Shown here one piece after another: positions 1 to 52,462 of a stretch of DNA of 52,462 nt (position 1 is the first letter of the stretch; each line of letters begins with the position of its first letter). Source of the stretch: Gracilinanus agilis (lineage: Eukaryota). Below the pieces are notes generated by a model, which worked only from the letters and a program-made list of their open reading frames with translations, searched no databases and was not told where the DNA came from. The translations under genes and the position numbers were made by a program. Where the stretch lies: assembly GCF_016433145.1 (NCBI RefSeq), contig NC_058133.1, positions 256,799,365 through 256,851,826 of the forward strand, given 5' to 3'.

Positions 1-329
1 GCATTTGTTGGTTTCTGAGGTGTAAATGCTGACTATGAAAATTTAATAATTATCTCTCTGGTAAGAGCTGGCTCCAGCACACTGTGGGCAGCAGCTACCC
101 TCTGGGGACCCAAACTATGAATGCTAAGGAGGGCTACCAAACTTGCATCTTAAGTACAATTTCCATTCATCACTCCTGAGAATTTGCAGATACCTGTCTA
201 ATAACTTGACATGGTGATAGGGAAGGTAGAAGAGATTGTATCACATGCTAATTGAGACTGAGAAGAATCCTGGAAGGTTTTATTTTTCCCTAACAAATAG
301 CTAATCTCAGTTTATTTTCCCACATTATC

Positions 330-575
330 ACCATAATGATGATAATATTTATATAATGTCTTGTATATGCTAAGTACTGTGCTAAGCATTTTACAAATAT
401 TATCTCATTTGGTTCTTACAACAATCCTGGGAGATAGGTACTATTATTATCCCCATCTTACAATTGAGGTGATTTGCCCAGAGTCACACAGACAGTAAAT
501 GTCTGAGGCCAGATTTGAATTCAGTTCTTTCTGATTCCAGGCCCAGCACTCTAGGCACTGTACCACTTGGCTACT
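330..575 (-). mobile_element. MIR/CORE-family SINE fragment
   Basis: Typical MIR core in reverse (ctgtgctaagcattttaca...ttatccccat...gatttgcccagagtcacacag...gatttgaa). Boundaries approximate. Confidence 0.6.
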
Positions 576-717
576 TAAACATTTTGATACTGGAAGTTTC
601 TGGTTAATAAAGAATTCTTTTAGTGGCTTCTTCTTGAATCTAGAAACTCTTCTCAAATTGCCCCAAGATGGTCAGCTTTATTTGACTTCCAGGTTAAGTA
701 GAAATCCTAGGATAATT

Positions 718-1140
718 GTTGTTCAGTCATTTCAGTTGTGTTGGACTCTTTGTGACCACATTTAAAGTTTTCTTTTTTTTAAACCCTTAACTTCTGTGAA
801 TTGGCTCCTAGGTGGAAGAGTGGTAAGGGTGGGCAATGGGGGTCAAGTGACTTGCTCAGGGTCACACAGCTGGGAAGTATCTGAGGCCGGATTTCAACCT
901 AGGACCTCCCATCTCTAGGCCTAACTCTCAATCCACTGGGCTACCTAGCTGCCCCTAAAGTTTTCTTGACACAGACACTGGTGTGGCTTGTTATTTCCTT
1001 CTCCAGCTCATTTTACAGATGAGGAAACTGAGACAAACAGGGTGAAGTGACTTCTCCAAGGTCACACAACTAGGAAGTATTTGTGGCTACATTTGAACTC
1101 AGATCTTCCAGACCCAGCACTCTACTGCACCACCTAACTG
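718..1140 (-). mobile_element. MAR1-like CORE-SINE, interrupted by a younger SINE at 775-955
   Basis: gttgttcagtcatttcagttgtgttggactctttgtgacc tail followed by ...ctccagctcattttacagatgaggaaactgag... core. Confidence 0.7.
775..955 (-). mobile_element. SINE1_Mdo-like young tRNA-derived SINE
   Basis: Reverse complement of GGGGCAGCTAGGTAGC...AAGTTAAGGGTTT(A)n. 12-bp TSD taaagttttctt at 763-774 and 956-967. Confidence 0.85.
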
Positions 1141-1352
1141 CCCTTCCTAGGGAAGCACCAATTTGTTATATTGCCTTAAGTATCCCTTGTTAGCAGTAGT
1201 AGAGGACTGAGCTCAGTGTGGACATAATAAAACACAGAATGACACCTTGAACTTTGGAAGGACAGAAGCCTTAGAGTCCAAACCATAGCTGAAAGGAATA
1301 CTTACTCTCACATTCCTGACAGTTCCATTCAGCCTCCACAGCTCAAGACAAC

Positions 1353-1540
1353 TTTTTTTTTTTTTAAACTCTTAACTTCTGTGTATTGGCTCCTTGGTGG
1401 AAGAGTGGTAAGGGTGGGCAATGGGGGTCAAGTGACTTGCCCAGGGTCACACAGCTGGGAAGTGTCTGAGGCCGGATTTGAACCTAGGACCTCCTGTCTC
1501 CAGGCCTGACTCTCAATCCACTGAGCTACCCAGCTGCCCC
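1353..1540 (-). mobile_element. SINE1_Mdo-like SINE
   Basis: Near-identical to the copies at 775, 14185 and 37611; poly-T at the left end. Confidence 0.85.
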
Positions 1541-1974
1541 CCCCCCCCCATTTTACTTTTTGATGTTGCCTGTTTGCAATTTCTACCCTTTGCTCCTGGT
1601 TCTACTTCATTAAGCCAAAGAACAACTGAATTTCTTTTCCATCTGTCAATCTTTTACATACTTCCAGACAGTATCATGGTACTTAGCTGAGTCTTTTCTT
1701 CTCCAGGTTAAACATCCTCAGTTCCTTCAAGTATCCTTCCAATGCTTGGTAATTAAAAGATAATTGAACCCTGAAGAATTGTGACACATCTCAATACCAG
1801 AGAACTGGTAAGAAACACACTTCCCTCTTCTTAGCAGAAAGGTAGAAGAAAGGATCCCCATCAGCTGGCTTTGCTTTAATGTTTTTTTCTTTGTTAAAAA
1901 GAAGAGATCTCGTGGTGAGGGAAAGGGGAGTGGAAGGGAAATAACAGTTTGAAATAAAAGAAAACAAAAATCAC

Positions 1975-2590
1975 ACAGGGAACTGATCCAACCATTCTGG
2001 AGGGCAATTTGGAATTATGTCCAAAGGGCTATAAACTGTGCCTGCCTTTTGATCCAGTAATACTACTACTAGGTCTGTATACCAAAGAGATTTTAAAAAG
2101 GGGGGGGGGGGGAGGACCTACTTGTACAAAAATATTTATAGCAGCTCTTTTTGGCAAAGAATTGGAAACTGAAGAGATGTACTTCAACTGGGGAATGGCT
2201 GGTACATGTTGGTGATGGAATTCTATTATGCTATAAGAAATGATGAGCAGGATAATTTCAGAGAAAGCAGAAAAGATCTGAATGAAGTTATGTGGAGTAA
2301 AATAAGCAGTACTGGGAGAACATTATACACAACAACAGCATTATTGTATGATGATCAACTGTGAAAACTTAGCTATTCTCAGCAATGCAATGGTCTGGGA
2401 CAATCCTGAAAGACATGATGGGGAATGCTATCCACCTCCAAAGAAAGAATTGTTAAGAGTTGGATGAAGGCAGACTGAAACATACTACTTTTACATCAGG
2501 GTATTTATGACTTTATTTTGGGGTTTTGATTATGTATGAGTTTGCTCTTACAGCAATGACCAATATGGAAGCTTAAAAAAAAAAAAAACA
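1975..2590 (+). mobile_element. LINE-1 3' fragment (ORF2 C-terminus plus 3' UTR and A-tail)
   Basis: ORF 2009-2215 reads PFDPVILLLGLYTKE...CTKIFIAALF, like the L1 ORF2 C-terminus; A-run at about 2575-2589. Confidence 0.75.
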
Positions 2591-3049
2591 CACAGGTATT
2601 AGAATCCTGGACTCTAGAGTTAGTTCTTTCCGCCATACAAACTGGATCATTTCCAAGTACCCAGCACAGTTTTCCAAACACAAGAATACACTTCATAGAT
2701 CGGGCTTGGACTGGTTGTTTACCAAAATCTGCATAGTTGTTGATGTTCCCTCAAAATGGCCTCTGTGACACTGGACTCTTGCCCCAGGAATCAGACAGGG
2801 CAACCAACTGAACAGATAGGTTCTCCATGATCTCTCCATACAATTAGTAACCCTGGCACACAGAGAATACCCTCATCTTCCAAGGATGTTGGTTTGGATG
2901 TCTGGAATCCTCTTGCTATAAGTATGCATAGTGGTAGAAGCATCTCCTTCAAAGGATCAGTCCTGTGAGTAACATGAGAGTCCTAAAATTTGGGAGCAAA
3001 TGTCAATGAGGTAGATGGGGAAGAGCTCTGGATTTGGAACTTCAATTTC

Positions 3050-3255
3050 TTTTTTCTATTTTAATTTTTAGTATTTTTCCAGTTACATTTTTCATGTTCT
3101 TTCCCTCTCTCCCAAACCCCGATTCCCCACTTAGCCGATGCACAATTCCACTGGGTTTTATGTGTATCATTGATTAACACCTAATTCCATATTATTGATA
3201 GTTGGACTAGAGTTATCGTTTAGTGTCTTCATCCCTACATGTGTTCAAGCAGTTG
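3050..3255 (-). mobile_element. LINE-1 3' UTR fragment (probable)
   Basis: T-rich tail then ccctctctcccaaacccc...ccactgggttttatgtgtatcattgat, resembling marsupial L1 3' ends. Confidence 0.5.
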
Positions 3256-3654
3256 TGGAACCTCAATTTCATTCGCCTCTCTAGACCTCGGTCAAGACTT
3301 CCAGACTCCAAAGCCTGCGCTGTATCCACTTCAACACTTAGCTATCCATTAATGAGAAAAAGGAAAGGAAATAGGAAGACTGGATTTGGAAGTTTAGAAG
3401 GAATAATAAAGGAAAAGATGAGAAAATGGAGGATGCAGAGAAATCAAGAGAAAAAAGGGGAGAGGAGAGGAAGACCAGTCCAGGAAATGGGAAAGCAAAT
3501 GGCAATCAATAGTTGGATAAAAGAGAATAAAAGAAAAAATGAAAGGAGGAAAAGGGAAGAGAGGAGATAAGGAGGATAGAACCTCACAATAGACCAGGCC
3601 TTTGGGGGCAAGAGTTAGGGGAAGGATACTGACTCTTGTGTTTCGATTTCTCAG

Positions 3655-5115
3655 GAACTCCCATTCTACAGTATGACTTCACTGCAGTGTCTCACTCCGT
3701 CCAGGTCAACCTGTTTACATGGTCCCAGGTTACATAAATGGTTGGGTCTTCATGAGCTATGACAGAAAAGTCAAGAGGGCACAGAGGTGGAGAGTACAGT
3801 ATTGCTGCTTAAGACCAAGGAACACTTATTCCTGAAAAGACGGGAGCAGGACATTGACTGGAGTCTGAAGAGCATTTTGGACTACAACAAGCTCAGTGGT
3901 GAGCTAGGGATCCATGCTTCAGATCACTCTGCCATGCCCCCTAGGGATCCAGGAGCACTGCTCCCTCAGCCCTTTAGTTTCATACTCACAGTCAGCACTT
4001 CTCTTACTTATAGGGCCTAATCCATCTTCCTACCTTTCAATACCAACCCAGAGATTAGATCCCCTCCTCTTCCTGAACCCACTAATTTGAATTTCCCTCA
4101 TCATGGGACCCAGGAATTCTTGTGCTCCAAGAACCCACTTTCTTACACACTTCCCCTCTCTTCCCGTGCTGCCCTCCCACCACTGACTTTAGGGTATAGG
4201 TTGCAGGGAATGACATGCTTGGCTCCTGTACACTTCAGCTGTCCCATGGCTGTGAGCTGGGAGGAGACAGTGGCTTCTGGCACCATGGCTATGATGGTGA
4301 GGACTTCACTGCTTACAAACCAACAACCTGGGCCTGGGGACCATCCCTCCCAGAACCAGAAAGGAGAAGACAGCTGGTGGTAGGCAGCCTACTTTCAGCA
4401 GTGCAAGCCTGGCTGCAGAGAGATTGCAGGAAGACACTTCAGAGACTGCTACAGGTCGAGTTTGGAGGCCAGGAATCTAGGGGTAAGGATGCACCATAAT
4501 CCAGGAACTTTCCTGCCCAAGGCTTCCTGGGCCTGGGATGAGATTCGTGTCTAAATCCTTTTTCAGGAAGAACCCGAAGATGAGTTAAAACTCCCAACTA
4601 GAGAAAAGGAAGGGAGACTTAAGGAATTCTTTAAAAGGGTATTAAGGGGTTCTGTGTATTTACGTGTACTTTTTTACATGTACTATTTTCATCATTGTCA
4701 AGAGATTCTTGAAGACTTAATTGGTAGGAAGGCCATAAGCCAAAATATACTGGGGGAGGTGAGTGGGAGAGTGGAAGAAACTAAAGACAAAGTCATTACC
4801 CCAACTCTTAACCTTCCCTTTCCTTTCACTACTGCAGTGTCTCCATCCCTTTGTATGAGCCTCTGGGAGGTCTCTGGAAAGGAACTCATCCTCAAGTGCC
4901 TGGCATTTGGCCCCACCCCACCTAATATCACTCTGATCTGACTTCAAGATGCAGAACCTTTGAGCGCCAGGGACCCCAGGAGGCTGAGGCCATCCAGCCT
5001 AGAGGAGATGGGATCTATCATTTGGGCAAATGTGGAAGTCCCACCAGGAGATGAGTTTTGATACACCGGCCTTGTGTAACACCAAGGGCTAAACGGGATT
5101 CTCATCATGAACAGA
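3655..5115 (+). pseudogene. MHC class I-like (MIC/MILL-related) pseudogene: alpha1 exon 3655-3898, alpha2 exon about 4207/4222-4482, alpha3 exon 4838-5115
   Basis: Alpha1 reads GTPILQYDFTAVS / GQPVYMVPGYINGWVFMSYDRKVKRAQ / EQDIDWSLKSILDYNKLS across two frameshifts (TAA at 3735; exon 244 nt). Alpha2 is open: GSCTLQLSHGCELGGDSGFWHHGYDGEDF...WLQRDCRKTLQRLL. Alpha3 reads VSPSL...LKCLAFGPTPPNITLI*LQD...GDGIYH...VEVPPGDEF*YTGLV*HQGL, with stops at 4939, 5059 and 5077 and the second Ig Cys lost. Position and strand match MICB next to MCCD1. Confidence 0.85.
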
Positions 5116-5214
5116 GTGAGGAGTTTGCCATAATTGCTATGGGGGACAATCCAGCCTGGCTATGTTTCCAGTTTTCAAAAACTGACCAATTTCCCCCAGA
5201 CTCCCAGGGCCTGA

Positions 5215-5435
5215 AATCCCTGGGCCTAGAATTAGGAAGATCTGTTTTCAAATGTGATCTCAGACATTTCCTAGATGTGTGACCCTGGGTAAGTCATTTA
5301 ATTTTTGTCTTTGTTTCCTCAACTATAAAATAATGATAACAACAGCACCCATTTCCCAGAGTTGTTGTGAGATCAAATGAGATAATATTTGTAAAATTCT
5401 TAGCACATGGTAGACACTTAATAAATATTGCTTCC
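5215..5435 (+). mobile_element. MIR-family SINE
   Basis: ttcaaatgtgatctcagac...tgtgaccctgggtaagtcatttaa...tttcctcaactataaaat...gttgttgtgagatcaaatgagataata. Confidence 0.65.
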
Positions 5436-6079
5436 CTATACCCCGCCCCTATCACCTACTCTTCTAATGTTTTGGAGTCTTTCCTACTATGTTCATCAAC
5501 ATGAGCTTTAACTTCTCTTTTCACCTTTCAGGGAACAATCAGACACTTCCCCAGTGTTGAGCCTGGCTTAAGTAAGATTCCAGGGTGAGGGTAAAGGACA
5601 CATTGCTGTGGGCTGGAGATTCAGGAGTTAGGGGGGGCGGAAGAGAATCATAACAAAGTAGATGAGCTTCCATCATTGTTTCTCTCTCATAGACCAAGGA
5701 TTCCTAGGAACTCCTCTACCCTCAGAAACGGGAGACAACAAGAAAATCAACTTCTCAAGTGAGAAATATAAAACATTTCCCCCCTATTTCTCAAGTTGGC
5801 TTTTTTCCCCTCTTTTCATCAGCAACCTCGGTTAGGAGTCTGAGATGTAGACAATACTAACTTATTCACCAAAAACAATAACCTTGAACTGGGGGATCCT
5901 CTGAACAGTGAAAGATCTCTTTCTTCTAGAGGAGATAAAAAGAATTCTTACTTCATAGCACAGAGAGAACAGAGGGAAATTGTTAGCTAAGATTTAGGTC
6001 AGGATGAAAATATAAACAGTTTCAACAGAAATTTAGACACATTTATAGATGACAGAAAGCTAATGGATTTATATTTCAT

Positions 6080-6278
6080 TTTATTTTTTTACTCTTACCT
6101 TCTATTTTGGAACTGATACTTAGTATCTATTCTAAGACAGACAAGTGGCAAGGGTAAGGCAATTGGGGTTAAGTGACTTGCTCAGAGTCAAACAGCTAGG
6201 AAGTGTATGGACAAATCTGAACCCAGGACCTCTCCTCTCTAGCCCTGGTTCTCTATATAATGAGCCACTGAGCTGTCT
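6080..6278 (-). mobile_element. Older SINE1_Mdo-like SINE
   Basis: Diverged match to the same SINE consensus. Confidence 0.65.
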
Positions 6279-8210
6279 TCCTGTCCTGTCCTGTCCTCCC
6301 CTACCCCACCAATGGATTTACTAAAGGGTAGAGCTGGAAATAGGAAAGGCTGACCGACTCTTTCAGACTAGCTGTGGACCTGGATTCCAGAGTATCCGTT
6401 TTTCAGGTTTAGGACCTTACTATTCACCTGAGACAGAATGCCCCTAAATGAAGGAAGATGAAGGGGGGAGGGCAGGTAGTGACAGAATATACATGAGTAA
6501 AAGGAGGGGCTAGATCCCTCAGTATGGTTGGGGAAAAGCTGGAGGGGAAAGGGCTCGAGTACAGATCAGAATCAGATGCTTGGGGACCAGAAAGTGGAAG
6601 GTGGGGGTAATTGAATTAAGGTTTGTGTCTTCTCCCCATTCCAATAAGTATTTATCAGGCCAGCACCTTTATGCCCAGCAATACAAAGGATACAAAGAAG
6701 CATCAGGCATAATCCCTGTCCCTAAGGAAGACAGTTCAGCTCAGGAGGCAAAGCTTAAACATATACAAAACAATTAGATAATAGTTAATTTTACAGTAAT
6801 ATAAAACAGTAAATCTTACTTGTGTAAGATAGGCTCTTAGATGTAGTATAACAGGGACTTTTGCTGAGCCTTCAAGAGGCAAAAAGGAAAGGTACATATG
6901 GGTGGGGATGGGGAGAGACTAGCACTAATAAAAGACAGTGTACGAAGCTAGAAATTGAGATCATATCTACAGTATTATTCTTAGTTCTGAGGGTAGGGGG
7001 GGCCCCTCCATTTTAAGAAAGGCATCAACAAACTGGAGTACCTACAAAGATCACTTGAAGGGCCAGGTAGTGTTGAGAATAACTAGTATTTATGTGGTGC
7101 TATTTTTATCACCATTTAACAGGTGAAGAAACTGAGGCAGAGGTTGAATGACTTGCCCAGGGTCATATAGCCTTTAAGTATCAGAGACTGGATCTGAATT
7201 CAAATGGTTCCCCCAATCCATCCACTGGGCTACCTAACTGCTTCTGAAGGTTGGGGGGGAGGGGAGGGGGTGGAATCATGATAGCTGCATTTCCAGAATT
7301 TGAAGTGTGTGTTCTGCTCGGGTCCCAAAGAATAGAACTAAAAGCAGCGGGTGGACATTGTAAGGATATATATACATATAGGCTTAAATATAAAGGAAAT
7401 AATTAGAAAGTGGGATGGGTTACCTCAGGAAGTTCTTACCCCCTACCCCTGTCACTAAGCCACTAGGTCTTCAGTTAACTGAAGGGTTGACTGCTTGTCA
7501 AGGATATTAATTGATGTGTTGGGGGTGACCAGATGACCCCTGAAGCCCCTCCTAGTTCTGGGATTCTGATTCTCTGTGAGCAAAAGGTAAAAGTGGAGAG
7601 TGGAGAGAAATAGCTGAAGGAAAAGCCTCATCAGTTTAAGTTCTTAAGGAGCAATTTATAGTAGAATAACAATTTTATCATTCTAACTTGGGAGGGGATA
7701 AGGGCAGTTTTACCTTGCCAGAACTTGAAAATTAAAGCCTAAGCACAATAAACTTCCTAATCAAGGTGGGACAATCCAAGAGGAGACCATAAGAAATAAG
7801 CCTGGGGGTTACACTAGAAGGGGCTGAGGTCCTTGCTTTGGGGAAGGAAAAACAGGAATGAAGGCATGGTAGGGATAGAGAACAGAAAGAGAATGAGTTA
7901 AAAAAAAAAAAAGTGAACCATAACTAGGTGGATGAAAGAAGTGAACCACAAGAGTTTGAGATCCTGGCACCTGCAATCCAGAGAATAGTGCTGCCAGGTT
8001 GATTAAAAGGTTACATGTAGCTCATGAGCAGGAGTCCATGGACTCTGGGACTGGCCAGACTAGGGAGGGAGTAGGAGGCAGTGGAGCGGGCAGGGGCGGG
8101 GGACTGGGCAGGGCTGGGGCATCCAAGCGAGGCTGGGGCCCTGGAGGAAGCCAGTTCCTGGCAGCTGGAAGGCAGTTCGGACATAACTCCCTCCCCAGCC
8201 CCAGCCTGCC

Positions 8211-9272
8211 ATGGGCCTTCCTTTGCCCTGGCTCTCTCGCTGCTGCCGTCTCCTGCCTTCCCGGATCATGGTCCCTCATATTTCTCATGGGGCCTACTCC
8301 CAAAGTCCTGGGACACCTACAGAGGAGCTAGTCACAGAAGAAACAACCAGGAAGACCCTGCCTCCAAACAGGGTAAGAGCGGGGTAGGGATGGGGTGGGG
8401 TGGGGAGGTGGGGTGTTACTTTAGATGGGGAGAAGAGGGAAGCCTTAATCCAATACTCCCGGCCCCCTCCCAGTTTCTGGTCCTAGGACTCTGCTTTTAC
8501 TGTTCTTCACAAGTCCTTTCCCTCCAGTTTTTCTTCAATAATACTGAGAGATCAAACCCCTCCCTATATTCATGCATATTCCACTGCTACCCTCCTTCCC
8601 CCAACCTCCTCTCCCTTTCATATAGCAGAGTCCACAAAGTCCTTGAACAGGAATTTCCCCCTGGTTTAAGAGTTAATTATTCGTCAGAGGGGAAGTGCAG
8701 TTTTTTCTTTCTTCTTCCAGCAAGGCCCTTCATCCAGACAGAAGACCAATACCTACCCCAATACTTACCCCTTCCACTGTCCTACTATATAGCAGGAGGC
8801 CAGGCTGGGATTCCTGAGAGCACAGACCTGGAGAAGGGAGGTCCTGGGTTCATATCTGAACACAGGCCTTCCTAAGCTGTGTGACCCTGGCCAAGTAACT
8901 TAATCCCAATCACCTAGCCCTTACCGATTAGCTTAGTCTTAGAACCAGATGCTTAGTATCTAAAATCCTAAGAAAGATAATTATGAGGGGTTGGGGGGGA
9001 GGGAGAGGAAGAAGCTGTTTTTCTCCCCAGTAAACTGAGCATCATAGCCCAGAAAGTTTGTCTGAACCCTCTGCATCCTCCCCCAGGGTCCAGGCCACAG
9101 AAGAGCTGAGTTGGCCCAGGCAGAAGAGATGCTTGAGCAGCAGTTAGAGCTGTACCAAGCCCTGCTGGAGGGGCAAGAAGGGGCATGGGAAGCTCAGGCC
9201 CTTGTGCTCAAGATCCAGAAGCTCAAGGAGCAAATGAGGCGGCACCGAGAAAGCCTGGGAGGTGATGCTTAA
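8211..9272 (+). CDS. MCCD1: Mitochondrial coiled-coil domain protein 1, 115 aa; coding exons 8211-8372 and 9087-9272
   Basis: MGLPLPWLSRCCRLLPSR...NR|GPGHRRAELAQAEEMLEQQLELYQALLEGQEGAWEAQALVLKIQKLKEQMRRHRESLGGDA*. AGG|GTAAG donor and ccccag acceptor, phase 0. C-terminus nearly identical to recalled human MCCD1; syntenic position. Confidence 0.95.
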
Positions 9273-9582
9273 AGGGACCCTTCCTTCAATGGCTAAACCC
9301 AGGCCAACATTTCTAAGAACCCCTTTGGCACCCACCCGCCCGCCCACCCACCCACCACCTACCCCCAGGTCCTATCCTGCTCCCTTCTTTCCTGGAGCAG
9401 AGAGACCACCAGATTAGAAATAGGAATGCTCTCCTGAGGAGGGTTAAGAATAGAAAGAAGTACTAAGGAGAAGCTAGTCTCTAGTAAGATGAACTTCACA
9501 ATAATCTTTTTCCAGTCCCCAGTGACCTCCATTCCACCCCCAAAGCTGAAGAGGAAAAGATACCACCCACTGCCACCCCTCA

Positions 9583-9588
9583 AATAAA
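9583..9588 (+). terminator. MCCD1 poly(A) signal AATAAA
   Basis: First AATAAA downstream of the MCCD1 stop codon. Confidence 0.65.
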
Positions 9589-9820
9589 GGAACAAAACCC
9601 TCACAAATGCTCGAGACACTTTTTTGTTTCATTTTTAGTTTTTGTTAAAAAAAAAATCCGACAGGGCAAATCAATGAGGGATTTTGGGGGATGACGTGAA
9701 CAGGGCCGTTGGGGCGGGAGGCTGGGGGTAGGTGGCAGTAGTGTCTCCTTCACCCCCACGCCCGGGTGTTCGGCTCCTGGGGAGGGAGAGGGTATCATAC
9801 TCCAGGGACGGCCAAGGCCT

Positions 9821-17734
<7,914 letters not shown>

Positions 17735-18264
17735 CTAGATTGGTTCTTTTCAGTGCAGGGAAGCTGGGGTGGTAGAGATTCAGGGAGCAGCAGGGGAAGA
17801 TGAAGAAATTGGCTTCAGAGTTGAGAGCTGGGGAAAACAGGGATGGGAGAAAGAAGATGATGATAACTTAAAAAGAAAAAAATTATTCCCACCAAATTCA
17901 AATTTTCTCCATATTCTTCCCTCTCTACAAATTTTGGGTTATTTCTTCTGAAGAGAGGAAAAACAAGCTGAGAAACAATACGAAGCTGAAGTTTGGAGGT
18001 AGGAACAAGTGGGTTGATCACCCTCCAGATCAAGTGTTTATGGACCGAAGTTTGAAGTAAGTAATTTAGGAACCAGAGTAAACCAATAGGTACAGATGAC
18101 ACATTGACAAGAAGCCTGGGAGAACTGCAGAATGGAGGGCGAGTGAATAATTCAGAACTGCATAAGATTAAAGAAAATTTTCAAATGGGGGATAGGGTAG
18201 AGGTAGCAACAACAGATATATCAATATTTAATGACTTATTGAACTTCCCACCCCTAAACCTGCA

Positions 18265-18347
18265 GCAACCACAGCGAAAGGCGATAGATTATTTTGATCG
18301 TAGGACGAACTGCGAGTTCTAGTCTTAAGATGGGCACACCACGTTGC
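18265..18347 (-). pseudogene. Degenerate U83/U84-family snoRNA copy in DDX39B intron 1
   Basis: Perfect 5-bp terminal stem gcaac/gttgc; box C decayed to GTGGTG (18337-18342) and box D to CTGT (18271-18274); guide atctatcgcctttcg is 11/15 identical to the intron-3 copy; C-to-D spacing 66 vs 60 and 63 in the intact copies. Confidence 0.6.
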
Positions 18348-18649
18348 CGGTTGTTACTCAATCTCCGGCCTGTCCTAGTCCGTCTTGGACAAGAACTGGC
18401 CAAAGGTGGAGAATTTCTAAGTCAAGGGAGTAAAACATTGTTCTCCGTCAATGGCAAAAAGAGACAGAATTTCTTCATCAATTGAGTATCACATTTCCCC
18501 CTCTAAATTTGAAATAGATTGCCCTATCTACTATCTTTTACTAGACTGAATCAAATGGGGGGAGGGGAAGAGAACCCGTTGGTAGTTTATACAGAGAATG
18601 GGCCCAGAAATCTGCCCCTCCCAACTGCTCCTTAAGGGGACCCTGGAGT

Positions 18650-19760
18650 AAAGGCACCGTGGATAGTGTTGCTTTGGGTAGTAACTTGCATTCTCCCTAC
18701 AATACGGTTCCCACAAATACTCTAGCTAAAGAGGAGAGCTGCGCCTCGCTCTACCTTTCCAGCGACAGGGGGGGTGCTCCAGAGAAGGATGGCGCCAAGG
18801 CGCGAGGGATTATCCCAGAAGGGCCGCAGTGGCGGGGACACAATGGCGCCACGACCGCCATCTTGGGTCCTCCCCCTCCGCTCCCGGCCGCCCCCCTCCC
18901 CCCTGGGGGGCTCTTCCCTCCCGGGCGGGGCGGGAAAGGAGGCGGAAATAACGGCCCCGCAGGGGCCTGGAGGCCTGAGGACTGCTCTTGGCAGAGGCAT
19001 CAGGGGTTCCCTGCTGTCGAATGGCCTCAAAGAAGGACGGATGGATGTGGATAGAGGCCGTGGTCGCCGCTTACCTGAGCGGGGAAGAAATGCGTCTGGT
19101 GGCGGCAGCGGCGGCGACCGAGGAAAGCGGCCTCCACTTCCGGTCCCCGCGTTCCCTCTCCCCTTTTCCACCCCGCTCTCTTTCCAGGTGCCAATGCGCA
19201 GTCGCGGAGGACAGGAAGCGTGGCCCGAGGACCTCCTACGCCTTAACCGTCCCGCGCACTAGGGAGATGCCCTTTCGAAACGCCTGCCTGGATGTAAAAT
19301 ATTAATCTTCTCGCAGTTCCTCCGTTGCCGCTCTAATCAAAGGGTTTTGGAGAGATTTTCCAGTACTATTTTCTCTTTTTAGTGAACCTTTCCCTCGCCA
19401 CTATCCCGAACTCCCTTCCACTATTTCTCTTTTCAGTCAGGCTTGGTTAGGGCAATGCCCCTCGTTTGGAACGCAATGAATGGGACGCGGAAGCGGCGGC
19501 GCGTTCCCACGGGGTCCTATCGCGGCCCTGGTTGCCAAGGTGACCTAGGCATACTTTTGTTTAGGCTTTATCCTGGGCCTAAGCGCTGGGTGTGATTGCT
19601 GTGTGGCCGCGGGGCGGGAGGGGAACAGGGACTATGGATGGAGGAAAAGGAAGCTGGGTTGCAGGTCTGATAGAACAGGTAACTGGGTGTCCCTGCAGGA
19701 AGAAGGAAGTTGTCTTGCTGCCATTCCGACCGGGACCCGCAAAGGCCGCCCAGTGCAACC
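18650..19760. promoter_or_regulatory. DDX39B CpG-island promoter with non-coding exon 1 (about 19075-19145, minus strand)
   Basis: High CpG density; CAG|GTAAG donor at 19075/19074; ETS CCGGAAGTG 19135-19143; CCAAT 19191-19195; YY1 CCGCCATCTT 18855-18864; X-box-like GTTGCCAAGGTGAC 19531-19544. Confidence 0.8.
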
Positions 19761-20553
19761 AAGTCAGTAAACAAACATTTATTAAGCGCCTACTATTTCA
19801 GGCACTGTGGTTAAGTGCTAATAATGCCAAGAAAGAGAAAAACATGGTTCCTGCCCCCAGGAGGTCATAATATAATGGAGAAATTAACAAATGACTGTGT
19901 ACACACAAGATAGCTAGAGAACAAATAGAAGATCCTCAGACAAAGGCATAGGGCATGGGGGAGAAGACTAAGTCTTTAGGAAAGCCAACGAGGTACTGAG
20001 GAATGGTTAGGTCTTCACGACTGACCAGAATCTACACACACACATAAGGTCTGTGGTAGATGGGCCTACTTATGGATATCCTTGATTGATTTTCTATAAT
20101 AGTGACTAATATTCCTTTAAGTGCCTTAAAGTTTAAAAGGTATAGACGTCACTGCCTTGACACTGTCACAGAGCAAAGCCAGGTTAGTAGGCAATGGGGA
20201 AAAAGGGGCTATAGACTCTGTTCCCAGGAAGGGAGGCGAGTTTTAAGGATCCAAAGTTATGGATGGGGAGAGTAGATTCAGGTACTAGGCTTCCTCATTT
20301 TCCATTTCCCTTACTGGACTATAGAGCTGCTGCTGCTTTCAGTCCTGGTGTCCCCAATCCACAAAAACCTGCCCCTTCTGCCCCGGGTGGGGGGGGGGGC
20401 AAGGGTGAAGTCCAAATTCACCCTTGGAACACCATATGCGTGGAGACTGCTTTGAGATTCTACCAAAAAATGGTAACTCACTCCCAATGCTTCTAAGGCA
20501 AATAGCCAGCTCCCTAATTCAGTGTTAGTTGCCAGTTAAGATTTACCAGAGTA

Positions 20554-20766
20554 GGGGGCAGCCGGGTAGCTCAGTGGATTGATAGCCAGGCCTAGAGACG
20601 GGAGGTCCTAGCTTCAAATCTGACCTCAGATACTTCCCAGCTGTGTGACCCTGGGCAAGTCACTTGACCCCCATTGCCTACCCTTACCACTCTTCTGCCT
20701 TGGAGCCAATACACAGTACACAGTATTGGCTCCAAGACAGAAGGTAAGGGTTAAAAAAAAAAAAAA
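20554..20766 (+). mobile_element. SINE1_Mdo-like SINE with poly-A tail
   Basis: 16-bp TSD aagatttaccagagta at 20538-20553 and 20767-20782. Confidence 0.9.
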
Positions 20767-20799
20767 AAGATTTACCAGAGTATAGTTGTTAGAGGATAA

Positions 20800-21000
20800 T
20801 CTTAATCTATAATAATAATAACAAATGTTTATAAAGTACTGTGCTAAATGCTTTACAATTATTTGACAACAATTCTGGAAGGAAATTATCTCCATTTTTT
20901 AGAGATGAAGAAGATGGGGCAAAATGACTTGCCACAGCTAATAAGTTTTTGAGTACAGATTTGAATTTAGGTCTTCCTGACTCCAGGCCCACTTAATCTA
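20800..21000 (-). mobile_element. MIR-family SINE
   Basis: actgtgctaaatgctttaca...tccatttttagagatgaagaa...gacttgcc...gatttgaatttaggtcttcctgactcc. Confidence 0.6.
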
Positions 21001-22351
21001 TTGTATGATTTTTGTCTGTCAGAGACATATGAATATGTCAGGCACTTTTTGTACATCTCTTTCCTACCCTTATCAGTTATTGGGATGAGTTGCATAAACA
21101 AACTTTAGTATGAAACCAGATTTGAAGTATGATATAATGGAAAAATCAATAGATTTCGAGTAGGAGACAAATCCCAGTTCTGGCTGTATTTAAAGCTGTG
21201 TGAACTTGGAAAACTAATTTTCCCCTTCTGAGAATCGGAACATATAAAACAGTGTAGAAAATAAGATTAGATTAAATGATTGAAGTTTTCTTCCAAGTTC
21301 TAAGTCCTATGACTTCCATTATTTGCCCTAAACTTAAAATCATTCAAGTTCTAAAGATGCTTTATTCTAACAGTTCCAGATATGATAAATAATGAAGATG
21401 ATAGGGAAAGAAAAATGGGGTATTGTGAGGGAGATACTCCCTGAGATTCTCCAAAAAGAACTCTTACAAGTTTTTCAGACCTTATTTTATTGACATTTAC
21501 ATTGGTTTCTTTTAACAGTTGAGTAGAACCCAATAGGAAATTGAAGTGTGAGAGAAGGAAAATGGAAAAGGATGGAGGATATTCCCATAACAGCACATGA
21601 AATATAAGATGTTCCTCTATAGTTAAGATAGGCAATAGTAGGAGCCAAATAGGTCTCTTCCAAGAAATTTTGAGGGATAGGAGAAAAACGAAAGAAAATG
21701 GAGAAGTAAAGGAGATAAATAAAAAGTAAGGAGGAAATAGAAACCTTTGGAGCCATAGTAAGATCAATGGAACCATGGAGGTCAGCTAGTTTCATCATTG
21801 GTCACAGGAAGAAACCCAGACATGTGAAGGATAGTCATTTGAATAAAGTTATTAGGATTACTTAATTGAAACCAATTGGGGAGAGATTTTTACTTATCTG
21901 GGAAATATTTTATTAATAACTGATATGTAGCCTTTAGTACTTTATAAGGTTTGCAAAGCATTTTGCACATATCTCTTTTGATCCTCACTAGAAAACTTGT
22001 TAAGTAGGTACTATTTTTGTCTCCATTTTATAGATGAAGAAATTAAATAACTTGCCTTGCGGGTTACACAGACACTATTAAAGTATCTTAAGGCAGGCTG
22101 TCAAGGTCCAGGTTTTAAGATCACTGCAGGGTAAATTCAGATTCTGTGAAAAGGAGGCATCATTCTCAGGAAACTCAAAAGGTCCTGGTAGGAGTTATGG
22201 AGCTAAAGAAGATTTAGGGTTCCATATGGAAGAGTTATAGGATGACTCCTTGAGTTTCTGGGGAAATGATGGGTAAAATGGGATATGGCTGGAAGACAAG
22301 GTATGAGGTTCTGGGAAGGGGGGGGGGGGCGTTGTGACTGTTACATAATTC

Positions 22352-23454
22352 CTAGGCAGCAATCCGGTAGTTGGGATGAATGTAGGGCTTGATGTCACAG
22401 ACCAGGCCCAGGAGATGAGCCAAGACACGCTCACGACTGCGCTGCTGAGAGCTCTGCATGCCCTGTACCTGTCGACGTGTTGCCTGCTCCACCTCAGCTG
22501 ACAAGTTTCCCTGGGAGCCCATAGCCTGAGGTGGGGGTAGTAAAGGGGAGAAAGGGGTAGAAATGGGGGGGGGGACAAAGAAAAGGGTCCCAAAGTGTGA
22601 GATTGCCCAAGGAAGAGATAGAAAGCAGGATCAAGAAGAAAAAAGACCCAAATGTAGGGTCTCTTCCCTTGAATCCTTATGTATAGATGATGCACATTCT
22701 ATAGCTGTCCAGGCAACACAGAGACACACAACCTTCATTAAGACCTTACCCCATAACAACCCACAGACTGAATTCTCCATCAACTCCAATATTATCACTT
22801 TCGGTAGAAAGAGTACAATATCCCCCACCCCAGACCACTGTCATCTGTCACACAGAAAAAACCCCAAACATTGCCTCAAATATAATTTCCTTAATTACAA
22901 AAATGCTTTCCTTAGAAGCCCCCAGACTTCCCTCTATATCACAGAAATATTTGAATCGTCACATTAGAGTTCTCTTCACCCCCAATATTACCCTGATGCC
23001 CCCTTTCAATCTGAAATGCACCCCAAATCTTACCGCTTGCTGTTTGCTCTGGAATTCCTGTTCCCGTTCCCTACGGTATTGCTCTACCTCCATCTGAGCT
23101 TCTTCCTTGGCCTGCTTCAGACGACGAGCCTTCCCTGGAGTAAGGAAAGGGAAGAACAGCCCCCAAAAGGTAGTTAGAGAGCTCTTTGAGTAAGAAGAAT
23201 CCTTCTTGGTCACCCTGAGTTCAATCCCTGGTCTTACACATTTCTCCAAAGGAACCCTGACATTTAGGGCCTAGACTCCACCTCACATCCCTACCCCCAC
23301 CCTATAGCGGCTCCTCTTAATAATCTAAATGTCCATTCCTCTTTAATCCCTGTTCCCCGACAAGGTTCTCACTCTTTCTGGCATCCGCCACCTTCTCAGC
23401 CGCTCTTTTCTCAGCCTGCAGCAGCTGCTGGATGCCTTGGGATTGACTGGCCAT
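22352..23454 (-). CDS. ATP6V1G2: V-type proton ATPase subunit G2, 118 aa; exons 23373-23454, 23034-23134, 22352-22525
   Basis: MASQSQGIQQLLQAEKRAAEKVADARKR|KARRLKQAKEEAQMEVEQYRREREQEFQSKQQA|AMGSQGNLSAEVEQATRRQ...HPNYRIAA*; GT-AG junctions in phase. Confidence 0.98.
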
Positions 23455-24009
23455 CTCTCCTGGTAAGTGGTGATGCTACCAAAGGTACCAGCTTACTGCC
23501 ACTACCTCCACCCCCAATCACTAGCTCATCCAGCTTTTCCTTTTTCTCTCCGTTGGGTCTTAGTGTCCCCCTGCTCTCAGTTCCCTCTTCCCATCAATTC
23601 AGTTTAATCCTTTTATTCCTCCTCTCCCCTCACTAATTCCCTTGCTCTTGCAGTACCACCTGAGATCACCTGAGGGCAACAGAGACCAGATCATTGCCCA
23701 CCAGTGTCTCCTCCCCTCCCCCCCTCGCTCCCCGCACCCCCAATTGGCCCCAGCCTGATTTCCCATCTTTCTAGTTTTTCTCAGCAAGACTTCTACCTCG
23801 ATTGTGTCTCCATTCTAGGCCTTAGTGAGTAGGAGTTTCTATGGAATGTAAAAGAGGAGATAATGGAGATTGGTAGCCATGAGCCTGAAGTTCAGAAAGG
23901 TCAAAGAATGGAACTAAAAGGTAGAGATCATCACTCCCATGGACTGGAAATAGACAACAGATTATTTTTCTCTAAATCTCAGCAGCTCTTCTCCCCATAA
24001 TATCCAGCT

Positions 24010-24620
24010 TTAAGGTTTGCAAAATGACTTACAAATATCTCATTTTATCCTTATAAAAAACTCAGGTTTGTGCTATTATCCCCATTTCATAGATGAGGAA
24101 ACTGAGGCACAAAGAAATTACATGACTTGTCCAGAATCACACAGCTAGTTCTTGTGAATACAGCACGGGTCCTGGAAATTCCTGCATTAAAATCTGACCT
24201 TAGACATAGCTATGTGACCTTGGGCAAGTCACTTAGGGGAAGGGAAGGGATAACACACTTACTCTGTATCAGGCACTACACTAAATACTTTAGTAATTTT
24301 ACATATATCTCATTGATCCTCACAACAATCCTGGGAGGTACGTGCTGTCATCCCTCATTTTACAGATGAGAAAACTGAGACAAAGATTAAATGACTTGCC
24401 TAGGATCATACAGTCAGCTGCCTATAGGATGAAGGCTATGAACTAGGTATTCCTGATTTCACTGCTCTATGCACTGCACCACCTACTGCCACTCTACCTG
24501 TGCCTCAGTTTCCTCATCTGTAAAATGGGGATAATCACAGCTTCCTACCAAGGTTGTTGTGAGGATAAAAAATGAGAAATTTTTAAAGCACTTTGCAAAC
24601 CTTAAAGCGCTAAATAAATT
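24010..24620. mobile_element. Cluster of MIR/CORE-SINE fragments in both orientations
   Basis: Repeated atagatgaggaaactgaggcac / ttttacagatgagaaaactgag / cctcagtttcctcatctgtaaaatgggg cores. Confidence 0.6.
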
Positions 24621-25016
24621 CTTGTGGTTAACCGTTATGTCCTTGAGGCCAAGTCTGAACTCCAGATCCAGCGCTTGATCTCTCTGCTGAGCCCCCTCGC
24701 CGCCTCTCCTTCCTCTCTTCTGTCTTCATTTCCATTTCTTTTCCTTCGGTTTGTATTTCTGGCTCCACATCTTTCCTTCGGCTCCACCTCCTGCCAGCCC
24801 TTTCAGTGTCGCCTTCTCCCTTGATCTGTTGTGTTTCTACGGTTTTTTTCCCTACTCCTACAGCTATCTTTCTTTCTTATCTTATCTTATTCTTATCTTA
24901 TCTTTCTCTAGATCCTCCCCACCTCCGGGAAAGAAGGACTAGGGGTAAAGGAGGTCCACTTGAAATCTCCTTTTCCAGTTCCCTCCAGCGGGAACCATAA
25001 ACATCCCTTCCTCCAG

Positions 25017-25045
25017 CCCCTGCCCTGCCCTGCCCTACCCTACCC
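25017..25045. repeat. (CCCTR)n pentamer repeat, G-quadruplex/i-motif capable
   Basis: cccc tgccc tgccc tgccc taccc taccc: six C-tracts with 2-nt loops. Confidence 0.7.
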
Positions 25046-25129
25046 TGTCCAGTCCCCATCCTGTCCCATCCCATTTCGTTCAGTTCAGAGGAACCTTTCT
25101 CTCACGCCTCGAGTTGTCCCTAGAAGGCC

Positions 25130-25260
25130 GAATCTTGATAGTTGTCGCCTTCCGCCCTCTCCCCTGGCTCATTTCCGGTTTGCTTCCGCCCTTCTTCCTT
25201 CGGACACCTGGACGCCTCGAGGTGGGGCTGCATCTCTGTTTATTGGTTGCAAGAGGTCTT
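25130..25260 (+). promoter_or_regulatory. Probable NFKBIL1 promoter / TSS region
   Basis: Local CpG enrichment with several TTCCG (ETS-type) and CCGCCC motifs about 1.2 kb upstream of exon 2. Exon 1 is not pinned down. Confidence 0.45.
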
Positions 25261-25575
25261 CACTTCCCTCCCGCCACAGACTATCTTTTGGAGAGCTTGG
25301 GGTTACCTCCGGCCTCATGTCCCAGGCCATGCTGATCTGTGCAAAACGACAAAGGACCTGGCTACTTTAGTAGCCGCGGGGCCTGAGAGCTGGGCTTGGT
25401 TTTTTCATCCATCTTGTGATTGGGGTTGGGCTAGATCAATGTGTCTTAGTTGTGAGTGTCTGTGGTGAATGCTATCGGCTGTTTGATGCAGCGAATGACC
25501 CCTCTTAGACTAAACCTTTTATATCATTTAAGAAAAGACCAAATTTCAAAATAAGAAATGTCATTTTCTCCAACG

Positions 25576-25850
25576 CCAGGGAGCTTGCTTTCATCTTGGA
25601 CCCTGACAGCAGGTTACCACTGTTGGACGCTTTCGAAGCTGCCCTAGAAGGGCTCCACTCATCACTAGATAGTGCACCTAGCAGGGCAGTATTCCCTGGT
25701 AGGTCAGGGCAGCCTCAAGGGTTACAGGGTAGGGACATTAGGGCAGGCAAAGCCTTGGTGGAGGGATGGTGGCTCCCTAGCACCTACCTCCAACCTGAGG
25801 TGTCACCGAAGGAAGGTCTAGACCCTGCTCATCTGCAGATAGATAATTTA
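25576..25850 (-). pseudogene. Inverted, decayed duplicate of NFKBIL1 exon 2 and the start of intron 2
   Basis: Minus strand translates RV*TFLR*HLRLEVGAREPPSLHQ vs KAKSLFQRHPRLNIDAGEPPPLHR. Hand alignment gives 58/87 identical nt ungapped, plus an exact 16-mer gggaatactgccctgc (25681-25696 vs 26593-26608) and tccaagatgaaa(g/a)caag shared with intron 2 (26697-26713). Confidence 0.8.
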
Positions 25851-26370
25851 GATATGTAGGCAGTCATCAAACTATGTGATTATAAAAGTCCAAATTCTGC
25901 AGCAGCCCAGTATTCATGTCTTCAAAATCCTTTTTTTAGTTGTACTGTCTGAATATGACTAATGAGGAAATATTTTTTGCATGACTTCATATGTATAATG
26001 AGAATTGTCTTTTCAAAGGGTTAGGGAGGGGCTGAAGGGAGTGAGAATATTTGGAATTCAAAATAGAAATGAAATTTAAAATATATATAAAATGAAAAAA
26101 TTGTGCCTTTTGGCCCAAAGGACCATAAACAATTTTATCTTCTCTCCAGATTTGCATATCTACTTACTCCAATACCCTATTTAAAAGATACTTGAGTTTT
26201 GAAGAGAAGATAGTTTTTATTTCAAGATTTAAAGTGGAAGGTAGAACTATATAATAGGGAGAAAAAAAGGTATGGAAAAGCAGAGAAAATGAAAGGGACA
26301 ACATGGAGCAAATGTTCTCTTCTGATTCTAATTGCCTTGTTTTCTCTCTTTTCTCAGCCTAAGAGCCATC

Positions 26371-29229
26371 ATGAGTTCTTCCTCTCGCCAACGACATAGG
26401 GAGAGACGTTTCCGAAAATATCTGTCTGTTGGACAGCTGAGCAAGGCTAAGTCCCTCTTTCAACGCCACCCAAGGCTGAATATAGATGCTGGAGAACCAC
26501 CACCACTCCATCGAGCTTGTTCCCGTAAAGATGCCCCTGCCTTTCATTTGCTACTCCATCTTGGGGCTGACCCCACTCACCAGGACTGCCATGGGAATAC
26601 TGCCCTGCATGCTGCTGCCCAACAGGGTCCTAGTGGTGAGTCCAACCTTACAGGATAGTTTTGAAAGTGTTAGACAGTAGTTGCCCTATCTCGGAATCCA
26701 AGATGAAAACAAGACCTTTGGGATGCCAGATATTTTCTTGGTCATCAGAATCAATTTCTTCAGATATAAAATGGGAATGATAATAATTACATTACCTACT
26801 TTATAGGGTTGTTGTGAAGGTCAAAATGGATAGTTGTTATAATTAGGTAGCACAGTAGAGTACCCTTCCTGAAGTGAGGAAGACTCATCTTCCTGAATTC
26901 AAATCTGGCTTCAGACAATGACCCTGGGCAAGTCACTTAACCCCATTTGCCTTAGTCTTCTCATCAGTAAAATGACCAGTGGCAAACCACTCCAGTGTCT
27001 CTGCAAAGAAAACCCCAAATGGGGTCACAAAGAGCCAGACGCAATTGAAAATACCACTTAAGAACCAGAAAAGGTAGTTGTAAACCCTAACTCATGATAA
27101 ATGTATGTGTGTTTGTCTATACATACCTATATGTATCAAAAATGGATGTGTATATACACATATAGATCTGTGTGCATAGATGTGAATGTATGCATACATA
27201 TATACATACATATTAGATATATACATATGTATCTAAGCTGGCACTAAAATGAGATTTTTACATCCATTCATTTACTACTCTGTTTCCCTATAATATGGCA
27301 AAAAAATTTTCTAATCTGCTTTTTCTGTCCAGAATGATAACTATTTTTGTATATTTCTTTTCCGATTGGTGACATCCCTCTCCTCAGATCTCTCTAGGGG
27401 CTTCTCATTGCCCCCTAGAGAATAAAGTTCAGACACCTTAGCCTTACATTCCAAAGTTTCCTCAAGTTGACTTTAATTTACTTTTTCCTAACCTTATCTT
27501 CCTTTGTTCACCTACCTACTTGGCTCTACTGTAGCCAAATTTGTCTGCTGATTATTTCCTATACATTGGGATGTACACTACTGCCTTTGTATCTCATGAT
27601 GTTCCACTTATTTGGAATACTTACCCAAGTATCTTGAGTCTTATCCTTCCTCTAGTGCTCATCGAAAGTCATTGCTCTTATAGGATTGTAGACTTAGAAT
27701 TGGATGGGACCTCAGAGTCCATCTAGTTCAGCCCCCTCATTAAAAATTAAATTTAAAATTACAGATGATAAAACTGAGGAACAGAAAGATGTACAGGGTG
27801 GCACATCCACTTTGAGGCAATATTTGAACCTGGTTCTTCCTGACTACAAGTCTAGTTCTCTTTCTGCTATGCTCTGTTGATTCTTCCAGGAAGCTCTTTT
27901 TCTGTGAATCAGTCATATGGAACTTAGCATATACAATCTCAGAGTGACATTTTAAAATGTAATTGGCTTCTCCGGTAAGACTATAAGACCCTTGGCAAGA
28001 TTGTGTCTTAGATCTATTTGTATCCACAATCTTAGATCTATTTGTATCCCCACTGCCCACCATCTGGCTCATGATGGTAGTCTTCTGAGTGAGAATTGGT
28101 ACCCAAATGGATAATTTTCTCTTTTATTGCTCCCCCCATTATTTAATTTCTCTAGAGCTTGGATATCAACTGGCAATATTCTTATAATTTGAGGTGATAG
28201 CCACAGCAAATAACAGAAGCTGACCCTGATCTTTTGCCCTCTGACCCCTGCCAACAGCCTACAAGGACTTCTTCGTACCTCTGATGACACGGTATCCCAC
28301 TGCCGTGAAGATGAAAAACAAGCAAGGAGAGACCCCTGAGGAGCTTCTGGGCTGGGAAATGCCCCCAGAGTCATTTTTAGAAATGGAGGAAGAAAAAGAA
28401 AAGGCTGACAGAGAAAAAAAATGGAGGCAAAAACTTCAGGACGAGCTGGAGGATGAGTGGCAAGAAATGCTGGGGAGGTTTGAGGGTAAGGACTAACGTC
28501 CTCTAGATACTTTATTGATTACTGTACCTCCCCCACTTTCCTTACTGTTTAGCTACTCCATGCTGGTTTCCATCATTCTCATTTTTTCAGTCCCCATCTG
28601 TCTCTTGATTTCCTTCCTCCTGGCTTCATTGTTTTTCTTCTCATTGTTCCTTAGATGATGAGGACACCCCAGAGCCTGAGTCTTTCTCTGCTTGGACTGA
28701 ACGTTTGGCCCGAGAACATGCTCAGAAACAACGACAGCAACAAGCAACAGAAAGAGCCCAGCATCCAAAATGTCCATCCACCTCATACCACAGCTGGCAG
28801 CAGCAGGAGAAGGAGCGTTGTCTCTTCCAAGAGCGAGCCCAGAAAAAGGAAGAAGAACTGAGAGAAAGCCGAGCCAAGAAGGCCCAGGAAACCAGAGGGC
28901 ATTGTTGGGGAGACCCCACTAGGACAAAGCTCAAGGGAGACTTCACCAGGAGTGGGGACAGACTCTGGTGCTTTGAAGATATACCCTGGCCCTGCCTTGG
29001 AGGAAGGGACCCTGAGGCAATGGCAGCAGCCCTGGTGGCCAGGGGCCCCCCATCCACAGATAGGATAGCCCTAAGGAAGTACTTAAGGACCCAGCAGGTT
29101 CAATGGCATCCTGACCGATTCCTGCAGAGATTTGGGGGCCAAATTGAAACTAGGGAAAGAAAAAAAGTAATGGAGATTGTTACAGCTTTGTCTCAGGCCC
29201 TTAATCGCCATGCAGAAAGCCTGAAGTGA
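26371..29229 (+). CDS. NFKBIL1: NF-kappaB inhibitor-like protein 1 (IkBL), about 355 aa from the exon-2 ATG; coding exons 26371-26635, 28258-28485, 28655-29229
   Basis: MSSSSRQRHRERRFRKYLSVG...ankyrin-type PPPLHRAC / GADPTHQDCHGNTALHAAA ... WRQKLQDELEDEW ... QQVQWHPDRFLQRF ... SQALNRHAESLK*; phase-1 GT-AG junctions. Confidence 0.95.
26845..27050 (+). mobile_element. MAR1-like SINE in NFKBIL1 intron 2
   Basis: gaagactcatcttcctgaattcaaatc...gcaaaccactccagtgtctctgcaaagaaaaccccaaatggggtcacaaagag. Confidence 0.75.
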
Positions 29230-29344
29230 CCCAGGCCCGTGTTTTTGTTTTTTGTTTTTTTTTTCAAAGATAATTATTTTATTACCTATTCTTCAGGTAT
29301 CACCTCAGAAACAATCTAATTATATACAAAAATTTTGAATGTTG

Positions 29345-29350
29345 AATAAA
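29345..29350 (+). terminator. NFKBIL1 poly(A) signal AATAAA
   Basis: First AATAAA after the stop codon. Confidence 0.6.
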
Positions 29351-30629
29351 TGCTAGTTGATAAAAATATTATATAGCTGCTGACATGGGAAAATTTGGGG
29401 GGAAATTAAAGCAAATTAATACTACAGGCTCAATGTAAGCAAAAGGATTTGGGGGACAAGGACAACACATGGGGCCCATAATGAGGAGGAGATGGAATAT
29501 AGGGATAAAAAAGGGGTGGGAACAGTAGCAAAGGATGAGGCTTGAATGAGGACAGGCTGTGGGTTAGTGGTAAAGTTGAGCTGGAACAGTTGTGGGAGTC
29601 TGCTACCACTAGACCTCTTCTCTTCCTATTTATTTCCTGATAAAACATAGTTCCCCATCTTACTCGAATCTCTCCTCTGCCTTTTTCCATCTCTGTGGTT
29701 TCTAACCCCCATGACACCTCCCTCTCATCTACTAAGCCTACAGTTTCTACATGCCAGAGATATACATGTGTGTGTGATGTGCCCTTGGCCTGTGATAATC
29801 ACTTCATCCTGGCCAACAGGATCCAGGTCCAGAGGCCTTAATTTGTCCCCCAAATTTCACATCTCTCTTCCTTTCCTCCCTTCTAGACCAAGTGCCTATC
29901 ATCTTAGTCCAGTTTGTGGCTGGAGAAACAAACTTAATGTGAATAGGGCAAAAAGGGAACAAAACTGTGATCTCTTCTCCAGCTCCCCAGCTAGAACCAC
30001 ATCCTCCTCCCCCTTTCCTCCCTCCCTCCAGGGCTTTCCCTTTGCTGAGTCACTAGGATTTGAGGTGGGGGGCAGTTGAGGTTCGAAGACCCATGAGGAG
30101 ATGTAGGACAGAGTTGGGGGGAGCCAAGGGCAGAGAGGGAAGCAGCCCTTCTGTGGGGGAGTGCAATTTCGATTGCTAAAAATAACATCAGGGGAAGGAA
30201 GAGGAAAGGGCCAAATTATGTAACCTGGGTTGTCTGTTCTTGGGTAACCAGAGATCCACACCCCAGGATTGGGCCCAACCTTGCAAGGCTCCCAACTGGT
30301 AACTAAGCATCCGATAGACCAGGCTTCTCAAGGAACTTAAGCATCTGTACCTTGGAAATAGACCAACAAACCTTCTAACCCCTACTGCCTTTCAGGGAAT
30401 TGTCCTGGTTCTTCCTCTCAACTCTTCTCACCCTCCTTCTTCCCTGCTTTACTCCTGACATCCATTTGACAATCCAAATCAGGATTCTGATTTCCCAGTC
30501 TCAGCTTCATCTCCTGAAGGATCTCTTCCTCCATCCTCGGGGATCTAGGAACTTTTGGTCTTTTCCCCTGGTTCATAATCTCTGGGGTGATGTGGGCCCA
30601 GTCTATACTTTATAGATAATTATCTCCTC

Positions 30630-30689
30630 TTCCCGGAAACAGTGGTTGAAGCTTTGTTGGGGAAAGGGGACTTAGGGGAGGGGATTCCC
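30630..30689. promoter_or_regulatory. Candidate distal enhancer: GAS (TTCCCGGAA) plus kB (GGGGATTCCC)
   Basis: Motifs at 30630-30638 and 30680-30689 in unique sequence; motif evidence only. Confidence 0.4.
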
Positions 30690-31069
30690 ATGAGGGGCAC
30701 TCCTTACTCCTTCCTCTGGCCTCCCCATACCTCCTCCCACACCAGCTTCGAGGAAACAGGAGGTGGGAGTGGAGATCAGACAATACTACCTGCTTCCATT
30801 TCAGCCCACTCCCCACCTCCCACCCCAACACACATATACTCTCTACTTTAGTGCTAAGAGGAAGAACTAGAAGATAGGGAAGAAGATAATAGTGTTTGAT
30901 TTTTTATGCCTGTGGGCACACATGCTTCTCTATCAATTATGTTAGAAACAATCTTTGGATACAGAGCTCACATCTCCATGGGGGAATGAATATCAGATAT
31001 AGGGCCTCTGGGAAGATGATCAAAAATAAAATGGGAGGGGGAGGTAGACTTAAGGGCTAAAGTCTCCAA

Positions 31070-32040
31070 TTCCCCTTAATTCTTCATTCACCCTACTTGA
31101 CATCTAATTAGTTGCTAAACCTTTTGGATTCTGCCTCCATAACATCTCTCATCTTTGCCTTCCTCCAGTCCACCCTAGGTCAGTCCCTTATCACATATTG
31201 CCCTGGACTCTTTCCATAGTTGCCTAATCAGCCTCCCTTCATGGAGCCTCTTCAATACAACTGCCAAATTTAGATTCCTAAAGCACAGGTCACTCCTCTG
31301 CTTAAGAAACTGCAGCATAAACAAATGATAGAATAAAATGTAAATGTTCAGCATTTAAAGCCCTTGAGAGTCTGGCTCTAGCCTGTCCTTCCAGGTTGAT
31401 TACACATTTCACCTTCAGTCACTTTATGTCAGGGCTAATGCACTTGCTTTGCTTCCCTAAACCAACTCTCCATTCTCTATCATGATGTGCCTTAGCCATA
31501 GGCCATACTCTATACCTAGAATGTTCTCCTTCCTCCACTCCGTCTTTTGAAACTCCTGGCCTCCAAGGGCTCAGCTCAAGTACCATTTTTTTTTTTTAAT
31601 CCTTACCTTTCGTCTTAGTATCAGTACTTTGTATTGGTTCTAAGGCAGAAGAGTGGTAAAGGCTAGGTAATGGGGGTTAAGTGACTTGCCCAGGGTCACA
31701 CAGCTAGGAAGTGTCTGAGGTCAAATCTGAACCCAGGACCTCCCATCTCTAGGCCTGGCTCTCAATTCAATGAGCCACCCAGCTTTCCCCTCAAATGTCA
31801 TTTCTGACAAAGGGCCTTTCCTTATCTAGCTGATAATGTCTCTTGAAATTATTTTGTATTCATTTATAAGTACTTTGCGTTTTCTTACCTGTATATATAT
31901 TGTTCTTTCTTCTTCCTCCACTCCCTCTCTAGTAGAACATAAGCCTTTGGAAAACAAAGATTGGGGTTTTTTTGGTCTTTGGATCCCTAGCACCTAGCAG
32001 CATCTAATACATATTAGGGAGTTAATAAATACCTTTTGAT
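31070..32040 (+). mobile_element. L2 LINE 3' fragment, interrupted by a SINE1_Mdo-like element at 31586-31790 (minus)
   Basis: Pyrimidine-rich L2-type text (gattctgcctccataacatctctc...gcacctagc...taataaatac); the SINE has a poly-T tail and a degenerate TSD. Confidence 0.55.
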
Positions 32041-32149
32041 TTTTAATTTTACTGAATGGGAGTATGGTTGTGACTTGAATGTAGATATGTGATCTGGATG
32101 AGATTTTCTGAAAGATAACAAAGGGGTGTGAGACATAAGCCTTTTTTTT

Positions 32150-32345
32150 GGGGGGGGGTGATCTTTTTACTTACTAATTACATATAATAGCAAAATTCCA
32201 CATAAGTTTTCCAAAGTTATATGATCCAAATTGTCTCCCTTCTTCCATTCCTTCCCTACTCCTGAGTTGCCAAGCACTTCAGTCTGAGTTATACATATAT
32301 TATCATGCAAAACATTTCCATAGTGTTCATTTTGGGGACATAAGC
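32150..32345 (-). mobile_element. LINE-1 3' UTR fragment (probable)
   Basis: aaaattccacataagttttccaaagttatatgatccaaattgtctcccttc...gttatacatatattatcatgcaaaacatttccata. Confidence 0.55.
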
Positions 32346-33479
32346 TTTTTGAAGAGACAATTCTCTGAAAAAATTGAAGAAGTTTCTCAGAGAGAATTGC
32401 TGGGATTTAGAAGTGGCCTTTGGGCAGCTAGATAGCCCAGTAGATAGACCATCAGACATGGATTCAAAGGGATACTTCCTAACTATGTGACTTTGCAAGT
32501 CACTTAACCCTGCTTGCCCCTCTTCTGTCAGAATTAATAAGACAGAAGTTAAAGTTTGGGAGGAAAAGAAGGATCCTTGCTTGAGCTGTGAACAACCTGG
32601 ACACCCAGTTCCTCATTCAGCCCAAAGACTTCAGAATCAATATGCAGAGAGCCTCAGGGTTGGGAATAGTAAGGTTTATGCCCTGCATAAGAGGACACAA
32701 TGAAGAGAAGAAACTGGAAGTACTGATACCTGGGCGACTCCTCCCTCTTCCACCCAGAAGAGCTTTTTCATATTTCTAAGCAAATTGCCTCCTACCTTAC
32801 AGGTATTATGTAAGATAATATATATCCAGGTATCTTCCACCACTCCTGATTTCCTATCACTTCTCAAGTCCCACTCCCAAAGTGTCTGGCCCCCCATCCC
32901 CAAAGGGGGTTCCCCTGAAATGAGGATGATGTTCACTTTCTCTCACCACACAGTTTCCGGTTCAATGTCTCTGACTTCTGAGGCTGATAAAAATACTGAT
33001 CCCCTAGGGGCCCTTAGCTTCCTCTGACCCCTTGGGGCCAGGCACCCAGGCATCCTGTAGCTCTGTCCTGGGGCGGGGTTAGGGATCCCCCTGATTAGTG
33101 ACTCAGGTTCTTAACAACTAAGAGATAGAGAGGGATGTGCTATGCCTTTATGAGCTCCAGGATCCAAGCCAGGAATTGGGTTACAATTCAGATTATATTA
33201 GGCTGAATTTGAGGATCAGGAAGAAGAACAGTGTAGAAAATGAGGGCTAGTGGGATTGTGTGTCGACATTAATGTTTGAGATTATTATTGAGGTTGGGAA
33301 TCAAGATTAGGATAGAAAATGGTGGTTAATATTTGGATCAGAGATAGGATTGGGATTGAAGTTGAATAAGGTCTAAAATGGGGAAAGACCCCAGAGGAAA
33401 GATTAAGTTAATAATGAGGCAGATATTTTATCCCCTAAAAACTACTGTAATACTTTGTGCCTCTCTTTTGATACATCAT

Positions 33480-33780
33480 ATATTGTTGTTGTTCAATTGT
33501 ATCCGTCTTTGTGCCTTTCTTTTGATACATCATATATTTTTGTTGTTCAGTTGTATCTGACTCTTCATGATCCCATTTGGGGCTTTCATGACAAAGATCA
33601 TGGAATTGTTTGCCATTTCCTTGTCTAGCTAATTTTAAAGATGAGGAAACTGAGGCAAATAGGATTAAGTGATTTGCCCAGGGTCACACAGCTAGTATCT
33701 GAGACCAGATTTGAACTCAGGAAGATGAGTTTTTCTGACTCTGGGCCCATTGCTCTATCCACTAGGCTGCCTGGCTGTCC
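33480..33780 (-). mobile_element. MAR1-like SINE
   Basis: gttgttcagttgtatctgactcttcatgatcccatttgggg...gccatttcc...gatgaggaaactgaggcaaa. Confidence 0.75.
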
Positions 33781-34077
33781 CTGTGTTACATATGACATGT
33801 ATTAAATTAATATGTGTTAATACATGTATATAAATTAAATCACATGTATTAAAATTATTTGTGTATATATAATTTCCCCTTTGCAAGCGCTATGAGGGCA
33901 GCTGTATCTTTATTCATCTTTGTATTTCTCATGGAAGCTTACTTAAGATATTTCTTCAACCACACCTTTGTTGAATGAAAAGTTAGGGTTAGAAATGGGT
34001 TTAATAGGATGAGAACAGCATTAGTGTTGAGAATTCAGGTTAGAGGTACAAATTAGGGTTTAAAATTAAGATTCGTG

Positions 34078-34235
34078 GAGCAGATAGCTGAAGTCAGGAG
34101 AGCCTGGTTCAAATGTGGTCCCAGATACTTCTTAGCTGTGTGACCCTGAGTAAATAACCTAACCCCATTTGCCTAGCCCTTACCCTTCTGCCTTTGACTT
34201 GTTACTAGGACAGAAGGTGAAGGTTTAAAATAAAT
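34078..34235 (+). mobile_element. SINE1_Mdo-like SINE (5' degraded)
   Basis: ggttcaaatgtggtcccagatacttcttagctgtgtgaccctg...ccccatttgcctagcccttaccc...A-rich tail. Confidence 0.65.
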
Positions 34236-35204
34236 AAATAAAAGTAAAGTTAGGGTTGAAGTAAAGATTGTATTGGTACTGAGGATAAAATGCAAAATGA
34301 TTTGGAGAGTGAGTTCTGGGATCATTGGGGGGTTGTGGTTGGCTTTGATTTGGGCTTAAATTCTGGGACGGGGTTGAATTAGAATTGGGATCAAAAAGGA
34401 AGTAAAATTTATATTAGATTGAGATTACTGTTAAATTCCAGGCTGGGGTTGGGTGAGAGGGTTGTTTTATTTCTCTTTATAAACGGAGATTCTCAGGATG
34501 TCATTAATTTCTTTGCAAGAAGCTTTCCTGTTCCATGTAACTATAAAGTTAGGCTGAGGCTAGCTCTCTCTCCACATTATTACCTTTCTTCACACACAGG
34601 GAAACCCCCAACCAACCACCTGCCTCCCCACAGAAGGAAACTGAATCCTGCTCAATTTCTGAAACAGATTAAAATCCAGACCTGCCCTTCCTGACGAGAT
34701 CCTAGGAGAATATCAGGTCCTTGACACCAGTCTTAGACACCCCACCTTAGCTTCCAACTTTTCCAATCTCAAAATTAGTTCATAACCTTTCTCTCAGTTT
34801 ATCTCCATTTAGCTTCCCCTCAGCCTTCCCCTCTCAATTCCTGTCTCTCCTTTTCTTGATCCTTCTGTCTTTGTTTCTGTCTCTCTGTCTCTCAATCTCT
34901 CTCTATCTCTGTTTTTCAAACTTCATAATTGCCCCTATCCCAAACTTCCCAACTTCCTCCCATCCTCCAGTCTCTTCCTTTCCCTGTATTTCTCTGAACC
35001 TCAGTCTCCCCGGCAAGCCCCCTACCGCCCATTCCAGCTGTCTTTCAGTCTCCTCCTGTTTCTTCGAAGACTTCTTAATATTTGGATTGGATGTCTATCA
35101 TACTTATTTCATTCTTCTTAGGGGGTCTTCCAGTCTTTCTATCTGTCCACACCACCAAAGGACAGAAAAACTGGGTCAGAAAAAGAAACACACAAAGAGA
35201 CCGG

Positions 35205-35207
<3 letters not shown>

Positions 35208-35242
<35 letters not shown>

Positions 35243-35677
35243 NNNNNNNNNNNNNNNNNNNNNNNNNNNNNNNNNNNNNNNNNNNNNNNNNNNNNNNNNN
35301 NNNNNNNNNNNNNNNNNNNNNNNNNNNNNNNNNNNNNNNNNNNNNNNNNNNNNNNNNNNNNNNNNNNNNNNNNNNNNNNNNNNNNNNNNNNNNNNNNNNN
35401 NNNNNNNNNNNNNNNNNNNNNNNNNNNNNNNNNNNNNNNNNNNNNNNNNNNNNNNNNNNNNNNNNNNNNNNNNNNNNNNNNNNNNNNNNNNNNNNNNNNN
35501 NNNNNNNNNNNNNNNNNNNNNNNNNNNNNNNNNNNNNNNNNNNNNNNNNNNNNNNNNNNNNNNNNNNNNNNNNNNNNNNNNNNNNNNNNNNNNNNNNNNN
35601 NNNNNNNNNNNNNNNNNNNNNNNNNNNNNNNNNNNNNNAGAGAGAGAGAGAGAGAGAGAGAGAGAGCTCTCTCTCTT

Positions 35678-35719
<42 letters not shown>

Positions 35720-35863
35720 CAAACTGAAACAGAGATGGGGAGATAAGAAAGAAAAGAACTAGATAAGGGGAAGGGAGAACAGATGACAGAAGGTGTGTGT
35801 GTGGGGGGGGTGACAGATTTGGAGGGTGAGGAACAGAGAAATTTGAGAGACAAGCACAAGGTA

Positions 35864-35940
<77 letters not shown>
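35208..35940. repeat. Compound microsatellite cluster (GA)n-[gap]-(GA)n-(CT)n-(CA)n ... (GT)n-(AG)n
   Basis: Directly visible: (CA)18 at 35681-35716, (GT)n at 35866-35913, (AG)13 at 35915-35940. Confidence 0.95.
35243..35638. other. Assembly gap (396 N)
   Basis: Run of n flanked by GA repeats. Confidence 1.
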
Positions 35941-35944
<4 letters not shown>

Positions 35945-36477
35945 AGTAGGGGAATGAAATGAATCTATGCAAGTACCTTTTAGTCGTTATCTCGCCTTAT
36001 ATCATGTATGTAGTTCAGAAAACAGAAGGTCAGTTTTGTGCATGTAAAGTCTTGTCAACTGAACAATGCTCCAACTGACCATAGTTTGCCTAGCATGTTT
36101 CAGGTCATAAATCACGTTATAGGGCATACACAAAAGACAATTATGCCTCTCCAGAGGGTGAGATTAGGAGAAAAGAAGTCTATACGAATTTAATCTGAAA
36201 GAGGGAATCAATGTCACACGGGACTGTGTTTTGTTCTTTGTTAAATCACATGCAATGCATGCTAGAGACAGGTAGATTTTATATGGGCTAAGGACCATGT
36301 AACTTAAGACATTAGGAAGGTGTGGATGGCAAGTAGGTTAGATATAAATAGTGGAGAATGAGGAGGAAAATGGGGGTGGCAGTGTTGGGGGGAGGGAGAG
36401 CCAAGAGGTCAAAAAGGAAATAAATGTCCTGAAGATCTCTGGAGACACTCCTGATTCAGACCCCTTCCCCTTTCACT

Positions 36478-36730
36478 GGGGCAGCTAGGTGATGTAGTAG
36501 ATAGAATGCCTGACCTGGAGTCAGGAAAACCTGAGTGTTCAAATCCAGCCTCAGATACTTCCTAGCTGTGTGACCCTGGCCAAGTCCCTTAACTCTGTTT
36601 GCCTCAGTTTCCTCATCTGCAAAATGCACTGGAGAAGGAAATGGCAAATCACATAGGTATCTCTGCCAAGAAAACCTCCAAATGAGGTCACAAAGAGTCG
36701 GACACAACTGAAACTGAACAATAACAATAA
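36478..36730 (+). mobile_element. MAR1-like SINE just upstream of the LTA promoter
   Basis: ggggcagctaggtg...cctcagtttcctcatctgcaaaatg...gccaagaaaacctccaaatgaggtcacaaagagtcggacacaactgaa...aacaataacaataac. Confidence 0.8.
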
Positions 36731-36887
36731 CCCCCTTCACATTTGTGTTACCTTCCCCCTGAACCCCCCTGACTCCCCACTCCCTTTTCCCAGAACCTTG
36801 GTCTCCTGGCCCCAAGCCTGTCTCCTCCCTCCCAGCCTCAACCTTTCCTGCCTTCAGCAGAAACACCAGCTCCTTCTTCTAAGCCTC

Positions 36888-36952
36888 GGGGGCTTCCCCG
36901 GGCCAGGTTAGGGCCCTGAGCCCTCCCGCCCTGCTGCCGCTTCCTCTATAAA
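36888..36952 (+). promoter_or_regulatory. LTA core promoter: kB site GGGGGCTTCCCC (36888-36899) and TATA box (36947-36952)
   Basis: Same kB sequence as the known LTA promoter site; TATAAA upstream of a non-coding exon 1 ending at the CAG|GTAGG donor (36994). Confidence 0.85.
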
Positions 36953-37452
36953 GGGACCCAGGCATCCTGGTCCAGGAAGCCAGGCTCATAGCAGGTAGGG
37001 GCCCCTGGCTGAGACACTCCTGAGCCCTGGGCCATTTCCCCTGGCTCTAAAGACCCCCTGATTCCACGTTCCCTCATCATATCTTCCTGTGTCTATTATT
37101 TGCATCTGCCCCTCTCTCGGGCTGCTTTGGGCTTTGGTCTCCACCTCACTGTTTCTGGGTCTCTGACTTTCTTGCTGTCAGTCTTTCTCTCTACTTCTGT
37201 TTCTGTTCCTCTCTGCCTGTTTCTGTTTCTCTGTCTCATTTCTGTCAAATAGTCTCTATGTATTTCTCTGTACTTCTGGTTTTCTCTTTACATGTGTCTC
37301 TTAGTATCTCTCTAGTGTCTCTTGGTATCTTGATGTCATGAGTTTCCATATCTTCCCCTTTCCATCTCTGTGCTTGTTCCCATTTCCCTTCCCTTCCCCC
37401 CTCCCTTGGCACCTCCTCTCACTTTCTCTTTCTCTCTCCCCAGGTTCTCCCC

Positions 37453-38497
37453 ATGACCCCATCTGGAGTCTTGTGCCTCCTGGGGGCGTTAAGCCTCCAG
37501 GTGCTTTGGCTGAAGCCACCAGGGGCTCAGGTGAGAGGCAAGAGGCTGGGATGACCTGGGGGTCAGGTACTTAAAGGGGCAAGAAAGAAATCTTGGCCCC
37601 CTGGTAACTTTTTTTTTTTAACCCTTAACTTCTATGTATTGGTTCCTTGGTGGAAGAGTGGTAAGGGTAGGCAATGGGGATCAAGTGACTTGTCCAGGGT
37701 CACACAGCTGGGAAGTGTCTGAGGTCAGATTTGAACCTAGGACCTCCCATCTCTAGGTCTGGCTCTCAATCCACTGAGCCACCCAGCTGACCCTCCTGGT
37801 AACTTCTTAACCATGTTCTTTCACAGGGGGCTCCAAATCCTGATAACTCCCACTCATCTAGCCTAGTCCTACCTCAGACAGCTCAGCCTCTCAGCCAGAA
37901 GCGCCTCAAAAGAGACACCCACAAACCAGCTGCCCACCTTGTTGGTAAGAATCTAAGTGTTACACCTTCTTCGCTTTCCTAATAGACCCAGGCATCCAGG
38001 TCCCAGTTTTCTTCCCCCTGGGTGACCTGAACATCTGTTCTCTTCAGTCCCTAACTTTCCCTCACTCCTGCTTCTCTCCCCTAGGAGACCCCAGGGCCCA
38101 GGACTCCATACATTGGAGGGCGAGCACAGACCACGCTTTTCTCCAACATGGCTTCTCCCTAAGCAACAACTCCCTGGTGGTTCCCACAAGTGGCCTCTAC
38201 TTCGTTTACTCCCAGGTTGTCTTCACAGGAACCAGCTATCTTCCTAAAGTTCCCCCAACCCCCCTCTACCTGAGCCATGAGGTGCTCCTCTTCTCCTCCA
38301 AGTACCAGGTTCATGTACCCCTCCTGAGTGCCCAGAAGTCTGTGTGCCCAGGGCCCCAAGGGCCCTGGATGAAATCAATCTACCAAGGAGCTGTGTTTCT
38401 GCTCACCCAGGGAGATCGGCTATCCACTCATACAGACGGTATCTCTCACCTGCTCCAGTCCCCTAGTAGTGTCTTTTTTGGGGCCTTTGCACTATAG
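37453..38497 (+). CDS. LTA: Lymphotoxin-alpha, 202 aa; coding exons 37453-37530, 37827-37944, 38085-38497
   Basis: [11 protein letters not shown]...GAQ|GAPNPD...HKPAAHLV|[47 protein letters not shown]...SVFFGAFAL*. Confidence 0.97.
37611..37793 (-). mobile_element. SINE1_Mdo-like SINE in LTA intron 2
   Basis: TSD cctggtaactt at 37600-37610 and 37795-37805. Confidence 0.88.
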
Positions 38498-38907
38498 AGA
38501 AATAGAAAAATGAAGGGAGAAATGACTTCAAGGCCAGAGACCTCCATGCCCGTTTCCTCTATTCCTACAGTTTCAAGCGCCTACACCACCATCCCCTGCT
38601 TCCACCATTGCTTCAGTTTCTTTCAAGTATTTCCCTTCTCGGTAACCTCCAGAAATAGAAATAGGGGTGGTTTGAAGGCACCCTAGAATGGAGGTTAAGG
38701 TGGGGATGACCACATACACCTCCACCCCCCCAAACCACTGTCAGAACCTGGACTGAGAATTTCAAGTCTAACCAGAAACACCAAGACAAGAGTAATTTGG
38801 TTGGCCAGCTAGTAGCATGAGTGGGGTTTAGGCCTGGCCATGGAAGGGACAGGGAAGGAAGGAGTGTTGGAGTGGGTATCAGGGGTTGTTGAGACAGGGA
38901 ATGGGGC

Positions 38908-38945
38908 ATTATTTATGAATGGAGATTATTAAATTATTTATTTAT
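38908..38945 (+). promoter_or_regulatory. LTA 3' UTR AU-rich elements
   Basis: attatttatg...attattaaattatttatttata. Confidence 0.6.
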
Positions 38946-39159
38946 AAAGGAGCAGAGAATGGGAAGAAGGAGATAGAAAGGGGAGAAAGATATCTCCGGA
39001 AGAGGTATCAGCTAGGTACAGAGGCAAAATATTGACTTATAGAGAGAGCAAATGTAGAAAACGAATGAAGGAGGGAAGGAGGTGGTCCAGGTGAGAAGGG
39101 CTTTGTAAAAATAGGGACAGCAGAGTGCTAGGAACCCTATCTGGACCTCAGCAAATTTC

Positions 39160-39165
39160 AATAAA
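39160..39165 (+). terminator. LTA poly(A) signal AATAAA
   Basis: AATAAA about 660 nt after the stop codon. Confidence 0.65.
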
Positions 39166-39954
39166 TATTTTTCCTCTGAGACAATGTCTGTCTGTCTGTT
39201 TAAAGGATGGGGTGCCATAGATTGTTGTGGAGGGAGTCACAAAGGGGGAAGATACTAGCAGCCATGTTGGAATGGAAGGATACATGAAGAAACATGGAGA
39301 CAATTGGGGAGAAAAATACATAAGGCTATAGGAGAATTAAAGCAATGGGGGGAGAGGCTTAAAAGACATGAGTGATAAAGGTATGTGTGAGCATGTGTGG
39401 AGATGATATCAGAGACTCTAGGAGGCTTCTGGGAGTATATATCCTGATATGGGGATGCTCTGAGGGGATCATGGAGGTCTTTGGGGCAGGGGGACTCTAT
39501 CAAGAAACCAAAAATTCCTATAGCCCAAGAATGAAACCCATGATGTGAGTCCAGAAGTCAGAATGAAAGTAGAAGCATCTTCCCAGGCCTGGTTTTGCCC
39601 TTTCTGGGATGTCTCTATTTCTTTCAGAAATTTAGATCTCAAACCCTAACTTTGTTCCTTCTCCTCCTTTTCCTCTCAAGGGTCCCCCAATCCTCCAAGC
39701 ACCAGTTTGTTCTTCTTTTAGGAGTCCAGATATCTCACCTCTTAAGCCCTGATCTCTTTTGAGTAGTGTTTCAATATGTAAGGGGTTGGAGGCCTGGGGA
39801 ACAGTGGCCAGACCGAGTGAAGAATCAGTTCAGAACTCTGTCATCATTGGGGTTAAGGGGTGTGATATCCTTAAGTCCAACTTTCCAATATCCACCCCCA
39901 GTGGGAAGAAGAAACTGAGAGGAGCCTGCGGAAGGTCCACAGGGCCCCCACTAC

Positions 39955-40070
39955 AGCTTCCTCCAGATGAGCTCATGGGTTTCTCCACCAGGGAAGTTTT
40001 GAGGCTATGAGAGAGCCTTCCCTCCGCCCTCCTAGCACCCTCCCAACACCCTCCCCTTGGGGCATATAAA
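39955..40070 (+). promoter_or_regulatory. TNF proximal promoter: ETS CTTCC, CRE TGAGCTCA (39968-39975), k3 GGGTTTCTCC (39977-39986), ETS/NFAT GGAAGTTTT (39992-40000), Sp1 CCGCCC (40024-40029), TATA (40065-40070)
   Basis: Same order and near-identical sequence to the recalled human TNF enhanceosome. Confidence 0.9.
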
Positions 40071-40200
40071 GACAGCTGCTCACTCACCAGTTGACAGAAG
40101 CTCCCATACAGAGAACAACTGGGGACTAATTAGAGAGATAGAGAGACTACTCCAGACAGACTCTCTGAAATTCTCTTCCACACCTTAAAAAAAAACCCAA

Positions 40201-40388
40201 NNNNNNNNNNNNNNNNNNNNNNNNNNNNNNNNNNNNNNNNNNNNNNNNNNNNNNNNNNNNNNNNNNNNNNNNNNNNNNNNNNNNNNNNNNNNNNNNNNNN
40301 NNNNNNNNNNNNNNNNNNNNNNNNNNNNNNNNNNNNNNNNNNNNNNNNNNNNNNNNNNNNNNNNNNNNNNNNNNNNNNNNNNNNNNNN
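40201..40388. other. Assembly gap (188 N) inside the TNF 5' UTR
   Basis: Run of n between the TATA-defined TSS and the ATG. Confidence 1.
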
Positions 40389-40476
40389 TCTCTGCATCAA
40401 GGAACTACAAATTTCAACTTCATCCTCTCCTAAAACGACACCACTGGAAACTGAGCAGCTCCACAAAACAGGAACC

Positions 40477-42150
40477 ATGAGCACAGAGAGCATGATCCAA
40501 GACGTAGAGTTAGCAGAAGAGGCTCTTCAGAGGAAGGCAAGGGGGCTCCAAGGCTCTGGACATTGCCTCTGCCTCACTCTCATCTCTTTCCTTGTTCTTT
40601 CTGGAGCCACTGTTCTCTTCTGCCTGCTGCACTATGGGGTCATCGGACCCCAGAAAGAACAGGTGAGAGACATAGAACATATTCAAGAGCCTCCCAATCA
40701 TTTAGCCATAGAAAAGGGAACAGAGAGAGATTGGGGGAAGAAAGATAAGAAGACAAAAAGAGGGAAAGAAACATTATAAGAGTCAGAGAGGTGGGAGAAT
40801 TGTGATAAGGGAGAAAGATGGGAAAAGGAAGCATAAAGAATGATAGAAAGAAAGGAATAAGGATAGAGGGAGCAAGGGAGAGACCTGAGGGAAAAGATGC
40901 TTAGAGAAATAAGGAGAAAGATGGAGTGATGGGGAAAGACAGAGGAGGAAAAAGAGATGAGATGAGAATTATGAGATGCATCTGAGTATACATCCCAACT
41001 CTTTCTTCTCAACTATCTTTGTCCATAATTCATCACTGACCCCTTCTCCTGTCTTTCTTCTCTAGGACTCTCCCAATGCTTTTCTTGACATGAAACCTCT
41101 GACCCAGAGAGTCAGTAAGTATCCTCTATTGATGATCTCAATCTCCTACACCTTTATTCCCAAGGGGGACATATCTGAGATGAGGATAGGGATAGGGATG
41201 GGGGAGCAGTTTTCAGGGGACAGGAAGCATTTCTGAATTTTTGGTTTCTGGTGGGGAGGGAATGAAAGCAAGTTAAAGCCCAGTATTAAACTTTCATTTC
41301 TTCATTCTCTTTTCTTCCCCATTCTAGGATCTTATCAGACTGAAAGTGACAAGCCTGTGGCTCATGTTGTAGGTAAGGATCTGAAACTTTGGAATTAGGA
41401 CCAAATGGGGCCTAGAATCAGGGGATTGGTTGAGGGGCAATATGGAACTTTGGGGATAAGTAGAGCCTATGGTGGGGGGAGTAGAAATATTAGCAGGGAA
41501 GGAAGAGAGACTGAGAGGAGAAGAGGATGGCTAGTATTAGAATAGGATGAGGGGGAATAGAGGGAATTCAAGAGAGAGGATTCTATGGGGATGGATAGAA
41601 TCTAAAGGATAGGACATAAAAGAATGCTTTGAACTTTAGAAAAAAGAACTGAGGAGAAGACAAAATTTGGGAAACAGATGAAACCCAGAAGAAACATGTG
41701 GATTCAACTTTCTCTTCCTCTTTCCTTACAGCTAAACCCACAGCAGAAGGGCAGCTCCAGTGGTCGAGTGGGTATGCCAATGACCTCCTGAATGGCATGG
41801 AATTGAAAGACAATCAACTAGTAGTGCCAGCCACTGGGCTCTACCTGGTCTACTCTCAGCTCCTTTTCAAGGGTGAGGACTGTGCCAACAAACCTCTGCT
41901 CCTCATGCACACCGTCTCCCGGGTTGCACGATCTTACCCAAACAAAGTCAGCCTCCTTGCTGCTATCAAGAGCCCATGCCAGAGGGCAGCACAAGGATCC
42001 AGGGAATCCAATCCCTGGTATGAACCAATCTACCTGGGTGGTGTCTTCCAGCTTGAGAAAGGTGATATGCTCAGTTCTGATACCAACTACCCAAATTATC
42101 TTGACTTTGCTGAGTCTGGCCAGGTCTATTTTGGAGTCATTGCCCTTTGA
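40477..42150 (+). CDS. TNF: Tumour necrosis factor, 232 aa; exons 40477-40662, 41066-41114, 41328-41372, 41732-42150
   Basis: [17 protein letters not shown]...TM...GVIGPQKEQ|DSPN...TQRV|[15 protein letters not shown]|[11 protein letters not shown]...[16 protein letters not shown]...[17 protein letters not shown]...[10 protein letters not shown]. Confidence 0.99.
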
Positions 42151-42632
42151 GAGAAAAGAGAAGTAATACCCCAAACTCCATACCCTTCTTCACTCCCTAC
42201 TCACCTTTATCAATCTTCCTCCTTGTCCCTAGAAGGGTCCTTTTCTGGATCAGGAAAATGGTTCAAAGTCTGGGAATTAGAGTTTAGAACAATCTAGAAT
42301 ATGATAAAGGACATTGAGAAACCAAGGGTCAGAGCATTGGCTGCATATCAAAGACCATAGAAATACGGGATCCAGAGTAACATAAAAATGTATCAAGAAA
42401 TCCGTGTGCTGAAACAAATTTAGAACCTAGATAAAAACTGCAAACTGGAGACCAAGAGTATACAGAACAAGGACCAGCCCTAAAAGCCTAACCTGAGGGA
42501 AAGGACCCTCTTTACTCTAGAATACTCTCTGAGATATATCTAATTTAGACACTGTGTTGAAATCTAGTTCTTTCCTGTTCTATTTATTGTGATGCAGGAG
42601 CCATGCCTTTTGCCCCCCTGGAGTGGCTTCTG

Positions 42633-42710
42633 TTATTTATGATTGGATAATAGGATTATTTATTTATTTATTTATTTATTTATTGTTTATTTATTCTTAA
42701 TGTATTTATT
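42633..42710 (+). promoter_or_regulatory. TNF 3' UTR class II AU-rich element
   Basis: Overlapping TTATTTAT repeats at 42655-42695. Confidence 0.92.
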
Positions 42711-42767
42711 AAGAAGGTTAGCATTCATGGGGGGACACAGATGTTGAGGTTTCCCCAGCTCAGGAGT

Positions 42768-42782
42768 ATTTTCTATGAAAAT
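42768..42782 (+). promoter_or_regulatory. TNF constitutive decay element (Roquin stem-loop)
   Basis: ATTTTC-TAT-GAAAAT 6-bp stem with triloop, followed by GGAGCTGAA as in the known CDE context. Confidence 0.8.
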
Positions 42783-42960
42783 GGAGCTGAAGCAAGAGGT
42801 GCTTCTATCCTGGCCCCTTGTCTATCCTCCCACCTGCCTATTTTAAAAATTATCTGATCTTATTACATTGTTGATTTAGTGGCTATGCGTCGCTTTATCT
42901 CTGAACCTATGCTCCCAAGGGGAGTCGTGTCTGTAAGCGCCCTATTTGTCAGTGGTGAGA

Positions 42961-42966
42961 AATAAA
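42961..42966 (+). terminator. TNF poly(A) signal AATAAA
   Basis: cagtggtgagaAATAAA, matching the recalled eutherian TNF 3' end. Confidence 0.85.
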
Positions 42967-43269
42967 CTTTGCTTTGAAAAGATTCGGAATTTGATAAGTG
43001 TTATTTATTGCTTATTTCTTAAGTGATGAATGTGTTTGGGAGGTCAAAGTGCATTGAGTGATCCAATTATTTTATTTCCTCTATCTGCCTCTGTCCAAGG
43101 CGGGAAAATGTTCCCCTCTGCCTTCTAATTCCTTCTCCTCAGAATGTGAGAGCCTTCTCTACAATCTCTTCCTACACTCCAATCCTTATGTTCCAAGATC
43201 ACAGAATCCAGGAGATCTCACAGAGAAAAAAACTAGAAAAGCATCCCCATACCCTGATACTTAGAGACA

Positions 43270-43900
43270 AAGATAGCCTTTTATTTTACCACGACAATTA
43301 AGATGGTCCTTTAGGAGCTTCCTCAATATCACTCTTCAAAAATTCCAATTATCATTGCTTACTCATTCCTCCTTTCCTCTTATCATAGAGGAAAAAGCAT
43401 TCCTTCTTCTCTATAAGGCCATATTCCTACCTGCACCTTGATTTCATTCTCTCCTCCCTCTTCTACTATCCATCTGATGGATTTCTTCCCAGCTCCTACA
43501 AACACGCTCAGGTCTTCCCAATCCTATAAAAAACCTTCCCTTGACTCCTGACCATTGACCTGACCATTGACATTCACATGGCTGTCTTTTATTTCACTGC
43601 CAAACTTCTTTAAAAAATAATAAAATAAAGTTTTATCTTCTGTCTTAGAATCAATACTATGTATTGGTTCCAAGGCAGAAGAGTGCTAGGCAGAAAGACT
43701 AGGCAACGGGGGTTAATGCCCAGGGTCACACAGCTAGGAAATATCTGAGGCCAGATAGGAACCCAACTCCAGAACTGGCTCCTTATCCACTGTGCTACCT
43801 AGCTGCCCCTCACTGCCCAACTTCTAGAAAACTTCATTTATTCCCAGAGCCTCTGATTCCTCTACACACTCCTTCTGGAATCCCTTGCATTTAGCTTCTT
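43270..43900 (+). mobile_element. L2 fragment interrupted by a SINE1_Mdo-like element (43610-43809, minus)
   Basis: L2-like pyrimidine-rich text; TSD tcactgcc(a/c)aacttct at 43594-43609 and 43810-43825. Confidence 0.6.
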
Positions 43901-44642
43901 GCCTCCTCCCCCACACCTGTGATCCCTTCACCTCACTCTGAAATCCACACAAAAGGGTCTCCTGCCAGAGAAAGAAGAGAAATAGGGAACATTCTTATAT
44001 CAAAGAGAGATTTTGATGTGGTTGAGTATCAGTTGTTGTCATGCAACCCAGTGTAAAGTCTCTGAGTCCCTGAGAATGGCATTCCCCCTTTCCCCAGAAT
44101 TTTTCAACTGCCACCAAAAAGGAAATAAAATGTGTTCTATTGAAAAGAACATTAAATAGTCAAACAATCTCTTCCTGCCACTGATTGTATGACCTTAGAC
44201 AAATCACTTAATGTCTCTGTACCTCAGTTTCTTAATCAATAAAACATGGGAGTTGAACTAGATCACAACTCATAACCAAAAGGAATTACCACTATAATGT
44301 TTCTTATCTGACAAGGGTTACATCTAACTTCTCCTTGGAAAGGAGGGAAAATGCCCCACCTCTCAAGGAAGTTCATTCCACTTTGGGACAGCTCTAATTG
44401 CTAGAAAGTTTTCTGAAAATCAAGTAAAAATAACTGACTCTTTATAACAGCTACAACCCTCTCTCTTCTCTTGGTTCTGCCAGATCTAATCCCTTCTCCT
44501 TTCAGTTAATTGAAGAGAGTTAACCCCCCACCATCTTTTCTCCAAAGTTCCCTCAACCAAAGCTCTAATTTTCCTTCCTGTTCTAAATCCTATGAACACC
44601 TATGAGAGTGGAACCAGACAAAGGAAACCATACCTAGAGATT

Positions 44643-44691
44643 GGGAATTTCCAATTCTGGGAATTCCAATTGCTATCAGGGGAATTCCCCT
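44643..44691. promoter_or_regulatory. TNF/LTB intergenic NF-kB site cluster (3' enhancer)
   Basis: GGGAATTTCC (44643-44652), GGGAATTCC (44659-44667), AGGGGAATTCCCCT (44678-44691). Confidence 0.85.
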
Positions 44692-45830
44692 CAGCTCAGG
44701 TGAAGTTTCCGGATTTTGTGGCCTGAGAGAGTAGGACAACATTCCCAATGACCTGAATCACAGCCAAAGAGCTTCCAGAGAGCCAGGTGTCCAATCGCCT
44801 AACTTCCCTCCCCCACAGACTCCTTTCAGGGATCAACTCTTGGTTTTCCCTTATCTTTCCCATTCCCAAAGGAGTGATACAGAGATTTGCAGAAATCAGA
44901 ACCAGAGCAACAAAGGCTATTTATTCAGAAATAGAAACTATAGTCCAGGCTGGTCTTTGATTTGAGATACATTGGGAAAAGGAGGATGCGAAATAAGGGG
45001 GAAAGACAGAAAGACAAGTGAGAAAGCTATAGATGGACAGTTTTCTTCTCCCCACCCACTCCCACCCCCACTCCCAAGTTTTGCTGTTATATATGAACAA
45101 ATATGTTATGTTTCTCAGGGCAACTAATTCTACAGAGGAACAAAAGGAGACTGACCTAGATAGAGGGTTGAATCCCCCATCTGCCTCCCCCACACTGGGG
45201 CTCTAAATGGGTCAATGGTGGTGGGGCTGCGGCGGATGCTGTTGTTACTCACCCCATTTCCCCCACTCTTCCTGGAACTGGGGAGCTAAGGTATGAACTA
45301 TGGACTAGGACTTTCCATTCTGCCTTGGATTTGAGAATGTCCTCCTGTGAAATTGTTTTTTTTTTTTTCCCCTCTTTCTCTCCTTTGCCTCCCCCCCATG
45401 ACACTATAATTTTCTCTAACCACCAACCTTTATTTCCCCTATCTAGAACATGACAACTTTTCCTTCCTGCCATACAGAGACTTTCTCTCTGAAATGGGAC
45501 TCTTCCTCCATATCCTTTCCAGTCCCCATATATATCTCTCTCTCTGTCATGAAAGTCCTGGCCCCAGAAATCTTAATGGTAAGGAAGCATCATAGCTCCA
45601 TTGGCCTAACCCAGGAAATTGAGGCAGGATCTAGATACATATCCCATATCACTCTAGTGATATGGTTTTTTTGTTTGGTAATTTTGTTTGATAGAGCTAA
45701 CTACCAATTACACCAAAATCATTCCCCTGAGAGGAGAATTTTGCCAAAACACACATAGTTCCAACTCCTGTATTTCTCTGACATAAGATTTAAGACTCTT
45801 CCCACAGAATTTCCCACAGGCTAAAGAATT

Positions 45831-46022
45831 TTTTTTAAAACCTTTACCTTCCCTCTTAGAATCAATATTAGTTCCAAGACAGAAGATGGGTAAGGGCTAG
45901 GCAATGGGATTAAATTATTTACCCAGGATCACACAACTAGGAAATGTCTGAAACCAGATTTGAATCTAGGACCTACCATCTCTGGGCCTGGCACTCTATT
46001 CACTGAGCCACCTAGCTGCCCC
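45831..46022 (-). mobile_element. SINE1_Mdo-like SINE
   Basis: Consensus match; approximate TSD ctaaagaa(a)ttttt. Confidence 0.75.
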
Positions 46023-46444
46023 ACTAAAGAAATTTTTTATTATTGATCCTGGAGAAGGAAAAAGAATGCTGGTTTGGGAATAATATAAGGAAACTGGAAG
46101 TAGGGGCCACAACTAATGAATGCAGCTAGAATGTCTAGGTCGCCCCTCAAACTGTGCCTATGAAGATAACAGACACAGCAGGTCAGACTTCTTGACAAAA
46201 AAGGATACCAGGTTAGGGTAGAAGTAATTTAAGAGAGAATATGGTGAGGATGTTTTTAAATTCAGTCTGAGATGGCATATGGTAGAACGGAAAGAACACC
46301 ACACTTAGAGCCAGGAGCCCTGGGTATGAATCCTTTCTTTCCTAATTACTCCCTGTGTGGCTTTGGGTAATTTATTTACTCTCTGTTCCTTAGGCCCCAT
46401 CACAATGAAAGACTAGATGATTTTAAATCCTAAATCCATGATCT

Positions 46445-46624
46445 ACTGAGTAGAGGAAGGGGGTTACGCAATATGGAGGTGGCATCATGGATGGAAGTGG
46501 AGTGTGTGTGTACCAAGGTGCAATGGGGAACAGACTGAGTAGAGGAAGGGGGTTACACAATATGGAGGTGGCATCCATGGGATGGAAGTGGAGTGTGTGT
46601 GTACCAAGGTGCAATGAGGAACAC
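46445..46624. repeat. Two-copy tandem duplication of an 89-91 bp unit downstream of LTB
   Basis: actgagtagaggaagggggtta...gtaccaaggtgcaatg starts at 46445 and 46534; a few substitutions and indels. Confidence 0.95.
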
Positions 46625-46680
46625 AGGAGACAGAGAGCAAAGACAGCAGAGGAGGCACTGTCCATTTTGGTTATTTTTTG

Positions 46681-46686
46681 TTTATT
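46681..46686 (-). terminator. LTB poly(A) signal AATAAA
   Basis: tttatt on the plus strand, about 200 nt past the LTB stop. Confidence 0.65.
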
Positions 46687-46890
46687 ATTTTCTTACCATC
46701 TGGCCCTCTCTCCTTCCTTCCCTGGATTGCCACCCCCATCTGTTCCTTCCCCAACTATGACCACTATCTGGCCATTTGCCCTTCACTTCCTCCAGGGACC
46801 CTTTATCTGCACAAACCCAACTCCCCTTGTCTCCCATCAAGTCACTGACTCATAGGCCAGTGAGCATTTCCCTTAGGAGGTAAGCATCCC

Positions 46891-48977
46891 TCATCCCACC
46901 ATTACAGCCCCAAAGAATGTCTTCCCCCTCCTGAAGTCCACCATGCCAGGATGACTTACATTAACATAGATTCTCTCACCCCCTCGAAGCTGAGCCAATC
47001 CCCCAAACCCTACACTGGCATACCACAAGGTTCCCTTCCCAACCCCCCCGGCCTGCTGCACGATAGGGTTCACAGTATCAGCCCCCTGCAGCAGCAGTTC
47101 TGGCTCCCCCGACCCATAGGCGCCCCCAGTCCGATAGAGCCAACTACTGAGGATTACAGAGACTCCAGGCTCCCCAGCATGATGATGAGAGTGGGGTTGT
47201 TCTCCAGCAGAGGGAGCTCGGCCCCTGTACCCGATGTGACAGTACAGGAAATAGACTCCATCTTGGGGAAGGGCCAGCCCTTCATCCCCCAAGAATTGTG
47301 TTCCACTCTGCAAAAACGCTTCCTCGTTCTCTGACTCCCAGCAAAGCCCATGACATTGTTTTGGGACACCTGGGAAGAAATAGGGTGAAATGAGGAACCC
47401 TGTCTCCTTAAGAACCAACTCCTGCACGCTGAGTGATTCCCTCCCCATCTAACAAATTGCCTTGGAATCTGAGCTGGAACAGGCTGAATGTGTGGGAGAA
47501 AGGTTGAAAGATTGGAATTGGGGGAGGGCCTGGAGGGATGGAGGGATGGAGGGATAGAGAAGAGTTCCAAACAGCCTTGGGATTCAAGGCTGAGTTCTAT
47601 GGACCACAAATAGGTCTATGTATGGGAATCCAGATCTGGGTTATGGAAGAGAAAACGTATGCAAATTCAGGCTAGATTTTCTCAGGACACCAAGAACCAG
47701 GATGCTAAAGGAAAAGGAGAATCAGTGGGAGTCTGGGGCAGTAGGACAGACAGGAAGGGAACACCGACCCAGAATAGGAAGAATGCCAATAGGGAATGGG
47801 AAAAGAGAGTCTAGAGGAGGACTGGAGAACCAACTGGGGAGGGTAGGCGGGAAACAGTGGGAAATGAAAGAGGAAGGGAAAGGAAAAGAAAGGGGACCCA
47901 AAGAGCCCCATGAAAAAAGCCAGTGAGGAGGAGGTGTTCTGACTCCAATTCAGGTTTACACTAGATTCACTCCAGATTTATCTCTAATTTTCCCAATTTC
48001 AAGCCAATCCTCTTCCCTGGGTGAATCCAGGTTCTTACCTATGAGGTGTGCAGCTGGAGGAATGGACCTGAGATCTGATCTGGACTCCTCTGGCAGGTGA
48101 TGAAATCCTGGTGGGGGGAGGAAAAGGAGGGAAGAGAGAGAGTGAGAGATTGAAGGTCTGGGAGAGACCTTGAAGGAATCAAGGTTCTTCAGATCAGGCT
48201 AGATATCTGAGTTCATGAGATAAAAAGGGGTGGAATAAGGACCTGGGGACCACATCCAGATACTGGGAATCATCCTTACCCAGTTGCTGCTGCAATTGTC
48301 CTCCTGGACCAGAGGGGTCAGCTACCTGGGTGGGGAGACAGTCATCCTTACCCAGTTGCTGCTGCAATTGTCCTCCTGGACCAGAGGGGTCAGCTACCTG
48401 GGTGGGGAGACAGTGAGAGAACCATCACTACCTCCTTCTCTACTTGGACCCAAGAAATGGATCCTTCGGCTCCTGGCTCTCTTCTCCCCAAGCCAGAGAG
48501 TCACAGGAATCAGTGTGAAAATAGAAAAGAAGAAATTAAATTCTAATAACACAAGGAGAGATAGAAAAATTTAGCATGTATGACCCACAGGTGTCAGGAA
48601 AACACAAGACAATGGATGAGGTAATTGAGGATAGGGGTGTTGATGCTCATACAGAGACACATAGAGATATAAGGACACCAGGAATTTCGAAGAGATGGAC
48701 AGGGAGAGCCTAAGACACAGAATCTTAGAAAGAAACCAAGGCATAGTGAGAAAAACAGAGAAACTACACAGCAAAGGTGTGGATACAGAGAGAGACATGG
48801 ACAGCCACTGTTCACCTGTCCCCTCTGTTCTTGGGGCATCAGGGCCAACATAGTCAGGATAGTGAGGGGTATAGACAGCAGCAGAGTCCCCAATATTGCA
48901 GCTCCTATTGAGGCCACCAAAAGGCAACCTTTCTCATTAGGCCCACCAGCACGAGTCCCCAGCCCTGGAACCCCCAT
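46891..48977 (-). CDS. LTB: Lymphotoxin-beta, 251 aa (275 aa if the duplicated exon 2 is read as one exon); exons 48816-48977, 48352-48397 (duplicate at 48280-48325), 48039-48107, 46891-47369
   Basis: MGVPGLGTRAGG...TM...MPQEQRGQ|VADPSGPGGQLQQQL|GFHHLPEE...PAAHLI|GVPKQ...LALPQDGVYFLYCHIGYRGRAP...LWYASVGFGGLAQLRGGERIYVNVSHPGMVDFRRGKTFFGAVMVG*. Confidence 0.97.
48270..48413. repeat. Exact 2 x 72-bp tandem duplication containing LTB exon 2 and both splice sites
   Basis: 48270-48341 is identical to 48342-48413. Confidence 0.97.
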
Positions 48978-49017
48978 TGATGAACTGAGCTAGGGCTTGA
49001 GCCAGAGAGGGAGGGTC

Positions 49018-49143
49018 TTTCATACCCTTGGGGTGGGGTTACCACTCCACCACCACTACCATGTACACACCTGTCTGGGACTTTCCAAACACCCCTCTTC
49101 TCATCATGGTTCCTCCCCACCAACCCCCCAACCAAGTTTCCTG
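49018..49143 (-). promoter_or_regulatory. LTB promoter: TATA-like TATGAAA (49018-49024), kB GGGACTTTCC (49077-49086), ETS CAGGAAAC (about 49136-49143)
   Basis: Motifs within 170 bp upstream of the ATG; LTB is a known NF-kB/ETS target. Confidence 0.7.
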
Positions 49144-50169
49144 TTTACCCAGAGTTGGGGCAGGGCAACCAGACGCCTAGATTCTCTGAACTCGGGAAGG
49201 AGGTAGGGTGCTATATGGCTTGATGCCTGGGTCCCTTAGGGGACTGGGGACTGGGGGAGGGGTAGAGAAAAGAGATGGGGCTTGTATGACAGTATGTCTA
49301 TATCCCCAGGGGAAGCATCATAACTTTGCTAGCCTAACTCAAGGGGTGGGATATAGGAAGATCTTCTCTAGCTCATTGTCAGCACCCCAGACCTGCCTTG
49401 ATAATGAACATTGGATGGCAGGGCTCAGAACTCAAGTTTCAGTCAAAATGCAGCTGAGGTGATGGAAGAGCTACTTACTAAGATGTATATGGAAAGAGAT
49501 TGGCAGCCAATGAATATTTATTGAACATCTGCTTTGGGCTAGATACTATGGGTATATAAAAATATAATACATAGTCTCTATCCTCAAAGAGCTTACAATC
49601 TATTAGATGCTAAGGTTAGATGCCAGATAGTAACATATATAAAATTCATACATGATATAGTGCATCATACCAAGTGAAAAGTGATGATAAGAGTAACTCA
49701 CATTTTTAGAGAACAAGACTCTTTCCCTATAACCACGAAGAATTGTCACTCATTTAACAAATGAAGAAACAGATTCCGAGACCTTAAGGGACTTGCCCTT
49801 AGCAAGCAAGCAAGTATGTGGTACAGAATTTGAACCCAGATCTCTTGATTCCAGGTCCAAAGCTCCTTAAAGATGCTGCCAGTAGCATGATAAGTCAGAA
49901 AAAAGACTGAGTTGGAGTCCTTGATCTTCTACTTCCTAACTGACCTGGAACAAATTATTTCACCCATCTCTGAATCTCTTCCCTCATCTGTGAAATTAGG
50001 ATAACTACTTCCTTCTTCAGTCAATCAGTAATAAGCATCTAATACATGTTTCTTATGTGTCATGCTCCACACTAACTAGTAGTGATAAAAAATATAGAAG
50101 AGAGACTTCCCCTGCCCTCAAGGAGCTTACATTCTACTAATGGGATATGTTTGCAGATGAATACAGAAG

Positions 50170-50400
50170 AAGGAATAAGCATTTATATGGCACCTACTAT
50201 GTGCCAAGTACTGTGCTAATTGTTTTACCAATATTATCTCATTAGAGTCTCACAACAACCCAGAAAGAAAGGTGCTATTATTATCTCCATTTTACAGTTG
50301 AGGAAACTGAGGCAAACAGAGGTAACATGACTTGTACAAGGTCATAAAGCTCATCTGTGTCTGAGTCTAGATTGGAACTCAGGGCCTCCATTCTACTCCA
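50170..50400 (-). mobile_element. MIR-family SINE
   Basis: gcacctactatgtgccaagtactgtgc...ctccattttacagttgaggaaactgaggcaaacagagg. Confidence 0.7.
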
Positions 50401-50479
50401 CAATATCCATTGTGCTATCTGATATACATAATCCAGGGCAGAGGGGGCTGACAATAGGGAAACCATCAATCTTGAAATC

Positions 50480-51600
50480 TTGAAAGAGGAATCCTTTAAG
50501 CAGAACCTTAAAAAGAGTTAGAGATTCCAGGAAACAGGTAAGAAAGGAGGACATTCAAGATATGGAATCCAATTTGTGCAAAGGCCTGGAATCAGAAGAT
50601 GGCATAAAGAACACCAAGTAGGCCAGTTACGGTAGAGTGTAGAATTTGTGACCAAAAATAATGCATAATCACCCTAGAAAAATTGGCTGGAGTCAGATTA
50701 TGAAGAACTCTAAAAGTTAAAGGAATTTGTATTTTTTCTTAATGCTACTGGGGAGCCACTGAAAAGCTTCCTAAGCAGAGGAATGAGCTTCAGGGAGATC
50801 TGCTTGGCACCTGTTCAGAGGATGGGTTAGAAAGAAAAGAGAATGGTGGCAGGAATACCAAGTAGGAGGCTTTCAAAGTAGTCCAGATGAAGGTCTGATG
50901 AGAGATGATGAGGGTTTGAACTGAGGTAGTGTAAGTAAAAAGGAAGGAAAGTGAGAGACTTTGTTAATGGAACTGAGGAGACTTGGAATGAATTGAATAT
51001 AGGAAATGAATAAAAGTGAAAAGTTAAAAGTGACATTTAGATTTTGAAACTGATGGGCTGAGAGAATGGTATTATCTTCAATAGAAAGATGAAAGTTGGG
51101 AGAAAGGGAGGAAAGAGTAGAAGAGAGCAGGGGGAAAATGAGTTCTCTTTTGGGCATGTCATGAATTCGGAAATAGCCCTCAAGAGATAAAAGAGTTAGG
51201 CATGAAAATATGGGAGTCATCTGCATAAAAGATGATAATGGAAATCCATGAATCATTGCTGATATCACTGAAAGTGAGACTGTAGAGAAGACCCAGGTCT
51301 GAGACTTGGGGTACATTCATTTGATAGAGGACAGGACAGTGATGACAATACTATGAAGGACAGAGGATCAGGTAGAGAACCATGACAAAGCAATATCATA
51401 AAAACTCTAGGAGGAGAAAGTAACCAGAAGAAGATGTGTGATTATCACTGTCACAAAGGATGATGTCTGAGAAAAGAGAAAAAGGCTACTGGATTTGCAG
51501 TAAATAGACCACTGGTGACTTTGAAGAGAGTTGTTTTAATTGAGTGGTGGGGATGAAAGCCAGAATGCACAGGGTTGGGAAATGAGTAGGAAGTGTTAAA
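50480..51600 (-). mobile_element. L2 LINE fragment
   Basis: Minus ORF 50827-51036 contains HLDYFESLLLGIP, like the L2 HLDYCNSLL.GLP motif; purine-rich plus-strand text typical of antisense L2. Confidence 0.65.
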
Positions 51601-52462
51601 ATGGATAAAAAGTAGTGTAGATCTCACAATATTATTTTAAGAAAATTCAAAATTCTATACTATTTTGACTGATGCTCATACTACCCTCTTATCTCCTAAT
51701 TATTACTTTTTTCCCCAGGATCAGATGTGATAATAGTTTGGGGAACAAAATGAGAAAAAGTAGTCTCTGAAAATGGTTATGCTTTTTTGCTCCCCTCATC
51801 TTCCCATTGCTCATGGCAGAAGGAAAGAAAGGGGAAGGAGGATCAAGGTGGCGAGATTTGGGGCTCAGCACGGACAAGTGCATGTCCTTTAAAGGCCTTT
51901 TGGCCTTTTTAAAACCTGGAGAATCAGAGCTTTAGGAGGGTTATGCTGCCACTGCCACTGCCACTGCCACTAAATATGAATCAGACTTGTAGTGAAGTAA
52001 AGTCCAAGGTCCAGAGAACAGCCAAGTAAGGATCACCATGCAGAGATAGCAACCAAAACATTCTGAAACCTCTGGATTAAAAGAAGACCAAGAGACTGAT
52101 CCACCTCTTATCACTCCTCCAAATTTCTCCAGTGTTTTCACTGGACTAGACTTGGATCTAGACCTGGGCCCTGGACTCAGTCCAGCACTTTTCTCCTTCT
52201 CCTTTGTCCATGATCCTTTGGGTTTGAAAGAAGGTTCTGGGATATGGAACATCTAATGTGTACAAGCACTCAGACTTTTCCCCTTGTAACTTCATTAAAT
52301 TTAATAAACTATATGGCTGCAGAAAGTTGATGAACTGGGTTTTATAAACATAGAGGATCATTTGGATGGAAGAAAGTCTCAGATACAGGATGGGACATAG
52401 CAAACCAGAGATTTTTCTATTTTAATAGTACTGAAAATATTTTATAACAACCCCAAGGCAAA

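Follow-up and report, generated by a model that had tools for sequence, protein, structure and literature searches.

The stretch of DNA analysed here (the window; 52,462 nt of the Gracilinanus agilis genome) carries NFKBIL1 on the plus strand and, head to head with it, ATP6V1G2 on the minus strand, with the ATG of ATP6V1G2 at 23454. The first coding exon of NFKBIL1 is the homologue of human exon 2 and is called exon 2 in this study. It occupies 26358-26635, with the acceptor AG at 26356-26357, the ATG at 26371, and the donor GTGAGT at 26636-26641, and 26371-26634 translates to residues 1-88 of G. agilis NFKBIL1. Exon 3 lies at 28258-28486, where 28260-28484 encodes residues 90-164, and the coding part of exon 4, including the stop codon, lies at 28655-29229, where 28657-29226 encodes residues 166-355. 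Compared exon by exon, the three coding exons match the 355-aa NFKBIL1 protein of G. agilis exactly. Wallaby NFKBIL1 is predicted to have three exons, compared to four in human (Deakin et al., 2006; PMC1654159), and this difference of one exon indicates that exon 2 is the first coding exon in marsupials.

Upstream of exon 2, the minus strand of 25584-25849 carries a decayed inverted copy (a pseudo-exon) of part of exon 2 and the intron that follows it. In a local blastn alignment (+1/-1), this strand aligns with 26415-26713 over 300 columns, with 188 identical columns and 35 gap columns, corresponding to an identity of 63% over all columns and 70% over ungapped columns. The alignment score is 54, with E values of 4e-19 in the pairwise comparison and 2e-17 against the whole window. 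The scores of 200 dinucleotide shuffles are 12.1 ± 1.6 with a maximum of 18, so the score of the copy and its parent is 26 SD above this background, and a second aligner (PairwiseAligner) returned identical alignment ends. A significant self-alignment of the minus strand with 26416-26721 had been proposed in the initial annotation, and it is borne out here with slightly narrower ends. Chance similarity or an assembly artefact has a negligible probability as the source of the match: both the E value against the window and the distance from the shuffles speak against chance, 63% identity is too low for the arms to stem from mis-joined reads or repeat collapse, and 97% of the words sampled from the stretch occur in one sequencing run, possibly that of the source sample. 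A blastn search of the whole window found no third copy of the segment, which is present as two arms only.

The copy covers about four fifths of the ATG-bearing exon and 78 nt of the following intron. Its exon-derived part (25663-25849) corresponds to codons 16-89, and its intron-derived part (25584-25662) corresponds to the first 78 nt of intron 2; on the parent side, the segment runs from codon 16 to the end of exon 2 (26415-26635) and continues through nucleotides 1-78 of intron 2 (26636-26713). The initial annotation was right that intron 2 is included, but the included length is about 78 nt rather than about 85 nt. The longest ungapped block between the arms is 108 nt with 70 matches, which fits the 58 matches in 87 ungapped positions counted earlier. 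The exact 16-mer described earlier is also present, at 25681-25696 and 26593-26608, and was seen again in an inverted-repeat scan; a perfect run of at least 16 nt is expected by chance with P = 0.21 at such identity, so the 16-mer is not special. At the exon end, the copy reads ctagtg/atgagt and the parent reads ctagtg/gtgagt, as had been read in both arms, and the GT of the old donor is now AT. The two arms are separated by an AT-rich spacer of 565 nt (25850-26414), which contains a repeat fragment together with the acceptor and initial 57 nt of exon 2. The repeat fragment, at 25952-26055, is an interspersed repeat with another copy at 32333-32225 (E = 1e-6), and because it sits in the spacer, the original spacer was probably shorter. 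No arm homology was found within the spacer.

The sequence of the copy is extensively decayed, in keeping with the stops and deletions noted earlier. Three in-frame stops are found at the positions of parent codons 26449, 26464, and 26551. The exon-derived part retains 135 matches, with 55 mismatches and 34 bases lost in eight deletions; five of the eight deletions break the frame, and all eight gaps in this part are deletions on the side of the copy. The intron-derived part has 51 matches, 24 mismatches, and one inserted base, with an identity of 68%. The differences between copy and parent are evenly spread over the three codon positions (21/64, 16/60, and 17/63), which is expected if coding selection never acted on the copy and most of the changes occurred there. 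A plus-strand ORF of 87 codons over the copy (25596-25859) showed no relatives in a word search, a weak test given its length and word limits, and Rfam covariance models gave no match with E ≤ 1 in 25300-26900.

The exon and intron sequences are contiguous in the copy, and the alignment passes through the donor into intron 2, indicating that the copy was made at the DNA level. With two significant reverse-complement arms, and not being an interspersed repeat, it is a DNA-level inverted duplication, which agrees with the earlier reading of a genomic duplication and not a retrocopy. We also considered a processed retrocopy, which is ruled out by the retained intron together with the lack of an A/T run and of flanking direct repeats at 25584 or 25849. 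A different RNA-mediated route, in which reverse transcription of part of an unspliced NFKBIL1 pre-mRNA (for example, in a LINE event) led to a backward insertion into the gene itself, would accommodate the intron, and a repeat fragment with an A-rich tail does lie about 100 nt away in the spacer (25952-26105). This route is nevertheless very unlikely, as the copy and the repeat fragment are not contiguous, the copy, read in the sense direction, has no A-run at its 3' end (no T-run lies on the plus strand to the left of 25584), and flanking direct repeats are missing here as well.

Both ends of the copy are sharp, with no extension beyond 26414 or 26713. Past the intron end, 26714-26830 compared to 25460-25583 scores 12 (shuffles, 10.2 ± 1.7), and past the exon end, 26290-26414 compared to 25850-25980 scores 7 (shuffles, 8.8 ± 1.5). 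These results bear on the earlier suggestion that the copy is the relic of a larger inverted paralogue, that is, the last piece of a whole-gene or multi-exon NFKBIL1 duplicate of which the rest has decayed or been deleted. Inverted segmental duplications are plausible in the MHC in general, and a large genomic duplicate would include intron sequence, as the copy does. However, neither end extension rises above the shuffle range, a tblastn search with full NFKBIL1 proteins found no relic of exon 3 or 4 along the whole minus strand of the window, a sensitive blastn comparison of 26714-29600 with 20000-25583 returned SINE pieces only, and ATP6V1G2 fills the space 2 kb upstream. The suggestion therefore did not hold up, and we consider a larger paralogue to be highly improbable.

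We mapped the upstream exons of NFKBIL1 by tblastn, using the predicted RefSeq models of the sister genus Monodelphis, in which five isoforms are annotated for M. domestica. A first exon used by isoforms X1 and X3 maps to 19634-19764/19807 on the plus strand (93% amino acid identity, E = 2e-29) and adjoins the DDX39B CpG island, an alternative exon used by X2 maps to 18789-18996 (89-92%, E = 4e-10), and an exon used by X1 and X4 maps to 23365-23463 (88-94%, E about 1e-11), antisense over exon 1 of ATP6V1G2. Splice sites are kept at these exons, except for the donor of X2. The exon at 23365-23463 has an acceptor AG at 23363-23364 and a donor CTG/GTAAGT at 23464, and the exon starting at 19634 has the donors CAA/GTCAGT at 19765 and TG/GTTAAG at 19808; the junction codon TG+C encodes Cys, the residue present in the Monodelphis proteins. 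The X2 exon is the only upstream exon without a canonical donor, with GC in place of GT after it. By homology, the upstream exons of X1 to X4 all join the acceptor at 26358, so the intron before exon 2 would extend at least over 23464-26357 and would hold the copy. The supposition of the initial annotation that the copy sits within the intron preceding exon 2 is thus supported by homology for transcripts from the distal promoters. The same alignments suggest that didelphid NFKBIL1 transcripts can start at the DDX39B CpG island and cross the whole of ATP6V1G2 in antisense, and that one such exon is, as mapped, the antisense of ATP6V1G2 coding exon 1. The N-terminal extensions of the Monodelphis isoforms are probably translated 5' leader rather than real protein.

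Other transcripts may begin closer to exon 2. The wombat isoform X3 reads through the exon 2 acceptor from about 26289, suggesting that some marsupial transcripts, which would not contain the arm, may start immediately upstream of exon 2 or retain the intron there. The region 26249-26400 may accordingly represent a proximal promoter or a site of intron retention. A TATA-like word is found at 26251-26257. A 36-codon ORF begins with the ATG at 26289 and runs over the main ATG in a different frame; the counterpart of this ATG in wombat X3 shares the main frame and is annotated as the start. Searches for exon 1 within 24200-26357 with the eutherian exon 1 peptide and the M. domestica X2 N-terminus gave nothing significant, and a frameshift-tolerant alignment over the same interval scored 38, compared to 41.6 ± 7.4 for shuffled peptides. 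Homology also gives no support to a candidate promoter or exon 1 at 25100-25450, a CpG-richer region with CCAAT- and ETS-like words. The CpG-richer stretch at 25100-25400, with 22 CpG per kb, adjoins the copy.

The divergence of the two arms gives an approximate age. Their K2P distance, 0.375 over exon-derived and 0.438 over intron-derived sequence, corresponds to roughly 0.22-0.27 substitutions per site per lineage. Neutral rates in mammals are approximately a few 1e-9 per year, and at such rates, the copy would be several tens of millions of years old, up to about 100 million years. To place it among lineages, we aligned the exon 2 peptide of 12 species to the codons of the copy. Four states derived in marsupials are shared by the copy (S at 26440, E at 26494, N at 26596, and S at 26632), where the outgroup states are V/G, Q, D, and D, respectively. 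At three other sites, which are derived in both didelphids, it is nearer to the older, non-didelphid states: at 26527, it has CCT, a single step away from His as encoded in koala, wombat, and eutherians but three from the AAA of opossums; at 26479, it has GAG, where opossums have AAT and the others have Asp; and at 26521, it has GCC, where G. agilis has TCC and the others have Ala. Two sites give the opposite signal (AAT versus AAA at 26416, and CAG at 26434), and the latter is a CpG transition, which can recur. These codon states indicate that the copy is younger than the marsupial/eutherian split but older than several opossum-specific changes, and the most economical reading of these few sites is that the copy arose on or before the didelphid stem. 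Such an origin predicts that the copy is present in Monodelphis too, and the copy would then serve as a dated marker that should be common to didelphid opossums.

A pre-mRNA that contains both arms could pair with itself. Cofolding of the arms gives a predicted gain of -95.7 kcal/mol, compared to -14.0 ± 5.7 kcal/mol for 60 shuffles, and 202 intermolecular pairs, compared to a shuffle mean of 55. The minimum free energy fold has 205 inter-arm pairs in both a 1.4-kb context (25450-26850) and a 3.1-kb context (24200-27300), and in the partition function, the exon 2 donor region (26630-26641) pairs with 25657-25668 on the plus strand as a 12-bp helix with a probability of about 1.0. As predicted in silico, therefore, the pre-mRNA has an arm able to pair imperfectly with exon 2 and its 5' splice site, as the initial annotation had proposed; these figures are equilibrium predictions for naked RNA and do not describe the structure in vivo. 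In the plus-strand RNA, the alignment columns comprise 186 Watson-Crick pairs, 23 G:U pairs, 25 A:C mismatches, 31 transversion mismatches, and 35 gaps. As a within-genome proxy for selection on pairing, G:U is no commoner than A:C, indicating that pairing has not been preferentially preserved. The intron-derived part of the copy (25584-25662) is complementary to 26636-26713, and the two bracket exon 2. Inverted SINE/MIR-like pieces at 24313-24409 and 26786-26975, complementary by up to 87% over 30 nt, also flank exon 2, and such pieces would compete with the exon-derived arm for pairing. Inverted pieces in both flanking introns are the usual geometry for exon circularisation.

The predicted duplex raises the question of whether the copy is a working long-range RNA element, in which the arm in distal-promoter transcripts would base-pair with exon 2, including the 5' splice site, and would tune inclusion of the exon, create an ADAR substrate over coding sequence, or favour back-splicing of exon 2. 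The position of the arm in the preceding intron, the strength of the predicted duplex and its persistence in the 3.1-kb context, the 12-bp helix placed exactly on the donor, and the circular-RNA-favouring pairing of 25584-25662 with 26636-26713 across exon 2 would all suit such an element. Long-range pairings are also known in general to obstruct the splice sites that they cover and to be enriched in A-to-I sites (PMC8052449). In human genes, however, complementary regions overlapping active splice sites are depleted (PMC8052449), so a working clamp on a constitutive donor would be unusual. The lack of a G:U excess (23 versus 25 A:C) and the eight deletions that interrupt the duplex also argue against the element, as does its longest perfect helix, which at 16 bp is within chance at this identity (P = 0.21). 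Furthermore, all annotated isoforms of G. agilis and M. domestica include exon 2, and no annotated isoform of these didelphids skips it. On this balance, we regard a working element as unlikely. A more specific form, in which the copy would have been retained in American opossums as a promoter-dependent switch, is less likely still: the arm would be present only in transcripts that begin at the distal promoters, which DDX39B and ATP6V1G2 share, and there it would clamp the exon 2 5' splice site or recruit ADAR to the ankyrin-coding sequence. If this were true, promoter choice would set the splicing or recoding of NFKBIL1, an immune regulator.

The copy is an old local inverted duplicate of exon 2 and its donor that has probably decayed as neutral intronic DNA. 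A local DNA-level inverted duplication copied about 300 bp, comprising the last four fifths of the ATG exon and 78 nt of intron, and set the copy backwards about 0.57 kb upstream, by homology inside the intron preceding the parent exon. The likely cause would be a replication template switch or fold-back repair. Tens of millions of years ago, a marsupial lineage, most likely the stem of American opossums, would have undergone this event, and neutral decay of the copy would have followed. As a by-product, pre-mRNAs from the distal promoters would carry two arms and thus a potential imperfect duplex of about 200 bp over the exon 2 5' splice site. Two considerations weigh against a neutral relic, the neutrality of which is judged from one genome: a very stable duplex that covers a constitutive exon's sole donor might be expected to be lost by selection if it were neither tolerated nor used, and similarity that is still detectable after so long could reflect some constraint.

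We compared the arrangement with several known systems. The copy resembles local inverted micro-duplications of the fold-back or template-switch type, which leave pseudo-exons in introns, in that it is a DNA-level copy of an exon and its contiguous intron, is inverted, lies less than 1 kb from its parent, and has sharp ends, stops, and deletions. The NFKBIL1 copy is old and not a recent structural variant, its fold-back or template-switch origin is putative, and so much decay leaves no junction microhomology to be read. Editing complementary sequences of ADAR substrates, such as that of the GluA2 Q/R site, lie downstream of the exon and are conserved, and editing has been shown for them. The NFKBIL1 arm is like them in being an intronic stretch complementary to a coding exon in the same pre-mRNA with a predicted imperfect duplex; unlike the classical examples, it lies upstream of the exon, and it is known here from sequence and folding. 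The bracketing of exon 2 by 25584-25662 and 26636-26713 is similar to that of circularising inverted repeats, for example, SINE pairs, but most of the NFKBIL1 arm pairs with the exon itself and not with the far intron. The arms also resemble the PCCRs of Kalmykova et al. (2021; PMC8052449), which are complementary regions hundreds of nucleotides apart near splice sites. Conservation across species is what defines PCCRs, and active splice sites are depleted of them, whereas the NFKBIL1 pair lies over the donor in use at a constitutive exon and is known from one genome. The copy therefore stands as a well-documented old intragenic inverted micro-duplication, and for annotation, the pseudo-exon should not be called as part of the gene. 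If the duplex forms in vivo, the copy would be a natural exon-derived antisense arm that clamps the sole donor of the exon carrying the start codon in an MHC class III regulator.

Several minor observations were made along the stretch. The interval 24070-24127 is SINE/MIR-like and was omitted from the later analyses, in which local work began at 24200 or the interval was masked with N. At 25627-25638, two CpGs survive in the intron-derived sequence of the copy at places where the parent (26660-26671) now has CpA/TpG. In addition, about 0.30 of the words sampled from 24600-29300 occur in three small sequencing runs of 52-80 million letters, a value close to the share of exons there, and these three runs may represent RNA or long-read cDNA from the same project.

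Follow-up and report, generated by a model that had tools for sequence, protein, structure and literature searches.

The lymphotoxin-beta gene (LTB) of the opossum Gracilinanus agilis carries an exact tandem duplication of its entire second exon together with the core of the splice signals on either side. The duplication lies on the minus strand of the 52,462-nt stretch of DNA analysed here (the window), where it occupies positions 48270–48414; it is present in sequencing reads, the gene is otherwise intact and its 3′ end is transcribed. We regard it as a young tandem exon duplication, a kind of event that is already known. The reading that we favour, and consider likely, is that the duplication is genuine and derived, that it should yield a longer lymphotoxin-beta (LTβ) as a co-product, and that it is tolerated as a probably near-neutral young variant without having become an evolved switch.

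The gene itself can be assigned with some precision. The coding part of exon 1 (48816–48977, minus strand, with the ATG at 48977) encodes the cytoplasmic tail and membrane anchor, exon 3 (69 nt) lies at 48039–48107, and the coding part of exon 4 (46891–47369), which includes the stop codon, encodes the TNF homology domain and is followed by a 3′ UTR (46673–46890, to the end of the transcript contigs) with an AATAAA at 46686–46681. Joined through a single copy of exon 2, exons of 162, 46, 69 and 479 nt, all with GT-AG borders, form a 251-aa open frame that is identical at 251/251 positions to XP_044529778.1 (lymphotoxin-beta, G. agilis), and the ATG-to-stop span of 2087 nt equals the annotated LTB span in GCA_016433145.1. 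A search with the exon-4 translation returned lymphotoxin-beta proteins only, the best of them from Monodelphis domestica (96% identity over exon 4), a protein that falls into one 90% cluster with XP_044529778.1, and the Pfam TNF homology domain (PF00229) covers residues 102–250 of the 251-aa product (E 2.3e-26). A hydrophobic stretch at about residues 19–47 makes a type II N-terminal membrane anchor; the exon-2 peptide follows at residues 55–70, in the membrane-proximal stalk, and the first Cys of the extracellular region comes at residue 98, with none earlier. The TNF domain, the best matches and anchor, and the four-exon structure and locus all identify the gene as the lymphotoxin-beta (TNFSF3) orthologue.

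With respect to the locus, the last exon of a TNF-family gene lies 4.7 kb from LTB on the opposite (+) strand, at 41698–42150, and Pfam recognizes a complete TNF homology domain in its open frame (E 4e-34); it is probably the last exon of TNF. The two lie tail to tail, as is usual for the TNF/LT locus of the MHC class III region. Runs of N occur in the LTA/TNF part of the locus, at 35243–35638 and 40201–40388.

Several other features of the gene deserve mention in their own right. Both didelphids, G. agilis and M. domestica, share a Cys-x3-Cys (QCHGLCW, residues 98 and 102, about 47340–47355) where the TNF domain starts, whereas Cys is absent from this position in the other LTB proteins aligned, eight of them marsupial and two eutherian; it may form a lineage-specific disulfide. 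A His-rich insert of ~8 residues (e.g. PHSHHHAGE), encoded at 47180–47215 in exon 4, occupies a TNF-domain loop of marsupial LTB and is lacking from the aligned eutherian proteins. Upstream, about 100 nt from the start codon, the minus strand at 49076–49085 reads GGAAAGTCCC, the reverse complement of GGGACTTTCC and a perfect NF-kappaB-type motif; LTB is under NF-kappaB control, which fits this motif.

Tandem Repeats Finder described 48270–48414 as a repeat of period 72 with 2.0 copies, 100% matches and no indels, and self-comparison at an offset of 72 showed identity over 73 bases, as fits a pair of 72-nt units with 1 nt of microhomology at the breakpoints. Read along the minus strand, a unit comprises a 16-nt acceptor ending in CAG, the 46-nt exon and a 10-nt donor starting GTAAGG. 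In the order of transcription these are acceptor A, a polypyrimidine tract that is kept in the Tasmanian devil (48398–48413), exon 2 copy A (48352–48397, phase 0 to 1), donor A (GTAAGGATGA, 48342–48351), acceptor B, identical over its 16 nt to acceptor A (48326–48341), exon 2 copy B (48280–48325) and donor B (48270–48279), after which a 172-nt intron leads up to exon 3. Donor A and acceptor B together make up the 26-nt spacer (48351–48326) that separates the copies. The preliminary description of this DNA had delimited the duplicated unit in the same way, and both the repeat search and the offset comparison agree with it. What results is two homologous exons side by side that agree in length and phase and have an acceptor and a donor each. 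This is the sole exact tandem duplication of such size within the 52-kb window, in which two further tandem duplications scoring 100 or more are 94–95% identical, and an exact adjacent 72-nt repeat cannot have arisen by chance. A second tandem duplication close to the gene (46445–46623; 2.0 copies with a period of about 91, an identity of 95% and small indels) is non-coding, lies just downstream of the LTB polyadenylation site and is older than that of exon 2.

Because false tandem duplications are typically 100% identical, and because the assembly (Supernova on stLFR reads from one wild-caught male) was finished by GapCloser with ~50x short-insert reads (PMC8390783), either program might have created the second copy. 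The reads argue strongly against this. A ~25x run from the same species contains every sampled word of LTB, and since it covers introns and exons uniformly we take it to be genomic DNA; it probably comes from the animal used for the assembly, and hence it tests the assembler in one individual and not a population. At k = 31, the contig of the downstream flank (depth 25.3) extends 30 nt into the repeat, as far as 48299, and that of the upstream flank (depth 26.1) begins at 48385, 30 nt ahead of the end of the repeat. Between them are a 73-nt contig equal to the repeat unit, with a depth of 57.7 (2.2x that of the flanks), and a 59-nt contig (48313–48371) whose 29 words span only the junction of copies A and B, with a depth of 28. 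This graph fits the exact k = 31 shape of a true tandem duplication on both haplotypes. An assembler error cannot place junction words in the reads, so the duplication is present in the DNA; a false one should have left the junction without reads and the unit at single-copy depth, and the nearest run of N, at 40201–40388, is not close by. We therefore reject the assembly artefact, which the preliminary description had left as an option, and consider it extremely unlikely. The raw-read check proposed in that description thus confirmed the duplication, and its single-copy outcome was not seen. A paralogue or pseudogene that raised the depth of the unit was also considered and was rejected on account of the junction-only contig at flank depth.

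These depths also bear on genotype. A heterozygote should show depths of about 13 at the junction and about 39 over the unit, against the 28 and 57.7 observed, and the data fit two copies on both chromosomes, with the proviso that a 3+1 genotype gives depths identical to those of 2+2. The duplication had been thought possibly polymorphic; the reference animal, however, looks homozygous rather than like the carrier of a rare allele, and a single wild homozygote suggests that the allele is not rare.

The duplication is derived, since the Tasmanian devil has a single copy with matching flanks. In both devil assemblies there is one exon 2 with homologous sequence on either side, and the upstream flank with copy A and copy B with the downstream flank align to one and the same devil segment. 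Nine other marsupial LTB proteins contain the exon-2 peptide once (9/9), which proves little because the duplicated G. agilis gene is annotated likewise. The M. domestica LTB span of 2022 nt, 65 nt shorter than that of G. agilis, is consistent with a single copy there, as judged from the span of the gene and not from the annotated length of 251 aa, which the duplicated G. agilis gene has too. Sequencing runs of a second, heavily studied organism, presumably M. domestica, contain 8–18% of the sampled LTB words, the level expected of a relative that is about 5% or more diverged.

As for mechanism and age, the duplication probably arose in the germline of a didelphid by an event of the slippage type that involved 1 nt of microhomology and in which a 72-bp segment containing the whole 46-nt exon 2 and its core splice signals would have been copied in tandem. 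At a neutral rate of about 1–2e-9 per site per year, zero differences over 72 nt would stay above 5% likelihood to roughly 10–20 My. This is a weak clock, from which we estimate an age of roughly under 10–20 My; the identity of the copies had earlier been read as a sign of a very recent event, yet over 72 nt it bounds the age only loosely.

Four outcomes of splicing can be distinguished. Acceptor A used with donor B gives a fused 118-nt exon that is in frame, contains no stop and lengthens the product from 251 to 275 aa, the 24 added residues being KDDCLPTQ and a second exon-2 peptide, with one Cys; frame translation thus bears out what the preliminary description had said of this exon. The insert would follow residue 70, in the part of the protein that separates the anchor from the TNF domain, and the stalk is predicted to grow from about 54 residues to about 78. 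The normal mRNA results from either copy used on its own, A and B being identical, so that the earlier equation of the first donor with the normal protein is right as far as copy A is concerned but overlooks the second route. Inclusion of both copies as separate exons would shift the frame and lead to a stop at codon 72, and skipping of both would do so with a stop at codon 77. Since we infer that a 26-nt spacer cannot be removed by splicing, copies A and B should not be usable as separate exons.

Splice-site strength was judged by consensus matches, U1 duplex energy and motif scans. By these measures the exon 2 donors rank first among those of the gene: they form seven contiguous pairs with U1, at a predicted duplex energy of −9.7 kcal/mol. 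In studies of globin and adenovirus model substrates, not of LTB, two strong tandem donors both bound U1 in complex E and the intron-proximal one was used, its use rising steeply beyond ~30 nt of separation and reaching ~100% from 45 nt upwards (Hodson et al. 2012, PMC3413131). Because the strong, identical LTB donors sit 72 nt apart, donor B should prevail (PMC3413131); it would be used almost always, and a route through the first donor would be minor. The two donors had previously been described as identical and competing: they are indeed identical, but the published data favour the second (PMC3413131).

If donor B dominates, the ratio of short to long forms would be set by the competition of acceptor B with acceptor A, the upstream one leading to the long form and the downstream one to the normal form. 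Acceptor A has its native upstream context, with 14/17 pyrimidines, a CUCAC with its A at −17, which is conserved as UCAU in the Tasmanian devil, and a UGAU with its A at −28. Acceptor B has kept its AG, with 12/17 pyrimidines and a single branch-point-like UGAC with its A at −17; this A lies 10 nt into donor A and overlaps the U1 footprint of that donor. U1 on donor A and U2 on the branch site of acceptor B would therefore be mutually exclusive, as in mutually exclusive exons of the steric type. Since acceptor A keeps its native branch context while that of acceptor B clashes with donor A, acceptor A should often be used and the long form is to be expected; it would be a real co-product alongside the 251-aa LTβ. 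On the same reasoning, the chances that the long form makes up 20% or more of LTB mRNA seem to us about even. That the fused 118-nt exon dominates LTB output in G. agilis, or at least accounts for a major part of it, giving a stalk longer by 24 aa with an unpaired Cys, is a more tentative proposition, to which we would give somewhat less than an even chance.

Transcript data cover the end of the gene. Three small transcript-like runs (contig sets of 37–91 Mb, from one study but different samples) have one contig each at 46673–47017, at depths of 6.5–8.5; these take in only the 3′ UTR and the final ~125 nt of coding sequence, end just past the AATAAA and contain no splice joints. Since they cover its 3′ end, LTB is transcribed, and that end is detectably expressed even in non-lymphoid tissues, the RNA-seq available for G. 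agilis being from kidney, muscle and liver. The NCBI annotation of the locus gives a single 251-aa product without isoforms, which is weak evidence for the short form as the model may be homology-driven. A literature search for LTB exon-2 isoforms found nothing relevant. In human LTB, an exon-2-skipping isoform exists.

Four known systems invite comparison. Tandem exon duplication is the origin of mutually exclusive exons, including those in which a donor and a branch point too close together cause steric hindrance (PMC5740500). The LTB copies resemble such exons in being adjacent, equal in length and phase and equipped with their own splice sites, in having a spacer far too short for splicing, and in the frameshift that joint inclusion would cause, so that the barrier to joint inclusion is that of a mutually exclusive pair. 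They differ from them in that the copies are 100% identical and either choice gives the same mRNA, hence no distinct proteins arise from the choice of exon. In addition, unlike in typical mutually exclusive clusters, the 26-nt spacer is open in frame and a fused exon is possible. The classical steric mutually exclusive pair is that of exons 2 and 3 of alpha-tropomyosin.

In its two identical, strongly U1-complementary donors, 72 nt apart, LTB is also like the tandem-donor substrates of Hodson et al. 2012 (PMC3413131), but with the difference that in LTB an identical acceptor has been duplicated as well and sits between the donors, where a clash of U1 with U2/U2AF is predicted. A human tandem duplication in FGG likewise doubled a donor, and normal splicing became a rare event; that case had escaped routine methods and came to light in read alignments (PMC9052919). 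However, the FGG duplication copies the donor only, is out of frame and pathogenic, and its segment is long enough to act as an intron.

The closest parallel for the protein comes from rodents. Splicing of Ltb in house mouse, rat, deer mouse and woodchuck makes no use of the exon-2 donor, and the equivalent of human intron 2 is translated, making rodent LTβ much larger (302 aa in the deer mouse; PMC2605436). In our alignment, the insert of Apodemus LTβ comes directly after the exon-2 peptide and it, too, contains a Cys. The fused opossum exon would similarly lengthen the stalk at the exact exon 2/exon 3 junction by means of former intron sequence, although the rodent state reflects a loss of the donor that is old, as its presence in all four species shows, and a constitutive insert of ~60 aa, as opposed to a duplication and an insert of 24 aa in the opossum. 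Since rodent LTβ carries an insert at the same junction, a longer stalk is compatible with function, which makes the opossum long form plausible, yet less surprising. Among predicted LTB proteins, Rhinolophus sinicus isoform X2 (275 aa) and that of Capra hircus (273 aa) have extra residues immediately behind the exon-2 peptide, as though intron 2 had been kept; minor read-through at the exon 2/intron 2 junction may recur among mammals, or these may be artefacts of prediction.

The main competitor of the reading that we favour is that the duplication has no effect on splicing, one copy (B with B, or A with A) being used essentially always and only the 251-aa LTβ being made, without phenotype. 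This is a serious possibility, although we would put it at a little under an even chance. It agrees with the single NCBI product and with the state of the animal, which is homozygous and wild-caught, and acceptor B, with its AG, a 14-nt pyrimidine tract and the UGAC at −17, could together with donor B define the ancestral 46-nt exon. On the other hand, acceptor A has the better native context and is closer to the donor of exon 1, and exon definition works poorly on exons shorter than 50 nt whereas a length of 118 nt is ordinary. Furthermore, the NCBI annotation may follow homology, the RNA-seq comes from kidney, muscle and liver only, and the doubled donor of human FGG did make normal splicing rare (PMC9052919).

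The same FGG allele, which gave mostly aberrant transcripts (PMC9052919), would be the precedent for a hypomorphic allele, in which four splice signals crowded into 144 nt disturb the recognition of exon 2 so that skipping or intron retention lowers LTβ. The shortness of exon 2 (46 nt) and the stop at codon 77 that follows when both copies are skipped would be in keeping with this, but the splice signals are all strong, the allele is homozygous in a wild adult and expression of the LTB 3′ end is seen even outside lymphoid tissues, and we think such an effect unlikely. Still less probable, in our judgement, is an evolved and regulated switch between short- and long-stalk LTβ with distinct functions in reach, shedding or disulfide linkage. 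That the fused exon is in frame, free of stops and supplied with an additional Cys, that the allele is homozygous in a wild animal, and that stalk length at this very junction varies naturally between rodents and other mammals might all be cited in its favour. Against this, any duplication has a prior chance of 1 in 3 of being in frame and the lack of a stop in a 26-nt spacer is nothing remarkable, the identical copies give no sign of divergence or selection, and identical strong donors at 72 nt predict one-sided rather than balanced use. The functional switch reading is probably overstated, and we return to a tolerated, young duplication with the long LTβ as a co-product.

That tandem duplication of exons can supply new protein segments and mutually exclusive exons is recognized, but the examples are usually old and diverged. 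In LTB the copies are 100% identical, confirmed by reads and set in an intact, expressed immune gene, and they amount to a natural experiment in which the spliceosome faces four identical strong signals in 144 nt. The NCBI 251-aa model gives no hint of the duplication, and comparisons at the protein level would miss it. If the fused exon is a major product, this would be an independent lengthening of the stalk at the junction where rodents lengthened theirs, and a rare glimpse of a newborn exon duplication whose copies have yet to diverge, with a too-short spacer merging two exons into one. The case could show whether the LTβ stalk can vary freely in length: production of the long form would offer, beside the rodents, a simple comparative test of the role of the stalk, and if it is absent, the gene would be shown to have silently absorbed the duplication of an exon.
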